Below, piece by piece: positions 1-64,000 of a stretch of 64,000 bases of DNA; position 1 is the stretch's first letter, and every line of letters begins with the position of its first letter. Made by a program: the position numbers and the translations under genes. The notes beneath the pieces were generated by a model. The model saw only the letters and a list, made by a program, of their open reading frames with translations, did not search any database and was not told the DNA's origin. This stretch comes from Nitrosopumilus sp. GTDB taxonomy: Archaea > Thermoproteota > Nitrososphaeria > Nitrososphaerales > Nitrosopumilaceae. Location of the stretch: contig OZ242186.1 of assembly GCA_965205675.1 (NCBI GenBank), positions 896,001 to 960,000 of the forward strand. The letters run 5' to 3'.

Positions 1-799
1 ATGAATCTATTTCATAGCCTATGCTTTTGAGACGTAATAATTTTGTAAATGAGCCTCCTGTTATGTGCGCAAATCCATTAATCTTGCATTTTTGATTGAT
101 TTCCAGAACTGGTTTTGTATAAATCTCAGTTGGCTTTAGCAAGGCCTCTCCAATAACTCCTACTCCTCGGACTTTGTCTTTGACTGAATATTTTCTTAAT
201 ATTGCTTTTCTTGCAAGTGAATATCCGTTTGAATGAATTCCTGAACTGCTAGCTCCGATAATTACATCCCCTGCTTTAATTTTGTTTCCTAGAACCATCT
301 CTTTTTTATCCAATATTCCTACAACCATCCCTGCCAAATCAAATGCAAATCCCTCTCCTTCAATTACATCTGGCATTATTGCAGTTTCTCCCCCCACAAT
401 TGGCATTGCTGATTTTCTTGCACCTGTTACTAATCCCTTCACAATTTTTTTAAATATAGTTACATCATTTTTATTTGCAGCAATGTAATCTACAAATGAT
501 ATTGGTGTTGCACCAATACATATTATGTCATTAACATTCATTGCAACACAATCAATTCCTATGGTGTTGTATTTTTTCATCATGTTTGCAATTACAACCT
601 TGGTTCCGACACCGTCTGTATGTGTAGCTAAAAGTTTTCCTCCTGGAATTTCTACTATTCCTGCATAATGGCCAAATCCGTGTGTTATCTTTGCTTTTTT
701 CTGGAGTTTGTGAGTCGATGCAATTAGTTTTCCAATAGCTCTTTGACTTTGTTTAATTTTTGAGATGTCTATTCCTGCTTTTTTGTATGTTAAAGCCAT
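1..799 (-). CDS. purM: Phosphoribosylformylglycinamidine cyclo-ligase (AIR synthase), runs off window start
   Basis: Manual translation from ATG at 799: MALTYKKAGIDI...THTDGVGTK...IGIDCVAMNVNDI, PurM signature motifs; not in the ORF track. Confidence 0.93.
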   Translation of the reverse strand, partial: MALTYKKAGIDISKIKQSQRAIGKLIASTHKLQKKAKITHGFGHYAGIVEIPGGKLLATHTDGVGTKVVIANMMKKYNTIGIDCVAMNVNDIICIGATPISFVDYIAANKNDVTIFKKIVKGLVTGARKSAMPIVGGETAIMPDVIEGEGFAFDLAGMVVGILDKKEMVLGNKIKAGDVIIGASSSGIHSNGYSLARKAILRKYSVKDKVRGVGVIGEALLKPTEIYTKPVLEINQKCKINGFAHITGGSFTKLLRLKSIGYEIDS

Positions 800-848
800 A
801 GTTTGTTGCGTATCTGCTGTGAATAAAAGAATTTGCTTGCTGTTTCGA

Positions 849-1574
849 TCACATGTACATTCCAGATGTCTCTTCTCTATGCTCTGCATATTTTTGAGAT
901 AACTCGCTAAATTCTGAATGAATTCTATCTTTTTCTTTTTGTAGTTCTGTTGTATTTATTTTCATGTCATAAAATCGATTCAGTGCTTCAATGAGGGTAG
1001 ACGCTGCTTCTGAATCTGGTGCATCTTTGTTTGCTTTTGCCAATAGGGTTAGACCCTGTATCTCTCGTACTAGGCACTCATTTAGTATGCCCCCTGGTAT
1101 CCCTGTGATGAATCCTTGTGGAATCATACTGATATCTTTGTCTGCCATTATTCTTACTAGATCCTCCTCTGCTGCACAATATGCTTTATCGTCATGTTCT
1201 GTACTTGCTACTCCGTCTAAGATTACAATTTCTTTGCAACCTTTTTGCGCTGCCCAATCTAAAATTGATGCCACTAATGTGTATAGTCCATCGAGCTTTA
1301 GTGTTATCTCGCAAATTATCGCACATATTGTTCCTTCACTGTTTGCATAAAATCGAAATGGGTGTCGTAATCTACCTCTCATAAAAACTGTTGATGGTGG
1401 CAGGTATTTTGATCTCATCACTGCAATTTCTTCCATTTCTAATTCTGTAATAATGTGGTTAATTGCAACTGGTCCTACCAACCCTGCACCAACAAATCCT
1501 GCAAAAATTATCGGATTCTTTAATTCTGTTTCTTTGATCTCAAAGACTTCAGCTTTTGGAAATTCTTTTTGCAC
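849..1574 (-). CDS. PAC2-family proteasome assembly chaperone
   Basis: IIFAGFVGAGLVG N-terminal motif, GIPGGILNEC, APDSEAA; 241 aa. Confidence 0.85.
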   Translation of the reverse strand: MQKEFPKAEVFEIKETELKNPIIFAGFVGAGLVGPVAINHIITELEMEEIAVMRSKYLPPSTVFMRGRLRHPFRFYANSEGTICAIICEITLKLDGLYTLVASILDWAAQKGCKEIVILDGVASTEHDDKAYCAAEEDLVRIMADKDISMIPQGFITGIPGGILNECLVREIQGLTLLAKANKDAPDSEAASTLIEALNRFYDMKINTTELQKEKDRIHSEFSELSQKYAEHREETSGMYM

Positions 1575-1596
1575 AGTTTACGTCGATTTGTCCTGT

Positions 1597-1941
1597 CTAA
1601 TTACCTTTGTTGATGAAGAGATTCAACATAACTCTCCCTTTGTCTGTTATTGTGTAGATCCTGTTTGCCCCCACTGCTTCTTTCTTGATAAAATTGTAAT
1701 CTACACATAGATGTAGATAATTTAAAAATGATTTTTTCATTCTGATCTTTGATTTTGAATATAGATCTGAAAATGTCATTGGATTCCCTTTGAGTTGGTA
1801 TAACAATTTCAAAAGTGATAATGTGCTGTAATCTCTTGTTCTTGCTTTTACTGCTCCGAGAATTTCTTCATCTCTTTTTATGATAAAATCATCAAATTGT
1901 TCTGCCACTTCTAGTGGTACATATGTCAGTCTTGCTCGCAT
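1597..1941 (-). CDS. Winged-helix DNA-binding protein
   Basis: C-terminal YTITDKG wing motif, 114 aa. Confidence 0.7.
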   Translation of the reverse strand: MRARLTYVPLEVAEQFDDFIIKRDEEILGAVKARTRDYSTLSLLKLLYQLKGNPMTFSDLYSKSKIRMKKSFLNYLHLCVDYNFIKKEAVGANRIYTITDKGRVMLNLFINKGN

Positions 1942-2115
1942 TATACCGTATAGTACGGTACGTTACTTTATTAGTCTTTAACTTGAGCTTTATTGATCTT
2001 TTAAGATGGTTTTTTTACACCTGATCGTGCCTAAATTCTCTTTTTCAGAATTAGCTTGAATTGTGAAATTATAGTATATCATCTGATTTAAACGACTACA
2101 GTCCAAAATCAATTT

Positions 2116-3078
2116 GTGGAAATTGCAACAAGTGCGATATTGACTGTAGTTGGTTTAGTTATGTTATGTTTTGGTGGTAGTTGGTTAGTTAGTGGTAGTG
2201 TTACGATTGCAAAGAAATTCCGTATCAGTAATCTTGTAATCGGGATGACCATTGTTGCATATGGTACTTCTGCCCCTGAACTAGCCGCAAGTATTGCAGC
2301 AACTGGTGAACACAGTGCAATTATTTTGGGAAATATTGTTGGTAGTAACATTGCAAATGTTGGAATGGTAATTGGCATTTCTGCTTTACTTGTACCTCTA
2401 GCTGTACGTAGCTCTGTTTTAAGAAAAGAAATTCCAATAATGTTGGGCGTTTCGCTACTTCTCATTTTACTTTCTATTGATGGTGAACTTTCTCATTATG
2501 ATGGAATCTTTTTGCTAATTGGATTGGGTGTGTTTGGATTTTATACATACAAAGATGCAATGAAACAAAGATCTAAAAATATAGAAACAATTGAATCTAC
2601 TAAAAATATAGAAACAATTGAATCTACTAAAAATAATGTTTATTTAAAATCTGCAGGCTTGATTACAGTTGGCATTGTTCTCTTATATGTTGGTGCTAGA
2701 CTTACAGTTGATAATGCTATAGTTTTAGCCGTAGAGTTTGGTTTATCTGAAAAAATTATTGGTCTAACTGTTGTGGCAATTGGAACTTCCCTTCCAGAAT
2801 TAATTACATCCATAATTGCAATCAGAAAAGGCCATGCTGATATTGGCATAGGCAATATCATTGGAAGTAACATCTATAATATTTTGATGATTATGGGAGT
2901 TGGTGCGGCTCTTGGCGGTGTACTAGTTGGAGTTGATGTTTATGTTGATTATGCAATTATGATTGTCTTTAGTTTATCATTACTGATTGCTTTAAAGACA
3001 AAGTTAATTGGCAGGGTTATGGGGGGTTGTCTGACTACAGGCTATGTTGCCTATCTGATAATCATATTTTTCAAGTAA
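2116..3078 (+). CDS. Na+/Ca2+ (CaCA/YrbG-type) antiporter
   Basis: Two alpha repeats GTSAPEL and GTSLPEL, GNIVGSN/GNIIGSN, multiple TM helices. Confidence 0.92.
   Translation: MEIATSAILTVVGLVMLCFGGSWLVSGSVTIAKKFRISNLVIGMTIVAYGTSAPELAASIAATGEHSAIILGNIVGSNIANVGMVIGISALLVPLAVRSSVLRKEIPIMLGVSLLLILLSIDGELSHYDGIFLLIGLGVFGFYTYKDAMKQRSKNIETIESTKNIETIESTKNNVYLKSAGLITVGIVLLYVGARLTVDNAIVLAVEFGLSEKIIGLTVVAIGTSLPELITSIIAIRKGHADIGIGNIIGSNIYNILMIMGVGAALGGVLVGVDVYVDYAIMIVFSLSLLIALKTKLIGRVMGGCLTTGYVAYLIIIFFK
2573..2635 (+). repeat. 27-bp in-frame tandem duplication (KNIETIEST x2)
   Basis: ctaaaaatatagaaacaattgaatcta occurs twice plus a 9-bp partial copy. Confidence 0.95.
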
Positions 3079-3381
3079 TTTATGCCTGACTTTAGGTGGA
3101 ATTTACTGAAACTTTCTCTACTTTTAATGAATGGGGATTAATAGAAGAGATGCTTCACCAAATGATATTTTTGATTATTGCTGATATCTAAAATATTTTT
3201 CATCATTGTTAGAAGACTGAATTATTTTAATCTTGAAATTTTCATCAAAATTGTATTTGATCTCTACACTCCTTGAATCTGTTATTCTGGCAGTTGTAAT
3301 TTTTTTCTTAATTTTGATAATGACTCTTTCATCAATTCCTACTTTTCTAAATGATTAAATGCCTTTCCCAGGCCCTGATAA

Positions 3382-4644
3382 TTATTGCTTTCTTGGATTT
3401 TTATAATTAAATTTATTTATCTTTATCAATTCTACATAAGATCCAAACTGGGTATCTGTAACATTGTCTAGTTTGTCTTCTATTTTGTTATCTTTATCAA
3501 ATTTTTTCAAAATTTTATAATGTGTATTTCTTTCAGCAGGGATTCTTCCAATCTCTTTTGTCATCCTTCTAATTTCTCTTGGTTTGAGTAATTGACCATA
3601 CTCTGAACCTGCTGATGTTGAAATACTTTCATTTATTAGAGTTCCCCCAAAGTCATTTGCTCCCCAATTTAGTAATAGCTGAGACATCTTTTGTCCTTCT
3701 TTTACCCATGACATCTGAATATTGTCAATTGAATTGTTCAACATTATTCTTGCAACTGCATGAGTAAGTAAAACGTCGTTTCCGCTTCCTCCTTGTCTTA
3801 TTCCTTCATATAATTTATGTTTGTACATTGGTGCTTCTGTATGTATAAAGTTTAATGGTACAAACTCTGTAAATCCTCTTGTTTCTTTTTGAATGTCTCT
3901 TAATTTTGCAATATGTTGTATTCTGTCTTTCAATGTTTCCACATGTCCAAACATCATAGTTGAGGTTGTCTTGATTCCCATATTGTGGGCACTTTTGATT
4001 ACTCTCTCCCAATCTTTTACACTAATTCTTCCTGGGGATATTTTATCTCTTAATTTTTGATCAAGTATTTCTGCTGATGTACCTGGAAGTGTATTTACTC
4101 CTGCCTCTTTCAATCTTTTCAAAAATTCCTCAACTGATACGTTTGAGCAAGTTGCCCCGTATAGTATCTCTTCGGGAGAAAATCCATGAATATGAATATC
4201 TGGAATCTCTTTTTTGATTTCTCTACAGATATTTTCATACAAATCCCCTTTCATGTCTGGTGGAAGTCCTGCTTGAATGCATACTTCTGTTGCTCCTAAT
4301 TGATGTGCTTCTTTTGCTCTGCGTACAATCTCCTCAGTTGGTAAGAAATATCCTTCCTCCTCTCTAAAATCTCTACTAAATGCACAAAAACCACATTGTT
4401 TGATACAGACATTTGTAAAATTGATGTTACGATTAACTACATATGTTACAGTATCTCCTGCTCTTCTTTTTCTTAGTTCATCTGCCACCAGCCCAACTAG
4501 ATGAAAGTCTATTCCTTGAACATTGAATAACTCTAATCCTTCTTTTACAGATGTTTCTTTCTCTGATAAAGCATTGTTTAGAATTTCTGTTATTATGGGA
4601 TCTGCATTTCTGAAAAGCGAGTCTATGTTTATTGTCATCTCCAA
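3382..4644 (-). CDS. cofH: FO synthase subunit CofH (radical SAM)
   Basis: NRNINFTNVCIKQCGFCAF CxxxCxxC motif, GANDFGGT; adjacent to cofG. Confidence 0.9.
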   Translation of the reverse strand: MEMTINIDSLFRNADPIITEILNNALSEKETSVKEGLELFNVQGIDFHLVGLVADELRKRRAGDTVTYVVNRNINFTNVCIKQCGFCAFSRDFREEEGYFLPTEEIVRRAKEAHQLGATEVCIQAGLPPDMKGDLYENICREIKKEIPDIHIHGFSPEEILYGATCSNVSVEEFLKRLKEAGVNTLPGTSAEILDQKLRDKISPGRISVKDWERVIKSAHNMGIKTTSTMMFGHVETLKDRIQHIAKLRDIQKETRGFTEFVPLNFIHTEAPMYKHKLYEGIRQGGSGNDVLLTHAVARIMLNNSIDNIQMSWVKEGQKMSQLLLNWGANDFGGTLINESISTSAGSEYGQLLKPREIRRMTKEIGRIPAERNTHYKILKKFDKDNKIEDKLDNVTDTQFGSYVELIKINKFNYKNPRKQ

Positions 4645-5804
4645 TATTGCTCCTTTACGAATCCTTCCTCATTTCCAATAACTGATATCTTATCTCTTAA
4701 CTCTTTGCTAAGAAACGAAAAATATTCTGGATATGCTGGAAACCTGCATTTTAAATCAAATCCTGCTTTCTTTGAATTCTCTTCCACTTTGCCAATTTCT
4801 GGCCAAGAAAATTCTGGATTTACAAAATCTAATGTAAGCGGTGATATTCCTCCCCAATCATTTATTCCCACTGTTAAGAAGCTTTGATATGACTTTGGGG
4901 ATAAGTTTGGTGGAATTTGTATGTTCATTTGTGGCATGATGATTCTAGATAGTGCAACAACTAGTTTGAAATATTTTTCATCAGCTGATGGTTCATCCTT
5001 CATTGGTGTATCTGGTTTTGGCTGAAAGTTTTGTAAAATTACTTCCTGAATGTTTCTATGTTTGTCGTTAAGTTGTTTTATGGCAAACAATGAATCAATT
5101 ATCTCATCCATAGTCTCACCGATTCCTACAAGAATACCTGTAGTCATCGGGATGCCTAATTTTCCTGAATTGTCTAGGATGCTCAATCTTGTTTTTGGTC
5201 GTTTACTTGCAGCCAAGTAGTGTGGCATTCCTTTTTCGGTTAATCGCTCACTTACATTTTCAAGCATTACTCCCATTGACACATTTGTTTTTTGTAATTC
5301 TTTCATTTCTTCATAGCTTAGATTTCCTGCATTTGTATGTGGAAATAATCCCATCTCTAATGCAAGTTCTGAGCAATGAATTAGATACTCTGCTGTGGAT
5401 TTGAATCCGTTTTCTTTTAGCCAACCTCGTGCTTCTTGGTATCTCTGTTCTGGTTGCTCTCCTGTAACAAAAAGTGCTTCTGTACATCTGTATTTTTTTG
5501 CTAGTGTTAATAGCTCAATTACTTGTTGGTTTGACATTAAAGAAAGTTTTCTCTCTCCTGGTTCAGACTTGTAAGTACAGTAAGAACAGGTATCTTTGCA
5601 TAAATTAACAATATTGAAAAATGCTTTTTTAGAAAATGTTACTGATTTTTTTTTGAATTTTTTCCTTAAACTTTGTGCAGCTAAAAACAGGTCATCAGGA
5701 TTCTTTGATGATTTGTGATAAATTTCAATTGCATCTTGGCGTGAAATTGGTTTATCTTCTAAAACACTATTCAAACTCTCTGAATCAAAGACAAGATTGT
5801 TCAA
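4635..5804 (-). CDS. cofG: FO synthase subunit CofG (radical SAM)
   Basis: LCKDTCSYCTY, PHTNAG, IQIPPNL, GINDWGGISP. Confidence 0.92.
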   Translation of the reverse strand: MNNLVFDSESLNSVLEDKPISRQDAIEIYHKSSKNPDDLFLAAQSLRKKFKKKSVTFSKKAFFNIVNLCKDTCSYCTYKSEPGERKLSLMSNQQVIELLTLAKKYRCTEALFVTGEQPEQRYQEARGWLKENGFKSTAEYLIHCSELALEMGLFPHTNAGNLSYEEMKELQKTNVSMGVMLENVSERLTEKGMPHYLAASKRPKTRLSILDNSGKLGIPMTTGILVGIGETMDEIIDSLFAIKQLNDKHRNIQEVILQNFQPKPDTPMKDEPSADEKYFKLVVALSRIIMPQMNIQIPPNLSPKSYQSFLTVGINDWGGISPLTLDFVNPEFSWPEIGKVEENSKKAGFDLKCRFPAYPEYFSFLSKELRDKISVIGNEEGFVKEQYWR

Positions 5805-5846
5805 TAGAAGAATTCCTTATTATGAAGTATTTATGCTTGTATTGAC

Positions 5847-6992
5847 TTAATTCTCATTAGGTCTTTCTTGTAGTACTATTGTGATATCTGTAGTCCTTCC
5901 ATCTCTTAGAATTTCTAACGTCATTTCGTCCCCCACTGATTTTGCTCTTTGTAGATGGATCAAAATATCGTCAATTTTTCTGACTTCGATCTCATCTACT
6001 GCTAAAATGACATCTCCTCCTATCGGATAACTAATTCCGTCAACTTCTATAGTTTCTTCTGAGCCAATCAATCCTGCATGAAATGCTGGACTGTCTTCTA
6101 CTATTGTAATTACTAAAAATCCTACTGCTTCTTTTAGATCCAACACTTCTGCCATGTCTGGATCAATGTCTCTACCTGAAATCCCAATCCATGGGTGCTT
6201 GTACTCTCCACTTTCAATTAATGTTGGAACAATTTTTACAACTGTTTGCGATGGTATTGAAAATCCCACCCCTGTAAACTCTCCTGTTCCTGATTGTATT
6301 GCGGTGTTAATTCCAACTATTTCCCCTCTCATGTTGAGTAATGGTCCTCCTGAGTTCCCCGGATTGATCGCTGCATCTGTTTGAATTACATCTGGAATCT
6401 GATAGCCTGCATCTGATGATGGTAACAGTCTGCCTAGTTGACTAACAATTCCTGACGTCATGGATCCTGACAATCCAAATGGATTTCCAATTGCTGCTAT
6501 CTGCTCTCCCACTTTGAGATTGGATGAATCTCCTATTGACAATGGTTGTAATAAGGCCAAGTCTGCGTTAACTTTGATTATTGCAATATCTGTATATTCA
6601 TCTATTCCAATAACCTCTGCATTATATGATCTTCCATCAAGGAATGTGATGATGACCTTTGTTGCATCATCTATCACATGTGCATTTGTAATTATATGTC
6701 CTTTTTTATCAAAAACAAAACCTGATCCCACACCTCCTCTTGTTTCTTCTGATTTTTCTCTTTGAACATTTACTCTAACTACTCCTGGCTCTGTCTTTTC
6801 AAAAATTTCAATTAATGATAGGTTCTGATAAAATAATGGAGATGTTTCTACAACGGCTTGTTCGATTTTATTATCATTTATACTGGTTTCTGCTTTTAAT
6901 GCTTCTGGCGGTGCAATGAATAAGACTGTAACAATTGCTAATACTATTCCAGCTCCCCCAATTGCTCCTACAGATAACCCTGATTTATCCAT
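5847..6992 (-). CDS. HtrA/DegP-like trypsin serine protease with PDZ domain
   Basis: TNAHV, IQTDAAINPGNSGGPL, N-terminal TM, C-terminal PDZ-like region. Confidence 0.93.
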   Translation of the reverse strand: MDKSGLSVGAIGGAGIVLAIVTVLFIAPPEALKAETSINDNKIEQAVVETSPLFYQNLSLIEIFEKTEPGVVRVNVQREKSEETRGGVGSGFVFDKKGHIITNAHVIDDATKVIITFLDGRSYNAEVIGIDEYTDIAIIKVNADLALLQPLSIGDSSNLKVGEQIAAIGNPFGLSGSMTSGIVSQLGRLLPSSDAGYQIPDVIQTDAAINPGNSGGPLLNMRGEIVGINTAIQSGTGEFTGVGFSIPSQTVVKIVPTLIESGEYKHPWIGISGRDIDPDMAEVLDLKEAVGFLVITIVEDSPAFHAGLIGSEETIEVDGISYPIGGDVILAVDEIEVRKIDDILIHLQRAKSVGDEMTLEILRDGRTTDITIVLQERPNEN

Positions 6993-7030
6993 GAGATTTT
7001 TTATTCTTTATTTTCTATCTAAAAGGCTTA

Positions 7031-8239
7031 CTATATCTTGATTGAATTTTGAGTATGATCTTTCATTGAATAACTTCTTCCTCTCCATGTAACTGATGAT
7101 TCTCTTTTAGCCTGTAGTAAACCACTTAGGAATCCTAAAATCACTACCAAGCTTCCAAGTGGTGCAAATATTGCATATTCTAGTTTTAATTTTAAACCTA
7201 TTTTCACCTCAATAATTGTTCCAATGTAAATTAAGATTGAAGCAATTGCTGATGTAATACATAATATCTTTCCTGATATTGTTTCTATTGGCAGTGCGGC
7301 TGAAATTGCAAATATTGGAAATGGAATAAATAACAAGAACGTTACTGCAAAAAATACCCCTATGGCAATCTTCCCACTTTGAAGATAAAGTGGAACCATT
7401 AGTCTCTTTAATCCATTCCATAATGTACTCTTATCTCTGGCCCATATTGCATCTACGAGATGTTCGCCACGTACCATTTTCATTTTATATCCTGATTCTT
7501 TTACCTTACTTCCCAATGCCCCATCTTCAATGATCTCTTGTTTGACTCCCTCATGCATGCCTATCTCTTCGTATGTTGTTTTTTTCAAAATAAAAAAACT
7601 ACCAAAAAAATATCCTGTTTTTTTAGATGGGTTGTTTACATTTAATGCTGAAAATCTAGTGTGTAAAAATGTTGAAATCATTGGAAGGCTGATGTTTGTC
7701 CAAAAATCAAATGTAAGCATTTTTGGTATTGCTGATAGTGCATCTAAACTAAATGAATTCAAATGAGACACTGCTAATGTTATGATGTTCTTAGCATGTC
7801 TTGTGTCTGCATCTGTAAATAATAGCAACTCTCCCTTAGCTTTGTTATATCCTTCCATACATGCCCAATTCTTCCCCATCCATCCGTCTGGTTTTGATCT
7901 TGCAGAAACTAGGATTATGTTTGGGTATTTTTTTGCATATTCTGCAATAATTTCACTTGTTTTATCTTCTGATGAATCATCAATTGCAATTACTTCATAA
8001 TTCTCATAATCTTGTTTAGCTAGAGATTCTAGGCATTTTCCAATGAACTTTTCTTCATTTCTAGCTGGTAAAATTATTGAAACTTTGGGAGTTGTTTTTG
8101 ATGTGTTTTCAAACTTGTCCAAATATGGTGTTAGTCTAAAAGAGTCAAGCATTGATTTGAGTAAGAAAATCCATGCACCACACACTCCAATTAAAATTGC
8201 AGTTAATACATAATTGAAAATGTCTAAAACAAAATCCAT
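7031..8239 (-). CDS. Family 2 glycosyltransferase, membrane-bound
   Basis: IILPARNEE, IDDSSED, FTDAD, IIEDG, WRGR C-terminus. Confidence 0.88.
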   Translation of the reverse strand: MDFVLDIFNYVLTAILIGVCGAWIFLLKSMLDSFRLTPYLDKFENTSKTTPKVSIILPARNEEKFIGKCLESLAKQDYENYEVIAIDDSSEDKTSEIIAEYAKKYPNIILVSARSKPDGWMGKNWACMEGYNKAKGELLLFTDADTRHAKNIITLAVSHLNSFSLDALSAIPKMLTFDFWTNISLPMISTFLHTRFSALNVNNPSKKTGYFFGSFFILKKTTYEEIGMHEGVKQEIIEDGALGSKVKESGYKMKMVRGEHLVDAIWARDKSTLWNGLKRLMVPLYLQSGKIAIGVFFAVTFLLFIPFPIFAISAALPIETISGKILCITSAIASILIYIGTIIEVKIGLKLKLEYAIFAPLGSLVVILGFLSGLLQAKRESSVTWRGRSYSMKDHTQNSIKI

Positions 8240-8244
8240 AAAAT

Positions 8245-8685
8245 CTATCGCTCGATCTCTTTTTTGATTCCTTGCATTGCTTGCTCTGTTCCGCTTTTGA
8301 TATGCTTTTTAATCATACCTGTAAACATTCTCATCATTCCTGTTAGTCTGATATCCCAATATGTTAAGAGCATTGTTTTTTCATTTTTTGCTGTGAGAGT
8401 GATTATTTTCTCTCCGTCGATAATCCCTTCTGTGAACCTTACCTCGATCTTCTCTTTTGGATGAATTTTCACTTGCTGTAAACATTTTTGATCTCTAAAA
8501 GCAATTGTAACTTCTCGTTTGATTGTATTTCCTTCTTTGGAGATGTTTCTGACTTTTTTTGTTCCCTTCCAAAATTTTGGTTCATTATCAATGTCTGAAA
8601 CAATTTCCCACACTTTGTCTACTGTTGCATTAATTTCCACTTTTACCTGAATTACAGTCATGTATATTCCCTGACAATTGCGCAT
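8245..8685 (-). CDS. SRPBCC/polyketide cyclase-like protein
   Basis: INATVDKVWEIVSD...PKFW pattern. Confidence 0.75.
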   Translation of the reverse strand: MRNCQGIYMTVIQVKVEINATVDKVWEIVSDIDNEPKFWKGTKKVRNISKEGNTIKREVTIAFRDQKCLQQVKIHPKEKIEVRFTEGIIDGEKIITLTAKNEKTMLLTYWDIRLTGMMRMFTGMIKKHIKSGTEQAMQGIKKEIER

Positions 8686-8705
8686 TAAATATAATATGTG
8701 GTATC

Positions 8706-9512
8706 AAAATACCGCATTATCAACTCATCCTAAAACAGATCATTTTGTAAACATTTGATGATAATGCAGATCTAACAATGATATCCTCAAATCTTTTGCA
8801 TGATTCATAAAGAAATCTCAGTTATTCAATGAAATACCATTGCACCACAATTACCAAACCTGCAAGATCTAGTAGACCAAGAAATAATGATAGAATGATA
8901 ATCAATGCAATATTGTCTGTCTTGACTAATTGCAGATGGGCAGACATGCCTACACAATACGGTTCAAAATCTACTGTTCATCTGAGATTTCAGGAACTGC
9001 AGCAAAGAGGAATTTGGAAAAAGATTCTATCAAAACTAATCAAATCTGCACACAGACAAGAAAAGATTAATCTACAAAAGATCTTAGTTGACCCCTCTCA
9101 ATTAGTAATAAAAAAGGAGTGATTCTGTAGGATATGATGGATTTAAAAAGATTCTAGGAACAAAAGTACATTTGCAGTTGAATCAAATGGTCTGCCCATC
9201 TCAATTAGAACCAGTTCTGCAAATCAACATGATAGTACAAAATTCATTGATGTGTTAGAAAACATTTCAGAATTTTGGATGATGGTTCCATACAAGAAAT
9301 AGTGTCAGCATATGCAGAGAAATTGTACGATGCAAAATACATTAGAGATTATCTCAGATGTCATGAAATGGAGTTATTGTTTTTAGCTTTGGAACTTGTT
9401 GTGAAGGAATTTATGCAATGTCGTAAAATTGATCTAATTACGCAAGAGGTCCTGCTGGAAATAGCATAATTGAACTGAAAATAGGCTTGAAATGGATTTA
9501 ATGCGGTATTTT
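8706..9512 (+). mobile_element. Degraded IS5-family (IS427-like) element
   Basis: 14-bp TIRs aaaataccgcatta / taatgcggtatttt; fragments RWADMPTQYGSKSTVHLRF, GYDGFKK, ANQHDS broken by frameshifts. Confidence 0.8.
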
Positions 9513-9555
9513 TCTACAGCATATAATATATTAGATTCCTATCACATTTAAAATA

Positions 9556-9634
9556 GACTGTGATGGGTAACATGCCTAAAATCCGGAACATTAACTCCAG
9601 TTCCAATGGCGTTTGCCATTCTTCCGTCACAGTC
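9556..9634 (+). ncRNA. Candidate structured RNA (11-bp closing stem, internal hairpins)
   Basis: gactgtgatgg pairs with ccgtcacagtc; internal ggaac/gttcc and aatggc/gccatt stems. Confidence 0.4.
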
Positions 9635-9653
9635 ACTTAAAATTTGAAATAAA

Positions 9654-9869
9654 ATGAAACCCACAAAATACATGCCAAAAATTGAAACATTCGACGGTGC
9701 TGGTTTTTGGAAAAATGCGTATGCTCATCAACGAGGAAAATTATTAAAACAAGTTAGTGTACCTGAGGATCAAATTATAGAGCTAGTTAATAAAAAATAC
9801 ATGGATATTCCTGCAGCTCTAAGATATGAGATTGAAACAAGTGGAATAACTAAAAAAGAATTACAATAG
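9654..9869 (+). CDS. Small hypothetical protein
   Basis: 71-aa ORF with plausible composition upstream of tRNA-binding gene. Confidence 0.7.
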   Translation: MKPTKYMPKIETFDGAGFWKNAYAHQRGKLLKQVSVPEDQIIELVNKKYMDIPAALRYEIETSGITKKELQ

Positions 9870-9891
9870 CATTCGAAATTCATTTTAATGG

Positions 9892-10239
9892 GTGAGTTTT
9901 GTATTAATCATGTCTACAATATCTTATGATGATTTTACAAAGTTAGACATTAGAGTTGCAAAAATTATTGGAACTGAACCTATTGAAGGAAAATCTAGAA
10001 TCATTAAAGGTAGAATTGATTTAGGAACCGACGATCAACGTGATGTTATAATTGGTGGTGCTCAATATTATCAACCTGAAGACATTGTGGGAAAAACTGT
10101 AATCGTTATTGTAAATCTCGAACCTAAAAAACTTGCAGGTGTTGAATCAAATGCAATGTTGTTGGCAGCTGATGTTAACGATAAACCATTTTGGTTAACT
10201 GTTACTGGAGATGTTCCTTTGGGCAGTCCCATCAAGTAA
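9892..10239 (+). CDS. tRNA-binding OB-fold protein (Trbp111/CsaA-like)
   Basis: DFTKLDIRVAKI, VNLEPKKLAGVESNAMLL. Confidence 0.9.
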   Translation: MSFVLIMSTISYDDFTKLDIRVAKIIGTEPIEGKSRIIKGRIDLGTDDQRDVIIGGAQYYQPEDIVGKTVIVIVNLEPKKLAGVESNAMLLAADVNDKPFWLTVTGDVPLGSPIK

Positions 10240-10314
10240 ATACTTTTAAATTCTAAATTATGATGTATGTTATTTAATTAAAAATTAATGAAAATAGGTT
10301 TTAGATTTATGATG

Positions 10315-10911
10315 TTAATCATAAATCATTAATTTTTTTTCTTCTAGTAATGCGTGTAAATTGTTCACAGAACGATATACATCTGGTTCTTGTTTAGCTC
10401 CTGTACAAACAAGTTTTCCTGATGAGAATAACAAAATGACTGTCTTTGGATCTAACATTCTATGAATGAGTCCTGGAAATTGTTCTGGTTCATACATACT
10501 TCGTGGCAGTGTTCTTGCAGCTTGTTCTAGATGGATTTTTCCACCTAAATTGATGGATGCCACAATATTCTGAATTGTAACTACTGCGTCTTTCTTCACT
10601 TTGATTCCTCCTTTCCGAAGTTTTTGTACTACTGTTTTTACTGCTTTTCTTGCCATTTCTTCGGATTTTGAACCCGTACACACCATTTTACCTGAAGTGA
10701 AAATCAATGTTGCCGTTTTTGGGATCTTTAATCTAAAAACTAGTCCTGGAAATTGATCCGGATGATACTCTACATCTGGAAATGTCTTGGTAATTTCATT
10801 CAAATCCATCTTCTGCATTACATCCGCAGAGGCTACAACATTTTCTACACTTACGATGGGTTTTGTTTGTGCCATTTTGGCTTTTTCTGTATTTGAACTA
10901 TATAAAAGCAC
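10315..10911 (-). CDS. tbp: TATA-box binding protein
   Basis: Two repeats NVVAS..YHPDQFPGL..IFTSGKMVCTG and NIVAS..YEPEQFPGL..LFSSGKLVCTG. Confidence 0.97.
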   Translation of the reverse strand: MLLYSSNTEKAKMAQTKPIVSVENVVASADVMQKMDLNEITKTFPDVEYHPDQFPGLVFRLKIPKTATLIFTSGKMVCTGSKSEEMARKAVKTVVQKLRKGGIKVKKDAVVTIQNIVASINLGGKIHLEQAARTLPRSMYEPEQFPGLIHRMLDPKTVILLFSSGKLVCTGAKQEPDVYRSVNNLHALLEEKKLMIYD

Positions 10912-11009
10912 TCGCTATAATTTAGTCTCAAAAACATTCCTTTTTTGACTCGATATGGGTTTTTTTCTTTGAAATTAAGACGAATGTTTTAATTTAGTTC
11001 TAAAAAATC

Positions 11010-12140
11010 TTGATTCTAGTGAATTTTACAAATTTTGATTTTGATCAATTATTTTCGATGAATGATGATTCGAATCCTTTAATAATGCTTGTTTGGATTC
11101 TTCCAATAATTCTTTTTGTATTTTATGGACAACAAATTCAGTTACTTGTCACTTCTCGAGAAATTAAAAAAGGAATTAAAAAATTAGATGGTTTCAGAAA
11201 AGAATCTAAAACTGAATTGCTTAATTATGTAAACAGTAATTTAAACGTAGAAAATGTTCCCCTAAAAAAAATTGATAAATTTTTAGATTATTTTACAATA
11301 TTGCCTGTGGATATGGATCCTAATGGAATAGTTGATAAAGTTCATCATACTATACGGTCTAGAGAAGACTATACTCGAGAACATGTAAAATCTCTTTATC
11401 CAGAAATGACTAGCGTTGAATTAACCAAAGTTCAAACTTTACTTGAGATTGCATCCTCTTTGCAAATGATTTATAAAATAATTAATCACATGTTCTTAAC
11501 TGCTAAAAAACAAAATAACTATCCGTTGATCTTGCCTCTACAAATGATTCTTCCATTCATCATGGAGCAAGCAGAAGCCATGAAAGAAGCAATCCCTGCA
11601 TTCAAGGCCAGTCAACCCGTTGGTGATGGCATTGGACCTATGATTGTGGGAAAAATGATGTTAGATCACAAAAAAAACACCGTTGCATTTCAAACATCTC
11701 TTGCAAAAACTGATTTTAAAAACAGAAAATTATTTTTATTAAAAGCTGAAGGTCCTGGTTCTACTGTTGGAAGGCCTGCTGATGGATTAGAAAAAATTGT
11801 TGGTGAGAATAAGATTGATGTAATAATCATGATTGATGCTGCGTTGAAAATGGAGGGTGAGAATTCTGCATCTATTGCACAAGGATTTGGTGCTGCTATT
11901 GGTGGAATTGGTACTGAACGATTCTATATTGAAGCTATAGCAACTGCTAAAGATATTCCGATATTTTCTATTGTGATAAAACAATCTGTTAAAGAAGCAA
12001 TAACTCTGATGACTAAAGATATTGCTGATACTGCAGAAATTGTACGTACTCAAATATTTGATATGATTCATGAAAATACTAAATCTGGACAATCTGTGGT
12101 GATAATAGGTGTAGGTAATACTTCGGGAGTGCCCCAATGA
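11010..12140 (+). CDS. DUF1512-like archaeal protein
   Basis: PVGDGIGP, KAEGPGSTVG, IDAALKMEGE, GVGNTSGV. Confidence 0.7.
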   Translation: MILVNFTNFDFDQLFSMNDDSNPLIMLVWILPIILFVFYGQQIQLLVTSREIKKGIKKLDGFRKESKTELLNYVNSNLNVENVPLKKIDKFLDYFTILPVDMDPNGIVDKVHHTIRSREDYTREHVKSLYPEMTSVELTKVQTLLEIASSLQMIYKIINHMFLTAKKQNNYPLILPLQMILPFIMEQAEAMKEAIPAFKASQPVGDGIGPMIVGKMMLDHKKNTVAFQTSLAKTDFKNRKLFLLKAEGPGSTVGRPADGLEKIVGENKIDVIIMIDAALKMEGENSASIAQGFGAAIGGIGTERFYIEAIATAKDIPIFSIVIKQSVKEAITLMTKDIADTAEIVRTQIFDMIHENTKSGQSVVIIGVGNTSGVPQ

Positions 12141-12319
12141 TCTTCTCAAAGAAAAAAATTACTACTGAATACACTGTAGAACAATGCACAAAATGTGGAA
12201 CTTTAACTAAGCGTAAATTTGATTCTGCTGATATTTTATTTGCAGAATTATCAAAATGTAATTCATGTGATGGCAGAAACCGAATTGAGAAAATTTTTGG
12301 TGAAACGCTTGAACAATAA
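12137..12319 (+). CDS. Small zinc-ribbon protein
   Basis: CTKC...CNSC; overlaps the upstream stop (ATGA). Confidence 0.75.
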   Translation: MIFSKKKITTEYTVEQCTKCGTLTKRKFDSADILFAELSKCNSCDGRNRIEKIFGETLEQ

Positions 12320-12327
12320 ATTCTAAG

Positions 12328-12441
12328 TTATTTTGTTTTATATTTCACATTGCATGAAGGACAAAACCATGTTGCTGCTTCTCCTTGTTCTCTAAACATA
12401 AATCCTCCACATTTTGGACATGGTGCTACTTCGTCACTCAT
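12328..12441 (-). CDS. 37-aa zinc-ribbon microprotein
   Basis: MSDEVAPCPKCGGFMFREQGEAATWFCPSCNVKYKTK, directly downstream of map. Confidence 0.7.
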   Translation of the reverse strand: MSDEVAPCPKCGGFMFREQGEAATWFCPSCNVKYKTK

Positions 12442-12457
12442 GTATTTTCATATTGTT

Positions 12458-13366
12458 TTATTCTGCTCTAGTTGTTACTGTAACTCCGTTTTCATTTGGA
12501 ATGAATGTGTGTTCTGCTTGAGCCACTCTTTGTTCATTAACTTCAACTAATACTGGGTATGCCTGAACTGTTTTTTTCTTTATCAGAAAATCTAATAGTT
12601 CCCTTGCCTCTTTCTCTTCCCATTCTTTTGTAATCCATCTTAATGCAAATGGCAACATATTGCAATTCTCCCATATGAAATCAAGTAGATTATTGGCTTT
12701 ATCGTTTTTTGTTTTCTTTCTTGAATTTAATGCAAAAATATTTTTTATTTTCCCATTTCTCACAAATCCTCCCCCTTGCTCTGTTGTCACAAACGGCTCA
12801 CATGCATAGGCAGAATTTTCTGAAAGTGAAAAACCCCCAATTGACCAAATATTTGGAATTGATTTTCCTGCATGAATTGTATATTGATCTAATGAGTGAC
12901 CACTGAGATTTGCAATTGGTCTGAATCCCATCTTCTTAATTGTTGTTTCAATGGTTCTTCCAATGTCGCTTGCTTTGACCCCTGTTTTTATCATTGACAT
13001 TGCGCTTCCCAATGCTTCTTCTGCGGCTTGTACTAGTCCATCAAATTGTGCATCATAACAAACAGTGACGGCTGTATCTGCAATATATCCCTCAATTTGT
13101 GCACCCAGATCAATTTTTACTAAATCTGTATCTTTGATTGTAATCGGATCATTTGGCTCTGCTGTATAGTGAGCTGCAATTTCATTTATGCTGGCATTTA
13201 CTGGAAATGCACACTTTGCACCTCTCTTTTTAATTTCATTTTCAACTTCTTCACAAATCTCAAAAACTGTTTTACCTATCCAGTTTTTCCCTCTTACCAT
13301 TTCTCTTACTTCTGCTGCAATTTTACCTGCTTTGATGTATTGTTCTGGTTGCATGATTTTGTTCAT
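12458..13366 (-). CDS. map: Methionine aminopeptidase type II
   Basis: AFPVN, AAHYT, KIDLG, IADTA, NLSGH, AQAEHT. Confidence 0.95.
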   Translation of the reverse strand: MNKIMQPEQYIKAGKIAAEVREMVRGKNWIGKTVFEICEEVENEIKKRGAKCAFPVNASINEIAAHYTAEPNDPITIKDTDLVKIDLGAQIEGYIADTAVTVCYDAQFDGLVQAAEEALGSAMSMIKTGVKASDIGRTIETTIKKMGFRPIANLSGHSLDQYTIHAGKSIPNIWSIGGFSLSENSAYACEPFVTTEQGGGFVRNGKIKNIFALNSRKKTKNDKANNLLDFIWENCNMLPFALRWITKEWEEKEARELLDFLIKKKTVQAYPVLVEVNEQRVAQAEHTFIPNENGVTVTTRAE

Positions 13367-14440
13367 TATTTTACCCTTAAAATGATTGCTTCAATTATTG
13401 CTCTGTGAATTATTTGATTATCTCCGGAAAACTAGTTCTCTTTAATGAATCATTTTGTATCCGTATCTTCAATCCTTTTGAGAATGTTTTATCTCTTAGT
13501 TTTTAATGCAATACTAGATTTTTAAACCCCTTTGAGGTTTTGATGATTCTAATCCTACTATTATTGAATTTATTAAATGAAATATGGTCTAAATAACGAC
13601 AATGGAAATAATGATGAAATTACATCCCTTACCCAAGTAGGAAAAACATTATCTCCGATAGAAAAAAAGCACAAAGAATAACTACAAAATAATTAAAAAA
13701 CAAAAAAATCATTAGGTTCCACCTTAGAAAAATATACAATCATTAGAAATGATTATTAGAAATGATTATTAAAAATAGATATTAGAATAAAACATTTGTA
13801 CTCTTTAGATAGAATTGGTTTTTATCTTTAAAAACTATTCAAACCTTTCAACTTTTTTTTCAAATCTACTATGTGATTATGTTCATTTATGATAATGTTA
13901 TTTGTCTAGTACAATTATATATTTAGATGTGACTTGATACCAACCCTAGTTGCTGTAAGTGATCTTCTTGCAACAAATGAATTCTATGATGTGACATATC
14001 TCAATTTTTAAACATAAATTATCATCCAAACTTTTGATTCAAAAATAAATCTATACAGAAAAAAAGTACAAGTTCGTCTTCTTTGTATTGATTTTATTGC
14101 TGATCATTTTGCTGTTGCTGTATGTTATCTGGAAAGTCATGATTTACAATCAATTTTACAATTGGCAGATATCCACTTTGATTATCTGGATTGAGAGTAT
14201 GTGGCATAAATCTGCAGAAAGTGGCAAAGTCTATTTTAGTAGAATTCACATCATTACACGAGACGCACACACATACAAATGACTATTTCTTAGTTGAAAT
14301 TAACTTTCACACAACTCTTGTTTTTTCATTTTTCTCTTTATTCGAATTTTATTTTTAATGCCATATTTGTTGAATTTTTAATATTTTTTGTTTCTGATTG
14401 ATTATGTGACTCTTAAATTGGATAATTTTATTGGTTTGTT

Positions 14441-14524
14441 GGGATTGTGGTCTAGCTTTGTATGATTCTGCGTTTGGGGTGCACTGGCGGAAATCCAAAT
14501 TTTCCCAAACCTCCCCCCGCACCA
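14441..14524 (+). pseudogene. tRNA-Pro(UGG)-like sequence with degenerate 3' half
   Basis: 5' half gggattgtggtctagctttgtatgattctgcgtttggg resembles archaeal tRNA-Pro; ends ACCA; T-arm and acceptor pairing are broken. Confidence 0.55.
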
Positions 14525-14558
14525 TTATCTTATTATCGAATCATCTCATAGTATAATT

Positions 14559-14628
14559 GCCGGACGATGAAGAAGAGTTAGAGTAATGACTTTGATATGA
14601 AGTAAACTAATTGGGTCTGAGTTCCGGC
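14559..14628 (+). ncRNA. Box C/D sRNA candidate
   Basis: Terminal stem gccgga/tccggc, C-like box acgatga, D box ctga, internal atga as possible D'. Confidence 0.6.
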
Positions 14629-14653
14629 ATCTTTTTATGAATTATCCTATTTT

Positions 14654-14908
14654 TTGGATTTATTGAAATTCGAAAGACGCGATATTGTGTTAATTGCTGG
14701 GATTTTTCTAGTTGTACTTGGAATCACACAATATGTCCCTTTTCAGTATTCTGTCTTGATTGGAATTGCAATATATTTTGGAATCAAAATGTATGTGACA
14801 AAAAGGCAGCGATCTATTGAAGATGCTGTTGGAGATGGAATATGTATGGAATGTGGTTCTAAAATTATTGGAGGAAAATGCTCAAACTGTGACTATTTTC
14901 AAGGATAA
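14654..14908 (+). CDS. Small membrane protein with C-terminal zinc ribbon
   Basis: Two TM helices, CMEC...CSNC. Confidence 0.7.
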   Translation: MDLLKFERRDIVLIAGIFLVVLGITQYVPFQYSVLIGIAIYFGIKMYVTKRQRSIEDAVGDGICMECGSKIIGGKCSNCDYFQG

Positions 14909-15045
14909 TTCCTACGTGTATCTTAATAGTAAAAAACCCCGTTAATTTTTGATGGTTTTAATATATTGGACTTTAACAACTAGCTCAACTTTTCCTCAAT
15001 TCCATTCTAAAATGAGACTTTTAGTCAATCAAATCAGGAATCAAC

Positions 15046-18000
15046 ATGAATTATAATCTAATACTGATATTTTCTATACTTTTTTCTGTTGGAATTTTAA
15101 TTCCAGCTTATGCTCAAACTAGTGAAAATATTGTAATTAATGAAGTTGACATAAATCCGTCTGGTGATGATTCTGCATCTATATCTGAATGGATTGAACT
15201 TTACAATCCCGCTGATTCTGATGTTGATATTGGTGAGTGGAAAATTGCATCCACTACTGCCCTTAAAAAAACCCTGATTATTCCCTCTGGTACTGTTATT
15301 GAACCTGAGGAATTTCTAGTATTTTCATATCAAAATCTCTGGTTTACTGATACAAATGAGTCTGTAGAGCTATTAGATAGCAATGGCATTGTAATTGATA
15401 AAACTCCTGTCTTCTCTGATCCTGAAAATAGTTTTATTTCTTGGCAACGACTTTATGATGGATATGATTCTGATTCTGATAGTGATTGGAAATTTGTACA
15501 GTCTAGTACTGGTTCAACAAATGGGAAATTAATACAATCCAAAAATTCTGATGAAGTTGGTGTATCTGTATCTACAACCAAATCTTCTTATGTTTTTGGA
15601 GACTCTGCAATAATTAAAGGAAGCATTTCTAAAGAAATTGCTACTGTTCAATCTTATTTCTTACCTGTTCAAATTTTGGTAAATATATCTGGGCCAAATT
15701 TTGACACCGTTGTTCCTTTGTATCCTGATTTAAATTTGAATTATAAAACAACGCTTAGTTTACACCAAATTCTTGGTATCCATGAAGGTAATTATGATGT
15801 CGCTGTAACTTATGGTAATGCAACTGCTAACACAAGCTTCTCAGTAGGCTATGAAACAATTAAACAAGAAACAACACAAGATGCAGAACTAAGTATTGTT
15901 ACTGATAAATCTCAATACATTCCTGGACAGTTAGTTTCAATAACTGGGTTTACATCAGATGTGATCCCATATGAGGGAATGAAATTTACTCTTACTGATT
16001 CAAGCGGCAAATTAACTGCAAACGGCAACCTTTTCCCTACTGACGGTAAATTTTTGACTAGTGTTTTTCTCAATAATATTGATCCTGTTCTTGGTACTTA
16101 TAATATAATTGCTGAATATTCTGAGAAATCTGCTTCAACTAGTTTTGAAGTTGTCGAAGATGTAAAAGAAGATGTTCTCATTTCTCTCTGGACTGACAAA
16201 GCTGCTTATGGTACTGGCGATAAAGTACAAATTACTGGTAGGTTGAACCATGCTTGGGTTAGTGCTCTTGATTTAAAGATTGTACAAACCAAGCAATCAA
16301 CTGCAGGTTCTTCTTTGAATGGAAGTGATACTGGATTTAAAATTCTCGACGGTGTACAAGTTCTGGGTGATGGATTTTTCACTTATAGTTTTACAATCCC
16401 AGATCATATGAATAGGCTTGGTGATTACAGAATTAGCGTCTCTAAAGATATCGGCGCTGCTGATATCATTGTTTATGTAGTTGAAAATCCTGACGAGTTT
16501 GTTGTATCTGACATTCCTTTGACTGTTACATCTGATAAAGCAATCTATGACATTAATGATAAAATAGTTCTAAGTGGATTTGTTAAAGATTCTTTTGGTG
16601 ATTCTAGTTCCCAAAATAACCCTGTTGTAAATATCTCTATTTCTAATGAAGATGGTGCTCCTTTAGAAATTACTGCATTAGCTTCTCGAGATGATAGTGA
16701 TGATGGTAAATCTGTTGATTATGATTTTACAGCTGTTCCTGAAACATCTGGTCGTTATTCTGTACAAATCGATTTATCTCCGAGTATCTTCTCTGTAGGA
16801 ACATATGTGGTAAAATCTCAATATTTGGACGATGTTGCAAGAAGCACTTTCATGATTATTGATCCTCTTGATTTAACTGATGGTGCAATTATCACAACTG
16901 ATAAAGAAGTTTATGGTTTGGGGGAGACTGTTTTCCTTACTGGTGTTGTTCCTCCTACATCTATTCAAGGAATTGACATTTTTGTAACCAAACCTGATGG
17001 CACTGTAACAAAATCTGGAACATCTTTTGATAACCAACGCTTTTCATGGTCCTGGGATACGCCTAAATCTGAATCATCTCAGCACACTGACTCTGCTAAA
17101 AGATCTGCGCTGAAATCTAATTTTGGCATATACAAAATAACAGTGTATATGGATAGTTTCAGAGAAAATATCTTCTTCAAAGTTTCTGAAGATCCTGAAA
17201 ATGATTTCTTATCTGATGTTCCTCTCTTTATCTCTACTGAAAAATCATTATACAAAGCTGGTGAAAAATTAAAAGTAATTGGAAATGTTATCCAACATGA
17301 TCAAGGTGATGAAGGTCTACGAGTTCCTCCACGTGTAACTATTCAAATCTCTGATGATACTTTACCATTTAAACACATTCATGAATCTAGTGTTTATCCT
17401 ACCCAAGGTGGTGGTTTTACCGGTCTTTTTGAATTACCTGCCACCATCTTTTCTGAGGGATCATATACTGTAAAAGCGTCTTATCTTGGTGCCTCTGATG
17501 ATGTTTCTTTTAGTATTGTAAATGATTTTGCTTTTGGCGGTGATGACGATCTTGCTCTTTTGTTATCTACTGATAAATCTGAATATTATCCTGGTGATGT
17601 TGTACTGATTACTGGAAAACCAAACAAGTTAATTTATCTTAACGGATTTGATGTAAGTGTTACGCAAAAATCTGATGATGAGATAACATGTGGTTCTTTT
17701 GTTTGTGGTGTTCATGACAGTCCTTCAACATTTATTCGCCCAAGCTCTTCGGGTTCTTTTACACATCAATTTGCGATTCCTGATACCTCTTCTGCTGTAG
17801 GAACTTACAAAATAACAGTCGATGCTGATTTTGAGAAAAAATCCATTGAATTTAATGTAGTTGAAAAGCCACAACCTCTAAAACCTGGCACTATAGTTGA
17901 AAAAGTAAATAGGATTTCTGAATCTGCCATCCTTGTTGCTACTGGAGAAAAAATAATTGATGATATGCCTGTCATACCTCGAGTACTTTCTGGCTCTCTA

Positions 18001-18321
18001 TTAACTCCTGATCGTGGAGATGAATCTGATGTCAATCTCAAAGTTTTATCTGATTCTGGAATTTGTATTATTGGTCCTGATGATGATTGTTTAGTTAAAG
18101 AATCTACTAGAAAGCGTGGTCAAATCTATGACGTTGTTAATGTAGATGGAATTAATTTCAATGTTAGATATAGTGGGCCTGATGTACGTTTAGAAAAATT
18201 CAGTATTCTACCTGAATCTTTAGAATCTTTCTTGCCTGATGTATATTGGGTTGTTAAAGTACTAAAAGATGATCAAGTTTCACAATTTTATTATAAAATA
18301 ACTTACAAAATTTCAGAGTAA
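15046..18321 (+). CDS. Large secreted/surface protein: lamin-tail domain plus repeated Ig-like modules
   Basis: Signal peptide, IVINEV..EWIELYN, repeated TDKxxYxxGxxVxITG units. Confidence 0.8.
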   Translation: MNYNLILIFSILFSVGILIPAYAQTSENIVINEVDINPSGDDSASISEWIELYNPADSDVDIGEWKIASTTALKKTLIIPSGTVIEPEEFLVFSYQNLWFTDTNESVELLDSNGIVIDKTPVFSDPENSFISWQRLYDGYDSDSDSDWKFVQSSTGSTNGKLIQSKNSDEVGVSVSTTKSSYVFGDSAIIKGSISKEIATVQSYFLPVQILVNISGPNFDTVVPLYPDLNLNYKTTLSLHQILGIHEGNYDVAVTYGNATANTSFSVGYETIKQETTQDAELSIVTDKSQYIPGQLVSITGFTSDVIPYEGMKFTLTDSSGKLTANGNLFPTDGKFLTSVFLNNIDPVLGTYNIIAEYSEKSASTSFEVVEDVKEDVLISLWTDKAAYGTGDKVQITGRLNHAWVSALDLKIVQTKQSTAGSSLNGSDTGFKILDGVQVLGDGFFTYSFTIPDHMNRLGDYRISVSKDIGAADIIVYVVENPDEFVVSDIPLTVTSDKAIYDINDKIVLSGFVKDSFGDSSSQNNPVVNISISNEDGAPLEITALASRDDSDDGKSVDYDFTAVPETSGRYSVQIDLSPSIFSVGTYVVKSQYLDDVARSTFMIIDPLDLTDGAIITTDKEVYGLGETVFLTGVVPPTSIQGIDIFVTKPDGTVTKSGTSFDNQRFSWSWDTPKSESSQHTDSAKRSALKSNFGIYKITVYMDSFRENIFFKVSEDPENDFLSDVPLFISTEKSLYKAGEKLKVIGNVIQHDQGDEGLRVPPRVTIQISDDTLPFKHIHESSVYPTQGGGFTGLFELPATIFSEGSYTVKASYLGASDDVSFSIVNDFAFGGDDDLALLLSTDKSEYYPGDVVLITGKPNKLIYLNGFDVSVTQKSDDEITCGSFVCGVHDSPSTFIRPSSSGSFTHQFAIPDTSSAVGTYKITVDADFEKKSIEFNVVEKPQPLKPGTIVEKVNRISESAILVATGEKIIDDMPVIPRVLSGSLLTPDRGDESDVNLKVLSDSGICIIGPDDDCLVKESTRKRGQIYDVVNVDGINFNVRYSGPDVRLEKFSILPESLESFLPDVYWVVKVLKDDQVSQFYYKITYKISE

Positions 18322-18346
18322 ATTCCAAATACTCTGATTATTATCT

Positions 18347-18847
18347 TTGTTTGCAGTGAAATTACAAGTTTTAATGTTTTACCAAGACGATCCTAAAAAA
18401 TGCACAGCTGCTAAAATGATAAAATTTGGACTTGCACAAAACATCAAAAAAATTGGCTCAAATGGGTTGGTATTAGATCCTTTTTCTGAAAAAACTTTGT
18501 TACCTAAAGATAAATCTGTGATTCGTTCTATAATTGGTATTGATTGTTCTTGGAATCTTGCAGATCAGGCATTTTCTAAAAATTTTGCTGGAATTAAAAG
18601 AAAACTCCCTCCTTTACTTGCAGGTAACCCTGTGAATTATTCTAAATTAAATAAATTAACTACTGTTGAAGCACTGGCTGCATCCTTGTTTATTCTTGGT
18701 TGTGGGAATCAAGCTTTAAAATTACTTGACAAATTCAAATGGGGTCATACTTTTTATGATCTTAATGAAAATCTAATCCGAGAATATTCGAAGCTAGAAG
18801 ATGAGTCTCAAATTGAATTAATTTTAAAAGATTATAGACTGGGTTGA
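18347..18847 (+). CDS. tsr3: 16S rRNA aminocarboxypropyltransferase (DUF367/Tsr3)
   Basis: DPKKCTA, IDCSW, LPPLLAGNPVNY, KFKWGHTF. Confidence 0.9.
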   Translation: MFAVKLQVLMFYQDDPKKCTAAKMIKFGLAQNIKKIGSNGLVLDPFSEKTLLPKDKSVIRSIIGIDCSWNLADQAFSKNFAGIKRKLPPLLAGNPVNYSKLNKLTTVEALAASLFILGCGNQALKLLDKFKWGHTFYDLNENLIREYSKLEDESQIELILKDYRLG

Positions 18848-21297
18848 TCTCTTTTTTTCAGATATATTATAATTCCAATAATGATAGCTATTGGAACTAT
18901 GAGTAATTCGTACTCTTGATTATTTTCTGAAAATTTGATATTTTCATATGTATTTTTTGGTAATTCTAATTGATTCTCTGTTACAATGAAACTTGACTCA
19001 TAAAAATCTGGTTTCAACACTGAATTTGACACTGCAAATATTTTGATGCTATTTGCTCCTGCCTCTAGTTCTTCTGTATGCTTAGAGTCTATGTTAATTA
19101 CATTGTTATTATCCTTAATGTCTAGTTTGTCTGAAATTATTTTCTCCCCTTGACTATTTGTTAAAAAATACAATATTGAGTCTGTATTCTTTGTTTCAAT
19201 TTCTATTGTAATTATATTTCCTCTTTGTATGATGTCATCTATCTTGATCTTTGTAATTAATGGAAATTTTGTGTTTTCAAATCCTGACCATTCTCCTTTT
19301 TTAAATGGATATGATTTATCTTCAAATGAATTAATCCTGATTGTTCTTGATTCTGGGGAATATTCTTCTAGATAAAATGGGCCATTGCTAATTATTGCAT
19401 GATTCTTTGCATCAATCCATTTTATTGATGCATCATATCTATTTTGATAATATTCTATGTTATCTTCATTTTCTTCTAGTGGCTTTGGAATGTGATTAAT
19501 ATTTTTGAATTCATGTAAATATTCTTTGATAATCTTTGCATCATTTGGAATAATCAATGATAACCAGTTGACATTTTTACTTACTGCCCCTGATCTTGAA
19601 AATGATACTTTTCCATCTATTACTGATTTTTCCATAGCTGCTGTAATTTCCCATGGCATTGGAGTTGTTATACTTGCCCAATCTGCAATTTCCCCCTCAT
19701 CAAAATGCCAATAGTCTACATATACTTCAACGGTGTCTTCGTCAATTGGCTTTATTCCTTTAATTGTTTGAATGCTTTGCGCTGCACGTGGTGTGAATTC
19801 TGTATCAAAAGTTTTATCATTCTCATCTTCTTGTGTTCCCCACTCTATTGTAAAGTATAATGCATACATGATGTCATTCATATCCATCTTTTCTCCGTTG
19901 TGCCAATTACTGAGTTTTACATCAAATGTTACTTTACTGGTGGCAAATGTACCTGCTTTGATCTTTTCCCATTTTTGTAATGTTGGGTCCCAAATTTTTG
20001 CATCTTGAGGAATTGCTAATTTGTTATTTGGTCCTGCTGTATCTACTTGCCAATCTGCCCTAATTGGGATGGTCTCGCCTGTAAATGGATGTTTGAATGT
20101 TGGAGGATCTGAAATTGTATTCCAAATTTGTACGCTGTAACTATCTGTCATCCCCATTACTGGATTCCATGCTCCTTGATAGATCTGCTTTACTCCAATC
20201 ACTAATTCCTCATGATCACTTTTTGCATTTATTGGTGTGAACCTGCTTGGAACCCCTGCCCCAAAATCATTTACCACTCCGTTGATTTTTTCATTTACTA
20301 CATATTGATCAATTTTGTTTGCAAGAAAGATTCTAACTGACTCATTGATTCCTTCTACTACTGCTTCTTGAATTAGCTCTACTCTTTGTTCGGATGTCTC
20401 AAAATCACTTGTGTATATCTTTTGAGTAATTGTATCTAATTTTTCATTTTCATAATTCCAATATGCTGGATCATTAAACCCTGGCATGTTTGAAAACCAA
20501 GGTGAATACATGTGTCCTAGCCCTGTAGAATCATATTTTACAAATGCCGAACGTTGCCATGCTTCTGTATATAAATTCCATTTCACATCTGATGGATCTG
20601 AACCATAAACTATGACAAATGCTTTATTCAAATCACCAAAATCTTTTTTGACTGTAAATCCTATTTTTTCTAGTTCTGTTCCTAGTATCTCCCCTATCGA
20701 TTTTCTTATAGGATCATCACTTCTGATAAAAATTGTAATTTCTATTGGTTTTTCTTTGATGTGCCATCTCCCTTCTTTTTTAATTGCTCCTTTTTCTATT
20801 AGTGAGTTAGAAATAATTTCTTTTGCTAACGTTGGATTGTATTTGAAATTAAACGTCTCTAATTGTTCAATTATTGTAAGGAATTCTGGACTTGTTGTGC
20901 CATAATATGAAATACTTGCAAATCCATATCCTCCCATTAACTCATTTACTATCAAATTCCTGTCTACTAGATAATTTAAGGCAAATCTGATATTCTTGTC
21001 TGAAAAAGGATTGAATTCTTCTGATTCTGCAGGGTTTACTAGTATGCTATAAAATCTGCTTGTTGCATCAAATACTTGCAATCCTTCTCGGTCTTGATGA
21101 TCTTCTAACCTTTCTGCAGAGATCGTATCATAATATATGTCTAGATTGCCGTTTCTTACTTCTTCTAATGCTGTATTCTCATCAAGATATTGAATAAATT
21201 TAACTGAATCAAAAAATGTGTTCTTTTCTGCAAATGAATCATAAAATCCTATCGATGTTACTAAAACAGCTAGTATGATAACTAGCATTTTTTTCAT
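18832..21297 (-). CDS. ABC transporter substrate-binding protein (family 5)
   Basis: NPFSDKNIRFALNYLVDR, ISNGPFYL, signal peptide and C-terminal anchor. Confidence 0.85.
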   Translation of the reverse strand: MKKMLVIILAVLVTSIGFYDSFAEKNTFFDSVKFIQYLDENTALEEVRNGNLDIYYDTISAERLEDHQDREGLQVFDATSRFYSILVNPAESEEFNPFSDKNIRFALNYLVDRNLIVNELMGGYGFASISYYGTTSPEFLTIIEQLETFNFKYNPTLAKEIISNSLIEKGAIKKEGRWHIKEKPIEITIFIRSDDPIRKSIGEILGTELEKIGFTVKKDFGDLNKAFVIVYGSDPSDVKWNLYTEAWQRSAFVKYDSTGLGHMYSPWFSNMPGFNDPAYWNYENEKLDTITQKIYTSDFETSEQRVELIQEAVVEGINESVRIFLANKIDQYVVNEKINGVVNDFGAGVPSRFTPINAKSDHEELVIGVKQIYQGAWNPVMGMTDSYSVQIWNTISDPPTFKHPFTGETIPIRADWQVDTAGPNNKLAIPQDAKIWDPTLQKWEKIKAGTFATSKVTFDVKLSNWHNGEKMDMNDIMYALYFTIEWGTQEDENDKTFDTEFTPRAAQSIQTIKGIKPIDEDTVEVYVDYWHFDEGEIADWASITTPMPWEITAAMEKSVIDGKVSFSRSGAVSKNVNWLSLIIPNDAKIIKEYLHEFKNINHIPKPLEENEDNIEYYQNRYDASIKWIDAKNHAIISNGPFYLEEYSPESRTIRINSFEDKSYPFKKGEWSGFENTKFPLITKIKIDDIIQRGNIITIEIETKNTDSILYFLTNSQGEKIISDKLDIKDNNNVINIDSKHTEELEAGANSIKIFAVSNSVLKPDFYESSFIVTENQLELPKNTYENIKFSENNQEYELLIVPIAIIIGIIIYLKKRDQPSL

Positions 21298-21372
21298 ATT
21301 CTTTCTTTTAAAACCATGTACTAAAACCTATGTTATAACTTCTGTATTGCATTTCTTAAAACCTATATTTCC

Positions 21373-22029
21373 GTGATGAATCAAAAACTACAATTGAAAA
21401 TTCACCCTAAAATGATAACTGGTTTGCAAGGGATAATTCCTGGTGGCATATCTGTTGAAGATTTTTCCGCCGTTACCAAAATACATGATGATGAATCTAA
21501 GATAATTTTAGATGAATTCATTAAAAATAATATTGGTTTAGAACAAGAAGATTCTTACTATTTTGAAGATGGAGATAAGTTAAAAATTGCTGTTTCTTTA
21601 TTAGAAAAAGGATGTCCGATTGATGAAATATCTATCGCTTTAGGATGGCGAGATTTTGAGGGTTTAACTGCAGAAATTTTATCTGAAAAAAATTTTGCAG
21701 TAATTAAAAACATGATGCTCACGAAACCTAGGATGGAAATTGACGTTATTGGTATTAGACTTGGCATTGCTATTTTGATTGATTGTAAACACTGGAAATA
21801 CTATAGTTCTTCTGCTTTATCCACTGCTGTTAAAAAACAAATTGCGAGAACCCGACAATATGTTGCAAAAACTCCCGGAGCAGTTGCAGTACCTGTAATT
21901 GTAACGTTATACCAAGACAAAATTGATTTTATTCAAAATGTCCCAATAGTTCCTATTTTCCAATTTGCATCATTTATTGATGAATTTTATGGAAATATTG
22001 ATCAGATGGCTACTATAGGAACAAACTAG
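21373..22029 (+). CDS. PD-(D/E)xK restriction-endonuclease-like (Mrr/NERD-type) protein
   Basis: WRDFEG, EIDVIG, IDCKHW. Confidence 0.7.
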   Translation: MMNQKLQLKIHPKMITGLQGIIPGGISVEDFSAVTKIHDDESKIILDEFIKNNIGLEQEDSYYFEDGDKLKIAVSLLEKGCPIDEISIALGWRDFEGLTAEILSEKNFAVIKNMMLTKPRMEIDVIGIRLGIAILIDCKHWKYYSSSALSTAVKKQIARTRQYVAKTPGAVAVPVIVTLYQDKIDFIQNVPIVPIFQFASFIDEFYGNIDQMATIGTN

Positions 22030-23761
22030 TTACAAAAAAGGCTACTCCTCCTATCACAAATCCCTTGGTGATTTTCAAGGAATTATCTAATGCTTTTGAA
22101 TAATCCTCGTAGATGCCCTGGCCCATCACTTTAACACTTGTCTCACTTTCTAAAATCTCAAATTTTGTGGTATTGATATTTTCTTCTGCATTTTCTGCAA
22201 TGGCAAAAAACCATTTTGCAAGTTTTTCTGCACTTGTAACTAATCCTAATTGATAATACCCATTTCTGTTTCTAGCTTTAACTGGAGCGTAATGTGTATC
22301 TGATGTGCAAATTTCTAATAATTGATAATTCTTTCTTGCAAAAATATCTGTGATTTTCTCTCTTACTCCGTTCTCCATGTTGTTTGCATCTGCCCATCCT
22401 AGAAAATATTTTTTCTGATTAATCCTCAGACAGATAATTCCTAATCCACCCATTCCCAAATCCTCGGTCCATACGTCCATGTCTTCTGTGTTTGAATACC
22501 CTAATTCTATTGGAAATCTTTCTTTTGAAATTAATGTGTCTAGACAAGATTTTGCAGCTTTTAACATGTCTTTCCCATCTTCTTTTGAAATCTCTTCGCC
22601 CATTGCATTATGACAATCAATGATCATTGTTCGTCCATAGTTTCGATTGTTTGCATATTGCTCAATCTCTGTTTTCATATAGCTTGGAATATCCTCCATA
22701 CCGTGTGGAGACAATGACAAAAATAATAGCGGGTTGTTTCCAAAAAGCAAGCCTGTAACTCGTGATTTATTTATTTGAACTGTTACTGGCTCTGTACATT
22801 CTACTCCTTCCTCTTTGACTTTACCATTCTCTAAATTTTTCAAATATTTTTCGACTTCATTTCTTGATGGGAGATTTAATGCATGATTTGATATGCTATG
22901 CATGACCATGGCTGATGATGCTAAATTCTTGTAAATTAGGTATGGAATATTACTTCCTCCTACTGGATGATATGGCCCCGGATGTATTCCCGGTAATACC
23001 ATGTTGAATTCTTTATCTCCTTTCTGTGTTGAGAATTTGATTTGTGATGTGGATACTTTGGTTTCATTAGAACGGCCTTCCATCAATTTTTCAGCGTCTT
23101 CAAAATCATTTCCTTGAGATGCCAGATATGCTTGAATTGTTTTATGTGTGCTCTCCATTGCCGGTCTTCCTGCTCTGTCTGTCAGTATTGACCATACACT
23201 TGCAATCATCATAAATGATATTCCATATGCCAACCCCGTAGGTTCAGTTAATATCAAAATCCATGATTCTTGTGGAATTAAGACTAGATACATTGCTAAT
23301 GGTTGAATCAAACAAATGGCCCAAGCTCTTTTGAGACTGACTCCTAATGTTGTTGTGTAAATCCCTATTCTAAAACTGGCAAATAATAATAATCCAAACA
23401 CTATGAAAAATAATTCAATATTTTTTGATAATACTATGCTTGATAAAATTCCCATTAACAATGTAACTGTCCAAAGCATGTTTGCAAAAAGTGATGAGTG
23501 TAAAGATTTTGAATATTCTTTCTTCATTGTAAATCTGGTGTCAAGTAATTGTGTTACATACAGCACTCCTAACACTAGTGGCAATCTGTACCAGTTATTC
23601 TCAAATCCTAATTCTGCTAAATATCCGAAATATACTGCAAATACTGTAACTGAAGCAACTACTAGTGAAACAACTAGTGAAAAATAATGTGATGATGGAT
23701 TCAGTAAAGTAAGGGAAAATCTATTGTGTATATTTGAAACATCATCTGGATCTTTTTCCAT
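22013..23761 (-). CDS. DUF2070-family membrane protein
   Basis: IHPGP, IIDCHN, DANNM, TSDTH. Confidence 0.8.
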   Translation of the reverse strand: MEKDPDDVSNIHNRFSLTLLNPSSHYFSLVVSLVVASVTVFAVYFGYLAELGFENNWYRLPLVLGVLYVTQLLDTRFTMKKEYSKSLHSSLFANMLWTVTLLMGILSSIVLSKNIELFFIVFGLLLFASFRIGIYTTTLGVSLKRAWAICLIQPLAMYLVLIPQESWILILTEPTGLAYGISFMMIASVWSILTDRAGRPAMESTHKTIQAYLASQGNDFEDAEKLMEGRSNETKVSTSQIKFSTQKGDKEFNMVLPGIHPGPYHPVGGSNIPYLIYKNLASSAMVMHSISNHALNLPSRNEVEKYLKNLENGKVKEEGVECTEPVTVQINKSRVTGLLFGNNPLLFLSLSPHGMEDIPSYMKTEIEQYANNRNYGRTMIIDCHNAMGEEISKEDGKDMLKAAKSCLDTLISKERFPIELGYSNTEDMDVWTEDLGMGGLGIICLRINQKKYFLGWADANNMENGVREKITDIFARKNYQLLEICTSDTHYAPVKARNRNGYYQLGLVTSAEKLAKWFFAIAENAEENINTTKFEILESETSVKVMGQGIYEDYSKALDNSLKITKGFVIGGVAFFVTSLFL

Positions 23762-23768
23762 GGTTTAT

Positions 23769-23936
23769 TCACGGAGCTAGAAATCTATCAATTACCCACG
23801 AAACAACAATTAAACCAATTGGGATCGATACTACGATTTTTGGATCTAGTTTGAATCCTTTTGTCTCATCTTCAAAGAATCTCATGAGACCTCCACTTGA
23901 TGCTGGGAGTGGCGCTGATTTCTTATTACTGCTCAT
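23769..23936 (-). CDS. secG: Preprotein translocase subunit Sec61beta
   Basis: Manual translation MSSNKKSAPLPASSGGLMRFFEDETKGFKLDPKIVVSIPIGLIVVSWVIDRFLAP. Confidence 0.9.
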   Translation of the reverse strand: MSSNKKSAPLPASSGGLMRFFEDETKGFKLDPKIVVSIPIGLIVVSWVIDRFLAP

Positions 23937-24688
23937 TATAATTCGAGATGACAGATTTTAACATAAAAACTTTATTCCTTGTGCAAAATTAGACTTTAAC
24001 TCCAATTTATTCCTGTTTTTATTTGATTTGGATTAGATCTGACATATTCATTCATTATTTGACTTTGTACCTGAATCCATTCGTATTTGGAATTCTTTTT
24101 ACCTAAACTCTTTTTTTAATCCTGTTTCTACTGATCTTTCTATCTTGAATTACTAGATGTGTCTTCCACAGATATTTCCAATATGCTTAAAATCTCTTTT
24201 CAAGATTTTTTACGAGTTCTCATTTGTTGACCTGATACGCTAATGTCTTTTATTGCTTTTATTTGTTCTTCAATTGATGCTGAATCTTTTTTTGATGCTG
24301 CAGCATTTTGTTCTGATGCTGTAGATATCTTTTGTATTCTTTGCCCTGTATTTTTTAATGCTTGAAATGATTTCTCTATCCTCTATATCCTGTTTTGATT
24401 TTTTTTGCTGATTCATCAATTCTAGTTGTTGTGGATTTAATTTTATCTTGAATTTCTCCAAATAAATTATTTATTTCTTGAGATGATCTGGCAGATCATT
24501 TTGTTAGTCTCCTTACTTTATCTATCATCACTGCAACAATGCCGCGTCCTACTCTTCCATACGTTCTGTCTTGATTGCAGTATTTGGCGCTAATAAGTTA
24601 GTTTTTTTTGCGATACTTCAAATAACTTTAACTATTGTGATCTTTTTACTTTTTTCAGATAATATTTGTATTTTATCTGAGAAATCTT

Positions 24689-25015
24689 TTATTGTTTTTT
24701 CACTTTTTCTATTGTTTCTAATAATGAATTAATTGTTTTCAGAATAATTTGTTGTTTTTCATGATTTTCTTCCTCTTCTAATTCTTTTGAGAGTAATTCC
24801 AATTTTTTTCTTAATGTTTTTTCTATTGGTATGTGGCTCTCTGATTGACTTGTCTGTGAAATGTCTCTTTTCTCTGGTTGTCTGCCACAACTAATGCATA
24901 GTGCTTGACCTTTTTTCATCACTCTGACTCCTTTACAATATGGGCACGGTTCACTAAGCAATGTGGCCCCTTTTAACAGCATTTCAGCTGCTTTTTTTGT
25001 AAGTTCCTCTACCAC
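24689..25015 (-). CDS. UPF0148 / autoantigen p27-like zinc protein
   Basis: AAEMLLKGATLLSEPCPYC...CISC. Confidence 0.85.
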   Translation of the reverse strand: MVEELTKKAAEMLLKGATLLSEPCPYCKGVRVMKKGQALCISCGRQPEKRDISQTSQSESHIPIEKTLRKKLELLSKELEEEENHEKQQIILKTINSLLETIEKVKKQ

Positions 25016-25118
25016 TATCTTCTTTTAATTTTCTATCTAAAAAATCCGTTTATTTTCCCTTTTTCTTAATAACCAAACAAGGCTTAATAGTATGAATAAT
25101 CAAATTTAATTCGAACGA

Positions 25119-25427
25119 ATGGCAATAATTTGTAATACTTGTGGTCTTCCAGAAGATTTGTGTGCATGTGGCGAACTTGCCAAAGATAGTACTAAAATTA
25201 TCATCAGACTAGAAACTAGACGTTTTAAGAAAAAAGGCACTATGATTGACGGGTTAGATCCTAAACTGAATAATTTAGAAATTGTTGCAAAAGAACTTAA
25301 AAACAAATATGCTTGTGGCGGTACTGCTAAAGAAGGTTATATTTTCTTACAAGGTGATCACAGAGATACAATCAAAGACACTTTGATTAATTTAGGATTT
25401 GCAGAAGATACTATAGAATTACATTAA
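25119..25427 (+). CDS. Translation initiation factor aIF-1 (SUI1)
   Basis: CGLPEDLC, ELKNKYACGGT, LQGDHR. Confidence 0.93.
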   Translation: MAIICNTCGLPEDLCACGELAKDSTKIIIRLETRRFKKKGTMIDGLDPKLNNLEIVAKELKNKYACGGTAKEGYIFLQGDHRDTIKDTLINLGFAEDTIELH

Positions 25428-25433
25428 AATAAC

Positions 25434-26423
25434 TTGCAAAATTCAAATAAATTACTTCAATTAATTGGAATTCCTTTTACTGCATTACTTTCAGTGATTC
25501 TCGGTTTACTGCTAATTTCATTCCCTGTTGGGATTTATGTTATCTTTGAAACTGATGTTGGTGGTGATATCAACTATGAATACCCTTTAACTCATTTAGA
25601 ATTTTTTAAAGGAATTGATTTTTATCAAATTTTTACTGATGTGAGTGTTGGCGATGTCTTTGTTGTCTTGTGGATTTTTTATCTTGTTCTTTTTGTAATT
25701 GCTATTTTAGGACCACGTCGTGATTTTCTCAAAACTCTTTCTCTGATAATTTCAGTTGGGAAATATGAAACTCGAGTAAACTATATGATGGGAATCACCA
25801 AATGGTTTTCAATTTTAATTTTAGTTTCCACTCTGATAACTTTTCTTCAAAAATGGATAGGTGTTGATATTGTCCCCCCTTTAGTTGACAATGATTTAAT
25901 CCAATTTTTTTATGTTAGCTTATCTCCTCTGCTTGAAGAGTTTGGATTTCGTCTAATCTTGACCGGCATCCCGTTATTTGTATTATATTCATCAAAATCC
26001 TCTATGAGATATTTTATAAGATGTTTGTGGACGCCGGATGCTTTGGATATCTTTGATTCAAAAAAGGCCATTCTTCTGATAGTGTTTGTAGGTGTTCTTT
26101 TTGGATTTGCTCATATTGCGTTTGGTGATTCCTGGAGTGAGGGTAAATTTGCTCAAGCTGCTGCAGGCGGAATAATCTTAGGTTGGGTTTATCTTAGATA
26201 TGGTTTTGTTGCCTCTTTGTTGATTCACTGGGCTACCAATTATTTTGTTTTCTCGTATGCCAATTTTATTTCTCAGATTAATCGGATTTCAATCGAAGAT
26301 GCATTTTCACATTCGTTAATGTCTACTATGGAAATTTTGTTGTTAGCTGCAGGTTTATTTTCAATTGTTATTTTACTTGTCAATAGATTTTATTCTAAAA
26401 CAAAATCTACTCTAGAGGTCTAG
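25434..26423 (+). CDS. CPBP/CAAX intramembrane metalloprotease family
   Basis: EEFGFR, FGFAH, IHWATN motifs. Confidence 0.85.
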   Translation: MQNSNKLLQLIGIPFTALLSVILGLLLISFPVGIYVIFETDVGGDINYEYPLTHLEFFKGIDFYQIFTDVSVGDVFVVLWIFYLVLFVIAILGPRRDFLKTLSLIISVGKYETRVNYMMGITKWFSILILVSTLITFLQKWIGVDIVPPLVDNDLIQFFYVSLSPLLEEFGFRLILTGIPLFVLYSSKSSMRYFIRCLWTPDALDIFDSKKAILLIVFVGVLFGFAHIAFGDSWSEGKFAQAAAGGIILGWVYLRYGFVASLLIHWATNYFVFSYANFISQINRISIEDAFSHSLMSTMEILLLAAGLFSIVILLVNRFYSKTKSTLEV

Positions 26424-27329
26424 TGCTATTTTCAATCCTTTGTATCTATTTCTGATTGTAACTTCTGTTACTCCGGCTGCTTCTGCAACATCTCTTTGTG
26501 TTTTATTTTCTCCATTGGTGACACATGCTACGTACAATGCAGCAGCAGCTAGCCCCATTGGATCTTTACCTGCTGAAATTTTTTGTTCTTCTGCTGTTTG
26601 TAGAATTTTTGTTGCTTTTCTTTTTGTTTTCTCAGATAATCCTGCTTTGCTTGCAATTCTTGAAATGCATTTTATTGGATTAACTACTGGCATCTTTAGA
26701 TTTAATTCCCGAAGTAATAATCGATAACATCTTGCAATATCTTTACGTTTGATGTTGCTTGCTTGACCAATGTCTTTTAGAGTTCTAGGCGTTTCTGTAT
26801 CTCTGCATGCTGCATAAAGTGCTGATGCAATTAATGCCGAGATGGAACGTCCTCTGACTAGTCCTTTCTCTAAGGCTTTTCTGTAAATGTAAGCTGCCTT
26901 TTCAATAACTGAATCCCCCACTGCAAGTTTATCTTTTAATCTGTCTAATTCACTAAATGCTTGTCTAAAGTTTCTATCCACTGGTTCATGAACCTGGCTT
27001 CTACTGTCCCATGTTCTTAGTCTTTCAATGGTGCTTTTCATTGCAGCAGTTAATGGCTTGCCTGTTGCATCTCTGTTTTGTGGATTGATTACAGTAGCTA
27101 GCCCCATATCGTGCATTGCAAGTGATGTTGGAACTCCTGCCCTGCTTTTGTTTTCACCTTCGTTTGAAAATGATCTCCATTCTGGGCCTGATTCTTCTAC
27201 TTTATCAGTAATGACAAATCCACACCTGCCACAAAAATTCTCACCTGTATTTGCATCTGTGACTAGGATTCCTTTTCCACATCTGGGACATTTGTCTTTT
27301 GGATTTGTTGCTTTAACCATTTTTTTCAA
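26412..27329 (-). CDS. tfb: Transcription initiation factor IIB
   Basis: CPRC..CGRCG Zn ribbon, GPEWRSF, two cyclin repeats, VTEVTIRNRY. Confidence 0.97.
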   Translation of the reverse strand: MKKMVKATNPKDKCPRCGKGILVTDANTGENFCGRCGFVITDKVEESGPEWRSFSNEGENKSRAGVPTSLAMHDMGLATVINPQNRDATGKPLTAAMKSTIERLRTWDSRSQVHEPVDRNFRQAFSELDRLKDKLAVGDSVIEKAAYIYRKALEKGLVRGRSISALIASALYAACRDTETPRTLKDIGQASNIKRKDIARCYRLLLRELNLKMPVVNPIKCISRIASKAGLSEKTKRKATKILQTAEEQKISAGKDPMGLAAAALYVACVTNGENKTQRDVAEAAGVTEVTIRNRYKGLKIALDL

Positions 27330-27429
27330 AACCTTTTATGATAATATTTAACATTTTCTAAATTATTACTTATAAGTATTGTGGTCTTCGGTTCTGTGTA
27401 ATCTTCGAGACCCAAAATATTGATCTTCT

Positions 27430-28697
27430 TCAGATTGAATTTTCCTTATGTAGACTAGCATTTTCAATGATAGTTTTCCACTTGTTCTTACCGTCAATCT
27501 CAATCATTGAGGCCTCTGCTGGTGTTCTACCCTTTAATGCCTCATGTTTCTTTGTGAAATTATAGTAGACCTTCATTCCCTCGATAAGTGGCGTGTCTAT
27601 TCTCTTTAATCCCCTGAATACCTTTTCTCTGTCTCTAATAGTTCCATTGATTCGCTCCATCTTGTTGTTGTTATCACGATCTCTTTTACCTGCAATGTGA
27701 ATATGCCTAACGTGGTTTGTCTTCTTTCTAAAAACTTTCTTTGAGGATTTCATATATGCCTGTAATCCATCAGTTATGAAATTTCTTGGAGATTTCCCAG
27801 CTTGTCTTTTGGTCAATTCTAGTAAATTATCCGTATTATGATGAAACTTGTTATCTGCCATGTCTGAAGCCAACCAATATCTAGTATCATCATCCATTGA
27901 GGCAAATAGATAACACTGTTCACCATTTACCTTAACCCATACCTCATCAGCACGAAACCAGTTTCCAACTCTTGGAACTATGCAATTAAGATAAACTGAT
28001 GTTAGTTTGGAATATTGAGTTATCCAGTTATAGATAGTCTTGAATGATACATCAACACCCAACATCTCATAATGATCTGCAATTTTTCTAACGGACATTC
28101 CTGAATAGTACATCTGTAATGCTCCAGTTATGGTATTTTCATTTGACTGTTTTTTCCCAAAACCAAAGTTAGCAGTAAACCTACGTTTGCAGTCCTTACA
28201 CTTGAAAACTTGAACATCACCAGATTTAGTCTTACGCATACCCTTTTTTATTATCTTACCTGAATCACAGTATTTACACAGAGCTAGTTTGGAACGCTCT
28301 AAAATCTTGAAAGTATTGTTTTTCCTACATTGATTATTCTTGATTACATCTAAGACTATTTTGATGTGTTTACAGTCTGCTTTTCGGACTTGATGGTCTT
28401 TGCACTTACATCTTAACCCATTATCAGTTCTTGATACAGTATAGACGTCTTGCGTAATTATTTCTAGGCGTGAATTTTGCTGCAGGATTTTTCAAATGAG
28501 TTGAGAAATTTGAATTTTCAGGTATGAATTCTGTTAAAATACAAAATTTGAGAAAAAATCGCTATAATTACGCAAGAGGTCTTATAACGATTTTTTGGAT
28601 TCGTTTGAGAACGAACACTAAAATTATTTGAATCTAGTTGAGAACAATATCCTTTTGTTTCCATAATTTGTTTGGCTCTTTGTATTCTTGCGTTCAT
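27430..28697 (-). pseudogene. IS6-family DDE transposase with N-terminal SWIM-like Zn finger, interrupted by a MITE
   Basis: ADEVWVKV, ITDGL, NNKMERINGT; removing the MITE plus one TAT restores MNARIQRAK...NPKNRYTVSR...CKCKDH..CKH. Confidence 0.88.
28443..28582. mobile_element. 140-bp MITE
   Basis: 18-bp TIRs agacgtcttgcgtaatta / taattacgcaagaggtct, TAT duplication; TIRs match the element at 54057-55137. Confidence 0.92.
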
Positions 28698-28938
28698 GTA
28701 TAAAACCCCTTGAAAAAATAAATAGAACCAAGTGGGAAAAAAAGTACGTGGCTCAGATTGTACGATCCAATTTCGTCATTTCCCATGACGGATAAGAGGG
28801 TCACGGCTTCATCATTGCCAATCATTTTTACTTGATTCATATTCTATATTATCCGTATGCTTATTTAATGCTTACTATTAACCGTATGCAAAACTAAACG
28901 ATCGGTTAATATGTATCTATGATGATTAAAAATATAAG

Positions 28939-29112
28939 TTGACTCGTTGGAAAAAAGACGAAACAAATTTTTCTGTAAAACTCTCTGATGATGGTAGACA
29001 TAGTACGATTTGCAGAATACCCAAACCGATCTTAGAATTCCTAAATAACCCTAATTCAATCAAATTTATAATAGATGGAAAAAAAATCATGGTTAGTAAA
29101 GGGAACAAATAA
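28939..29112 (+). CDS. 57-aa AbrB/MazE-like regulator candidate
   Basis: TTG start; MTRWKKDETNFSVKLSDDGRHSTICRIPKPILEFLNNPNSIKFIIDGKKIMVSK; ends 3 nt before the MTase. Confidence 0.6.
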   Translation: MTRWKKDETNFSVKLSDDGRHSTICRIPKPILEFLNNPNSIKFIIDGKKIMVSKGNK

Positions 29113-29115
29113 GAA

Positions 29116-29820
29116 TTGAGTGTTTTTTCGTCTACAAGAACATTGACTACGCCAAAAGTAACATTACCCCCACGTCTAAAAATCAACAAGAAATTAAAAA
29201 TGGATGGATTGAAATTTCTTTCAAACATACCTGATGATAGTATACCAGTATCTTTTTTTGATCCTCAATATAGAGGAGTATACGAACAAATGAAATATGG
29301 TAATGAAGATACTTCAAGAAATCACAAGCGAGTTGAAATTCCTCAAATGAGTAATAATACAATCTCTGAATTTATCTCTGAAATTGCACGTGTGTTGATT
29401 CCATCGGGACATTTGTTTTTATGGTTGGACAAATTCCATTTATGTACGGATCATAGAGAATGGTTTGAATCTACGTGCCTCAACACTGTTGATATGATAA
29501 CATGGAACAAGAAAAAGATTGGATTGGGGTATCGTGCAAGACATACTAGTGAGTTTTTATTAGTTTTACAAAAAGAACCTAAAAGAGCTAAAGGATGTTG
29601 GACATTGAGAAATATTCCTGATGTGTGGGATGAGAAAATCCCCCCCCCCCAACACAAAAAATATCATCATACAAAACCAATAGATTTACAGACACGACTT
29701 ATCAGAGCTGTAACCAATGAATTTGACTTGGTTGTTGATCCAGCAGCAGGTTCATTTTCAGTTTTAGAGGCTTGTAATACTGCTAATCGAAACTTTTTGG
29801 GTTGTGATATTAGAAGATAA
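29116..29820 (+). CDS. N4/N6 DNA methyltransferase (beta order)
   Basis: FFDPQY (motif IV) precedes HTKP and VVDPAAGS (motif I). Confidence 0.88.
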   Translation: MSVFSSTRTLTTPKVTLPPRLKINKKLKMDGLKFLSNIPDDSIPVSFFDPQYRGVYEQMKYGNEDTSRNHKRVEIPQMSNNTISEFISEIARVLIPSGHLFLWLDKFHLCTDHREWFESTCLNTVDMITWNKKKIGLGYRARHTSEFLLVLQKEPKRAKGCWTLRNIPDVWDEKIPPPQHKKYHHTKPIDLQTRLIRAVTNEFDLVVDPAAGSFSVLEACNTANRNFLGCDIRR

Positions 29821-30493
29821 AATGGTCAAATTATCAGATACAAAAATAAAGAAATGTCAAGGTGAGGCATATTTCAGATGTTTTGGGAATCAACAGTTAG
29901 CGTCTCTTTTGAGTAGAACTCAGTCATTGGTGATAAAAAATGGTAATGACCTTGAAGATATGATTTTAAAAAGAGTGAACATCATAGACAATCTTGATAA
30001 ATACCTTGAAACAACAAACCATCAAGGAATATCAGTAGTGCCTAAGACAAGTATTAAAAAATCAAACATCATCAAGTTTGATGGTGTTGAACCTGATTTC
30101 ATGGTGTTTGTAGAAAAGGATAACAAAAAAGCATGTCATTTGATAGAACTAAAAGATGGATGTGAATTTGATACAAAATCATCAAGTGCAGAAAAAGAAC
30201 ATTTGTATGAATTTATCAGAAAAAACGCACAAAAAATGCAATATACGTTTGATGGCCATATTTGTTGTTTTAATAAAACATCTCGTGAGGAAATAGTAAA
30301 AGGATTCAAGAATAAGATCACAAAAGACGATGCCTTGACAGGTCGTGAATTTTGTGAATTGTTAGAAATTGATTATGATGATATTGTCAACACTCGTAAA
30401 AAAGACAGAGAATCCAATTTGGATTATTTTCTTAAGGTTGCAATTATTGATAAAGAATTACATCTAAAACTAACAAGTTTACTTGCAAGATAG
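29804..30493 (+). CDS. Putative type II restriction endonuclease
   Basis: EPDF...IELK PD-(D/E)xK motif; overlaps the MTase. Confidence 0.7.
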   Translation: MILEDKMVKLSDTKIKKCQGEAYFRCFGNQQLASLLSRTQSLVIKNGNDLEDMILKRVNIIDNLDKYLETTNHQGISVVPKTSIKKSNIIKFDGVEPDFMVFVEKDNKKACHLIELKDGCEFDTKSSSAEKEHLYEFIRKNAQKMQYTFDGHICCFNKTSREEIVKGFKNKITKDDALTGREFCELLEIDYDDIVNTRKKDRESNLDYFLKVAIIDKELHLKLTSLLAR

Positions 30494-31356
30494 CCAAACA
30501 TAACGTCTTTCCCTCAATCTGAAGAAGATCAATATTTTGGGTCTCGAAGATTACACAGAACCTGGTCTTCGGATTCTGTTGTTGTATCCCAAAATCAGTT
30601 CGTCCCTTATTTGACATCGTATTCTTCTCCTGTCTGCTCATCAATAACTCTTGTTCCTTTCCCTGGCATCTTTCTTGCATATGCCTTTACAGGGGTCTCA
30701 AGATTATCCCAGTCAAGTGACATGTGTGGCTTTATGTGGTTGTACCAGTGGACCAGCTCATCAATGGTGCCAAACCATTTCTGCTTTCTCTGAATCTCGC
30801 CGTGAAATCTTTCGAGCTTGCCATTGGTTTGAGGATGGTTCACTCTTGCCATGATGTGTTTTATTCCAAGTCTAACCAGTTCTTGCTCAAACTGTGATGC
30901 TCCTTTTCTCTTGTATTCTGATTGGTTTGCATAAAATTGGGAGCCATGATCAGTTAGAATTGATGCAGGCCTACCGTGCTTTGCAATTGCCTCATGTAAT
31001 ACTACAAGTGCGTTATCTGTTGTTGCCTCTGCAAACACTCCATGAGAAACGATAAACCTTGATGCGTCATCCTGGTAACACAGAAACCATCTGCCATCGT
31101 CTAACTGCTTCCAGTCAGTATGCCACATGGAGTTTGAATATGTCCTTTCATATCTAACCCACTTTCGCCTTCTCCTCTTCTTTGGCTGATCTTCTGCCAA
31201 CCCCTCATCTCTCATAATTTTGTGTATGGTATTGTGAGGTATGTGTGTTCCAGTGGTATCAATTATTTTCTCCAGGAATACTGCAGAACACCTGAACTTT
31301 TCAAATGTAGACTGGACAGTCTGTACCATCTGCTCTGTAATTATCCATGTGAATTG

Positions 31357-31372
31357 TTTTTATACATTTCCT
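31357..31372 (-). promoter_or_regulatory. Outward-facing BRE/TATA at right end of IS110-B
   Basis: Minus strand reads aggaaatg-tataaaaa, about 15 nt inside the element end. Confidence 0.55.
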
Positions 31373-31379
31373 CTCTTTC

Positions 31380-31550
31380 CATACATCAGGGCATGGCTTT
31401 CGCTAGAGAATGGTTTCAATCAAAAGATGGCAGACATGTATCCATACGAGACTATTCTCTCAATGCTATCTTCATCCTAGTTAGGATTGTTCGCAGTTAT
31501 TAGACGAGGCCTTGTCCCTCAATAATTACAACGCGACTTGCAGTCCTAAC
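31380..31550 (-). ncRNA. Bridge/seek-type guide RNA of IS110-B (ends approximate)
   Basis: Stems tcgc/gcga, gagg/cctc, gaga/tctc; loop tgtaattat is the reverse complement of B's right flank ataattaca; atggata and atag match B's ends. Confidence 0.75.
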
Positions 31551-32660
31551 TATAATTTTGTACAAATTCTCTCCTCTCCTTTAACATCCAATAAATCACC
31601 CTCAGGATCTTTGATGCACCAGCTACTGCAGCTTTGGATGATCCTCTTTTCTTTTTAATGCGATTGTAAAATTTTGTAATGTCACTATCCTTGGCATGAA
31701 TTGCATGAGTGTGTATGCATTCTGTTAGAACCCATCTCAATGTCATGCTTCCCCTTTTTGTTATTCTGCCATGGTGTATTGTATCTGCAGAGTTTCTAAC
31801 TGATGGTACAACTCCTGCATATGCACACAGTTTGTGAGAATCATTGAATCTCTCAATATCTGCAATCTCTGATGCAATGACAAGCGAAGAATAATGCCCA
31901 ATTCCCGGAATCGAGTTTATCAAAATTGCATCAGGATTAACTTTTACAGCAGCATACACTTTGGAATTAATCTCTGCAATCTGTAAATTAAGGTGGCTGA
32001 TTTGTTGCAAGAATCCGTCTATTCTGTAATCTCCTAGTGCCTTGAGTCTTCTGTTGTATGTTTCAGTGAATGTAACTCCTGGAATCCTGATTCCTTCCTG
32101 TAACAATATTCCATGAACTGAATTCTTGACAGATGTTCTCCATTGGATTAGTTTTTTCCTATATCTTACAAGCTGTCTTTGTTGTACAATCTTTTTGTCT
32201 GGAACATAACATGTGGCAATGTATCCTCCTCGTAAAAGATCTGCCAATATCTTGGCATCAATCTTGTCTGTTTTCTTTTTTGATGTAGCAATTGCCTTTG
32301 TCAAATATGGGTTTGAGAGTGTGACGTTTTTGTATCCCAAAGTATCTGTGAGAAATCGATACGTGTCATACCAGACTGATGAGGATTCCATTACAATATT
32401 TGCAGAAATTGGTATTTTTGCAAAATGCTTTTTTATGGATTCATGCGTGTTATCCACTTTGTCATTTTGTAATACTTTGCCTGCATCATCCATTTATTAC
32501 TTGAAGAAACTTCTTGTGCAGGTCAATGCCCACAAACATGCCTTTCTTTGGATTTTTTCTAATCTGTTTGTTTGTAATCTTTTTTGGAGCCGAGTATTTA
32601 CGAACCTTGGAACTAGATTCATTTTTTATGCTATCTGATTTCCTTGCTTTCTTATTCACA

Positions 32661-33994
32661 TATCCATGTGAATCCCTTTTAACTATTGTCGGTATTTTTG
32701 CCATATTAATTACAGCTTACGCTAATACACTCATACTTTCAATCACAGATGAAACCAGACACATATCCATTCGGGGTTCTCCCCCAGTACCATCTTCATC
32801 CATTTATTAGGTGAAACCGCGGTTATAGTTTCGAGGTATTATGCATCCTCAATGTGAAAACGCGGCCAAACTCCTAACTGTAATGTTTTACAAATTATTG
32901 ATGACATTGAATAAATTCTCTCCTCTCCTTTAACATCCAATATATGACACGCAATAACTTTGATGCAGCAGCAACTGCTGCCTTTGAGGTCCCCCTCTTT
33001 TTCTTAATGCGATTATAAAATTTTGTAATGTCGCTATCTGGTGCGTATCTAACATGTGCATGAATTGCCTCCACTAGCAACCATCTTAGCATGGTGCTTC
33101 CTCTCTTTGTAATTCTTCCGTGATGTATTGTATCTGCAGAATTTCTCACCGATGGAACAATCCCTGCATATGCACATAACTTGTGAGAATTTGAAAATCT
33201 GCTAATCTCTGCAATTTCTGAGAATATGCTCAATGCAGTGTATGGTCCAACTCCAGGTATTGATGTCAAAATACACACATCAGAATTATCATTTACCATG
33301 CGACGTATCATGGAATCTATCTTTGCAACCTCCTTTTTGTGAAATTTTATGCTTTGTAGGTACGAATCTATTCTATAACTCTCCAATTTTCCAAGTGCAC
33401 GTATGTGTTCTGAGGAAAATGGTGTTGCTTTGATATGGATTCCCTCCTGTAGTGTAATACCATGTATGGAATTCTTCATCTTTACAATGATGCGCACAAT
33501 CTTGTGTCGATGTCTTACAAGCTGTCTGTATTGCACAATTGTGTGATCTGGCACAAATGATTCTGCAATGTATCCCTCCTCGTAGCAAATTTGCAAGATG
33601 GTACGCATCAATTTTATCAGTCTTTTTGAGTGATGATGCTATTATCTTTGTGTTGTATGGATTAGATAGTATAACATCAAGATGTAATTTGTCTGTCATG
33701 TGTCTATAAAGGCCATACCAGACAGATGATGACTCTAAAACATATTTTGCGTTCTTTGGAATTTTGGATGTAATTTTGCTAATAGCAGAAAAATCACTGG
33801 AAATCTTTTTGTTAAATAATAATTTGCCAATCTCATCTACTGCTGCCACCTGTACAGAGTTCTTGTGAACATCCAATCCTACAAACATCAAATATTTTTT
33901 TTCAGGAAGGGTAGTGTGTTTGTTTGCATTTCTTACTTTCTTGATACGAATGCAAGTACCATCTAATTTCCTAGCTGATTTTGGCACATATGGT
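32661..33994 (-). mobile_element. IS110/IS1111-type element A, copy 1 (1334 bp)
   Basis: VGLDVH, VLESS, KTDKIDA, SVRNSA; near-identical to 57076-58409; transposase 32895-33987 with a frameshift. Confidence 0.95.
32705..32885 (-). ncRNA. Bridge/seek-type guide RNA of IS110-A, copy 1 (ends approximate)
   Basis: Reverse complement of the copy-2 RNA at 58185-58365. Confidence 0.75.
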
Positions 33995-34155
33995 TATAGT
34001 TATTCCCTTTGGCCTTCCAGGCTTGCCTAGAATCGGAATTGCACCAGTACGGCGATACCGTGAGTAGAGTTTCTGCACCCACCGAACAGATATCTTCATG
34101 GATGAGGCTACGTCTGCGTTCTTGGCACCATCCTCTTTTGACTTGATTATCCAGG

Positions 34156-35545
34156 GTAACTGTCTAGAGTTTTGAAGTAAAATCTCCAAGATATTCTAAA
34201 GAATAATCATGAAAGTTTAATCCTCGTAATCTGCATGTCTCCTTTATACTCATCAGTATCTTATGAGAATCAGCACCATGAATGGTTCTATGACCGTTTG
34301 TAATTTTACGAATTATCACATTTGGTCTGATTGCCCTCTCTGCTGTGTTATTGTGTGAATCAGTTCCAGTAATTAGGAATGTAAAAAGCATTTTTCTCTC
34401 ACGTTTCAATCTTTTTACAAACCTGATACAGTTTTTCTCTGTGTATTTTTTTGATATGATGTGATTAATTCTCCTTTCAAGATTCTTTTTTGCATGGATT
34501 CTTTCTGATTCTGATTTTATTTTTGCCACACCATGAGAGTCATAAATTATTTTCTTGAGATTCTTGGCAAATGGTGCAAATTCTGGTCCGGGATTCTTGT
34601 GATTAATGGTATCATTAACCTCTCTGAGATAATGGATGTGACATTTCTGGTGAGTGCTTCCAACATGGTTCCATGCAGGGTACGAATCACTTGTAATGTT
34701 GCCATCATATCCCTTGAGAATTCTCTTGGGAACATCCATTGAACGTGATTTGTCAATCTCGTAAATTACAGTCCATTTACTCACAAATGCCCACAACCAG
34801 TGGTTCTGGCCATCTACCCTCCAACTTGTCTCATCACCATGTATGTTTAGATCTTCTTTTAACTCCACAATCATTGTATCATATCTGCTCCCAAATGCTT
34901 TTGATACTATTGATACTGCATGATTAATTGCAGATTCTGTAATGTGCAGTGAGAAGAGCATCTGCAAAAGATGAGATATTTTACCATACGATAATCCGAT
35001 AGTTTTTAGTGATGTGATTAGCACCATGAGCCTAATTCCAAACCTTTCATTTGACAGTACAGTGTGAATGTTACCCGAGATTTGTTTTTTGCAGTTTGTG
35101 CAGTATCGTCTAACTATCGTATATTTTGTCACAACTGCTTTTGCAGGAATGATGTCTTCTACTATTCTGGTGTATGAATCAGTTGGTTCTGAGAGTGATT
35201 TGCCACATGTGTTGCACTCTTTTTGGTCAACTGTAATGGCATCATCAATGTGTGCCCGTCTGCTTCTGCTTTTTCTAGGATGTCTTGATGTTTTCTTCTT
35301 TTTTGCAGTTTCAGTCTTGTTTGGTTTTGCTTTGATATTTCTTGCAACAAGTGTAGACACTGTTTGTTTTAGTTCTGCAATTTCTCTGTGTAACTGACGG
35401 TTTTCTTGCTCCAACGAGTGACATCTGTTGCGATAATATTCCAGCTCATCATATACTGACAATTGTATATTGTAATTTGTCACTGATCAGAAAAGATATA
35501 GATAAAAAATATTAAAGAAAGTACTTCAAAACTCTAGACAGTTAC
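34156..35545 (-). mobile_element. IS66-family single-ORF element; transposase 34164-35483 intact
   Basis: 24-bp perfect TIR gtaactgtctagagttttgaagta, 8-bp TSD tatccagg; HGDETSW, HQKCHIH, NNTAERAIRP. Confidence 0.95.
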
Positions 35546-35663
35546 TATCCAGGATATCTGGATTGGATCTAACTTTTGCATAATCTTGTGATTCTTTCCT
35601 CTTTTCCAAACGTATCTTGACTTTAGTCTGGAAATGATGGGGTGAACTAATTTGAGGATAATA

Positions 35664-36176
35664 GAGTCTTCGAACTTTGTTTCCCAATTCTGCTTAACAC
35701 TTTCATTCTCAAAACAAATCAAACATCTAATTCTGATTCATCTCCTGTGCTAATGCATCATCAATCATCAAATTGTAAATCATGACCTTGAATTTTATCT
35801 CCCTTATCACGTTACACCAAACTCTGGCTGAAATATTCTCTCCAAGAACTCTCTTGAATGTGGAAATTGCAATCTCTGCAGACCAGCGTCTTCCATAACC
35901 AACTCTAATTTTCCATTTGTTTCTATTCTGTATCTTTTGCTCATTTGTTAAATGATTAAACATTTTCACATTTTTACGATTCATTTTACAATTGCCAAGC
36001 TGCATGAAACCTTGCTTCTTTCTTGCAGTGCTTTTATTTGCCTTACCTGAGAAATTCTTTCTTATTGGAATAATTGGAATTGCATTTCTCTTTTCACATT
36101 CATCAAAATTGTCTTTGGAATCATATGCACCATCGGCTAGAACCTTGATTACATTTCCTTTCTGTGATGCTTATGC
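35664..36176 (-). pseudogene. 3' half of an IS5-family transposase abutting the cofC 3' end
   Basis: VLADGAYDSKDNF...GYGRRWSAEIAISTFKR; similar to 39599-40465. Confidence 0.8.
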
Positions 36177-36811
36177 TGGCCGTTTAGTATTTCTTTAATT
36201 TTCTCTGAAATCTCTGGCTTTTCATTTTGTTCTAGTAAAAATTTCAAGTCTTTTGCATTATCTACATCCCACATTATTCGTTTGACAAACACCATTGCAA
36301 CATTTAGGGTCTTTTCTTTTGCAGTGTTCATGTGAATCTTATAGCTATCCTCGTCATAGTGGGTCTCCATCAAATCAATTGGCATTCTAACTAGTGCATT
36401 AGTCCCATCAAATCTTCTAGATGGAACAATGATTGCAAAATTTGGGTGTGTCTTGTAGTTTAGCATAAAGTCAATATCTTGAGTTTTGATAAATGGTATG
36501 TCTTGTGGAAATACAATTGATGCATCAAAGCTCTTCCCTAAAAGATACTCATCAGCTAATGCCACTGCATTATTGACACTTTCTTCTTTTTCATCAATGA
36601 TGGTGACTGTATCGAATTTCTTTCCAATCTTTATTGCTTTTTCTTCTTTTGTAACCATTATTGTTTTTTCAATTTGAGGTGAAATAGATAATGTATGTAA
36701 AATCTCCTCTAACATAACAATGCATAAATCTTCAACTTGTTGTGGCGATAAACCTAGGCGTGTTTTTGCTTTAGAGAAAGTCTTTACAGGAATTATTGCT
36801 GCTATTTTCAA
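36149..36811 (-). CDS. cofC: 2-phospho-L-lactate guanylyltransferase
   Basis: IIPVK..AKTRL, DGTNAL, WDVDN; next to cofD. Confidence 0.9.
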   Translation of the reverse strand: MKIAAIIPVKTFSKAKTRLGLSPQQVEDLCIVMLEEILHTLSISPQIEKTIMVTKEEKAIKIGKKFDTVTIIDEKEESVNNAVALADEYLLGKSFDASIVFPQDIPFIKTQDIDFMLNYKTHPNFAIIVPSRRFDGTNALVRMPIDLMETHYDEDSYKIHMNTAKEKTLNVAMVFVKRIMWDVDNAKDLKFLLEQNEKPEISEKIKEILNGQHKHHRKEM

Positions 36812-36812
36812 A

Positions 36813-37733
36813 TTATACGTGTACTTGTTTTAAAATGAAATTTGCTAATGCATCTTCTGCTAGTTTATTTTTCATAGTAATTTTTGTCTCAAACACTTTC
36901 ATGTCCAAACTCTGAATTTTCTTTGATAGCATTTTGTCTTTGGTATCTATAATGATGTTTGAGCATACATCTGAATACATTTTTGCTAATCCATATGCGT
37001 TTGATTCTATTCCTGCTGCTTGCATGTATTTTGCAGCAGGACCGCTAATTGCATTGTCTCCAATTAATGGACTGATTGCAACTACTTTCTTTTTTATTTT
37101 TGATAGTTCTTTTCTAATTCCTTTTATCTGAAGCATTGGACCAATTGATGTTAGTGGATTTCCCGGTGCTAAAATTATCATGTCTGCATCATGAATTGCA
37201 TTTATTGCTTCTGGATTTGGACGAGCTTTGTCTGCTCCGATATATTGAATTCCTTCTACGGGGTCTTTTCCTCTATGTTTAACCCAATATTCTTGCAAAT
37301 GCAATTCTCCTTTCTCTGTAGTAATTCTAGTTTCTATACTGTTATCTGTAACTGGAATGATATTTGCACTAACTGCAAATTTTTCACACATCCATTTTGT
37401 AATGTCACTTAGATTTTTTCCATTCTTTAACATGTTAGTTCTAATCAAATGAGTGGCCGCATCTCTGTCTCCCACTCTGAACCATGTCTCCTCCCCAAAA
37501 ACTTCCATTTGACGTAAAAAGTTGAATGTGTCTTTTTTCATCCCCCATCCCCTTTCTTGATCAAGCAAATCTGCTAATCCGTATACTATGGTATCAATGT
37601 CTGGACATACGTACAATCCGTATAACCAATAGTTATCTCCAACATTACTAATCACGTTGACTTTGGATTCTTGAACAACTAGTCCTCGAACCAGTTTAAC
37701 TGACCCTGTTCCTCCTGCTAAGACTGTAATCAT
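36813..37733 (-). CDS. cofD: 2-phospho-L-lactate transferase
   Basis: LAGGTGSVKL, GLYVCPDIDT, GDRD, HLQEYWV, PGNPLTSIGP. Confidence 0.95.
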   Translation of the reverse strand: MITVLAGGTGSVKLVRGLVVQESKVNVISNVGDNYWLYGLYVCPDIDTIVYGLADLLDQERGWGMKKDTFNFLRQMEVFGEETWFRVGDRDAATHLIRTNMLKNGKNLSDITKWMCEKFAVSANIIPVTDNSIETRITTEKGELHLQEYWVKHRGKDPVEGIQYIGADKARPNPEAINAIHDADMIILAPGNPLTSIGPMLQIKGIRKELSKIKKKVVAISPLIGDNAISGPAAKYMQAAGIESNAYGLAKMYSDVCSNIIIDTKDKMLSKKIQSLDMKVFETKITMKNKLAEDALANFILKQVHV

Positions 37734-37849
37734 ACCATATTCCTCTAAAACTGAATATTGTTGTATCTTTACTTAATATTACTTTTTCAAACACTGCCGA
37801 TCTAGGTAATTGGGATAAGTTTATTAGCACAATTTCATGGATTTTACTC

Positions 37850-39217
37850 GTGTCTCGGGCTGTAATATTGTCTGTTTTGCTATCTGCTTTTATCATTGTT
37901 GGTATTGTTACTCCTGTTTGGGCCGCCCAATTAGATGCTAGGATTAATCCTAACGATGAACTATCTCCATTTAAAATAAATTATCAAAAAACTATCTTCA
38001 TTGAATATCCAAACGGTGGAAATCTCTTTGATGAATTACAAGGAAAAGAGTGGACTATATCTGGAATTGCTGATTCTTCCGATCCTGGTGTGCAGATTCT
38101 GATGGAAGAATTGAATCGTGGCATTGCAAATGATGGAAGTCAAGCTCAAATTGATGACTTGGTTGTAACTTATGATTTTCATCTCAAAGCAAGAAACATC
38201 CAAACTTCAATTGATTATCGTGTAGTTCTAGAAGGTACTCTAGGTGATTATGTAATTACAGATGATGGTCAAAGAATTTTAGTTGACTTAGGTTGGAGAG
38301 GAATGACTACTGATAAAGAAATTACAATTGATGGTGTTGAAATTAATATCCCAATCAACCTTTTACGAGATCAAGAACCTGAAGTTTATACTTATTTTGC
38401 TAACACTGAAGCCGAAGAAGTTTTAGGCAAACATCTTATCAATGCTGATTTTATTTTAGAACAACCATTAACTAACTGGCACTTTTTATTTGATCCAACT
38501 GGCATCAATGTAGATGCTGGAACATTTGGATTAGATGATACGATTGCAGGATTTGTTGTATCTTCATGGACTATGGGTGAAAGTAGTATTAGAGAAGGAA
38601 GACAAGTCGAAAGAGTTTTTGAAGCTGTCGTTATTTCTGATCAAACTTACACTGTAAGAAGTATTCAATCCTCAGACCAAGCAAATCTGTCTGCAATAGG
38701 ATTTGGCGCTTTGGATGTTTTAGATGGTGTCGAAATTATCGGTGTTACTCCAACTCCTTCTGAAGATTATATGACTACGTCAACTGGTGACTTTCCAGTT
38801 TTCATTGTTTATGGTATGGCTGGAATTGCAGCAGTTGCCGGTATTGCATTTTTCTTTATCAGTAGCAGATCTCTTAAAAATGAAAGACAAGGTCAGCAAG
38901 GAATTGATCCAAATAGGCTGGTAGGATACGAAACTAGTGATTCCTCTGGAGGTTACAAGACCAACAGAGGGGAAGCTCAACTAAAAGATGATGCAGATTA
39001 TCAACAAACTCGTAGTCATTATGATAATTCTTCACAACAGAACTCCCCTCCCCCTCAAATAGATTCTTCGTCTGAAGAAGAAGCTGCATGTGGGTGTGCC
39101 GCATCTGTTGAAATGGGTTCTGAATGTGATTGTGTCATGCAAGGTGCATGTCTTTGTGATGGAACTTGTAAATGTGGTGCAGATATCTGTAAAGAGTACG
39201 TCAGTTCAATGAACTAG
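37850..39217 (+). CDS. Membrane-anchored hypothetical protein with Cys-rich C-terminal tail
   Basis: Signal peptide, single TM, tail CGC..CDC..CLC..CKC..C. Confidence 0.75.
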   Translation: MSRAVILSVLLSAFIIVGIVTPVWAAQLDARINPNDELSPFKINYQKTIFIEYPNGGNLFDELQGKEWTISGIADSSDPGVQILMEELNRGIANDGSQAQIDDLVVTYDFHLKARNIQTSIDYRVVLEGTLGDYVITDDGQRILVDLGWRGMTTDKEITIDGVEINIPINLLRDQEPEVYTYFANTEAEEVLGKHLINADFILEQPLTNWHFLFDPTGINVDAGTFGLDDTIAGFVVSSWTMGESSIREGRQVERVFEAVVISDQTYTVRSIQSSDQANLSAIGFGALDVLDGVEIIGVTPTPSEDYMTTSTGDFPVFIVYGMAGIAAVAGIAFFFISSRSLKNERQGQQGIDPNRLVGYETSDSSGGYKTNRGEAQLKDDADYQQTRSHYDNSSQQNSPPPQIDSSSEEEAACGCAASVEMGSECDCVMQGACLCDGTCKCGADICKEYVSSMN

Positions 39218-39598
39218 TCTTTCATTCTTATTATTTTCTACACAAGACATATGCGACTTGAAAGATACTTGTTTTGATGAGACAAAATATTCCATACATG
39301 GTAAAACGAGATGGATTTCCACCTTGGGGAGTACATGAGGATTTATGTCACATTACAGTTAAAAAAAAGTAGAGGTACAAATGCATTGCAAAAACGTTTC
39401 CCATCATTTGCAAGAGTTACAGTATGTGTGATGGATAAACACCATGTGGAATATTTGATGCAAGACCGAGATGATGCATAAGTCCATATATTGTGTGAGA
39501 CAAGACATACATTTAAAAAACTAGAAACAGACAATGCTTTGTTTCCCAACCCCAAATAACCATCAACACTCTTTGATGCTTTGAAATCATTTCTGATT

Positions 39599-40465
39599 CT
39601 ATTGCATTGCAATCATTTTATTGTACAGACAAACTTTCATTTTCAATTCATGAATCATGTTTTCTCTCTTGTGCGATGTCACATGCTCTCCAAACATTCT
39701 TTTGAATACAGAGAATACTCCCTCTACAATCCATCTATCCCCATAGCTTACGCTGAGCTTCCATAGATCCAAGTTATACAATTGTGCCAAAACAGACTTT
39801 CTCCGAGGATAACAATCAGTTACAACTGATGAGTTTTTTCTTGTTTTAATTGCAGGTAGAATATCATTATCATAATACAGATATGAAAAATTATCCTTTG
39901 TATCATATGCACCATCAGCCAAAGTTTTAGTGACATTGCCAAACTGTTTTGATTGCTCAACTAGCGATATGAAATGTTTTGAATCATGTGACTTGTCATC
40001 TGTAATATCAATCCCTGTGATCTGTTTAGATTTCACATCTACTGCCACATGAATTTTAAGAAATCCTCTTCTCTTCTGCCATTTCTGTCTCATCCACTCA
40101 CCTCTGTCTGCAACCTTGATTCCAGTTGAGTCTATTGCAATGACAATGTCTTTTCCTAGTTTTGGATTCATCTTGATGTCAAGTTTGTTGACACGTTTCC
40201 AAATGGCAGAATATGTGGGAGTCTTTGTTTTGGATTGGAGGTGTGATTTTATCAGACCTTCTGTTTGTCTGAATGGAAGATGCAAATAGAGATGACAGTA
40301 TCCTAGCGCCTCCATGAATGATTCGGGATAGACAAATCGATGACCTTCCTTTTTGTGATTCATCTCTTTTAGTTCCATACTCCATGATTCCATTGCGTCA
40401 AAGGACAACATGATTTCTCCACGTCTAACTAGTGTTTTGTTGTAATTTTTCCAGTTTCTGTTCAT
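39599..40465 (-). mobile_element. IS5-family transposase (intact ORF; element ends not resolved)
   Basis: NWKNYNKTLVRRG, IDSTG, KIHVAVD, ADGAYD, RWIVEGVFSVFKR. Confidence 0.9.
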
Positions 40466-40990
40466 GGAATAATACAGAATATTCTGATCTAAAGCTTGGG
40501 TGATGAAATTAATTGGATCAACTAGTCATGTTGGGAAACACAGCAACAGACAATTCAGAATCATTGTATTGTTCCTTGCAGAAATTATTTTGCAACATAA
40601 AAGATGCGCATGTAAATCAGTTGAACGAAGATGACGGTGCTACAATAAATCCATCTGAGAGGACTGCCTCTGAGCATCCAAACAAAAAAATTAAAAAAAG
40701 TTTTGTGTTACACTAAACAACGCAAAAGACGATCTGTTTACGTTTTTGTTGTATGACAACATAGAACCTGCAAACAACAGGCAGAGCTGAACCCTGCATT
40801 ACGAGAATTTGTCATTTACACGAAGATTAGAGTATGTGTTAGAATTAGAAAGAAATGGACATGTCTGGAAATCTGATGAGTTACGTCATGACTGAAAATA
40901 TGCAAAGATGCAAATCTTTTGCATGAGATTGTAAAGTATGTGTTAGTTGGGACATAAGCACACACGTTTTTTGTATGTATTTTAAAAATA

Positions 40991-41273
40991 ATGTGTGCTG
41001 GGAGTAACCCTCCTTCTGTTTTCACGATATTTCGCTTTGCAGCCTACCTGAACCTAGTACAAGAACTTTGAGTTCTGTTTGGCTTTGCTCCATGTGGGTC
41101 GTCTTTTTCATTCCTTTTATGGAAACCTCAGGTTTTGCCATCACTGTGCGCCATATTGGATTTTTTTCTGTTACGTTGCCAACCATCTCTGGTTATCTAT
41201 CTCCAGATCACATTTCTTGTATGGAGGGAGGAGTTTCCTCTGCCGTAGCAGCGTGTCGTGCTCCAGCTCACAT
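40991..41273 (-). ncRNA. rnpB: Archaeal RNase P RNA
   Basis: Minus strand GAGGAAACTCCTCCC near 5' end and AACAGAAGGAGGGTTACT near 3' end (P4 pseudoknot); terminal helix atgtgagctgg/ccagcacacat. Confidence 0.9.
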
Positions 41274-41304
41274 AAAGAATATACAAAGTTATAGAATTTA
41301 TGTA

Positions 41305-41934
41305 TTATTTCGTAGGTTTTGTGCCTGTGATAAATAGTGTTCCATATTCATGTTTCCACTTTTTCTTGCTTTTCAAATCTTTGAGATGTTCTGTTTTGAC
41401 CTCAAAGCCTGTCTCTTTGAAGAATTTCCTCCATTCTTTTTTTGAATGCAAATGCATCTGAATTTTCATAATTTTTGCCCATCTTGTTGTTGCCTTGTTG
41501 TCTGTGTAAAAATCAGTTCCACAAAAAAATTGTCCTCTAGGTTTTAACAATTTGTATATTTTTTCAAGTGCAATTTCAATAGAATCTGCATAGTATATAG
41601 ACTCCATGGAAAAAACAAAATCAAATTTTCCTTTGTACCTCATTGATTCAATATCTGTATGAATAAATTCTTCTTTCTTATTTTTTGCCTTTTTTTTAGA
41701 TTGAATGATCATCTTTTTACTTTTATCAATTCCTATGGCTTTTTTACAATTTTTCTCCGCGGCTATTCTTCTAATTACCCATCCATTCCCACATCCAACG
41801 TCTAAAAATGTAAATGGCTTGTTAAATGATATGGATTTTAAAAATCTCAAAACATTTGTTCCGTGTTCTATTTCCATTAATTCTGCTTTTCCGTTTTGAG
41901 CCCACTTGTCAAAAGTTTTTCTTACTTTGTCCAT
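41305..41934 (-). CDS. Class I SAM-dependent methyltransferase
   Basis: FLDVGCGNG, FDFVFS. Confidence 0.88.
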   Translation of the reverse strand: MDKVRKTFDKWAQNGKAELMEIEHGTNVLRFLKSISFNKPFTFLDVGCGNGWVIRRIAAEKNCKKAIGIDKSKKMIIQSKKKAKNKKEEFIHTDIESMRYKGKFDFVFSMESIYYADSIEIALEKIYKLLKPRGQFFCGTDFYTDNKATTRWAKIMKIQMHLHSKKEWRKFFKETGFEVKTEHLKDLKSKKKWKHEYGTLFITGTKPTK

Positions 41935-42283
41935 TTTCTTGTTTTTTATCTCTACGGTAACTGTAAATAATTCTAACTAAGATAAAGGCAACATTGAGGA
42001 TATGTGAGTATCGTACGAATCCATGTCTGCCATTCTTTGTTTGGACCATGCCATGAAAACAAAAGAGTTACTCTGCCTGAGTATTGGCGTATGATTGTTA
42101 CAGAATATGTTTGATTTCTGCTCTAGTTTTGTTGATGATTTCTAGGGCGTGCCGATTTTGGAGAAAATTTACATGTACTGAGTTAACAGCAATATTAAGA
42201 GATCTCAAAGTTAGCCGTTTCAAAATATCCTCATATCATAACTGCTTAAGTTTTAAGTATAACGTATATCGTTTTGTATCGTT

Positions 42284-45238
42284 ATGGGCAAAATTCCAGT
42301 CGTACTAAGCATGTTTGTCTTGCTTTTGATGCCTGTATATGCATCTGCTCAAACTCCTGATAACATCACAATTCTTGAAAATTTTGGAGAATATGACAGG
42401 GGTGAACCTATGTTTGTCTATGGCCGAATTGCAAGTTTGGTGGATGACTCTTTTCTAATAATGCAGATTCATAATTCTCAAGGAGATTTATGCCAAATTC
42501 AACAATTACTTCCATTGCCCAATGGTGATTTCATCACTGATGTAATTCCACTAAAGGGCAGAATTTGTGGTATTTCTGGAGAATATGAAATAAAATTATT
42601 CTATGGTGATTATTCAAAATCTACTGGTTTTACTGTTTCATCCAATGCTTATTCTCAAGCAACTGAGCCTCAAATGATCTCTGTGGCTCAGGATTTGATA
42701 TCTTCTCAAAGTTCTGTCATTGGCAAACTATTTGATATTCCTCCTCCTATTCCTAATTCTGCTTCCAGTGATCTAGAAGAACTCAAATCTGATTATGTTG
42801 AATTGTGGAGTGAATTTTTTGTAGATGACCTTATGATTGAAATTGATCCCTTGATTAGACCTGCAGTATCTTCATCACTACATTCAGTTCAAAAATTACT
42901 AGGTGAAGATGAGATTTCTTTTGAAATTGCAAAGTCTATAGATAAGATGATTTTTGCTGCTGTATTTCATTATGAAATTGGAGATAAAACCACTGCAATT
43001 AATTTAATCTCTGATGCTTTTGTAGATATCAAAAATGTTAATCCTGAAAAAATCACAAAGAGAACTCCTACTTTTGATGAATTAGAGGCCACACTCTTAA
43101 GTTTAATGAAAAAATCTAACACTGTTATGAGTAAACTTGTTAAACATGAGATTGGGTTTATTTTTGCAAGGGGAACAGCTCCTATCTATTCTGATGAATT
43201 AAACCAACTCATTGATGTTCTTTCCAAATCAAGATATCTTGATGTAGTTTCTAGGAAGCAAAGTGATTTGTACAGCCTAGTTCAAAGCGATTGGGAATCT
43301 CTCAAATCTATTCTGGTGGAGATAGAATCTCTAGCCGAATTGCTTAATTCATCTGCTCGTGTTGCTGAATTACACCAAGCAGCTATTCTTTTAAGGGAAT
43401 TAGACAATGTTGATAGATTTATCTTCTCTGATTCTGAAGAAAATAGTGATCTTGCTAATTTGATTCAGCCTGACTGGAATGCTTTAGAACGGGATCTGAC
43501 CTCGGCTAATTCTGTTGCAGACATTTTGGAATTTGAGTCTGAGATTCATCAGATGACACAAATCATTGATATCTCATCTAGAATCCACAAAAGCGTTGAA
43601 ATTTCTCAAAGCACTGGAGTCAACTCTGTATTTGTCAATGATTGGGAGTCTCTTTTAGATAGAGTTGAAAGTGCTAATTCTGTTGATGATATCTTGGATA
43701 TTGTCTCTGAATTTGATCAATCCATGATTGAACTCAGAGAGAAGAGAAACCCTCTTGTTGTTTTAGAATTTGAATATAACACTATGAAAGAAAAAGCAAA
43801 GCTTCAGGCTGATTATCAAAATTTGGTTTTAATTGATGATGCACTCCAAATTTTAAAGACTGCCAAAGACATGGAATCTGGCAACCCTTCCATTACTAGA
43901 ATAGACAGAATTGAGGTCTTACTAAGTTGGATTAGTGATATAGCTCCTCAAATAAAAGAGGATTTGAATTCATACAATAAAGATGCATACAAAGTTCGTG
44001 CAAGTGACATTTTACAACGTGCAAAATCTCTTGAAAATTTAGTCGATCTCAGTTTAACTAAGAATAGATTCCTTCCAAACTATATCGAATTCACTGAAAC
44101 TTTCGGTGAGAAAATTGATGATGTGCGTGATCTTGTAATCCAAAATCATCTTGATCAAGCTGATGAATTAATTCGTGATTTATTTGACGAATGGAGTTTG
44201 GTATCTAAAGCATACGCTAATGACCCACTTGGTTCTGATGTCGGTTATACCACAGATGAACTCAAACGTATTGATTTTCGTGAAAAATTAGATGCTTATT
44301 CAAATATGGTATCTAAATTTTACAACTCTGGTTTTTCAGAATATGTTGATGAATATGATCAAAAGATGGCTCAAGCAAACAAATTCATTGATCTGGCAAA
44401 CTTTGTAGATGCTGAATCAAAGATTCTAGAAATTGGCGATTATCTTAGTGATCATTTGGTACTCAATGATGAGAATATTATTTATGATATTTTCTTTGAT
44501 GCTGAAAAAGACATTTGGGTGATTAACGGTGCAACTGAGAAATCTGTCTTTGATAGGCGTGAGAATCTGTATGTTACAGTGTATGATATGGATGGAACTA
44601 CTCATAGCAGTCTTGAATTTACTGATACTAAACAAGGTAATTTCTTTACTCAATGGATAGCTCCTACTGATCCTGGCTTGTATGTTGTCATGTTGCAGTA
44701 TAAGGACTCCAAGGCATCACAAATTGTACATGTTGAGGAAGAATTTGAGTATGAATATGATGCTGTTGATTTGAGTATGGTTGAATTGGCTCGAGAATTT
44801 TCAGAATTAGAATCATTTGTAGAAAGATTTGGCAGTGATGACTTTGTTCAAAACCCTAGATTTGCATCTGTTATAAATGAAATTGAATTTGCAATTAGGG
44901 ATAAAGATAAAGATGATGTTAATGACAATCTTAACGAACTAAAAACACTAATTGAGAGATATCTTCCTGTAAGATCCCGTGATGCAGTAGTTGAAGCAAT
45001 CTATGATGATGATAAATTAATTGTATCCGGAGCTGTCCAGAAAACTCTTGCCTTTAGAGAAGATCTTTTTGTAGATGTTTATGATCAAAGAGGTACTTTA
45101 ATTGAAGAGATTGCTCTGAAAGATAATTCTTCTGGATTATTTACTGAAGTTCTCTCTCGTTCTTTTGATCCTGGTGTATATGTAACACAATTACAATACC
45201 ATGATGTAATAGTTACTGGATTTTTTAATGTAAAATAA
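42284..45238 (+). CDS. Large acidic secreted hypothetical protein
   Basis: 984 aa, signal peptide, helical middle region, PGxYV-ending beta modules. Confidence 0.75.
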   Translation: MGKIPVVLSMFVLLLMPVYASAQTPDNITILENFGEYDRGEPMFVYGRIASLVDDSFLIMQIHNSQGDLCQIQQLLPLPNGDFITDVIPLKGRICGISGEYEIKLFYGDYSKSTGFTVSSNAYSQATEPQMISVAQDLISSQSSVIGKLFDIPPPIPNSASSDLEELKSDYVELWSEFFVDDLMIEIDPLIRPAVSSSLHSVQKLLGEDEISFEIAKSIDKMIFAAVFHYEIGDKTTAINLISDAFVDIKNVNPEKITKRTPTFDELEATLLSLMKKSNTVMSKLVKHEIGFIFARGTAPIYSDELNQLIDVLSKSRYLDVVSRKQSDLYSLVQSDWESLKSILVEIESLAELLNSSARVAELHQAAILLRELDNVDRFIFSDSEENSDLANLIQPDWNALERDLTSANSVADILEFESEIHQMTQIIDISSRIHKSVEISQSTGVNSVFVNDWESLLDRVESANSVDDILDIVSEFDQSMIELREKRNPLVVLEFEYNTMKEKAKLQADYQNLVLIDDALQILKTAKDMESGNPSITRIDRIEVLLSWISDIAPQIKEDLNSYNKDAYKVRASDILQRAKSLENLVDLSLTKNRFLPNYIEFTETFGEKIDDVRDLVIQNHLDQADELIRDLFDEWSLVSKAYANDPLGSDVGYTTDELKRIDFREKLDAYSNMVSKFYNSGFSEYVDEYDQKMAQANKFIDLANFVDAESKILEIGDYLSDHLVLNDENIIYDIFFDAEKDIWVINGATEKSVFDRRENLYVTVYDMDGTTHSSLEFTDTKQGNFFTQWIAPTDPGLYVVMLQYKDSKASQIVHVEEEFEYEYDAVDLSMVELAREFSELESFVERFGSDDFVQNPRFASVINEIEFAIRDKDKDDVNDNLNELKTLIERYLPVRSRDAVVEAIYDDDKLIVSGAVQKTLAFREDLFVDVYDQRGTLIEEIALKDNSSGLFTEVLSRSFDPGVYVTQLQYHDVIVTGFFNVK

Positions 45239-46453
45239 TTACTTTTTATTTTTAATCAAACTAAAGAGTTGTCTGACTGCCAATTTTGGATGATGTGCTG
45301 CTAGCTTGATCATGCTAGATAATCCAAAATCTGCTTTAATGAAATCAATAAACTCTTCTGGTTTTAATTCCTTGATGATATCTAGTTCTTTATCCCACTC
45401 TTCATCTGTAAGGCTAATCCATCTATTTTGAATTTTGCCTGCTGAATTAATTTTAGATTCAATTTCTTTTCTCCAACTATCTTCATAGGGATATAGTGAT
45501 GCTTTGTCTGTTTTACCTGATTTTATTGCATCTGAGGCTACTTTTCCTGCAACTCTTCCAAATTTTATAGCATATCTTATTCCCTCCAATACCAAAGGAT
45601 TTGCTTGACCTGCTGAATCTCCTACCAATATCAAATTATTAAAAACAGTTTTTCTAGACAATCCGTCATTTGGAATTAATCCGTAATGAAACTCAATTTC
45701 TGTCATTTTTCCTAATTTTTTTATGGGTCCTAATCTTTTCTTCATTATTTCTTTTAGTCTTTGTGTGGGGTCTACACTTGATTCTGGCTTTCCGATCCCC
45801 ACTCCCACTCTTACAATGTTACCTCCTAATGGAAAAATCCACGCATATCCTGCAGGCGAATACTCTTGTCCTACCATTAACCACCATGTGTCTGCATCTT
45901 CATTTTCTACTCTGACCTCATATTCTGCACCTGCCCCAAATCTTTCCCATTGTGGTGCAAAATTCATGGCTTTGCACACTGTTGATTGGAATCCACTTGC
46001 GTCAATTACTACTTTGGAATAAAATGTTGTTTCTCCTTTGGGGCCTATGCCTTTCACTCCTACAATGTCTTCATTTTCATTTTTGATAACATTCTTGATG
46101 TTCATTTTTACAAAAATATCTGCACCTTGCTTTTCTGCCTCATTTGATAGCCATCTGTATGTCTTTCTTACATCTAATACGGCTGCTCTTGGAACCGTAT
46201 CACTAATTGTTACTTTGTTGTTTGGAGAACAAAATGAAAAATTTTTGATTGGGTTAAAACAATCATCTGGTATGTCAAACTCTTTGATATTTTGAATCCA
46301 TGTCACTCCGCTGGTTCTGACTGTTTCAGCAATTGAATTTTCTTTTTCAAGTAGTGCCACTTTGATTCCATTTTTTGCAGCAGCATGTGCTGCTGATGAT
46401 CCTGCAGGACCTCCACCAACAATTACTAAATCATAATGATATTCTTGAGACAA
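45239..46453 (-). CDS. Geranylgeranyl reductase-family FAD oxidoreductase
   Basis: VGGGPAG, GYAWIFP, VGDSAG..NP..EGI. Confidence 0.88.
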   Translation of the reverse strand: MSQEYHYDLVIVGGGPAGSSAAHAAAKNGIKVALLEKENSIAETVRTSGVTWIQNIKEFDIPDDCFNPIKNFSFCSPNNKVTISDTVPRAAVLDVRKTYRWLSNEAEKQGADIFVKMNIKNVIKNENEDIVGVKGIGPKGETTFYSKVVIDASGFQSTVCKAMNFAPQWERFGAGAEYEVRVENEDADTWWLMVGQEYSPAGYAWIFPLGGNIVRVGVGIGKPESSVDPTQRLKEIMKKRLGPIKKLGKMTEIEFHYGLIPNDGLSRKTVFNNLILVGDSAGQANPLVLEGIRYAIKFGRVAGKVASDAIKSGKTDKASLYPYEDSWRKEIESKINSAGKIQNRWISLTDEEWDKELDIIKELKPEEFIDFIKADFGLSSMIKLAAHHPKLAVRQLFSLIKNKK

Positions 46454-46503
46454 TTATTCTAAATGATAAATCTCTAGGATATAATTTTGAGGAATTATCC
46501 CTG

Positions 46504-46728
46504 TTATTTTTTTAACACTGGGGTTCCGGTGGAGTCGTTTTCTCTTTCTGAATCAAAAGTTTCCATATGTCTTGGGTCTCTGTGCATAAAACTGTGAGTT
46601 TCTCCTTTTGCCTTTCTGCAGAATTTAGAATGAATTGTCTCTTCAACCTTTAGAGTTGTTTCATTTTCATGAAATAGCCGTTTTCCGCAATTTGGGCAGG
46701 TTAATTCCGGCATAAATCCCGTCAACAT
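46504..46728 (-). CDS. Small zinc-binding hypothetical protein
   Basis: CPNC...HSKFC. Confidence 0.6.
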   Translation of the reverse strand: MLTGFMPELTCPNCGKRLFHENETTLKVEETIHSKFCRKAKGETHSFMHRDPRHMETFDSERENDSTGTPVLKK

Positions 46729-46810
46729 TAAATCTATTTAGATGTTTCATACTTTGAAAATAACTCATTTTAAACCCAAACTTTAGATGTTTATTGATTT
46801 GTTATTAATT

Positions 46811-46927
46811 ATGGATGAATCTGATCTTGGATCGTTTTTCATATGGTCTGTCATTACAGGAATTATTATGCTAGTTACAGGGATTAGTTACAGGGCTTAT
46901 TCTAAAAAAAATAAAATATCTACTTAG
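46811..46927 (+). CDS. 38-aa single-TM microprotein
   Basis: MDESDLGSFFIWSVITGIIMLVTGISYRAYSKKNKIST; TM followed by a basic tail. Confidence 0.5.
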   Translation: MDESDLGSFFIWSVITGIIMLVTGISYRAYSKKNKIST

Positions 46928-46953
46928 TATTGTTTTTGTTAATTAAGAGATGA

Positions 46954-47715
46954 TTATCCTTCAGAAGCTGTTTTTCCACCATCTATATTTAGAATGGTTC
47001 CAGTAACCCAATTAGCTTCATCTGATGCTAAATATAATACTGCATTTGCAACATCTTTTGGTTCTCCCACTCTTGCTAATGGTAATCTTTCTTCCAATAT
47101 TTTCCTTGCTTGAGGATCATCCAAGTATGGCTTTATCATTCCAGAATTAATTATTCCGGGATTGACCCCGTTACATCTTATGTTTTTTCTTGCATATTCT
47201 ACTGCAATTGACTTTGTAAACATGGAGATTGCAGCTTTAGTTGATGAATATACTGCCAAATGCACTCGTGGTATTGCTCTTTCTCCTGAAATTGAACCGA
47301 TATTGACTATTGCACCATTTTTTACTTCTGACATTTTTGACAATACTGCTTTTGTCATGTGAAATACCCCTAGCAAATTCACATCAATTAATTTTTTAAT
47401 TTCGGAATATTGCATTTCATGGAAATGTACTGGATCATTAATTGCTCCTGCATTGTTAACTAGTATGTCTATTTTTCCATATGTGTCCATAATTTGATCT
47501 ACTGTTTGCAATACTTGTGATTCATCAGTTAGGTCACATGATATTGACACTGTTACCTCTTCTTTTTCTATCTCCTTTCTAGTTGCCTCTAATTGTTCTA
47601 AATTTCTTGCAATTAAAATAACTTTAGCTCCTTCTTCTACAAATCGTTTTACAATGCCTTTTCCTATGTCACTTGATGCTCCAGTAACAATAGCGACTTT
47701 ATCATTTAATCGCAT
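46954..47715 (-). CDS. Short-chain dehydrogenase/reductase
   Basis: [17 protein letters not shown]. Confidence 0.92.
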
Positions 47716-47776
47716 AATATTGTATTATTTTCATAACTTATAGAATTTTTGCTGAATTTCATTCATGTTTTACTTT

Positions 47777-48649
47777 TTAGTCGTTAATTTTTTTGAGATA
47801 TTCTATGATTCCGGTATAGTCTATATCCCCCAATCCTTCTTTGATTGCATTCTCATACACTTCTTCTGCTTTGGTAAGCATGGGAAGCTCAATTTCTAGA
47901 GATTTTGCAACATTGGTCATAATTGTAATGTCTTTTTTTAAATTGGCAAGTGTAAATGTTGTATTGTATTTGCCTTCTATCATTTTGTATGCCTTTTTTT
48001 CACTCATTCCAGTTTTAAAATAAGTTGAGTTTAAGATTTCTAGGAATATTTTTGGATCAATTTCTGATTTTTTCATCAAAGTAATTCCTTCAGATAATGC
48101 TAATGCTAGCATAGTGATTTGAAGATTCATAGCTAATTTGACAGAATGTGCAATTCCGCTTTCTCCTAGGAAAAATATTTTATTTGCAATTGTTTCAAAT
48201 ATTTTTTTGCAACTATCAAAACTTGCTTTATCTCCTGATGCCATCATCATCAAATTTCCTGTGATTGCAACATTTGGACCTCCCATTACTGGAATGTCTA
48301 ATTTAGCAATGCGGGCATCTAAAAATTGTTTTGAAATATTTTTAGATTCTATTGGGTCAATTGTACTCATATCTGCAACAATCAATTCTTTATGATTTCC
48401 TTCAACAATTCCATTTTCTCCAAATGAAATTTGTCTTACTGCATCTGCATCTTTGACTATCATTATCACCAACTCTGAATCTTTTGCTACTTCTTTAGGC
48501 GAGGTTGCAATTGCAGCTCCTTTATTTTGCAAATCTATTGTTTTTTCTTTTGTTCTGTTGTATGCTGTGATTTTAAAACCCGATTTTATCAAATGCAGTG
48601 CTACTGCACTTCCTAGCATCCCTAATCCTATAATTCCCACTTTCTTCAT
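47777..48649 (-). CDS. 3-hydroxyisobutyrate dehydrogenase-family NAD(P) oxidoreductase
   Basis: IGLGMLG, DMST, DIPVMGG, KLAMN. Confidence 0.88.
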   Translation of the reverse strand: MKKVGIIGLGMLGSAVALHLIKSGFKITAYNRTKEKTIDLQNKGAAIATSPKEVAKDSELVIMIVKDADAVRQISFGENGIVEGNHKELIVADMSTIDPIESKNISKQFLDARIAKLDIPVMGGPNVAITGNLMMMASGDKASFDSCKKIFETIANKIFFLGESGIAHSVKLAMNLQITMLALALSEGITLMKKSEIDPKIFLEILNSTYFKTGMSEKKAYKMIEGKYNTTFTLANLKKDITIMTNVAKSLEIELPMLTKAEEVYENAIKEGLGDIDYTGIIEYLKKIND

Positions 48650-48673
48650 TTGGATTCCTCTGGTTTTTTCCTA

Positions 48674-49060
48674 TCAATGCCTTTCTTCATTTTGAATCTC
48701 CCAGTGTTTATTTCCAAATCTAGATGCCACAAACTCTATTTGGCCTATTGTTTTATCTCCTTTCTTTACTTTAGCAAAATCTGATTTCTTCATTTTGAAT
48801 ATCTTTTCTTTAGGTTTGTATCCGCCTTCGATAACTTTGACTTTGAATCTTTTACTTGCTTTTACGATCATCTTTCTTGCATTCTGAACGTTGCCAATCC
48901 ATGAAAACATTTCAAAATCTCCAAAATTCTCAGTAGTTACATCATATCCATACAGTCGCACTTCAAGTTTGATTGATTGTGATTTGGCTTGTTCATTTAA
49001 CCATGAGATTACTTCTTTCCCATGTCCTTTTTCAACTCCAAATGTTTCAGAATCTTTCAT
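48674..49060 (-). CDS. Hypothetical protein
   Basis: 128-aa ORF co-oriented with the dehydrogenases. Confidence 0.65.
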   Translation of the reverse strand: MKDSETFGVEKGHGKEVISWLNEQAKSQSIKLEVRLYGYDVTTENFGDFEMFSWIGNVQNARKMIVKASKRFKVKVIEGGYKPKEKIFKMKKSDFAKVKKGDKTIGQIEFVASRFGNKHWEIQNEERH

Positions 49061-49122
49061 ATACCTACACCCACAATACTAAACCATAATAATCATTTTC
49101 AAATATCTGTTAAACTAAAATA

Positions 49123-49512
49123 TTGACTCTACAAAGATATCTTATGCTTACAGTTGATTGTACAGACATCATTTCCATTAAAAATGATTTGCTTGTTTAT
49201 GTTGCAGATGAAGTTGCCGCTATTCCTACTTTGAAACACAATCAATTCACTTTATCTACTTTTGATGATGAAATTGTTGATGTCTCTAAAGTAATTTCTG
49301 CCATAAAGGGATATTTAGATTCCATAAATGAAAGCGAAAACTTTGCAGTAATTTCAAATAATGATGTGATAAATATCACATCTATTTCTGGCAGAGTAAT
49401 TGAAAATACTTCTAGTGAGTCAAAACACGAAATGTTTTCATGTACTCATTGTGGATTTGTAACACAATATCAAGTTGAACTAAATGTTCATATGAGAATC
49501 CATTATATCTAA
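49123..49512 (+). CDS. Hypothetical protein with C-terminal C2H2 zinc finger
   Basis: FSCTHCGF...LNVHMRIH. Confidence 0.75.
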   Translation: MTLQRYLMLTVDCTDIISIKNDLLVYVADEVAAIPTLKHNQFTLSTFDDEIVDVSKVISAIKGYLDSINESENFAVISNNDVINITSISGRVIENTSSESKHEMFSCTHCGFVTQYQVELNVHMRIHYI

Positions 49513-50326
49513 ATCTTTTTCAAATTACTAAACAATCAGTTTCTTTTAATTACTGACATTTTAGTTGCCATTGAAAATCCATAATGTAAAAATTTATTTT
49601 AGTATCCTAAGATGTAATTATTTGCAACCTTGATGGTGTTAAAATCTGTTCTAATCTCATCTATGTTGATTTAGTTTTCCAAAATACCATAAATTACAAT
49701 TCTGTATTGATTTTATTGACAAGTATTCCCATCTGAGATATTTTTGTACTAGTCTTGATTTGTGCTGCAATGCTGTATTTGCATAGACTAGAATATTTTC
49801 AAACTTTTTGTACAATTCCTTGAAATAATTTCAAAAACAGTGCCTGATCAAATTTTTTGTATTGCTTGAAGAATTGTGTGCCATCCTGACTCTCTGCTCA
49901 AAGATGATCTCTTCTTTTGTATGTTACATTTACTAGAATAACTATGTGTTCCTTTCTTTACTGCCCACCATATCTTATTTCTAAATGTTGTATATGCTGT
50001 AAAGATGAATTTCATCTTGTGCAAGAACTGTAAACTTTTTTGTTATTTGTGAGGCTATTTTCTTTTTAGAGTTTTTTTTAACCCAAAGTTTTTCCTCTAC
50101 AGTTAGATGAATTTGTAAATATTTTTGCAACAATCCTTCCCACACAAACCTACTTTTTCCTAAAAAGTTTGCAATGTTCTATTTTACCATGTGGTAAGAA
50201 TCTCTTGAGTTGTTTATCTGTAGTAGACAACAGTAATTTGATAAGCTCAAGTTGTTTCTTTTTTCTGTTATCTCTGATAATTTATTCCGATTGTGATCTA
50301 TAAAACTTGTGGATGAATTGTTCTTT

Positions 50327-52000
50327 CTATGGGTTTGCCGTAGTTATTGCACCTTGTGCTGCTGAGCCTACAAGTGTTGCATATTTTGCTAATGCTCCTG
50401 ACAAATAGTTTGCTTTTGGCTTTTCCCAAGACGTTTTTCTTTTAGTCAATTCTTCTTCTGAAACATGAATATCAATAACTGTAGTTTCTGTATCTATTGT
50501 AATTTCATCCCCGTCTCTTACTAGCGCAATTGGACCTCCAACATATGCTTCTGGTGCAACATGTCCTACCATAAATCCTCTTGTGCCGCCTGAAAATCTT
50601 CCATCTGTAACCATTGCAACTTTTTTACCCAAACCCTGTCCTACAAGTGCGGCAGTTGTTGCAAGCATTTCTCTCATCCCTGGTCCTCCTTTAGGTCCTT
50701 CATATCTGATAACTACAACATCTCCTTCTTCTACATCGCCTTTGGCAACTGCATCAAATGCATATTCCTCTCTGTCATACACTTTGGCTTTTCCAGTAAA
50801 CTTTGTCATTTCTACTCCTGCTGTTTTAATCACTGCTCCTTCTGGTGCAAGACTTCCTTTGAGTACTACTGCTGTTCCCGCTGAATGAATTGGATTATCC
50901 ACTGGTCTGATGATTGATTGCTCGGGTTCTGGAATGTTCATTGAATCAAGATTTTCTTGTATTGTTCTTCCTGTAATTGTAATGCAGTTTCCATTTAGAA
51001 ATCCTTTGTCTGCTAATTTTTTGAGAACAAAAGGAATCCCTCCAATTTTATCAAGACTATTCATAACGTAATTGCCTCCTGGCTTCATATCTGCAATATG
51101 TGGTGTCTTTTTTCTAATCCTTTCAAAATCATCATATGTTAATTTTATTCTAGCTTCATTAGCCATTGATAACAAATGTAAAATTCCATTTGTAGAACCG
51201 CCAACTGCGTTAAGTATTGCAATTGAATTCTCAAATGCTTCATAAGTCATAATGTCTCTTGGCTTGATATCTAATTCTAATAATTTTGCACATGTAGCAC
51301 CTGTATCATAAACCATTTTGTTTCGTCTGTCATCTTCTGCAGGTGGACTTGCACTTCCTGGCAATGCTAATCCTATGGCCTCTGAAATTGATGCCATTGT
51401 ATTTGCAGTAAACATTCCTCCACATGATCCTGAATTTGGACATGCAGTATTTTCAATATTTTCTAGCATCTCTAAAGAAATTTGTCCTGCATCATACGCT
51501 CCAACTGCTTCATACACATCAACTACTGTCAATTCTTTACCGTTTAGAATTCCTGGCATGATTGTTCCTCCATAAACAAATACTGATGGTAAATTCAATC
51601 GAGCCATTGCCATCATTGTTCCAGGTAAACTTTTGTCACATCCTGCAATACCGACAATTCCATCATATTGATGGGCTCTTACCATTAATTCAATAGAATC
51701 TGCAATCACTTCCCGTGATATCAAAGAAGATTTCATTCCTTCATGTCCCATTGCAATTCCATCACTTACTGCAATTGTTGAAAATATTCTTGGGGTTGCA
51801 CCATTTTCTGCAACGCCAAGTTTTGCTTCCTCAGCTAAAGTTGGTAATAATATGTTACAAGGTGTTGCTTCATTTCCTGTGTGACATACACCTATGAATG
51901 GTTTACTAAGATCGTTATCATCTAATCCCATAGCTTTGTACATTGCTCTGTGTGGTGCACGAGATGTTCCCTTTACAACATTTTGACTAGATATTTCCAT
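50327..52000 (-). CDS. ilvD: Dihydroxy-acid dehydratase
   Basis: [43 protein letters not shown]. Confidence 0.97.
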
Positions 52001-52636
52001 AACATGTCAAATTTGGATTTCCATAATTTAGACTTTCGGGACTGTTCTGATCTCTTACTTTTGGTTTTCAATGCAAAATTTCCATACTGAACAAATTTGT
52101 TTTTTAAAAGATCTCTGCAAGATTGTATAGGCTTTTTAAAATGTATGATTCGTTCTCCACAGTCCCTATATTTGCCATGTATGTCTCCTTTTGGAATCTC
52201 ATCTTTGCCAATATTTTCATATGGTATAATTCCAACAAATCAAGCCAATCATTTAATGCTTTTTTTGATAGATTAGCATTGTTTGTTGTATCTCAAAATC
52301 AATTCATTCTCTAGCCTGCATAGTATTTTTCTTCCATCTGCAACTTTGTCTTCCAATTATTCAATCATGTTTCTTTAGATGTTTTGTCTTTATTTTATCA
52401 TATTTTCAGTATGTCAACTATGAATGTTTTTTCTAATGTGTTTTTAATTATTCTGCAGTGAGTTCTTTTCCTAATGCCTTGCTACATGATTTACATTGTA
52501 TCATTTTTTATCTCCTTGGTTTTTTTCTTTTTTGATTTTATTATTGGATGACATTGTGTTGGTAAATTTTCTTCTTCGTTTAGCATATTCTTAATGTTAA
52601 TCTGAAACTAAAAAAGTTTGTATTGTTTTTCAATAT

Positions 52637-52972
52637 TTATTTATTCTTAGTTTGTTTTTTGTATTTTTTATGATATTTTTCTTTTTTTCTCTTTCTTTCT
52701 AAATCTATGATAACGTATGTTTTTTCAGTTTCACAAAGCTTCATTTCTCCTGTATGTTCATCATGAATTGCTTCAACTAATCCGTCTGATAACAATTCCC
52801 CAACAATTCTCCATGCCACATCTTCAGATACGTCAAATTTGTATGATATTGTTGAGACCTTGGTAAAAAAACCATTTTGGGAGTTTCTAATTACAAATTT
52901 TTCCACTTTTTGTTCTGTAGTTAAATTTGATTCTCTTTTTTTATATTTTTTATATGGTTTTCTTTTTAACAT
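52637..52972 (-). CDS. Basic hypothetical protein, possible winged helix
   Basis: 111 aa, helix-turn-helix-like core, Lys-rich ends. Confidence 0.55.
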   Translation of the reverse strand: MLKRKPYKKYKKRESNLTTEQKVEKFVIRNSQNGFFTKVSTISYKFDVSEDVAWRIVGELLSDGLVEAIHDEHTGEMKLCETEKTYVIIDLERKRKKEKYHKKYKKQTKNK

Positions 52973-52990
52973 TATTTTTTATCTCCTTTC

Positions 52991-53578
52991 TCAAACCTCT
53001 GTGTGTAGTGTGTCGGGGTCGTTATTGCCTGACAAATATCTGTCTCCCAACATGTTTTGCATTCTTTGATCAAATTCTTCTTGTAATCTTGTAAGATATA
53101 TTTCTGCTTCTGTTTCATCATCTGGAATTCCAGTGTCTGTATCAAAATTAAATCCTGTTGCCAAATGGTAGAATTCTTCAAAAAATTCTTTGCAGTCAAT
53201 CACATCGGCTTTTTCATCAATTGTTGCTACGAGACAATTATTTTCCAATCTGAAATTAAGACAAATTTCTTCCTCTATCATAATATCGGCCATTACTGAC
53301 ATGATGTATGCAACATGCTCTGAATCTATTTTTCCTTGATCTTTGTTTGATATCCATAATTCATAACCTTCTAAGAATTCATCAAATGTTTTAACTATAA
53401 CATCACGTATGTTTGAATCTGGATGAGATAGTTTTGATTTCCATGACTCAAAATTATTTGATTTTGCATATGTTATGTCATATGTTAATTCTTTACGAGT
53501 TTGCTCAAATTCCCAAATCTCTTTATTGGTCCACATTGGTGAATGGTTTGTTATCAATTCTCTTGTTAGTTGATCCAA
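52991..53578 (-). CDS. Hypothetical protein
   Basis: 195-aa acidic ORF. Confidence 0.6.
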   Translation of the reverse strand: MDQLTRELITNHSPMWTNKEIWEFEQTRKELTYDITYAKSNNFESWKSKLSHPDSNIRDVIVKTFDEFLEGYELWISNKDQGKIDSEHVAYIMSVMADIMIEEEICLNFRLENNCLVATIDEKADVIDCKEFFEEFYHLATGFNFDTDTGIPDDETEAEIYLTRLQEEFDQRMQNMLGDRYLSGNNDPDTLHTEV

Positions 53579-53619
53579 TGATTCTTGTCTTTTCTCCTTC
53601 TGTTTAATCTTATCTTGTA

Positions 53620-53826
53620 TTAGTTATTAATCCCCGATTTGAGAAATTCTATGGTACACTCTGTAAGTTCTTTACTTGAGTGTTTTTTAATATCATGTTT
53701 ACAATTAGGGCAAACCCCCGTACTCTCATCAGAAAATCCTTCTCCTACTTGTTTCATACAACACTCCGTCAATTCTTCTGTAGAATGGGATTCCATTGTA
53801 AGCTTACATGTAGGACACTCTGTCAA
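53620..53826 (-). CDS. Small protein with duplicated CPxCK-x5-H-x7-C motif
   Basis: CPTCKLTMESHSTEELTEC / CPNCKHDIKKHSSKELTEC. Confidence 0.7.
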   Translation of the reverse strand: MTECPTCKLTMESHSTEELTECCMKQVGEGFSDESTGVCPNCKHDIKKHSSKELTECTIEFLKSGINN

Positions 53827-53909
53827 ATTAGTACAATTTTCTTAAAACTCTGTTGCTAATAAATCATATTTGATCTTTCAAATATTTTCATGCAGTTGTT
53901 ACTAAAAAA

Positions 53910-54056
53910 TTTTAAAAAAACACAAAAAAAGTATCAGAAGGTATTCCAAATTGGGACACACCACACTATGTCTGGACGAGTCAACAAATAAAGTAGCACC
54001 CAACATAAAGCGCAGATGGTATCTTGCAGAAAATAACATCACCACATCAATTAATT
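53910..54056 (+). pseudogene. IS630 transposase fragment
   Basis: Closely similar to 59207-59352 (acactatgtctggaYgagtcaacaaataaagtagcaccc). Confidence 0.85.
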
Positions 54057-55137
54057 AGACCTCTTGCGCAATTAGACATATTTTACCATATTACACAAAT
54101 TCCTTCACAGCAAGATCCAAAGCTAAGAACAACCTAACACATTTCATGTTAACATACAAGCAACTCTCAAAAAAGCCAAAATCCCTTCTCTCTTTTACTG
54201 GAGTGACTAGGCAACAGTTTGATGTGATTCTAAAGGATGTCAGAAAGAATCACCGTATAGAAGAAAAGAAGAGACTATCCAAAGCAAAGAGAAAAAGAAG
54301 TATCGGGGCTGGGCGAAAGTTTGATTTGAGTCTTGAAGACCAGCTTGTAATGTTGTTTGTTTACTATCGGATGTACCTGACATGTGAATTGACAGGATGT
54401 CTGTTTGGATTAGACCAGAGCAACGTCTACAGAAACATCAGATATTTAGAGCCTGCAGTAAGAAAAACAGTTCCTATTCCTGCAAAACTATACTCTGATT
54501 CTAAAAAGATAAATGATGTACAGCAACTCCAACTGTTCTTTCCTGAATTAATTGCATTGACTGATGGTACTGAACAACCAATCCCAAGACCCCAGAACAA
54601 AAAGAAAAGAAAGACTCACTATTCAGGCAAAAAGAAAAAACACACAATAAAAAACCAAATCACCATAAACCAGAAAGGTGAGATAATCCACAAACCCCCA
54701 CATTCTCCAGGTAAAAAACATGATTATGCCATACTGAAAATCAGACATCCAGAACTGCCCGAAGATGTGATGATATTTTATGACCTTGGGTATTTGGGAG
54801 TGGAAAAAGATTTCCCAGAACAGACAAGCATTCTACCATACAAGAAAAAGAAAGGAAAAAAACTGACCATACATCAAAAGGAATGGAACAAGATGCAGTC
54901 AAGAATCCGAATAAAAGTAGAACATATTATCTCTCAAATCAAAAAGTTTAGGATTAATTCTGAGACATTTAGGAATAGATTGTGCAGGTATGATGCAATA
55001 AGTGACATCGTATGTGGAATTGTAAATTTCAAGACAAGATGGAAGCAAGAGTTTGTTGTGATTCCATAAGATTAGAAATTATTTGAAATTAAATTCAATG
55101 AAAGATAAGATTTTGTTTGTAATTACGCAAGAGGTCT
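54057..55137 (+). mobile_element. IS5-family (ISL2/DDE_4-like) element; transposase 54146-55069 intact
   Basis: TIRs agacctcttgcgcaatta / taattacgcaagaggtct; DGTEQPIPRP, YSGKKKKHT, DLGYLG, RIKVEHII. Confidence 0.92.
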
Positions 55138-55672
55138 AATGAAATGTATTGTTGCTTGGAATTCTCATCCATGACTTTATGATGAACAATTGCACCATCT
55201 GGATGGTTGGATACGCGTATGGTCCTGCCAGATCTGAATACTTCCTCATACAAAGACAACATCCCCACCAAATATAACACACCAATAAGAAATGATCCTG
55301 ATAGAATCTTGCCTAGGGATTTTCATTTGTTTTGACATTCCAATGAACAAAACATGATAAGATCTTTAGCTTTTTTGATTTGAATAATTTGAGAATTGAC
55401 TCAAAAATTAGAATTAATTATGCCCAAGTCCCATTCATATCTACAATTGATGTTATCGATATTGCCACAAAGCAAAGAGGAACACAGTCTCTCTAAATTC
55501 TTAAATGCTTTTCTTCTCACATTATACTATGAAAACAAGTGACCCCAAGTATCGAAAATATATGTATGCATTAATTGGTGTCTGTGCTGCAATAATACTG
55601 GTTGTAAACATCTAACAGAGAAAAGTCTTGAGGAGGAAATTTACAACTGGAAAAATGTCTAATCTCTTTGGT

Positions 55673-56984
55673 CAGTAGATGGGAAAGTAACTCAAGTTAC
55701 ACATTCTAGAAAATAATTATTTTTGTTATTTCTAAAGTAATGAATAATTATCTTTACAAAGAAATATTTGAGAATTTCAATTGATATTATTGGTTTGTGA
55801 TTTTGTACATTAGTTTCTTCTGAGATAATCAAATTAGCAATTATCCATGCATTGTACAAAATCAATGAATAGTAGAAATACAACAATCTTATGGATTGGT
55901 TTGAACTGGTGGTTTTTGGTCTGAACCTTCCCACACATGCATAGCCTGTTTCAATCCCCCAACGTTTCTTGTAATCAGTTGGAATGTTTTGTATGTTATA
56001 TGATATTTCTTTTGGTGAAATATTTGTTGCAAACACAACATACTGATCAATAATATCTGATTTTCTTCTTGCATTTTTGTTTGGTAGAATAACTAGATTA
56101 AATGATTCTACATGTCCTGATGATGATTTTATTGTGTATGGCGAGATTGACTTTCTATCTCCATTAACGTATTGTACAATTGCATCTTTGATTCGAGAAT
56201 TCTTTTTTGCAGGCATTAGAAATTTCAGATTCTTTTGTTTTATTTCTGAAATTGTTCCAGCTGTGAAAAACTCCCTATCCACTAGCAATAGTTTAATCTT
56301 GATTCCATTATTGATGCCATCAGAGAGTAATTTACGCACAAAATCGGCATTTGATTTGTTGTCATACAAAGGATAACAACCTAATTGAGCCCTGATTCTT
56401 TTTTCAACGCACTGCATGGTGCAGTAACTCTCAAAATGAGTAGTACTGTTTTTAGATTTTGATTTTATTAAAGAATGGTTTGGCAATTTGTCATATCTTG
56501 GGATTAGATGTTTGTCAATTGCTACAGTAACTGGTTGTTCCAATACTCCCAGTTCTCGTAATTTTGATACTGTACTATCTAGTGACTGATGTAATTGAAT
56601 TTGCATTGTTTTTTGTGATATTTTTGATATGATTTTTCTCAACCATGAAGAGAAGCATTATCTGATTCCATCGCCAATCTCTTTAATCCAGATTCAGAAT
56701 ATGAATTTCCCAAACACAATGACATGACAGAATTGTGTGCATCTGCATTGTGGAACCGTGAGTTATTTTTACTAGAGCATGGAAACAACAAGATATTGTA
56801 CATTATTTTAGTGATAATCTCAAATGCTTTAGATAGTATCACGCCTTGGTGTGTCATGGTATCAAATGAAGTACAATGCATATTTGATGGAGTGACATAC
56901 TTCCATCAAGCTTTTTCTATCTGAATAGATTGATTGAATAATTGATAGTTTTTGATCTAAATTGAGTTACTTTCCCATCTACTG
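55673..56984 (-). mobile_element. ISH3/IS4-like element, transposase 55692-56881 frameshifted near 56640
   Basis: 23-bp perfect TIR cagtagatgggaaagtaactcaa; VAID, LLVDREF, YKKRWGIETGY; no TSD seen. Confidence 0.85.
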
Positions 56985-57033
56985 GATATGGTTTTTTGCC
57001 AAGAGTAGTTTTTGATTTTGTGCATTTTTGATA

Positions 57034-57081
57034 CTTGCACTTGTACTTGCACTTGTACTTGCACTTGTAACCATAACCATA
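57034..57081 (+). repeat. Hexamer-phased array (cttgca cttgta)x3 (accata)x2 at IS110 left junction
   Basis: Read directly from sequence. Confidence 0.95.
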
Positions 57082-58409
57082 TGTGCCAAAATCAGCTAGG
57101 AAATTAGATGGTACTTGCATTCGTATCAAGAAAGTAAGAAATGCAAACAAACACACTACCCTTCCTGAAAAAAAATATTTGATGTTTGTAGGATTGGATG
57201 TTCACAAGAACTCTGTACAGGTGGCAGCAGTAGATGAGATTGGCAAATTATTATTTAACAAAAAGATTTCCAGTGATTTTTCTGCTATTAGCAAAATTAC
57301 ATCCAAAATTCCAAAGAACGCAAAATATGTTTTAGAGTCATCATCTGTCTGGTATGGCCTTTATAGACACATGACAGACAAATTACATCTTGATGTTATA
57401 CTATCTAATCCATACAACACAAAGATAATAGCATCATCACTCAAAAAGACTGATAAAATTGATGCGTACCATCTTGCAAATTTGCTACGAGGAGGGATAC
57501 ATTGCAGAATCATTTGTGCCAGATCACACAATTGTGCAATACAGACAGCTTGTAAGACATCGACACAAGATTGTGCGCATCATTGTAAAGATGAAGAATT
57601 CCATACATGGTATTACACTACAGGAGGGAATCCATATCAAAGCAACACCATTTTCCTCAGAACACATACGTGCACTTGGAAAATTGGAGAGTTATAGAAT
57701 AGATTCGTACCTACAAAGCATAAAATTTCACAAAAAGGAGGTTGCAAAAATAGATTCCATGATACGTCGCATGGTAAATGATAATCCTGATGTGTGTATT
57801 TTGACATCAATACCTGGAGTTGGACCATACACTGCATTGAGCATATTCTCAGAAATTGCAGAGATTAGTAGATTTTCAAATTCTCACAAGTTATGTGCAT
57901 ATGCAGGGATTGTTCCATCGGTGAGAAATTCTGCAGATACAATACATCACGGAAGAATTACAAAGAGAGGAAGCACCATGCTAAGATGGTTGCTAGTGGA
58001 GGCAATTCATGCACATGTTAGATACGCACCAGATAGCGACATTACAAAATTTTATAATCGCATTAAGAAAAAGAGAGGGACCTCAAAGGCAGCAGTTGCT
58101 GCTGCATCAAAGTTATTGCGTGTCATATATTGGATGCTAAAAGAGAGGAGAGAATTTATTCAATGTCATCAATAATTTGTAAAACATTACAGTTAGGAGT
58201 TTGGCCGCGTTTTCACATTGAGGATGCATAATACCTCGAAACTATAACCGCGGTTTCACCTAATAAATGGATGAAGATGGTACTGGGGGAGAACCCCGAA
58301 TGGATATGTGTCTGGTTTCATCTGTGATTGAAAGTATGAGTGTATTAGCGTAAGCTGTAATTAATATGGCAAAAATACCGACAATAGTTAAAAGGGATTC
58401 ACATGGATA
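57076..58409 (+). mobile_element. IS110/IS1111-type element A, copy 2 (1334 bp)
   Basis: Starts accata-tgtgcc, ends ttcacatggata; transposase 57083-58175 with the same frameshift as copy 1. Confidence 0.95.
58185..58365 (+). ncRNA. Bridge/seek-type guide RNA of IS110-A, copy 2 (ends approximate)
   Basis: Loop 1: ccgcg[ttcacat]gagg..cctc[aactata]cgcgg; loop 2: gatgaa[atggt]gggg..cccc[atggata]..ttcatc. Confidence 0.78.
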
Positions 58410-58612
58410 TGTGAATAAACAACGAAATTTAGATGGTACTGCTGATTCTATAGTTTCTAAAAGATACATCTCCAAGAAAAAGCCAAAGAAAATCATTAGA
58501 GCTAGAAAGACAAAACCCATGACCTATGTCGGAATTGATTTGCACAAAGAATTCTTACAGGTCGAAACAATGGATGATAAAGGACATACATTATTCAATG
58601 AAAAAATTACAA
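58410..58612 (+). pseudogene. 5' part of a third IS110 (element C), truncated by IS630
   Basis: Starts tgtgaata like B; YVGIDLHKEFLQV..MDDKG. Confidence 0.85.
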
Positions 58613-59758
58613 TAGTTTAGGCATATAAATTTTGAACGAATTATCAACTATTTTAACCCAAAAGATCTAGATCATAGTTTATACTTACAGAATCATGTCA
58701 AAACAAACTAAAGCATTAATGGTATCTTCAGGAAGCCATTTCATGAAAGGAACAAGCATTAATTTTTTAAGAAAAACATGCAAGAATGAAAAAAATGCAA
58801 AAGCAAAGATAAGATTAAAGGCTGCAATACTAAGAAAACAAGATATTCCATATTCTGTGATATGTGCCAGTTTGGATGTCATACCATCAACTCTGTCCTA
58901 CTGGCTAAATCGAATGGATAAAGAGGGAATAACTGCATCACACCGTAAGGAATATTCTGGCTCTAGATGTTTCTTAAATAAAAAACAACTAGTGTCATTA
59001 AGAGATGATCTAATTTCAGGTCCAGAAAAGTTTGGATTCAATCAATTCATGTGGAGTACAAGAATGGTAATTACACATGTGAATAAAAAATACAACACGC
59101 TATACTCTGCAAGAGGAATGCGTGAATTGCTGCACAGAATCGGATTCTCATCTAAAAAACCAAGACAGACTCATCACAAATCAGCCTCAAAAGAGGAACA
59201 AACCCGTTTTAAAAAAACGCAAAAAGGAGTATCAAAAAATATTCCAAATTGGGATACACCACACTATGTCTGGATGAGTCAACAAATAAAGTAGCACCCA
59301 ACATAAAGCGCAGATGGTATCTTGCAGGCAATAACATTACCACACCAATTAATTACACTCGAGAAAAATTTCAATCATTTGGTGCATTGGGCAATAACGG
59401 TGTATTTTTTTGCAGGTTCTATGATAAATCAAACACAGACTCATTTCTTGATTTTTTAGAATCACTGCAAAAACAATTTGGTAAGAAATTGTTACTGTTT
59501 GCAGATAATGCATCATACCACAAAAGTCTCAGAGTAAAAGAATTTCTCAAAGCACCAAAAAATAAAGTAATAATTAGATATTTTCCTGCATACACACCAG
59601 AACTCAATCCAATTGAGATACAGTGGAGAGAAGAGAAAAATGGTAATGCCAATACATTCTTTGCAAATGGAACTGAAATGAAAAAACACATGCAGAAGAG
59701 ACTAGATAATGGAGCGGTTCGAGTTGTTAAAGTATTCAAATATTTAATGCCTTAACTA
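58613..59758 (+). mobile_element. IS630-family element; ORFs 58695-59294 and 59249-59755 joined by probable -1 frameshift
   Basis: Imperfect TIR tagtttaggcat / atgccttaacta; ttttaaaaaaac slippery run at about 59207-59218; LDES, DNASYH, PAYTPELNPIE. Confidence 0.9.
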
Positions 59759-59941
59759 TATCCTTTGATAAACGTAAAATCTAGCAAGAGAATCAAAATC
59801 CTTGAATCCTAATGCCTTTGCAAGTATGGGATTAATTGCACTTTCATCAATCATTCTTTCAGCAGATAATTTTTCAATAATTACGGATGCATTCTTTACA
59901 AAATTTGCCAGAAGTTCCTCAATTTGTGCCTCTTTTGACAT
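59756..59941 (-). pseudogene. N-terminal fragment of a putative restriction endonuclease, cut by IS630
   Basis: ORF downstream of the C5 MTase; its stop falls inside the IS630 end. Confidence 0.5.
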
Positions 59942-60051
59942 GTGTTATAATGTCATGAATGCCTAAAATCCAAGGAATTAGTTTAAGATGACCAATCACT
60001 TTCTTTTCATCCATCCGGAGATTTATTTTTTGATTTTCTAAAGTTTGAAGT

Positions 60052-61407
60052 CTAAATTATGTTTTCATGAATTGTCTCTGCAATGATCTTTGCAAGTTTA
60101 ACTGGAACAGCTTCTCCAATCATTCTGTATCTATCAGCAAGTGAACCTTGAAACTTCCAATTTGTAGGGAATCCTTGAATGATAGCATATTCCTTTACAC
60201 TTAATGGTCTGTCATATTCAGGATGAGCCATGCAAGTCCCTGTTGGTGTTGGTGATGTAACAAGCGTTGGGGAAGGCTTATCCCAACTTAATCTTCTATA
60301 AAATCCACGCCGTCCTCCCTGTTTTCCTTTTCGCTTAGGATCATCAGTATCTGCAGCTCCCCCCATTGCCTCGACTTGCAATTTCTGTGGTAAATCTATC
60401 CAACAACCTCCTGTTTTTTTTGGAACATGTTTAAGAAATTTCATTGTGTTTGGTGAAAATTTAACGCATTCTTCAGGAAATTCACCCTCAAATTTTTTTT
60501 CAAGAGTTTTCAATGTTTTCCATTCTTTTTTGTCAAGTCTTTTTGCTTTTGTTTTGTACTCGTCTGCTTTCATTTGATATTTTGCAGCTTTTTCTGGTTT
60601 GTCTTTTTCCAAAGCTTTGTCAGCTATTGCTTGATACCTGTCTGCTTTTTTCATCAGATCTTTTCTGATACTAATTTTTTTTGGATCTGCATACTTTGCT
60701 TTTGATTTAATCATATCCATCACTTCCTCTGCATTTCCAACATCTTTTCTGATTCCAATCATGACAAATCGTTTTCTGTTCTGTGGAATTCCATAATCTG
60801 CGGCATTCAGTATTTCATGTTTGATGGTATATCCAATTCCCTCTTTTGGTTTTTTTAACTCGTTGAACTTGTTTTCTATATATCTGAACAAGGATCCTTT
60901 CTTTTGTGAATGCCTTAATTCTGAATCATTCATTTCGACTCTATCGTAAAATGACATTGGGTCTTTTGCCATAGAAATTATCCCATGGACGTTTTCAAAG
61001 ACAAATGCCTTTGGTCTTATTTCATTAATTTTTTTGATATATTCCATCACTGCCATTCCCCTGTCATCTTTGAGTCCCTTTCTCATGCCTGCAGTAGAGA
61101 AAGACTGGCATGGCGGGCCCCCAATAATCAGGTCTGGCTCTCCCTCCTCAAGTCCGATGTTTTCCAAGATTTTTTCAGATGGAATGTTGAAAATACTTCC
61201 CTCATCAAGATGTAGTATTTTTTTTCCTATTTCCTCCTTCTTTACATTTCTAATTGTCTCACAAGCAAATTTTGTAATGTCATTTGCATAAACAGTTTGA
61301 AATCCTGCATTCTCAAACCCTCTATCCATTCCCATGCCACAGGTAAATAAAGAAATTACCGTTGGACTGTCATAATGTTTTTTCTGTTTCAGCTTGGTTG
61401 CTTGCAC
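60052..61407 (-). CDS. C5-cytosine DNA methyltransferase
   Basis: LFTCGMG, GGPPCQSFS, FENV, PQNRKR, IGEAVP. Confidence 0.93.
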   Translation of the reverse strand: MQATKLKQKKHYDSPTVISLFTCGMGMDRGFENAGFQTVYANDITKFACETIRNVKKEEIGKKILHLDEGSIFNIPSEKILENIGLEEGEPDLIIGGPPCQSFSTAGMRKGLKDDRGMAVMEYIKKINEIRPKAFVFENVHGIISMAKDPMSFYDRVEMNDSELRHSQKKGSLFRYIENKFNELKKPKEGIGYTIKHEILNAADYGIPQNRKRFVMIGIRKDVGNAEEVMDMIKSKAKYADPKKISIRKDLMKKADRYQAIADKALEKDKPEKAAKYQMKADEYKTKAKRLDKKEWKTLKTLEKKFEGEFPEECVKFSPNTMKFLKHVPKKTGGCWIDLPQKLQVEAMGGAADTDDPKRKGKQGGRRGFYRRLSWDKPSPTLVTSPTPTGTCMAHPEYDRPLSVKEYAIIQGFPTNWKFQGSLADRYRMIGEAVPVKLAKIIAETIHENII

Positions 61408-61470
61408 ACTTTTAAAAGATATTTGATGTTTAAAAAACGATTCCTTGATCTGACGTTTACAAACTGACAG

Positions 61471-61770
61471 CTACTTTTCCATAACCTTCGCAATTATCTT
61501 ACCTATGCATACATCCATCCGTTTTTCTATGTCATGTTCCCAAAATCTGAGGACAGACCACCCTTCCCTTCTCAGCTTTCTTGATATTTTTTTGTCTCTT
61601 TCCATGTTTCTTTCGATCTTTTCCCTCCAGAATTTTTTTGGGTATTTTTTTTCCGTGTAATTATAACCGTGCCAGAAATCCCCGTCACAAAATATTGCAA
61701 TTTTTTTGTCTTTTAGTACAAAGTCGGGGTTGCCAAATGTCTTCGGATATAGCGAGAAGCATATGTTCAT
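61471..61770 (-). CDS. vsr: Vsr very-short-patch repair endonuclease, probably N-terminally truncated
   Basis: GNPDFV, FCDGDFWHG, FWREKIERNMERD, GWSVLRFWEH. Confidence 0.85.
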   Translation of the reverse strand: MNICFSLYPKTFGNPDFVLKDKKIAIFCDGDFWHGYNYTEKKYPKKFWREKIERNMERDKKISRKLRREGWSVLRFWEHDIEKRMDVCIGKIIAKVMEK

Positions 61771-61828
61771 GAACTATTTTCAAGGTGTTTCAGATTGTTT
61801 ATTCGTATTTACCTTAGGTAAAATCATC

Positions 61829-62799
61829 GGCCTTGTAGAAACCATCTGATTTTAACCCAATTGTGATACATTTTAGCTAATTTAGATCCATTAGGATTGT
61901 ATTTGCAGATTACAGTATGGTCTCATCATACGTCAAAATGTGCAAAACACTACTCAATATAATCACCAGATGCAGAATTCCCAGGTTCTTACATCCAAAA
62001 TCAAATCATATCTATTCTGTTTGGACACATCTCATACTCTTGGCAATACGACAGTACGAATCAAAGAGTTATAGAAGATTTACAGAATTTTTAGAAGAAT
62101 GTGTAGGAATTCAGGAATATCTTGGTTTGTCTACCATTCCACATTACACCACACTACAAAAGGCAGCTGCAAGACTGGAAGGAAATCTGTTACATAAAAT
62201 GTTGCAGGAATTCATTTTGTACAAAAAAGTCAGACTGGTTCTAGCTGGAATTGATGGTAGCGGATTCAGTTACAGTACAGCATCATACTATTATACAAAA
62301 AGAGTACAGTTACGCAGGAATTTCCTAAAAGTTGTTGTTTGTGCTGACATGAATACACAGCTTGTTTGCTGTGTCATGACACACCACAACATGCAACATG
62401 ATAATCCTGATTTTCTGCCATTGTTGTACAAAACCAACAATATTGTTCCAGTTGATATTGTGTTAGGTGACATGGGTTTTGATGATGAGAATAACCATGT
62501 TGGTGCAGAACAGATCAACACAGCTGCAATAATTCCAACTCGATATGGAACAGTTCCAATTTACAGAACCAGCGGAATTCACAGAAAGGAGATGAAGAGG
62601 AACTTTCCTGTACAATTGTACCATCAGAGAAACAAATCTGAAACAATCTTTTTTGTGATCAAACAGATAATGTCAGGAGATGTCACATCAAGAAATGTTA
62701 CAACTCAGGACAATGAGATGTTGTACAGGTTAATTGCATACAATGCTTACAGGATTAGAAAATTAGATTTTGTTATTTTATTATGGTTTCTACAAGGCC
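61829..62799 (+). mobile_element. IS5-family element, transposase from 61917
   Basis: 17-bp TIR ggccttgtagaaaccat, 9-bp TSD aaaatcatc; IDGSG, GDMGFD, YHQRNKSET. Confidence 0.93.
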
Positions 62800-62879
62800 A
62801 AAATCATCTAATCTCTAGTTTTTTGATGATTTTTAGTTCACGAACTTTATCTTTTCGCTATAATAAATGAAATCCATTT

Positions 62880-63226
62880 TGAATTTCCAAAAAATGAATT
62901 CTACGGACCTAGTTTTAGAGGAAACATCAACTGGCAAAAAACATTACAAAAATCAAACACTCCTCATCCGATGAACTTTGTATCTGACATTCCAATTAGA
63001 AAATTTGTCACACCTGGGAATATTTTGCTAATTCTATGTGTTTTATGGATGCACAGAGAAGCCTCCCGAATTTTACAACTGAATTTTGTTGAACCGTTAT
63101 CTAAAAAAGACCGATATCTTCTTCAATCCATATTTGAAAAAACAAAAAACTTGTTGAAAGGTTTCCCGTTTCAAGATGTAGTAAAAGAGTCTATGAAATA
63201 TTGGAAATTACAAAATGATGAAAAAC
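62880..63226 (+). pseudogene. Fragment of a possible McrC-like protein, truncated by IS66
   Basis: In-frame extension of ORF 62971 contains FRGNINWQKTL, reminiscent of the McrC RGxIxW motif. Confidence 0.35.
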
Positions 63227-64000
63227 GTAACTGTCTAGAGTTTTGAAGTACTTTCTTTAATATTTTTTATCTATATCTTTTCTGATCAGTGACAAATTAC
63301 AATATACAATTGTCAGTATATGATGAGCTGGAATATTATCGTAACAGATGTCACTCGTTGGAGCAAGAAAACCGTCAGTTACACAGAGAAATTGCAGAAC
63401 TAAAACAAACAGTGTCTACACTTGTTGCAAGAAATATCAAAGCAAAACCAAACAAGACTGAAACTGCAAAAAAGAAGAAAACATCAAGACATCCTAGAAA
63501 AAGCAGAAGCAGACGGGCACACATTGATGATGCCATTACAGTTGACCAAAAAGAGTGCAACACATGTGGCAAATCACTCTCAGAACCAACTGATTCATAC
63601 ACCAGAATAGTAGAAGACATCATTCCTGCAAAAGCAGTTGTGACAAAATATACGATAGTTAGACGATACTGCACAAACTGCAAAAAACAAATCTCGGGTA
63701 ACATTCACACTGCGCTACCCAATGAGAGATTTGGGATTAGGCTCATGGTGCTAATCACATCACTAAAAACTATCGGATTATCGTATGGTAAAATATCTCA
63801 TCTTTTGCAGATGCTCTTCTCACTGCACATTACAGAATCTGCAATTAATCATGCAGTATCAATAGTATCAAAAGCATTTGGGAGCAGATATGATACAATG
63901 ATTGTGGAGTTAAAAGAAGATCTAAACATACATGGTGATGAGACAAGTTGGAGGGTAGATGGCCAGAACCACTGGTTGTGGGCATTTGTGAGTAAATGGA
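63227..64000 (+). mobile_element. Second IS66 copy (partial; transposase from 63289)
   Basis: Same TIR and near-identical sequence to 34156-35545, inverted. Confidence 0.95.

Follow-up and report, generated by a model that had tools for sequence, protein, structure and literature searches.

Nested insertion sequences at the locus

The window, by which we mean the whole 64,000-nucleotide stretch of Nitrosopumilus DNA that was analysed, contains two copies of a 1334 bp element, here called A. Copy 1 is on the reverse strand (32661..33994) inside a second element, B. Copy 2 is on the forward strand (57076..58409) inside a fragment of a third element, C. The copies are 99.55% identical and together form inverted repeat I1, which has arms of 1351 nt (32652-34002 and 57068-58418) that are 99% complementary.

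Element A has a DEDD transposase gene with a guide RNA region 3' of it. Pfam profiles PF01548 and PF02371 match ORF1 (E = 5e-14) and ORF2 (E = 5e-23), giving an N-terminal DEDD (RuvC-like) domain and a C-terminal Transposase_20 domain. The initial annotation called A an IS110 element. The family assignment stands and can be narrowed to the IS1111 type within IS110. Like other elements of this type, A has a long non-coding region downstream of the transposase gene (~234 nt, the ORF ending at position 1097 of 1334, compared with ~100 nt upstream). It also has subterminal inverted repeats with short terminal extensions: 5 nt separate ATGTG(AA) from the left tip and, at the other end, TTCACAT from the right tip. 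This spacing is common to A, B, C and 10 relatives. Flank tables show that insertion is site- and orientation-specific, with no target duplication past the shared core.

The transposase gene of A is frameshifted at 33574..33576 on the reverse strand, where GGG replaces the GG of the in-frame allele; the equivalent position in copy 2 is near 57494-57496. All eight full copies in this assembly carry a frameshift and a ninth copy is split by another IS. Hence, A is not autonomous in this genome at present. In-frame alleles occur in public contigs and in a related Nitrosopumilus metagenome-assembled genome (MAG). Programmed +1 frameshifting at GGAGGGATAC was considered and set aside, given these in-frame alleles and extra 3-nt deletions at the same place in two copies.

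The element that hosts copy 1, B, is also on the reverse strand. Its body (31342..32660, 1319 bp) contains a guide RNA region at 31417-31553, and its 6-nt left tip, ACTATA (33995..34000), is parted from the body by A. B carries Pfam domains DEDD_Tnp_IS110 and Transposase_20, and a 2-nt deletion in its transposase gene is common to 8 of 10 B copies, including the one in the window. The host of copy 2 is on the forward strand. The left tip of C, ACCATA (57070..57075), has the C-type flank GTA on its 5' side, and C resumes at 58410..58612 (C positions 1-203) until ended by an IS630-like element. C and B are 68% identical at the nucleotide level, with 9 nt in common at the junction. The transposases of these hosts are 58-62% identical to that of A, and all three elements have the same ends and the same RNA scaffold. 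The A-B composite in turn splits an IS481-like element on the reverse strand. The integrase-core part of this element is at 30560..31341. The N-terminal HTH part is at 34001..34163 and resumes at 35546, past an IS66-like insertion. The same nest in an IS481-like element is found three times in the genome.

The insertion site of element A

In element orientation, copy 1 reads ggaATA-ACTATA-ACCATATGTGCC...TTCACATGGATA-TGTGAATAAGAAAGC, with B to the right, and copy 2 reads cttgTA-ACCATA-ACCATATGTGCC...TTCACATGGATA-TGTGAATAAACAACG, with C to the right (hyphens mark junctions). Thus, both copies are placed 6 nt inside the left ends of different hosts, as the initial annotation had described. It had also proposed that removing A would restore the end of B. 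Five solo B copies elsewhere have exactly this arrangement, xAATA-ACTATA TGTGAATAAG, and four C copies read xGTA-ACCATA TGTGAATAAAC.

The initial annotation predicted that AACYATA-TGTGAA would flank A throughout the genome and in relatives, and this was borne out. Across the 2.01-Mb genome (G000), 17/17 A-lineage left ends adjoin the 6-nt left tip of B or C (ACTATA or ACCATA), and all nine intact right ends adjoin TGTGAATAA. AACYATA precedes 14/14 left ends of A and A-like elements, and also 3/3 older A' fragments. Outside this genome, the same flanks surround the single copy in a second species (G374) and all four copies in the related MAG. One exception was found: a contig of run X6 has an A-like right end followed by ACTGAATATT and not by TGTGAA. 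The flank pattern of A is far beyond chance. Genome-wide, the target 13-mers AACTATATGTGAA (6 occurrences) and AACCATATGTGAA (4 occurrences) are present only at the left ends of B and C, and this assembly has 10 perfect target sites without an A insertion.

Several host variants carry A. B haplotype I does so in five full copies, B haplotype II at both 63k and 40k, and a third haplotype of B at 571k. At 755k the host is B', an element 87% identical to B with a different guide. In G374 the host is C-like; the A relative in that species is 88% identical and keeps both guides. The four copies in the Nitrosopumilus MAG record are in frame and occupy loci absent from G000.

The nested-end signature ACYATAACCATATGTG is present in 2 of 401 family genomes, and A was not found at >80% identity in the 60 relatives first searched. 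Scans of contigs and metagenomes listed at least 227 loci; among these, four had similarity to A, B or C, all in the one Nitrosopumilus MAG record, and the remaining matches listed were mostly due to chance. As a separate observation, pairs of adjacent, differing IS110-family genes occur three times in genome G184. Neither the CACATRGATA right-end motif nor the GATGAAG scaffold motif was found in G184.

The guide RNA region

The non-coding region of A can be aligned with those of related elements. The consensus structure, derived from 11 family members, has 27 pairs, 15 of them with compensatory changes. In copy 2 it places a target-binding module at 58192..58264 (forward strand), with an outer stem (GTTAGG/CCTAAT), an inner stem (GCCGCG/CCGCGG) and a hairpin (GAGG..CCTC). 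TTCACAT (58212..58218) and AACTATA (58240..58246) occupy the two sides of one internal loop, in agreement with the positions given in the initial annotation. The former can pair with the top strand of A-TGTGAA, the right half-site. The latter repeats the left half-site in the same sense, with the core TA included. Thus, the loop matches the site AACTATA-TGTGAA over 7+7 nt; for C-type hosts, the left guide matches at 6 of 7 positions. Support for the structure comes from the alignment; when the non-coding regions of A and B were folded singly by minimum free energy, they did not outperform shuffled sequences (z = 0.33 and -1.2). A search of 57000-58700 against Rfam 15 gave no family match (best E = 0.11, far under the gathering score), and none of the public runs listed was an RNA run containing A.

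The order of the guides, with TTCACAT 5', AACTATA 3' and an overlap at the core A, fits that of IS1111 seekRNAs. In the passages of PMC11187229 that treat these RNAs, the top-strand match is 5' of the bottom-strand match and the two overlap in the target.

A donor-binding module follows at 58269..58313 on the forward strand, again in the consensus structure. Here, ATGGT (58277-58281) is the reverse complement of the A left end, ACCAT, and ATGGATA (58300-58306) is the A right end. In 13/13 elements a G or A in the donor guide goes with CACATGGATA or CACATAGATA, respectively. We also considered whether TGTG after ATGGATA could be a handshake of the donor loop with the target. In the alignment, TGTCY instead pairs with GGATG to form a conserved stem, and the match is not seen in B or relatives. 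Hence, this candidate was rejected.

The target loop covaries with the sequences flanking each element. Summed over 13 elements, the match between cognate guides and flanks is 151, a value reached by 0 of 20,000 permutations. For example, canonical B has TGTAAT in its loop and ATTACA in its flank, and the B variant at 754516 has TGAAAT and ATTTCA.

Taken together, these observations support the proposal of the initial annotation that A is programmed against the left ends of sister elements. Very probably, A is an RNA-guided IS1111-type element of this kind, and the nested A-B unit can be moved by B-type machinery. In the mechanism that we propose from sequence comparison, a guide RNA (seekRNA or bridge RNA) would be made from A and would guide a transposase. 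Its target loop would be programmed for AAC(T/C)ATA-TGTGAA, which exists only as the left end of B and C, sisters whose transposases are ~60% identical to that of A. Recombination at the internal TA of the host end would place A 6 nt inside the host and always in host orientation. The host would keep its guide RNA and its right end, with its terminal hexamer on the outer side of A. B-type machinery could therefore move the whole A-B unit to AATA-ATTAYA.

Origin and spread of the nested unit

At B positions 103, 106, 109, 226, 231 and 232, all five A-linked full copies differ from all five solo copies. The A-linked full copies share one haplotype (5/5) and are found at at least three B-type targets (AATA-ATTAYA), with B-type flanks at the IS481, 1667k and 1503k sites alike. 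This argues that the composite has spread as a unit, and supports the view of the initial annotation that the machinery of B could move A as cargo in a composite that keeps the outer ends of B. The shared haplotype also means that most A-B pairs in the genome derive from few insertion events, and that many are not independent. Contigs from four public runs join window position 31340 to 34000, omitting exactly the 2659 bp of A and B. The joint in this empty site is GGAATAATTACAG; the IS481-like frame is uninterrupted, with a single ATA left. Removal of the nest had been expected to restore this frame. Some contexts have in addition been rearranged by recombination between copies; those at 996k and 571k, for example, look recombinant.

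Might the nest have a simpler origin? A could have inserted once beside B by chance and then been amplified by B, by hitch-hiking with the IS481-like element and by homologous recombination, the guide match being a coincidence and A having no preference for IS ends. The single B haplotype in 5/5 full composites, the IS481 nest present three times and the recombinant-looking contexts at 996k and 571k would all fit. We nevertheless consider such an origin very improbable; A is at the same position in C, which is 68% identical to B and has just 9 nt in common with it at the junction, and again in B haplotype II, in B' and in the C-like host of another species. Furthermore, the 7+7 nt match sits exactly at those loop positions that track flanks in 13 relatives.

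It is similarly hard to credit a capture driven by the host, in which the recombinase and RNA of B drew A in by recombination at a half-match (cf. Hu et al. 2026). The right end TTCACATGGATA is common to A and B, their left ends are nearly identical, and the Hu et al. preprint (10.64898/2026.08.14.744561) describes one-sided donor matches at internal boundaries. However, the target loop of B (TGTAAT / TCTAATA) mismatches AACTATA-TGTGAA, both halves of which are matched by the loop of A, and C, whose target loop differs, has the same junction. Least probable of all is that the TTCACAT/AACTATA loop is a second donor loop, reading a conserved subterminal repeat, so that A has no target guide and the nesting has another cause. 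TTCACAT does recur in the A right end, and ATGTG in the left end. Yet this loop is variable in 10 relatives and in B and C, where it matches the flanks of each element and not the conserved ends; it is the other loop (ATGGT / ATRGATA) that reads those ends, with covariation between this loop and the right end in all 13 elements.

Our preferred reading, of an A guide programmed for sister left ends, has precedents. In Pseudomonas putida H, IS1383, of the IS110 family, reportedly has the inverted repeats of IS1384 as its integration site; we take IS1384 to be a member of another IS family. Like A, IS1383 has the end of another IS as its specific target, but a guide-level explanation was not yet available at its publication. 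A second precedent, that of IS4321/IS5075, is reportedly due to Partridge and Hall (2003). The initial annotation knew of no described case, which, given these two, was too strong; targeting of IS and transposon ends by IS110/IS1111 elements has already been described. IS4321/IS5075 target Tn21 terminal repeats, and their hosts are bacterial Tn3-family transposons. These elements resemble A in being IS1111-type, in having a downstream guide region, in inserting within the end of a different mobile element at a constant position and in a constant orientation, and in a seekRNA whose bottom-strand match comes 3' of the match to the top strand (PMC11187229). As with IS4321/IS5075 and IS1383, (nearly) all copies of A are at one position and orientation in a host terminal repeat. 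Unlike theirs, the hosts of A do not belong to a different transposon family. Tn3-family hosts are mechanistically unrelated to their guest; A differs from the Tn21-type cases in that its hosts are sister IS1111-type elements of an archaeon. Moreover, the sequence targeted by A overlaps with the donor end that the host reads by its own RNA, and end sequences are shared within the nested pair. The target logos and ISfinder-wide tables of PMC11187229 and PMC11208160 may contain further IS-end targets.

Two other systems are related. In ISPpu9, duplicated end boxes give alternative circles, so that an adjacent module can move alone or with the IS. The A-B nest likewise presents two options, movement of A by itself or of the complete unit, but the ISPpu9 module is an sRNA gene and not a second complete IS with a guide, and the targets there are REP sequences (PMC12288879). 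The preprint of Hu et al. (bioRxiv 10.64898/2026.08.14.744561) describes expanded or tandem IS110 loci with repeated insertion into occupied loci and multi-copy composites. These resemble the A nests in both respects. Conversely, their boundaries carry one-sided donor half-matches, and the copies in tandem are of a single element. Here, A is distinct from its host, and its target match to the host end is complete on both sides; the two halves of the target loop of A are matched at the junction, and the target loop of B is not.

A further reading makes the A lineage a dedicated hyperparasite of its own IS family. In this genome it would persist and spread although its transposase gene is dead, contributing no more than a guide RNA and ends, using a B- or C-type transposase in trans, and travelling as cargo within B. 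We regard this as unlikely, though less so than the alternatives weighed above. If true, A would be an RNA-only parasite of RNA-guided transposons, and its guide would aim at a sequence that sister elements cannot alter without losing donor recognition.

Bridge RNA and seekRNA recombinases are under study as tools for programmable genome writing, and the natural evolution of their guides is poorly understood. Element A would carry a natural guide retargeted to the donor end of sister elements, in an ammonia-oxidising archaeon. In a nested element, guide RNAs and sets of ends are each present twice. A, B, B' and C offer ready matched pairs of guide and target on which rules of specificity, and of cross-use between RNA and enzyme, could be tested. 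Since the target of A overlaps sequence needed by the host element, the logic of an arms race is suggested. With every copy at the left tip of a sister, A lives inside other jumping genes and can travel along with them. Such IS-in-IS nesting shapes the IS-rich genomes of Nitrosopumilus and complicates both IS annotation and copy counts.

Copies of A and their flanking sequences

The window covers G000:C1:896001-960000, and the genome (G000) is a single contig of 2.01-Mb. It encodes archaeal AmoA and, hence, the organism is an ammonia-oxidising archaeon. An inverted repeat in the window (32652-34002 and 57068-58418; 1351 nt, 99%) holds both copies of A, a 1334-bp IS1111-type element of the IS110 family. 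In element orientation, with junctions marked by slashes, copy 1 (32661..33994, - strand) reads ggaATA/ACTATA/ACCATATGTGCC...A...TTCACATGGATA/TGTGAATAAGAAAGC and continues into B. Copy 2 (57076..58409, + strand) reads cttgTA/ACCATA/ACCATATGTGCC...A...TTCACATGGATA/TGTGAATAAACAACG and continues into C. B and C are sister IS1111-type elements. The two overlapping ORFs of A correspond to DEDD_Tnp_IS110 and Transposase_20 (Pfam), and both domains are present in B. The outer element around the A-B nest has an IS481-like rve integrase gene (Pfam).

The same IS481-like element is split by an IS66-like element (34164-35545; second copy 63227-64000), which encodes a 439-aa transposase (PF03050 and zf-IS66). 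The terminal inverted repeats of the IS66-like element read GTAACTGTCTAGAG..., and 8 bp (TATCCAGG) are duplicated. The element is absent from the two other copies of the IS481 nest. At copy 2, C is truncated after 203 bp by an element at 58613-59760 (overlapping ORFs 58695-59294 and 59249-59755), which we take to be IS630-like from the appearance of its protein. A tandem repeat, (CACTTGTACTTG)n, at 57024-57069 lies directly 5' of C's left tip and supplies the GTA of C's target.

Using BLAST, we found eight full-length copies of A in the genome (98.8-100% identical), several partial or diverged copies, and 10 full copies of B. Solo B copies (n=5) read xAATA/ACTATA TGTGAATAAG...CACATGGATA/ATTAYA. 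The C copies (n=4) read xGTA/ACCATA TGTGAATAAAC, with right ends of the form ...CACATAGATA/TGT.. (TGT in 3/4). Thus, the left tips ACTATA and ACCATA belong to the hosts themselves and A is inserted 6 nt further in, as the initial annotation had proposed for both copies. It had also proposed that excising A restores the end of B; this is the arrangement, ACTATA TGTGAATAAG, found directly in the five solo copies.

The flanks predicted for A were AACYATA/TGTGAA. AACTATA or AACCATA precedes 14/14 A or A-like left ends in this genome, and also three more fragments of an older lineage, A', that is ~82% identical to A. At the other side, TGTGAATAA adjoins 9/9 intact A right ends. The 13-mers AACTATATGTGAA (six occurrences) and AACCATATGTGAA (four occurrences) are found in G000 only at B and C left ends. 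Counted against targeting of these ends were 10 perfect A targets in G000 that lack A, and an A right end with a single difference in 198 nt that, in public sequencing run X6 at window 32660, is followed by ACTGAATATTATG and not TGTGAA.

Removing the nest was expected to restore the IS481 frame. No empty copy of the IS481-like nest site was found in G000. In four public runs, contigs lead from window 31340 straight to 34000, with exactly 2659 bp left out, and so bear out the expected uninterrupted IS481-like sequence. B is often inserted in repeated DNA, namely the IS481-like gene and two other repeat families, each hit more than once. The flanks in the latter two are ...caaatccaata/attacaattga... 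and ...ttttttccaata/attacataaaatt...

Predicted guide RNA of A and its relatives

When 251 genomes of the taxonomic family were searched at the protein level, 31 contained relatives. Ten relative loci were used (51-65% identity, local tblastn); an eleventh, L034, was dropped because its end motifs could not be extracted. The ten have in common the left end TA/ACCATATGTG, three as variants, and the right end CACATRGATA, with variants at L036 and L038. The shared ends define the dinucleotide TA as the core. The downstream non-coding region is conserved in 10/10 relatives. The downstream position of this region and the subterminal repeats, both present here, are described as hallmarks of IS1111 elements in section 6 of PMC11187229.

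The consensus from 11 aligned non-coding regions contains two equivalent modules. In each, stems close an internal loop around a hairpin. The consensus has 27 pairs, 15 of which have both sides changed with pairing kept. The second module is the predicted donor loop, reading the element's own ends. Its 3' loop (ATGGATA or ATAGATA) tracks the right end of the same element (CACATGGATA or CACATAGATA) in 13/13 elements, and its 5' loop, ATGGT, matches the left end ACCAT in reverse complement. Loops of the first module vary between elements: their 3' side is a copy of the left flank as far as the core TA (for example ACGCATA, GTCAATA, GGAACTA and CAGATTA), and the right flank appears as its reverse complement on their 5' side. 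Cognate matches between guide and flank sum to 151 for 13 elements, a value reached by 0/20,000 flank permutations. The order of matches is that reported for IS1111 seekRNAs, with the top-strand match 5' and the bottom-strand match 3', overlapping (PMC11187229, section 9). The B guides, TGTAAT and TCTAATA, fit the B site TCTAATA/ATTACA. In a hybrid A(1-1088)/B variant (G000:C1:754380-755683) the 5' guide is TGAAAT, not TGTAAT, and the right flank is ATTTCA, not ATTACA. Judged by sequence, this represents a natural co-change of guide and target.

The target loop of A contains TTCACAT (58212-58218) and AACTATA (58240-58246), in the same register as the donor guides of the other loop. Jointly they specify AACTATA/TGTGAA. 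The fit is perfect for B-type left ends and extends to 6/7 and 7/7 positions for C-type ends. The paired guides against the host's left end, first recognised in the initial annotation, both fall in the variable target loop. The guide part is identical in 9/9 A-type guide regions of G000. In G374, another species of the genus, an 88% identical A relative has kept both guides, and both sides of its donor hairpin are altered. This relative lies at ...tcTA/ACTATA/A-like/TGTGAATAAAGAACG, and the element around it is 79% identical to C. At least four A copies (96-99% identical) are present in a Nitrosopumilus MAG record; ACCATA or ACTATA-ACCATA precedes 4/4, and their left flanks are absent from G000.

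Other arrangements were also seen. In L098 (a Nitrosopumilus MAG record) and run X2, A sequence continues to position 1248 and then gives way to C-like sequence for the last ~90 nt (right end CACATAGATA); the element is inserted in a B-like left end and resembles an A/C recombinant with a donor guide that no longer fits its own right end. At L041 (G184:C2:186565-190530, another genome), two transposase genes of the IS110 family, different from each other, are arranged head to tail with ~60-120 nt between them. This pair occurs three times in G184, and neither the CACATRGATA right-end motif nor the GATGAAG scaffold motif was seen there.

Insertion events and probable movement of the nest

A adjoins three B haplotypes, B' (87% identical to B, at 755k), C and, in G374, a C-like host. 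This diversity argues for repeated entry of A into such ends. Additional hexamers (ACTATA-ACCATA-A and ACCATA-ACCATA-A) would be consistent with A having inserted into another A or a C-type end and one copy then having been lost by recombination. Hybrids of the form A(1-1088)::B(789-1319) at 755k, 566k and 60k look like internal deletions of nests. The nest-carrying IS481 was copied in its turn and is present at 929k, at 444k and on the left side of 996k. Independent events are harder to count because of recombination.

The initial annotation suggested that B's machinery could move A as cargo. One haplotype is common to 5/5 full A-carrying B copies and differs from 5/5 solo copies at B positions 103, 106, 109, 226, 231 and 232. 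A-B composites occupy at least three different B-type targets. One is the IS481 gene, another is a repeat in which a solo B of the other haplotype is also inserted, and a third lies at 1503k. Had A entered resident B copies at random, the chance of such a haplotype split would be, by our own arithmetic, ~1 in 56 for 3/8 loci. We conclude that B-type machinery probably mobilised the 2659-bp nest as a whole. Only the first few bases are read by the donor guides of B, and these are retained in the nest. The haplotype, sites and ends agree with the suggestion, and we infer the transposition itself.

Transposase genes and known systems

All eight full A copies in G000 have one extra G at A position 421 (GGAGGGATAC), which splits the gene into ORFs of 204-aa and 238-aa. 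Two copies have further 3-nt deletions at this site. The ninth copy is without the extra G but is split at the same spot by a 1.1-kb IS (G000:C1:442702-443801), which bears the terminal inverted repeats TACTYYCTAACA... and seems to have duplicated ATA. At 483856, a copy of C has gone into the outermost end of a terminus resembling that of this IS. An in-frame A allele is the sole allele in contigs of runs X1 and X2, the major allele in X3, and present in all four related-MAG copies. Because of these alleles, A appears to be an ordinary autonomous element, disabled in this assembly.

B is intact in 2/10 copies (617126 and 1109371). The remaining eight have a common 2-nt deletion (window 32495-32497), with loss of the N-terminal 56 residues including the GIDLHK motif. 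Both alleles are present in public contigs. C is intact in three full copies. Against B and C, the pieces of the A protein show 58-62% identity. Transposase and seekRNA can work in trans on ends-only cargo, and similar seekRNAs accompany transposases only 46% identical (PMC11187229). These properties make it conceivable that the RNA of A is used by the sister enzymes.

The inverted repeats of IS1384 are reported to be the target of IS1383. For IS4321/IS5075 and relatives, the target is the terminal repeats of Tn21 (PMC11187229). Aiming at the end of another mobile element, as A seems to do, is thus already known for this family. Nested or tandem IS110 loci have also been described (Hu et al., bioRxiv 10.64898/2026.08.14.744561), as have modular circles for ISPpu9 (PMC12288879). 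The novelty suggested by the initial annotation, which knew of no described case, therefore needs narrowing. In the main texts searched, we found no description of an IS1111-type element that targets sister elements at their left end, in archaea or elsewhere; IS110 and an IS-rich Nitrosopumilus genome receive only a brief mention in a survey of archaeal IS. Taken together, the aim of A at sister-element left ends is well supported at the sequence level. What would be new is that the target of an IS1111-type element is the left end of its sister elements, in an archaeon.

What the first reader, a model, noticed from the sequence alone, without database searches (positions are those of the whole stretch)
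31380..31550. Natural pair of archaeal bridge RNAs with guides covarying with their own targets and donors
Seen: A and B RNAs share a scaffold (gttagga..cgcgt-[guide]-gagg-loop-cctc-[guide]-ac..cctaa..ggatgaag-[guide]-stem-[atggata]-tgtctg..catct..gattgaaa) but differ in the loops. B has tgtaattat (plus strand 31522-31530), a 9/9 complement of its actual right flank ataattaca; its left guide matches only aata. The donor loop covaries: A atGgt with terminal acCat, B atAgc with terminal acTat (4/5). The shared atggata matches both right ends. Bottom-strand guides precede top-strand guides, and the RNA lies downstream of the transposase with sub-terminal IRs (IS1111-like). Inference: a reprogrammable archaeal bridge recombinase scaffold with an ATA/TA core.
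Basis: partly seen in the sequence, partly recalled or inferred. Interest (0 to 1): 0.85.

Follow-up and report, generated by a model that had tools for sequence, protein, structure and literature searches.

The report
Archaeal IS1111-type bridge RNAs confirmed
Two neighbouring jumping genes in a marine ammonia-oxidising archaeon each carry a small folded RNA whose loops spell out the DNA site the element inserts into, which makes this an archaeal example of the recently discovered RNA-guided "bridge" recombination systems.

Summary
On the minus strand lie two IS110-family elements: B (31344-32660, plus a 4-nt tip at 33997-34000) and A (32663-33994). Each has a ~120-nt RNA module just after the recombinase stop codon, at 31432-31550 (B) and 32757-32878 (A).

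- **Structure:** five helices are supported by covariation. 10 of 24 pairs are compensatory in 25 RNAs, and 15 of 24 in 28 further RNAs from 18 other genomes.
- **Guides:** the target-loop 5' strand is complementary to the right flank and the 3' strand matches the left flank. This held in a 19-guide set and a separate 22-guide set (0 of 20000 permutations each).
- **Boundaries:** empty sites fix the ends and a TA core.
- **The weak left guide:** B's left guide looked poor in the window for two reasons. A has inserted 4 nt inside B's left end, and this target has GGGAA against guide TCTAA (2 of 5). One solo B copy matches the guide in full.
- **Range:** relatives carrying the RNA were all Nitrosopumilaceae, in 19 of 151 genomes searched.

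Verdict: genuine IS1111-type bridge/seek RNAs, a new archaeal member of a known kind.

Not shown: that the RNA is expressed, or that the recombinase is active.

Extras:
- A consistently targets sibling left ends.
- A conserved TATA-like box suggests an archaeal junction promoter.
- A covarying same-sense copy of one donor loop sits inside the left end and is unexplained.

The parts
31344..32660 (-). Element B, main body, from just after A's insertion point to the right end ...TTCACATGGA. The first 4 nt of its left end (ACTA) sit at 33997-34000, displaced by element A.
   Evidence: Solo B copies and two paralogous empty sites define B as ACTATATGTG...CACATGGA plus a TA core.
31432..31550 (-). 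B bridge RNA module (helices P1-P5). A T-rich tail CCATCTTTTG runs to about 31420.
   Evidence: Alignment and structure. The covariance model R1 scores it at 160 bits.
31521..31531 (-). B target loop, 5' strand (right target guide, TTGTAATTATT). It is complementary to A-TA-ATTACA.
31496..31504 (-). B target loop, 3' strand: TCTAA-TA-AC. This reads left target, then core, then the first nt of B's own left end (handshake-like).
   Evidence: One solo B left flank is TCTAATAACT and five are AATAACT. Permutation test.
31463..31472 (-). B donor loop, 5' strand (AAGATAGCAT). AUAG pairs with CTAT of the left-end tip ACTAT.
31437..31446 (-). B donor loop, 3' strand (TATGGATACA). ATGGA-TA equals the right-end tip plus the core.
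31546..32493 (-). B recombinase ORF (315 aa; DEDD_Tnp_IS110 + Transposase_20). The N-terminal part, including GIDLHK, lies in another frame at 32486-32660. The stop codon TAG lies inside P1.
31342..31343 (-). TA core at B's right junction. The right target ATTACAGAG follows at 31341 and below.
   Evidence: Empty-site joint 31340->34000 found in contigs of 4 runs..
31357..31364 (-). TATA-like box (TATAAAAA) in B's right end, 13 nt from the element end and pointing outward.
   Evidence: The box sits at a fixed position in 47 distinct right-end tails. Coordinates. Its function is inferred.
32663..33994 (-). Element A, copy 1 (ACCATATGTGCC...TTCACATGGA). It is inserted at the TA 4 nt inside B's left end, and is flanked by TA at 33995-33996 and 32661-32662.
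32757..32878 (-). A bridge RNA module. Loops: right target guide 32851-32860 (TTTTCACATT), left target guide 32822-32830 (AACTATAAC), donor 5' strand 32787-32796 (AAGATGGTAC), donor 3' strand 32762-32771 (AATGGATATG).
32895..33987 (-). A recombinase, split in this assembly into 33373-33987 and 32895-33611 by one extra G near 33574.
   Evidence: Contigs of 4 runs lack that base (table 4).
33997..34002 (-). TA core (34001-34002) followed by B's displaced left-end tip ACTA (33997-34000). The left target ...CCAAAGGGAA lies at 34003 and above.
32628..32636 (-). Same-sense copy of B's donor 5' loop (AGATAGCAT) inside B's left end. The A counterpart AGATGGTAC is at 33956-33964.
   Evidence: Unexplained.
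57076..58407 (+). Element A, copy 2, 99% identical to copy 1. Its RNA module is at 58192-58313. It is inserted at the same position in the left end of a C-type element.
58410..58612 (+). Left part of a C-type element (TGTGAATAAACAACG..., with a start of MTYVGIDLHK), cut off by another insertion sequence.
   Evidence: Intact C copies lie elsewhere in the genome.

Best explanation
A and B, together with a third type C, are IS1111-type members of the IS110 family in a Nitrosopumilaceae archaeon. Each encodes a DEDD/Ser recombinase and, starting at its stop codon, a bridge (seek) RNA of about 120-150 nt built from two stem/internal-loop/hairpin modules.

**Module 1 (target-binding loop).**
- The 5' strand (9-10 nt) pairs with the top strand of the core plus the right target.
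- The 3' strand has the sequence left target, TA, then the first 2-3 nt of the element's own left end. It therefore pairs with the bottom strand of the left target and core, and after strand exchange with the incoming left end, like a handshake guide.

**Module 2 (donor-binding loop).**
- The 3' strand (AUGGA-UA) matches the right-end tip plus the core. In several lineages it then continues with 2-4 nt that match the right target.
- The 5' strand (AUGGU or AUAG) pairs with the left-end tip (ACCAT or ACTAT).

**Reaction.** Recombination between a TA in the target and the TA of the joined ends inserts the element precisely, with TA on both sides.

**What is shown here.**
- Element boundaries, the TA core and empty sites.
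- RNA helices supported by covariation.
- Guide-flank co-variation on both sides.
- Right-end tip co-variation with the donor loop.
- Recombinase homology, with catalytic residues conserved in type C.

**What is inferred by analogy with IS621 and ISEc11.**
- That the RNA is made, probably as the 3' part of the recombinase transcript ending at the T-run.
- That it binds the recombinase.
- That a circular intermediate forms, and the order of strand exchange.

**Type A's target.** A's guides are set to ACTA-TA-TGTGAA, the left end of sibling elements B and C. A therefore always lands 4 nt inside a sibling's left end, which produces the A-B tandem seen in the window.
For: **Protein.**
- PF01548 and PF02371 are both found.
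- The intact type C protein (369 aa) aligns over its full length with the ISCro4 and IS621 bridge recombinases (E = 4e-12 and 6.5e-12).
- The aligned residues include D of GID, E of ME, D..D of KTDKID and S of RNS, corresponding to IS621 D11, E60, D102, D105 and S241 (residue list from PMC11208158).

**Boundaries.**
- Two paralogous empty sites...CCAA-TA-ATTACA..., exist in the same genome.
- A clean empty-site joint for the window's own A+B insertion skips 2659 nt with 4 nt of ambiguity. It is present in contigs of all 4 runs laid (table 5).

**RNA structure.**
- 25 RNAs (25 of the 37 variants I had): 98.3% of cells paired, 10 of 24 pairs with compensatory changes, 0 of 500 shuffles reaching the observed values, slid controls 31-47%.
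- 28 further RNAs from 18 other genomes: 97.0%, 15 of 24, 0 of 500 (this alignment is fitted to the model).

**Right guide.**
- Discovery set, 19 distinct loops with 43 guide/flank combinations: mean longest exact match 6.67 against 3.87 +/- 0.27 permuted, 0 of 20000.
- Second set, 22 loops: 5.32 against 3.38 +/- 0.21, 0 of 20000. Matches of 7 nt or more occur in 7 of 22 self pairs against 1 of 462 cross pairs.

**Left guide.**
- 12 loops, scoring only the part upstream of TA-ACY: 3.52 against 1.82 +/- 0.29, 0 of 20000.
- In the second set a 9-nt probe hit exactly, right in front of CATATGTG or TACATGTG, in 4 of 25 loci that had upstream sequence, and with 1 mismatch in 2 more.

**Donor loops.**
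- The RNA's 7-nt right-end guide was found exactly, 47-93 nt downstream and preceded by CACAT, in 21 of 28 loci.
- Its states (GGA, AGA, GGG) agree with the right-end tip in 27 of 31 distinct variants.
- L099 has GUGAU opposite ATTAC where the others have AUGGU opposite ACCAT. That is two compensatory changes plus one wobble.

**Type A targeting.**
- 9 of 9 A right ends abut TA-TGTGAATAA, 8 of B type and 1 of C type.
- 16 of 16 A left ends follow AAC[TC]A-TA.
- The same A-to-B or A-to-C tandem occurs in loci L044, L052 and L048 from other assemblies.

**Published frame.**
- IS1111 elements carry the RNA in the right end (PMC11208160, passages).
- Top-strand matches lie 5' of bottom-strand matches (PMC11187229, section 9).
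Against: **No expression or activity data.**
- Whether the RNA is expressed could not be tested here.
- No joint between a right end and a left end (a circle junction) appeared among the joints.

**Broken frames.** In this assembly the A and B recombinase frames are broken. Contigs of other runs show versions without these breaks, so the breaks may be strain-specific or assembly errors. Only C is intact here.

**Guide-flank misses.**
- In the discovery set 3 of 19 loops have self matches of 4 nt or less (ATAAGGCTGT 2, TTAAAATTGTT 4, TTTTAGATGTT 4).
- In the second set 6 of 22 have 3 nt or less.
- Degenerate copies (E78k, E505k, U06, U19, U29) do not match by eye.

**The window's own B copy.** Its left target is GGGAA against guide TCTAA, 2 of 5.

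**Handshake extension.** The handshake-like extension of the donor loop matches the right target in A, C, U17, U18, U28 and U30. It does not match in B, U02 or U27, and for U19-25 the match depends on which right-junction variant is read (by eye).

**Weak donor 5' signal.** Donor 5' loop against the left-end tip is only modestly above permutation: 4.53 against 4.12 +/- 0.16, 192 of 20000.

**Statistical caveats.** The register of the right guide relative to the core shifts by +/- 1 nt between lineages. The families compared are related, so the permutation counts are not exact probabilities.
Confidence: 0.88

Rival explanations
1. Only the first module is a guide, in the narrow seekRNA sense. 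The second, donor-like module would be a protein-binding scaffold, and the element ends would be recognised by the recombinase through the sub-terminal inverted repeats (TTCACAT / ATGTGAA). On this reading the ATGGATA match is a conserved motif shared by descent.
For: - The donor ends are almost invariant: CACAT is 96-100% conserved in 47 right-end tails. Few states therefore test the pairing.
- The 5' donor loop against the left-end tip is weak (192 of 20000 permutations reach the observed value).
- The same loop has a better match of 8-10 nt in the same sense elsewhere in the left end, which the simple donor model does not predict.
- Short seekRNAs of 82-96 nt suffice for ISEc11-type elements (PMC11187229, sections 9 and 11).
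Against: - Three right-end states (GGA, AGA, GGG) change together with the RNA loop in 27 of 31 variants, and do so in more than one lineage.
- L099 shows two compensatory changes plus a wobble between the 5' donor loop and its left-end tip, and a matching change (AT for AC) in the handshake position of the target loop.
- Both modules have the same architecture of a 10 x 10 nt internal loop, as in IS621.
Confidence: 0.08
2. The conserved 3' region is an ordinary 3' UTR, terminator or protein-binding DNA site, and the loop-flank matches are chance in an AT-rich genome.
For: - The genome is 33.7% G+C, and AATAATTACA occurs 57 times in it.
- No Rfam family matches.
Against: - Compensatory changes occur in all five helices.
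- Guide-flank matching exceeds every one of 20000 permutations on both sides and in a second data set.
- Ten or more different 8-9-nt guides each match their own flank, for example ACAATCATA, TGATTCATA, AGTTGTCTG, TATGAAAAA and ATACTGGCG.
Confidence: 0.01
3. The A-B and A-C tandems arose by homologous recombination or local tandem expansion between related elements, as described for expanded IS110 loci in bacteria. They would not then come from A being programmed to insert into sibling left ends.
For: - Tandem and nested IS110 loci are reported in bacteria (bioRxiv 10.64898/2026.08.14.744561, section 8).
- This genome shows signs of recombination between copies: an A/B hybrid at 754-755 kb, and copies that share a left flank but differ in the right flank.
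Against: - A's two target-loop strands read AAACTA-TA-AC and the complement of ATGTGAA(A/T). That is exactly the sequence around the TA 4 nt inside B and C left ends.
- The junction is identical in 9 of 9 copies, with two different sibling types, and recurs in other assemblies.
- In one relative (U17) the guide fits ATGTGAAT 8 of 8.
Confidence: 0.05

Closest known systems
IS1111-group seekRNA / bridge RNA elements (ISEc11, ISKpn4, ISPa11, ISPst6; Siddiquee et al. 2024, PMC11187229; Durrant et al. 2024, PMC11208160)
   Same: - A DEDD recombinase followed by a long non-coding right end that encodes the RNA.
- Sub-terminal inverted repeats.
- The guide complementary to the top strand lies 5' of the guide complementary to the bottom strand.
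- Precise site-specific insertion.
- Related elements differ mainly in the guide loops.
   Different: - The host is an archaeon (Nitrosopumilaceae).
- The RNA scaffold is not in Rfam, and covariance model R1 found it only in this archaeal family. It did not find it in the bacterial loci that carry the nearest bacterial recombinases, 27-36% identical.
- The donor part is a simple internal loop like that of IS621. Durrant et al. note a multi-loop for many IS1111 elements.
- The outward-facing promoter element is TATA-like rather than a -35 box.
- No experiment exists for this clade.
IS621 / ISCro4 bridge recombinase with bridge RNA (IS110 group; PDB 8wt6, 9t56; Hiraizumi et al. 2024, PMC11208158)
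   Same: - Two pseudo-symmetric modules, each a stem, an internal loop and a hairpin.
- One strand of each loop pairs with the bottom strand and the other with the top strand, on either side of a 2-nt core.
- There are 2-3-nt extensions that match the other partner, like handshake guides.
- The catalytic D, E, D, D and S are conserved.
   Different: - The RNA lies in the right end after the gene, not in the left end before it.
- Guide order relative to the element is reversed.
- The core is TA, not CT.
- Protein similarity is distant (E about 1e-12).
- The recombinase appears to have a basic N-terminal extension of about 36 aa that starts at a GTG in the left end.
IS110-family elements that target other mobile elements (IS4321/IS5075 into Tn21-family inverted repeats; ISEc21 into IS3-family transposase genes)
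   Same: Type A is programmed against a sequence that exists only in other mobile elements. ISEc21 comes from PMC11187229, section 12. IS4321/IS5075 I saw only as a reference title.
   Different: The target here is the left end of sibling elements of the same family, 4 nt from their tip and upstream of their start codon. This gives head-to-tail arrays of different family members. I found no description of this in the papers read, which were few and without supplements.
Junction promoter (Pjunc) of circular IS1111/IS110 intermediates (ISEc11; IS621)
   Same: A promoter element sits at a fixed distance from the right end and faces outward. Joining the ends would place it in front of the left end and the recombinase gene.
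   Different: Here it looks like an archaeal TATA box at -21..-14. Its spacing of 23 nt to the GTG would give a leaderless mRNA. This rests on sequence plus recalled knowledge of archaeal promoters and was not tested.

Membership tests
IS110 family (DEDD recombinase insertion sequences) | Recombinase with DEDD_Tnp_IS110 (PF01548) followed by Transposase_20 (PF02371) | tested here: met
   B ORF: PF01548 at 3.8e-19 and PF02371 at 3.5e-21. The two pieces of A carry one domain each.
IS110 family (DEDD recombinase insertion sequences) | Catalytic D, E, D, D (RuvC-like) and Ser (Tnp domain) | tested here: met
   The type C protein aligned to IS621 (8wt6) and ISCro4 (9t56) has GID, ME, KTDKID and RNS at the positions of D11, E60, D102, D105 and S241 (residue list). 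In the IS621 alignment the E is offset by one column; in the ISCro4 alignment it matches.
IS1111 group | Long non-coding region downstream of the recombinase gene (right end much longer than left end) | tested here: met
   From the stop codon to the right end, B has about 200 nt (31546 to 31344). The left end before the GTG is 7 nt, and before the canonical M..GIDLHK about 110-140 nt.
IS1111 group | Sub-terminal inverted repeats of 7-17 bp (range quoted in PMC11208160) | tested here: met
   TTCACAT lies 3 nt from the right end and ATGTGAA 5 nt from the left end in B and C, giving 7 bp. A has 5 bp (CACAT / ATGTG). CACAT is 96-100% conserved in 47 tails.
IS1111 group | Recombinase related over its full length to that of IS1111 itself | not tested
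   No IS1111 reference protein was compared. Only IS621 and ISCro4, both IS110 group, were matched.
Bridge RNA / seekRNA | Structured RNA with internal loops, helices supported by covariation | tested here: met
   An alternative closing helix for module 2 (GGATG with CATCT) fits less well, 91% against 100%.
Bridge RNA / seekRNA | Two loop strands complementary to opposite strands of the target on either side of the core, changing with the target | tested here: met
   Empty sites.
Bridge RNA / seekRNA | Second loop complementary to the element's own ends (donor) | tested here: met
   The right-end side is strong: 21 of 28 exact, 27 of 31 concordant. The left-end side is weak but has compensatory changes in L099.
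Bridge RNA / seekRNA | RNA is expressed, binds the recombinase and is required for transposition | not testable with these tools
   Expression, binding and requirement could not be assessed with the tools available. This needs an experiment.
Bridge RNA / seekRNA | Circular intermediate with abutted ends | tested here: inconclusive
   No joint between a right end and a left end was listed among contig joints. Contigs drop rare forms, so this says little.
Any Rfam family | Match to a curated covariance model | tested here: not met
   One search gave only two chance-level hits (E = 0.48 and 0.92) over 30000-36000.

The most novel reading that the evidence does not exclude
These archaeal elements may carry layers that the published IS621/IS1111 model does not have.

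1. **A third base-pairing contact.** The 8-10 nt of the donor loop's 5' strand recur in the same sense 30-44 nt inside the left end, within the N-terminal coding extension. The two copies change together through at least six states (..TAC, TAG, TTG, TGC, TAT, ..CAT). This implies a shared complementary partner. Candidates are the bottom strand of the left end itself, giving an extra RNA-DNA anchor on the donor, or an antisense RNA.
2. **A hyperparasite.** Type A may be a hyperparasitic or array-building element. Its guide is programmed against the left ends of its siblings, and it lands between their tip and their start codon.
3. **A circle-only switch.** Expression may be gated by an archaeal junction promoter: a TATA box in the right end and a leaderless GTG start in the left end. 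The recombinase-RNA transcript would then be made only from the circular or tandem form.
Probability: 0.3. Interest if true: 0.75.

Novelty: new member of a known kind. Interest (0 to 1): 0.6.

Why it matters
Bridge/seek RNA recombinases are among the most compact programmable DNA-insertion systems known, and all characterised examples are bacterial.

This clade offers a natural reprogramming series. One conserved scaffold of about 120 nt carries more than 40 different guide pairs, each read against its own insertion site. It also has a simple TA core and empty sites that fix the geometry. That amounts to a ready-made design table for swapping loops.

It also comes from mesophilic ammonia-oxidising archaea. 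From my own knowledge rather than any call here, these organisms have few genetic tools, so a native RNA-guided insertion system could help.

For mobile-element biology it shows three things:
- how such elements diversify targets within one genome, with three guide types side by side;
- how one type has specialised on the ends of its relatives;
- how the junction-promoter idea may have been translated into archaeal promoter grammar.

Tried and rejected
**Rfam.** Nothing above chance.

**RNA evidence.** No RNA holder was listed, so expression could not be examined. This says nothing either way.

**Alternative closing helix of module 2.** Pairing GGATG with the downstream CATCT gave 91.2% paired and no compensatory pair. 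Pairing with TGTCC gave 100% and one compensatory pair, so I kept TGTCC. CATCTT can also pair with AAGATG in the loop, so an alternative fold is not excluded.

**First parse of element ends.** I first placed the left end at ATATGTG and read a 7-nt shared core ATATGTG. The empty sites show that the element starts 3 nt earlier (ACT/ACC) and that the core is TA.

**Regex parsing of the second data set.** It parsed only 5 of 27 loci. I replaced it with an alignment to the covariance model.

**Column ranges.** They were off by four columns, so its right-end positions are wrong. One search corrects them, and nothing is used.

**Empty site for the window's own A+B copy.** The search within the genome found 0 hits, and 4 other sites also gave 0. 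It was found only in contigs of other runs. Because the target lies in the leader of a multi-copy rve-type insertion sequence, those contigs may be paralogous or from other strains, not allelic.

**Bacterial relatives.** Loci with recombinases 27-36% identical (L054, L066, L068, L069, L072) and a Thermoplasmatales locus (L065) gave no R1 match better than E = 0.8. This shows only that this scaffold model does not reach them.

**Reverse-complement partner of the donor 5' loop.** No conserved partner was found inside the elements.

**Frameshifts in A and B as evidence of non-autonomy or programmed frameshifting.** Dropped as a claim. Contigs of 4 runs lack A's extra base, at all depth in X1, X2 and X4 and 67% in X3, and a B variant with an intact frame exists.

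**Literature.** Three searches found no paper describing an archaeal bridge RNA. One search was badly posed and returned unrelated archaeal papers. Supplements are closed. Supplementary Table 5 of PMC11208160 and the cluster tables of bioRxiv 10.64898/2026.10.21.760802 may already list this family.
Full report
**What is in the window.**

On the minus strand, 31344-34000 holds two related IS110-family elements in tandem. Element B has its recombinase ORF at 31546-32493. Element A (copy A1) spans 32663-33994, with its recombinase in two pieces. The two are 72-76% identical over their alignable segments. A second A copy (A2, 57076-58407, plus strand) is 99% identical to A1. It is followed by the start of a third type, C.

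The window is G000:C1:896001-960000 of a complete 2.01-Mb genome with 33.7% G+C. That genome holds 9 A copies with the full RNA region, 10 B right ends and 4 C copies, together with fragments and hybrids. Relatives fetched by the type C protein come almost entirely from Nitrosopumilus, Cenarchaeum and other Nitrosopumilaceae assemblies.

Every sequence statement checks out.
- ATAATTACA sits at 31522-31530 on the plus strand, so the RNA carries TGTAATTAT.
- B's right junction is TTCACATGGA-TA-ATTACAGAG.
- A and B share a scaffold and differ in their loops.
- ATGGATA matches both right ends.
- A pairs ATGGT with ACCAT, and B pairs ATAGC with ACTAT.

The RNA module runs 31432-31550 for B and 32757-32878 for A. 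The recombinase stop codon lies inside the first helix.

**Boundaries and core.**

Solo B copies begin ...TA|ACTATATGTGAATAAG and end ...TTCACATGGA|TA. Two paralogous empty sites in the same genome read ...TTTTCCAA-TA-ATTACATAAAATTAG and ...AAATCCAA-TA-ATTACAATTGAG. B is therefore ACT...GGA, with TA on both sides.

For the window's own copy, contigs from all four runs laid contain a joint 31340->34000 that skips 2659 nt with 4 ambiguous letters. This is the clean site ...CCAAAGGGAA-TA-ATTACAGAGCAG.... That site lies 12 nt upstream of the start codon of an rve-type transposase (30607-31329), so the contigs may be paralogous or from other strains.

A1 sits at the TA that forms nt 5-6 of B's left end: ACTA-TA-[A]-TA-TGTGAATAAG. 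This explains part of why B's left guide seemed to match only AATA here. The other part is that this target's left side is GGGAA against guide TCTAA.

**RNA structure.**

I aligned 25 RNAs: 7 from this genome and 18 from relatives, which is 25 of the 37 variants in hand. The proposed five helices are P1 (GTTAGG/CCTAAC), P2 (TCGCG/TGCGA), P3 (a hairpin), P4 (GGATG/TGTCC) and P5 (a hairpin).
- 98.3% of cells are paired.
- 10 of 24 pairs show changes on both sides.
- 0 of 500 shuffles reach the observed values.
- Slid controls pair only 31-47%.

A covariance model (R1) then found the RNA in 19 of 151 genomes of the family, counting G000, and in 8 of 27 genera. I passed on 27 of the 30 loci returned and left out the three from G000. 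These gave 28 RNAs, with 97.0% paired, 15 of 24 pairs compensatory and 0 of 500 shuffles. That alignment is fitted to the model. Rfam has no matching family.

Each module is a stem enclosing an internal loop of about 10 x 10 nt and a hairpin.

**Target loop.**

The 5' strand is the reverse complement of the core plus the right flank. The 3' strand reads left flank, TA, then AC(Y).

*Right flank, discovery set.* This set combined G000 with the loci. Of 81 motif hits, 71 could be parsed and 70 had a right end. Nineteen distinct right guides with 43 guide/flank combinations gave a mean longest exact match of 6.67, against 3.87 +/- 0.27 when guides and flanks were permuted (0 of 20000). Examples of guide (as reverse complement) against flank:
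- ACAATCATA, 9 of 9
- TGATTCATA, 9 of 9, in several copies
- AGTTGTCTG, 9 of 9
- ATGTGTTTA, 9 of 9
- ACATATAAA, 8 of 9

Three of the 19 guides miss, with 4 nt or less.

*Left flank, discovery set.* Only the 5-6 nt upstream of the constant TA-ACY were scored. Twelve guides gave 3.52 against 1.82 +/- 0.29 (0 of 20000). A left end was found for 54 of 71 instances.

*Second set.* These loci came from 18 other genomes, found with a model built from the first set and so chosen without reference to their guide loops. The right end was located with each RNA's own 7-nt donor guide. Of 28 RNAs, 23 were kept, giving 22 guides. The score was 5.32 against 3.38 +/- 0.21 (0 of 20000). Self matches of 7 nt or more occurred in 7 of 22 cases, against 1 of 462 cross pairs. 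Six of 22 are poor, at 3 nt or less. Left-guide probes of 9 nt hit exactly in front of the left end in 4 of 25 loci and with one mismatch in 2 more.

**Donor loop.**

The 3' strand (A/U)AUGGA-UA equals the right-end tip plus the core.
- It was found exactly 47-93 nt downstream in 21 of 28 RNAs of the second set.
- Its states GGA, AGA and GGG agree with the right end in 27 of 31 distinct variants.

The 2-4 nt after UA match the right target in some lineages (A, C, U17, U18, U28, U30) and not in others, B included (by eye). This resembles the published handshake guides. The 2-3 nt (ACY, or AT in L099) after the core in the target loop match the element's own left end.

If the element is read in the opposite orientation, the arrangement maps onto IS621. 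The 5' strands then become the 8-9-nt bottom-strand guides that include the core. The 3' strands become the top-strand guides followed by handshake positions (compare the PMC11208158 passages). This mapping is my inference.

The donor 5' strand pairs AUGGU with ACCAT (A and C types) or AUAG with CTAT (B type). L099 has GUGAU opposite ATTAC, which is two compensatory changes and one wobble. Overall this signal is weak (192 of 20000).

**Protein.**

The type C protein is intact (369 aa from a GTG in the left end). It aligns end to end with the ISCro4 and IS621 bridge recombinases, with the catalytic D, E, D, D and S in place.

In this assembly A has one extra G and B has a 2-nt gap early in the gene. 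Contigs from other runs show A without the extra base and an in-frame B variant. I therefore draw no conclusion about autonomy.

**Type A targets its siblings.**

A's loops read the complement of ATGTGAA(A) on one strand and AAACTA-TA-AC on the other.
- All 9 A right ends are followed by TA-TGTGAATAA, 8 leading into B and 1 into C.
- All 16 A left ends follow AAC[TC]A-TA.
- The same tandems occur in L044, L052 and L048. One relative there has a guide that fits 8 of 8.
- Repeated ATAACC units upstream of some copies fit repeated insertion into A's own similar left end followed by loss. This last point is inference.

**Things beyond the brief.**

1. *A TATA-like box.* All 47 distinct right-end tails carry a TATA-like box at -21..-14, with A+T of 0.87-1.0 even in G+C-rich relatives. 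Across a joined right end, TA and left end, the box ends 23 nt before the in-frame GTG at left-end nt 8-10. That GTG opens the recombinase frame. Using what I recall of archaeal promoters (TATA centred near -26/-27, frequent leaderless mRNAs), this looks like an archaeal version of the junction promoter published for ISEc11 and IS621. It is untested.
2. *A same-sense copy of the donor 5' loop.* The donor 5' loop recurs in the same sense 30-44 nt inside the left end in 11 of 14 elements. It co-varies there through six or more states: 6.82 against 5.52 +/- 0.33, 2 of 20000. I have no tested explanation.

**Comparison and novelty.**

RNA-guided target choice by IS110 and IS1111 elements is established.
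- The RNA lies in the right end for IS1111 elements.
- Guide order is reversed relative to the IS110 group.
- A bridge RNA was predicted for 93% of the IS1111 entries in ISfinder.
- Archaeal IS110 recombinases are catalogued: 662 in bioRxiv 2024.06.21.599552.
- A 2026 preprint clustered the non-coding regions next to IS110 recombinases across bacteria and archaea.

I found no paper that describes an archaeal bridge RNA. The supplements that might list one are closed. I therefore file this as a new member of a known kind. It is well documented by natural variation and has three features worth testing.

**Caveats.**
- Nothing here shows that the RNA is expressed, that it binds the recombinase, or that recombination occurs.
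- The elements compared are relatives, so the permutation counts overstate independence.
- Several matches were read by eye.
- The E-values of the covariance model are rough.

Noticed in passing
window 31357-31364 (-) and 32676-32683 (-); the same position in 47 right-end tails from about 20 genomes: A TATA-like box sits at a fixed -21..-14 from the right end, preceded by AAT(G). Across a joined right end, TA and left end, it would lie 23 nt upstream of the in-frame GTG at left-end nt 8-10. This suggests an archaeal junction promoter that gives a leaderless recombinase mRNA.
   Followed up: partly
window 32628-32636 (-) and 33956-33964 (-); relatives: A same-sense copy of the donor-loop 5' strand lies 30-44 nt inside the left end, within the N-terminal coding extension. 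It co-varies with the RNA loop through six or more states (2 of 20000 permutations). No complementary partner was found inside the element.
   Followed up: partly
window 33574 and 32495-32497: The breaks in the A and B recombinase frames of this assembly are not universal. Contigs of 4 runs lack the extra base in A, at all depth in three runs and 67% in the fourth. A B variant with two extra bases that restore the frame is present in three runs.
   Followed up: partly
window 29640-29650 (+): A run of 11 C lies inside a DNA methylase ORF (29116-29820, N6_N4_Mtase). It may be a phase-variable tract or a homopolymer error.
   Followed up: no
window 27390-27438 and 30514-30562: A perfect 49-nt inverted repeat brackets about 3.1 kb that contains the methylase gene and an ORF with no Pfam match (29804-30493). 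The second arm lies just beyond the end of the rve-integrase gene. It may mark the ends of another mobile element or a composite.
   Followed up: no
window 30607-31329 (-): The A+B composite sits 12 nt upstream of the ATG of an rve-type integrase gene, which belongs to a different insertion sequence. Three copies in the genome share this left flank, so B's target here lies inside another multi-copy element.
   Followed up: partly
window 58410-59760 (+): The C-type element downstream of A2 is cut off after about 200 nt by another insertion sequence. That sequence has two overlapping ORFs (58695-59294 and 59249-59755).
   Followed up: no
window 34772-35545 and 63227-64000; 34156-34198 / 35503-35545: A further repeated element is present. 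One copy is 774 nt and 99% identical in inverted orientation. Nearby is a 439-aa ORF (34164-35483) with 43-nt imperfect terminal inverted repeats. The region is dense in insertion sequences.
   Followed up: no
G000:C1 about 754.4-755.7 kb (locus L076): An A/B hybrid element has A sequence up to about nt 1150 and B-like sequence after that. It carries its own guide, TGAAATTTA, which matches its flank ATAATTTCA in 7 of 9 positions. This is evidence of recombination between family members.
   Followed up: partly
L045 (OZ250170 relative), RNA region 3519-3760: One copy of the relative's RNA is itself interrupted in its donor loop. The inserted piece contains the reverse complement of that family's uninterrupted target, CTTTGC-TT-GATTCATAC, which served as an incidental empty-site sequence.
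   Followed up: partly

Follow-up and report, generated by a model that had tools for sequence, protein, structure and literature searches.

An IS1111-type element of Nitrosopumilus with predicted guides for the left ends of its siblings and two mismatches to its own

The window, a 64,000-nucleotide stretch of Nitrosopumilus sp. DNA (bases 896001–960000 of a 2.01-Mb single-contig genome, G000), harbors a 1.33-kb insertion sequence, element A, lodged in the left ends of two related elements, B and C. The explanation that fits best, and that we consider likely, is that A is an RNA-guided IS programmed for the B and C left ends, and that its own left end, with CC in place of AA, is a poorer substrate without being immune.

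Three sibling elements and their ends

Copy A2 occupies positions 57076–58409 on the forward strand (1334 bp; limits from blastn copies and from the comparison of a solo-B with an A+B site). Its boundary is ambiguous by a shared ATA, and 57073–58406 is equally valid. Copy A1, located by sequence reading and blastn, lies on the reverse strand at 32661–33994, with its left end at 33994 and its right end at 32661. The left end of A2 at 57076–57090 is ACCATATGTGCCAAA (57076–57087, ACCATATGTGCC), and the right end at 58395–58409 is GGGATTCACATGGATA, which includes the sub-terminal inverted repeat TTCACAT (58398–58404, forward strand) also present in B and C. The original prediction that the left end of A reads TGTGCC while its right repeat stays TTCACAT is confirmed by reading and by all 17 A-type left ends of G000, which are TGTGCC with one old variant, TGTACC. 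The sub-terminal repeats of B and C (ATGTGAAT/ATTCACAT) have only 8 bp, and that of A is cut to 5 bp (ATGTG/CACAT).

Eight full-length copies of A, at least 98.8% identical in blastn, are found in G000 together with fragments. Directly 3′ of A2 stands TGTGAATAAAC (C, from 58410) and directly 3′ of A1 TGTGAATAAG (B, from 32660 on the reverse strand). All nine A right ends in the genome adjoin TGTGAATAA, the remainder of a B left end in eight cases and of a C left end in one. The 7-mer TTCACAT (reverse complement, ATGTGAA) is not rare by itself: the window contains 21 matches, for an expectation of 24.2. The pattern recurs at all genomic copies of the elements, however, and is therefore a property of repeated elements and no chance effect.

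The boundaries were set from two host sequences with paralogues in the empty, B-only, and A+B states. Empty sites read CCAATAATTACAA (in a fuller reading, CACACAAATCCAATAATTACAATTGA, found twice). The B-only site reads CCAATAA followed by CTATATGTGAATAAG...TTCACATGG and then ATAATTACAA (right flank in the fuller reading, ATAATTACAATTG), and the A+B site reads CCAATAACTATA followed by ACCATATGTGCC...CACATGGATA and then TGTGAATAAG. Thus, B starts with CTATATGTGAATAAG and ends with TTCACATGG, with a four-base ATAA zone common to donor and target. The same logic places the start of C at CCATATGTGAATAAAC and that of A at (A)CCATATGTGCC. B and C had been predicted to begin with ata-tgtgAA. TGTGAA is indeed present downstream of A, but the paralogous sites place the true starts five bases earlier, at CTATA in B and CCATA in C, and it is these five bases that stand upstream of A. 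Since B and C begin there, A sits inside the sibling left end, within the ATA at positions 3–5. The same empty sites rule out two other readings, namely that the ACCATA at the start of A is captured flank and that the core is the TA directly before TGTG.

In C, the first five bases (CCATA, 57071–57075, forward strand; from solo C junctions) are parted by A2 from the C-type remainder beginning TGTGAATAAAC (58410–58620, forward strand; blastn against four other C copies). Upstream lies the flank zone GTAA (57067–57070), and solo C left junctions read GTAA joined to CCATATGTGAATAAAC. Similarity to the other C copies stops at about 58612–58620, and a contig from a sequencing run has a joint at 58612. 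In B, the first five bases (CTATA, 33995–33999, reverse strand; from reading and paralogous sites) are parted by A1 from the rest of the element (31345–32660, reverse strand; from reading, blastn, and paralogous sites), which is followed by the overlap zone ATAA (31344–31341) and the right flank TTACAG. By blastn, G000 has ten full-length B copies; besides that of the window it has four C left ends, belonging to three full-length copies and one cut short.

Insertion is site- and orientation-specific and occurs without true target duplication, the shared ATAA (B) or ATA (A) being present once in the empty site. Sub-terminal repeats with left and right extensions of about 7 and 3 bp are described for the IS1111 group in PMC11187229, and this geometry would fit here if strands crossed over just after the first A in ATAA.

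The transposase gene of A (57182–58175, forward strand) matches the Pfam families DEDD_Tnp_IS110 and Transposase_20 and is split by an extra G at 57494–57496. E-values are 5.3e-14 for A and 3.8e-19 for B with PF01548 (N-terminal DEDD, RuvC-like), and 4.7e-23 and 3.5e-21 with PF02371 (Transposase_20). The intact C protein scores 249 bits against NCBIfam NF033542, "IS110 family RNA-guided transposase" (cut-off, 140), and matches the IS621 transposase in the PDB over its full length, a distant similarity at E 2.3e-12. In the translations, the G--P----S(t)G motif appears as GIVPSVRNSA, with SA in place of SG or TG; an occasional TA variant of the IS1111 motif is mentioned in PMC11187229. The non-coding region downstream of the gene has 234 nt (58176–58409) versus 106 nt upstream (57076–57181). 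By these sequence criteria, all three elements belong to the IS110 family as siblings of IS1111 type, with predicted RNA-guided DEDD transposases.

The extra G splits the gene in all eight full-length A copies of G000. In the MAG G041, an open A frame of 365 aa is found in the seven elements with enough sequence. The extra G is absent throughout the contigs of sequencing runs X1 and X2, and in X3 it is missing from roughly one-fifth of the depth. Open frames are present in 2 of 10 B copies of G000 and in 3/3 C copies examined. As all full-length A genes of G000 are split while some B and C frames are open, A in this genome may depend on the protein of a sibling.

The predicted RNA and its guides

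The predicted seekRNA/bridge RNA of A (58191–58323, forward strand) comprises a target loop and a donor loop. The consensus fold of ten variants has 23 pairs, seven of them with compensatory changes; a stem and hairpin close each of its two internal loops. When 15 distinct non-coding variants (from G000, the MAG, and G015) are aligned, a conserved scaffold with variable loop strands emerges. The single-sequence fold of 58191–58320 (−34.2 kcal/mol, z −0.8) is uninformative alone. An Rfam scan by E-value over 31000–34200, which includes the RNA of A1, matched no family; chance matches to eukaryotic lncRNAs and snoRNAs were far below gathering scores.

TTCACAT is present twice in the 234-nt region between the A stop codon and the right end. 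Of the two target-loop strands, the 5′ one is the top-strand target guide UUUUCACAU (58210–58218, forward strand), which pairs with the B/C left end. The 3′ one, the bottom-strand target guide AACUAUAAC (58240–58248, forward strand), agrees at every base with the left product AACTATAAC at A1 (34001–33993) and at 8/9 at A2 (57069–57077). The donor loop (58276–58312, forward strand) corresponds with its 5′ side, GAUGGUACU, to the left-end start CCAT and with its 3′ side, AAUGGAUA, to the right end CATGGATA.

The donor-loop strands covary with the element ends. UGGUA on the 5′ strand goes with CCAT at the left end and UAGCA with CTAT, while on the 3′ strand AAUGGAUA goes with CACATGG at the right end and AAUAGAUA with CACATAG. 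The UGUG after AUGGAUA in the donor loop was considered as a handshake guide and rejected, since the consensus fold puts it in the closing stem. Similar agreement is found for the target loop of B, in which both strands (the complement of ATAATTACAA, and TCTAATAAC) have their counterparts in the empty site CCAATAATTACAA. The two matches, TCTAATAA(C) and ATAATTACAA, overlap there by ATAA, the top-strand one lying 5′ of the bottom-strand one. In a comparison of six loop types, the 5′-strand complement matches the element's own right junction over at most 6–8.9 nt, compared with 2–6 nt for non-cognate junctions. The element boundaries, the guide–target matches, and their covariation are established; that the RNA of A is also made and used is our inference.

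The site matched by the two A guides is AAC(T/C)ATA followed by TGTGAATA, that is, the last two flank bases and the first 13 of the B/C left end; the real targets read AACTATA TGTGAA in B and AACCATA TGTGAA in C. A pseudo-target, AACCATA TGTGCC, is present in A's own left end (57075–57087, forward strand), with the two C's at 57086–57087. It has the same left-side mismatch as C-type ends and, in addition, CC for AA at positions 6–7 of the 9-nt guide duplex. With the B/C end ATGTGAATA, the guide UUUUCACAU forms 8/9 pairs, seven of them contiguous, and the RNA/RNA duplex is estimated at −6.5 kcal/mol. With A's own end ATGTGCCAA, it forms 7/9 pairs, five contiguous, with an estimate of −3.4 kcal/mol. 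The proposal that TTCACAT of A pairs fully with B and C and has two mismatches to A thus holds for the 7-nt pairing and for the CC mismatches, but the sequence that pairs is the copy in the loop.

An A-like element in G157, 88% identical to A and also with the left end TGTGCC, follows a CTATA stub inside a TGTGAATAAAG left end. Its guide UAUUCACAU matches ATGTGAATA at 9/9 positions, so that the duplex probably comprises at least 9 nt and includes both C's. For IS621, PMC11208160 describes a marked preference for full matches and less tolerance of double than of single mismatches, with off-targets that usually carry one or two. By this behavior, reduced but non-zero self-insertion of A is expected, and the CC mismatches probably lower the insertion of A into its own end without preventing it.

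The following mechanism is compatible with these observations. In the 3′ non-coding region of each of A, B, and C, a seekRNA/bridge RNA carrying two internal loops would be encoded. The target loop of A (UUUUCACAU, AACUAUAAC) would direct insertion to AAC(T/C)ATA next to TGTGAATA, within the ATA of a sibling, and insertion would part the first five bases of that sibling, which its donor loop is predicted to read, from its sub-terminal repeat. The left end of A itself, being homologous and presenting the same site with CC for AA, would be a poorer substrate for A. Occasional insertion of A into A, followed by collapse of the tandem, would leave an extra ACCATA upstream of some A copies.

Self-insertion and the two C's

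A search for A right ends joined to TGTGCC, with one mismatch allowed, revealed none at 29 A left ends (17 in G000 and 12 in the MAG G041). A single one-mismatch match to an A–A junction, at genome positions 1845515–1845530, lies in ordinary protease-like coding sequence with no IS. In the contigs of runs X1, X2, X3, and X6 over 56900–58700, neither a circle nor an A–A junction was seen, although contigs drop rare forms. However, an extra ACCATA is found directly upstream of 3/17 A left ends in G000 and 2/12 in the MAG, or 5/29 in total, at five loci with different flanks in two genomes. Insertion at CCATA^TGTGCC and subsequent collapse of the near-identical copies would yield exactly this unit, and we infer that the ACCATA scars come from such A-into-A insertions. 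Near-identical 1.3-kb tandems should collapse, and the absence of A–A tandems is therefore weak evidence. Reversion of IS110 tandem repeats under transposase induction is described in 10.1101/2025.10.25.684509.

Occupancy of the sibling ends by A provides a comparison. B-type ends, which match the guide perfectly on the left side, are occupied at 8/16 in G000 and 3/3 in the MAG, where each B-type remainder is preceded by an A-like right end (11/19 in total). C-type ends, with one left-side mismatch and no CC, are occupied at 1/5 and 0/6 (1/11 in total). These occupancies do not count independent events, as one rve-type host gene is found three times with A+B and hybrids could be mobile as whole units. 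The scar rate of 5/29 is not lower than the C-type occupancy, and hence the counts do not demonstrate a CC-specific protection.

The idea that A discriminates self from non-self by its own end is thus favored by the CC mismatches and by the missing A–A junctions, but is weakened by the scars and by the low occupancy of C-type ends. Likewise, the proposed search of genomes for A-in-A tandems gave none in two genomes, but left the ACCATA scars to be accounted for. Self-avoidance of A through the two C's is plausible, in partial form at most, and selection for CC is unproven.

A stronger version of this idea, in which selection fixed CC in the left end of A as a self/non-self mark and A never nests in A, is conceivable, although we lean against it. 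All left ends of the A lineage carry TGTGCC (17 from G000, 12 from the MAG, and that of the G157 relative), and a decayed A-like fragment in G155 has GTGCC after a two-base gap. The four other lineages seen (B, C, a B-like element, and the D type of G015) keep TGTGAA, matching the right end TTCACA. The D type, whose left end is the closest to A's, has the right flank CAATTTT and therefore does not target left ends. Both mismatches also fall inside the 9-nt duplex, and no A–A junction was seen among the 29 left ends. On the other hand, the CC change arose once, with no replicate, so that selection for it cannot be demonstrated. Left-end sequence past TGTG varies at many positions between lineages, which makes two changes unremarkable; scars are present, and tandems would revert or collapse anyway, as 10.1101/2025.10.25.684509 describes for IS110.

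Neutral drift of CC in a weakly constrained left end, with A–A tandems lost by homologous recombination or by the recombinase, is an alternative that we entertain with similar reserve. The ACCATA scars would then attest to the use of A-type ends, and C-type occupancy is no higher than the scar rate. Furthermore, A proliferated with a 5-bp sub-terminal repeat, so the outer repeat bases are dispensable. Drift is less easily reconciled with the conservation of AA in the four non-A lineages, with the retention of CC between A variants of 88% identity although the next left-end stretch differs, and with the intolerance of IS621 for mismatches described in PMC11208160.

Replication slippage at ATA-ACC-ATA could also produce the extra ACCATA with no self-insertion, in which case self-avoidance could be complete; we regard this as unlikely. 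The ACCATA unit is flanked by ATA microhomology, and scar status and guide type are discordant among hybrids (L013/L019 and L015/L017), as fits easy gain and loss. However, ACCATA is the exact leftover of insertion at CCATA^TGTGCC followed by tandem collapse, and its presence at five loci with different flanks in two genomes argues against slippage. None of the five ACCATAACCATATGTG sites of the genome precedes TGTGAA, a weak comparison because the C context offers microhomology of only 2 nt.

The original prediction took the right sub-terminal repeat (58398–58404) itself as the guide, a reading to which we give practically no credence: the repeat is complementary to the B/C left end, but this is trivial because each of B and C has ends that are inverted repeats of one another, and B and C carry the same repeat (ATTCACAT) yet insert at ATAATTACA and ATATGTT sites, with the right flanks ATTACA and TGTT, so that the repeat cannot set the target of A. 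In the target loop, TTCACAT is found in A-type RNAs only. By sequence, the predicted guide of A is the TTCACAT copy at 58210–58218, not the sub-terminal repeat.

Relatives, recombinants, and known systems

Of 41 genomes drawn first, G015 and G018 are the only ones other than G000 to match A, at 67–76% identity. Among 151 genomes of the genus, seven match, including G000; G145 shares its contig numbering and coordinates with the MAG G041, and both were counted as one assembly. Two metagenome matches to the A left-end pattern (L025 and L026) were dropped, as they come without element flanks or downstream sequence.

A recurrent hybrid is composed of a B stub, the left end and gene of A to about position 1088, and an RNA and right end of the B-like type. 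Both G000 and the MAG contain it, with at least four different target guides, and its junction is found in runs X1–X3. Such a structure would be expected if a nested A recombined homologously with its host, which suggests that nesting is a route for guide-module exchange in nature. A broader proposal, which we consider doubtful, is that A is a dedicated hyperparasite of its siblings, that the mismatches at its own end are a self mark, and that nesting and recombination swap guide modules to generate the hybrid family; the guide mismatches at A's own end would then resemble, in logic, CRISPR arrays escaping their own guides.

On the favored reading of A as an RNA-guided IS aimed at sibling ends, its closest parallels are the IS1111 elements ISEc11, ISKpn4, ISPst6, and ISPa11, described in PMC11187229 with a DEDD transposase, a long 3′ non-coding region, and sub-terminal inverted repeats. 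IS1111 seekRNAs have a top-strand match 5′ of a bottom-strand match, the two overlapping in the target (Siddiquee et al. 2024, PMC11187229), and stretches of the A RNA likewise match first the top and then the bottom target strand, with overlap. Natural retargeting by replacement of the guide stretch is described there for ISEc11 versus ISXne4. In contrast to these elements, the host here is archaeal, the repeats have 8 bp (5 bp in A) instead of the usual 11–13 (PMC11187229), and A targets sibling left ends, so that its own end is a near-copy of its target. The IS621 bridge RNA, as described in PMC11208160 and PMC11208158, resembles the predicted RNA of A in its target and donor loops reading both strands, its shared core, and its poor tolerance of mismatches. 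However, IS621 belongs to the IS110 group, carries its RNA in the left end with the opposite guide order, and has the core CT and REP targets.

Two further comparisons concern the target and its protection. A carries a single gene and encodes no immunity protein of the Tn7, Tn3, or Mu type. Target immunity in Tn7, Tn3, and Mu is protein-mediated and acts at a distance; A would share with it the outcome of avoiding its own insertion, using two guide mismatches at one site. IS4321 and IS5075, which are IS1111-type elements, insert site-specifically into the ends of Tn21-family elements. A is likewise an IS1111-type element inserting into the end of another mobile element, but the targets of IS4321/IS5075 are unrelated Tn3-family transposons that pose no problem of self-targeting, whereas those of A are siblings with homologous ends.

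The IS110 family is described as lacking target immunity and as perhaps not needing it, given that the target is split into hybrid junctions upon insertion (10.64898/2026.08.14.744561). As the target of A is a left end conserved in the family, an inserted A brings with it a near-copy of that target, and the question of immunity matters here. Among the papers listed in a literature search, and in passages of PMC13343696, there was no description of an IS110/IS1111 element aimed at the ends of sibling ISs or carrying a self-mismatch.

RNA-guided recombinases of the IS110 and IS1111 groups are under development as genome-editing tools, while their natural target logic is still being mapped. G000 represents a natural experiment in this respect, with three sibling families and their recombinants, and with empty, singly, and doubly filled sites that fix the ends to the base. 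Six target-loop types enter the comparison of guides with flanks, and two more guides are found among the hybrid copies. An element aimed at sibling ends raises the question of self-avoidance, which is treated as moot for IS110 in the text of 10.64898/2026.08.14.744561. If the two-base difference protects A, it would constitute a minimal, guide-encoded form of self-avoidance.

Host sites of the nests and neighbouring insertion sequences

In the window, B plus A, the latter inserted in the left end of B, interrupt the transposase gene of another IS, of the rve type (integrase core), the two parts of which lie at 30610-31340 and 33974-34189 on the minus strand. This gene with the same insertion recurs in the genome, its left side being found three times and its right side twice. 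At genome positions 996445-999105, an A+B pair has the rve-type gene as its left flank and a different host sequence (paralogue Y) as its right flank. These mismatched flanks suggest that the locus was rearranged by recombination between two B copies.

The window is crowded with other IS genes, at 34167-35483 on the minus strand and at 54146-55069 and 58695-59755 on the plus strand. An IS66-family transposase adjoins the nest of the A copy at 33994-32661 with B. Near 58612-58620, where the match of C to its other copies stops, begins a pair of IS630-like type, composed of HTH and DDE_3 and also frameshifted. Furthermore, a 151-nt stretch at 59208-59358 is repeated at 53910-54060, just upstream of the open reading frame at 54146-55069. 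The C stub, the five bases of C left upstream of A, is directly preceded by approximately three repeats of a 12-base unit (CTTGCACTTGTA) at 57028-57069, which were left out as a repeat in read placement.

Transposase frames of A and B

All eight full-length A copies of this genome share an extra G at the position of window 57494-57496 (GGG for GG), and the transposase frame is split by this form. An intact A frame of 365 aa is found in the copies of a Nitrosopumilus sp. metagenome-assembled genome (MAG). Contigs from sequencing runs X1 and X2 contain the GG form alone, and both forms are present in those from X3. Either broken A spread here on the protein of a sibling element, or slippage restores its frame.

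The frame of B is split after GIDLHKKFLQV by one extra A (ATAAAT) in eight of ten copies, with an example of this region at window 32486-32704 on the minus strand, and is open over 372 aa in two solo copies. In the A+B nests, an ATG within the right end of A begins an open frame that reads on into B.

Hybrid elements and probable exchange of guide modules

In a hybrid family, the B-type stub CTATA and the left end and gene of A are joined to an RNA and a right end that are B-like. Its copies include L055 (genome 755689-754378), L013, L015, L017, and L019, and a related loose end lies at window 58157. Four different target-loop guides are observed among its copies. For three of these guides, at least one copy has a right flank that agrees with the guide, and the flank of one hybrid copy fits the guide of another. 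The family looks like the product of recombination of a nested A with its host, a natural swapping of guide modules.

At genome 1873910-1873871, an element starts with 40 bases of the A left end behind a CTATA stub. It continues in different sequence with a 361-aa open frame that, when compared with A, B, and C, gave no alignment reaching 80% identity across 100 bases; the element may represent another recombinant lineage.

The A copies of the MAG (L016, 7111-7331; L022, 7450-7670) have an A-type target loop, but their donor loop and right end (CACATAG) are C-like. This pairing indicates that target and donor loops are exchanged as separate modules.
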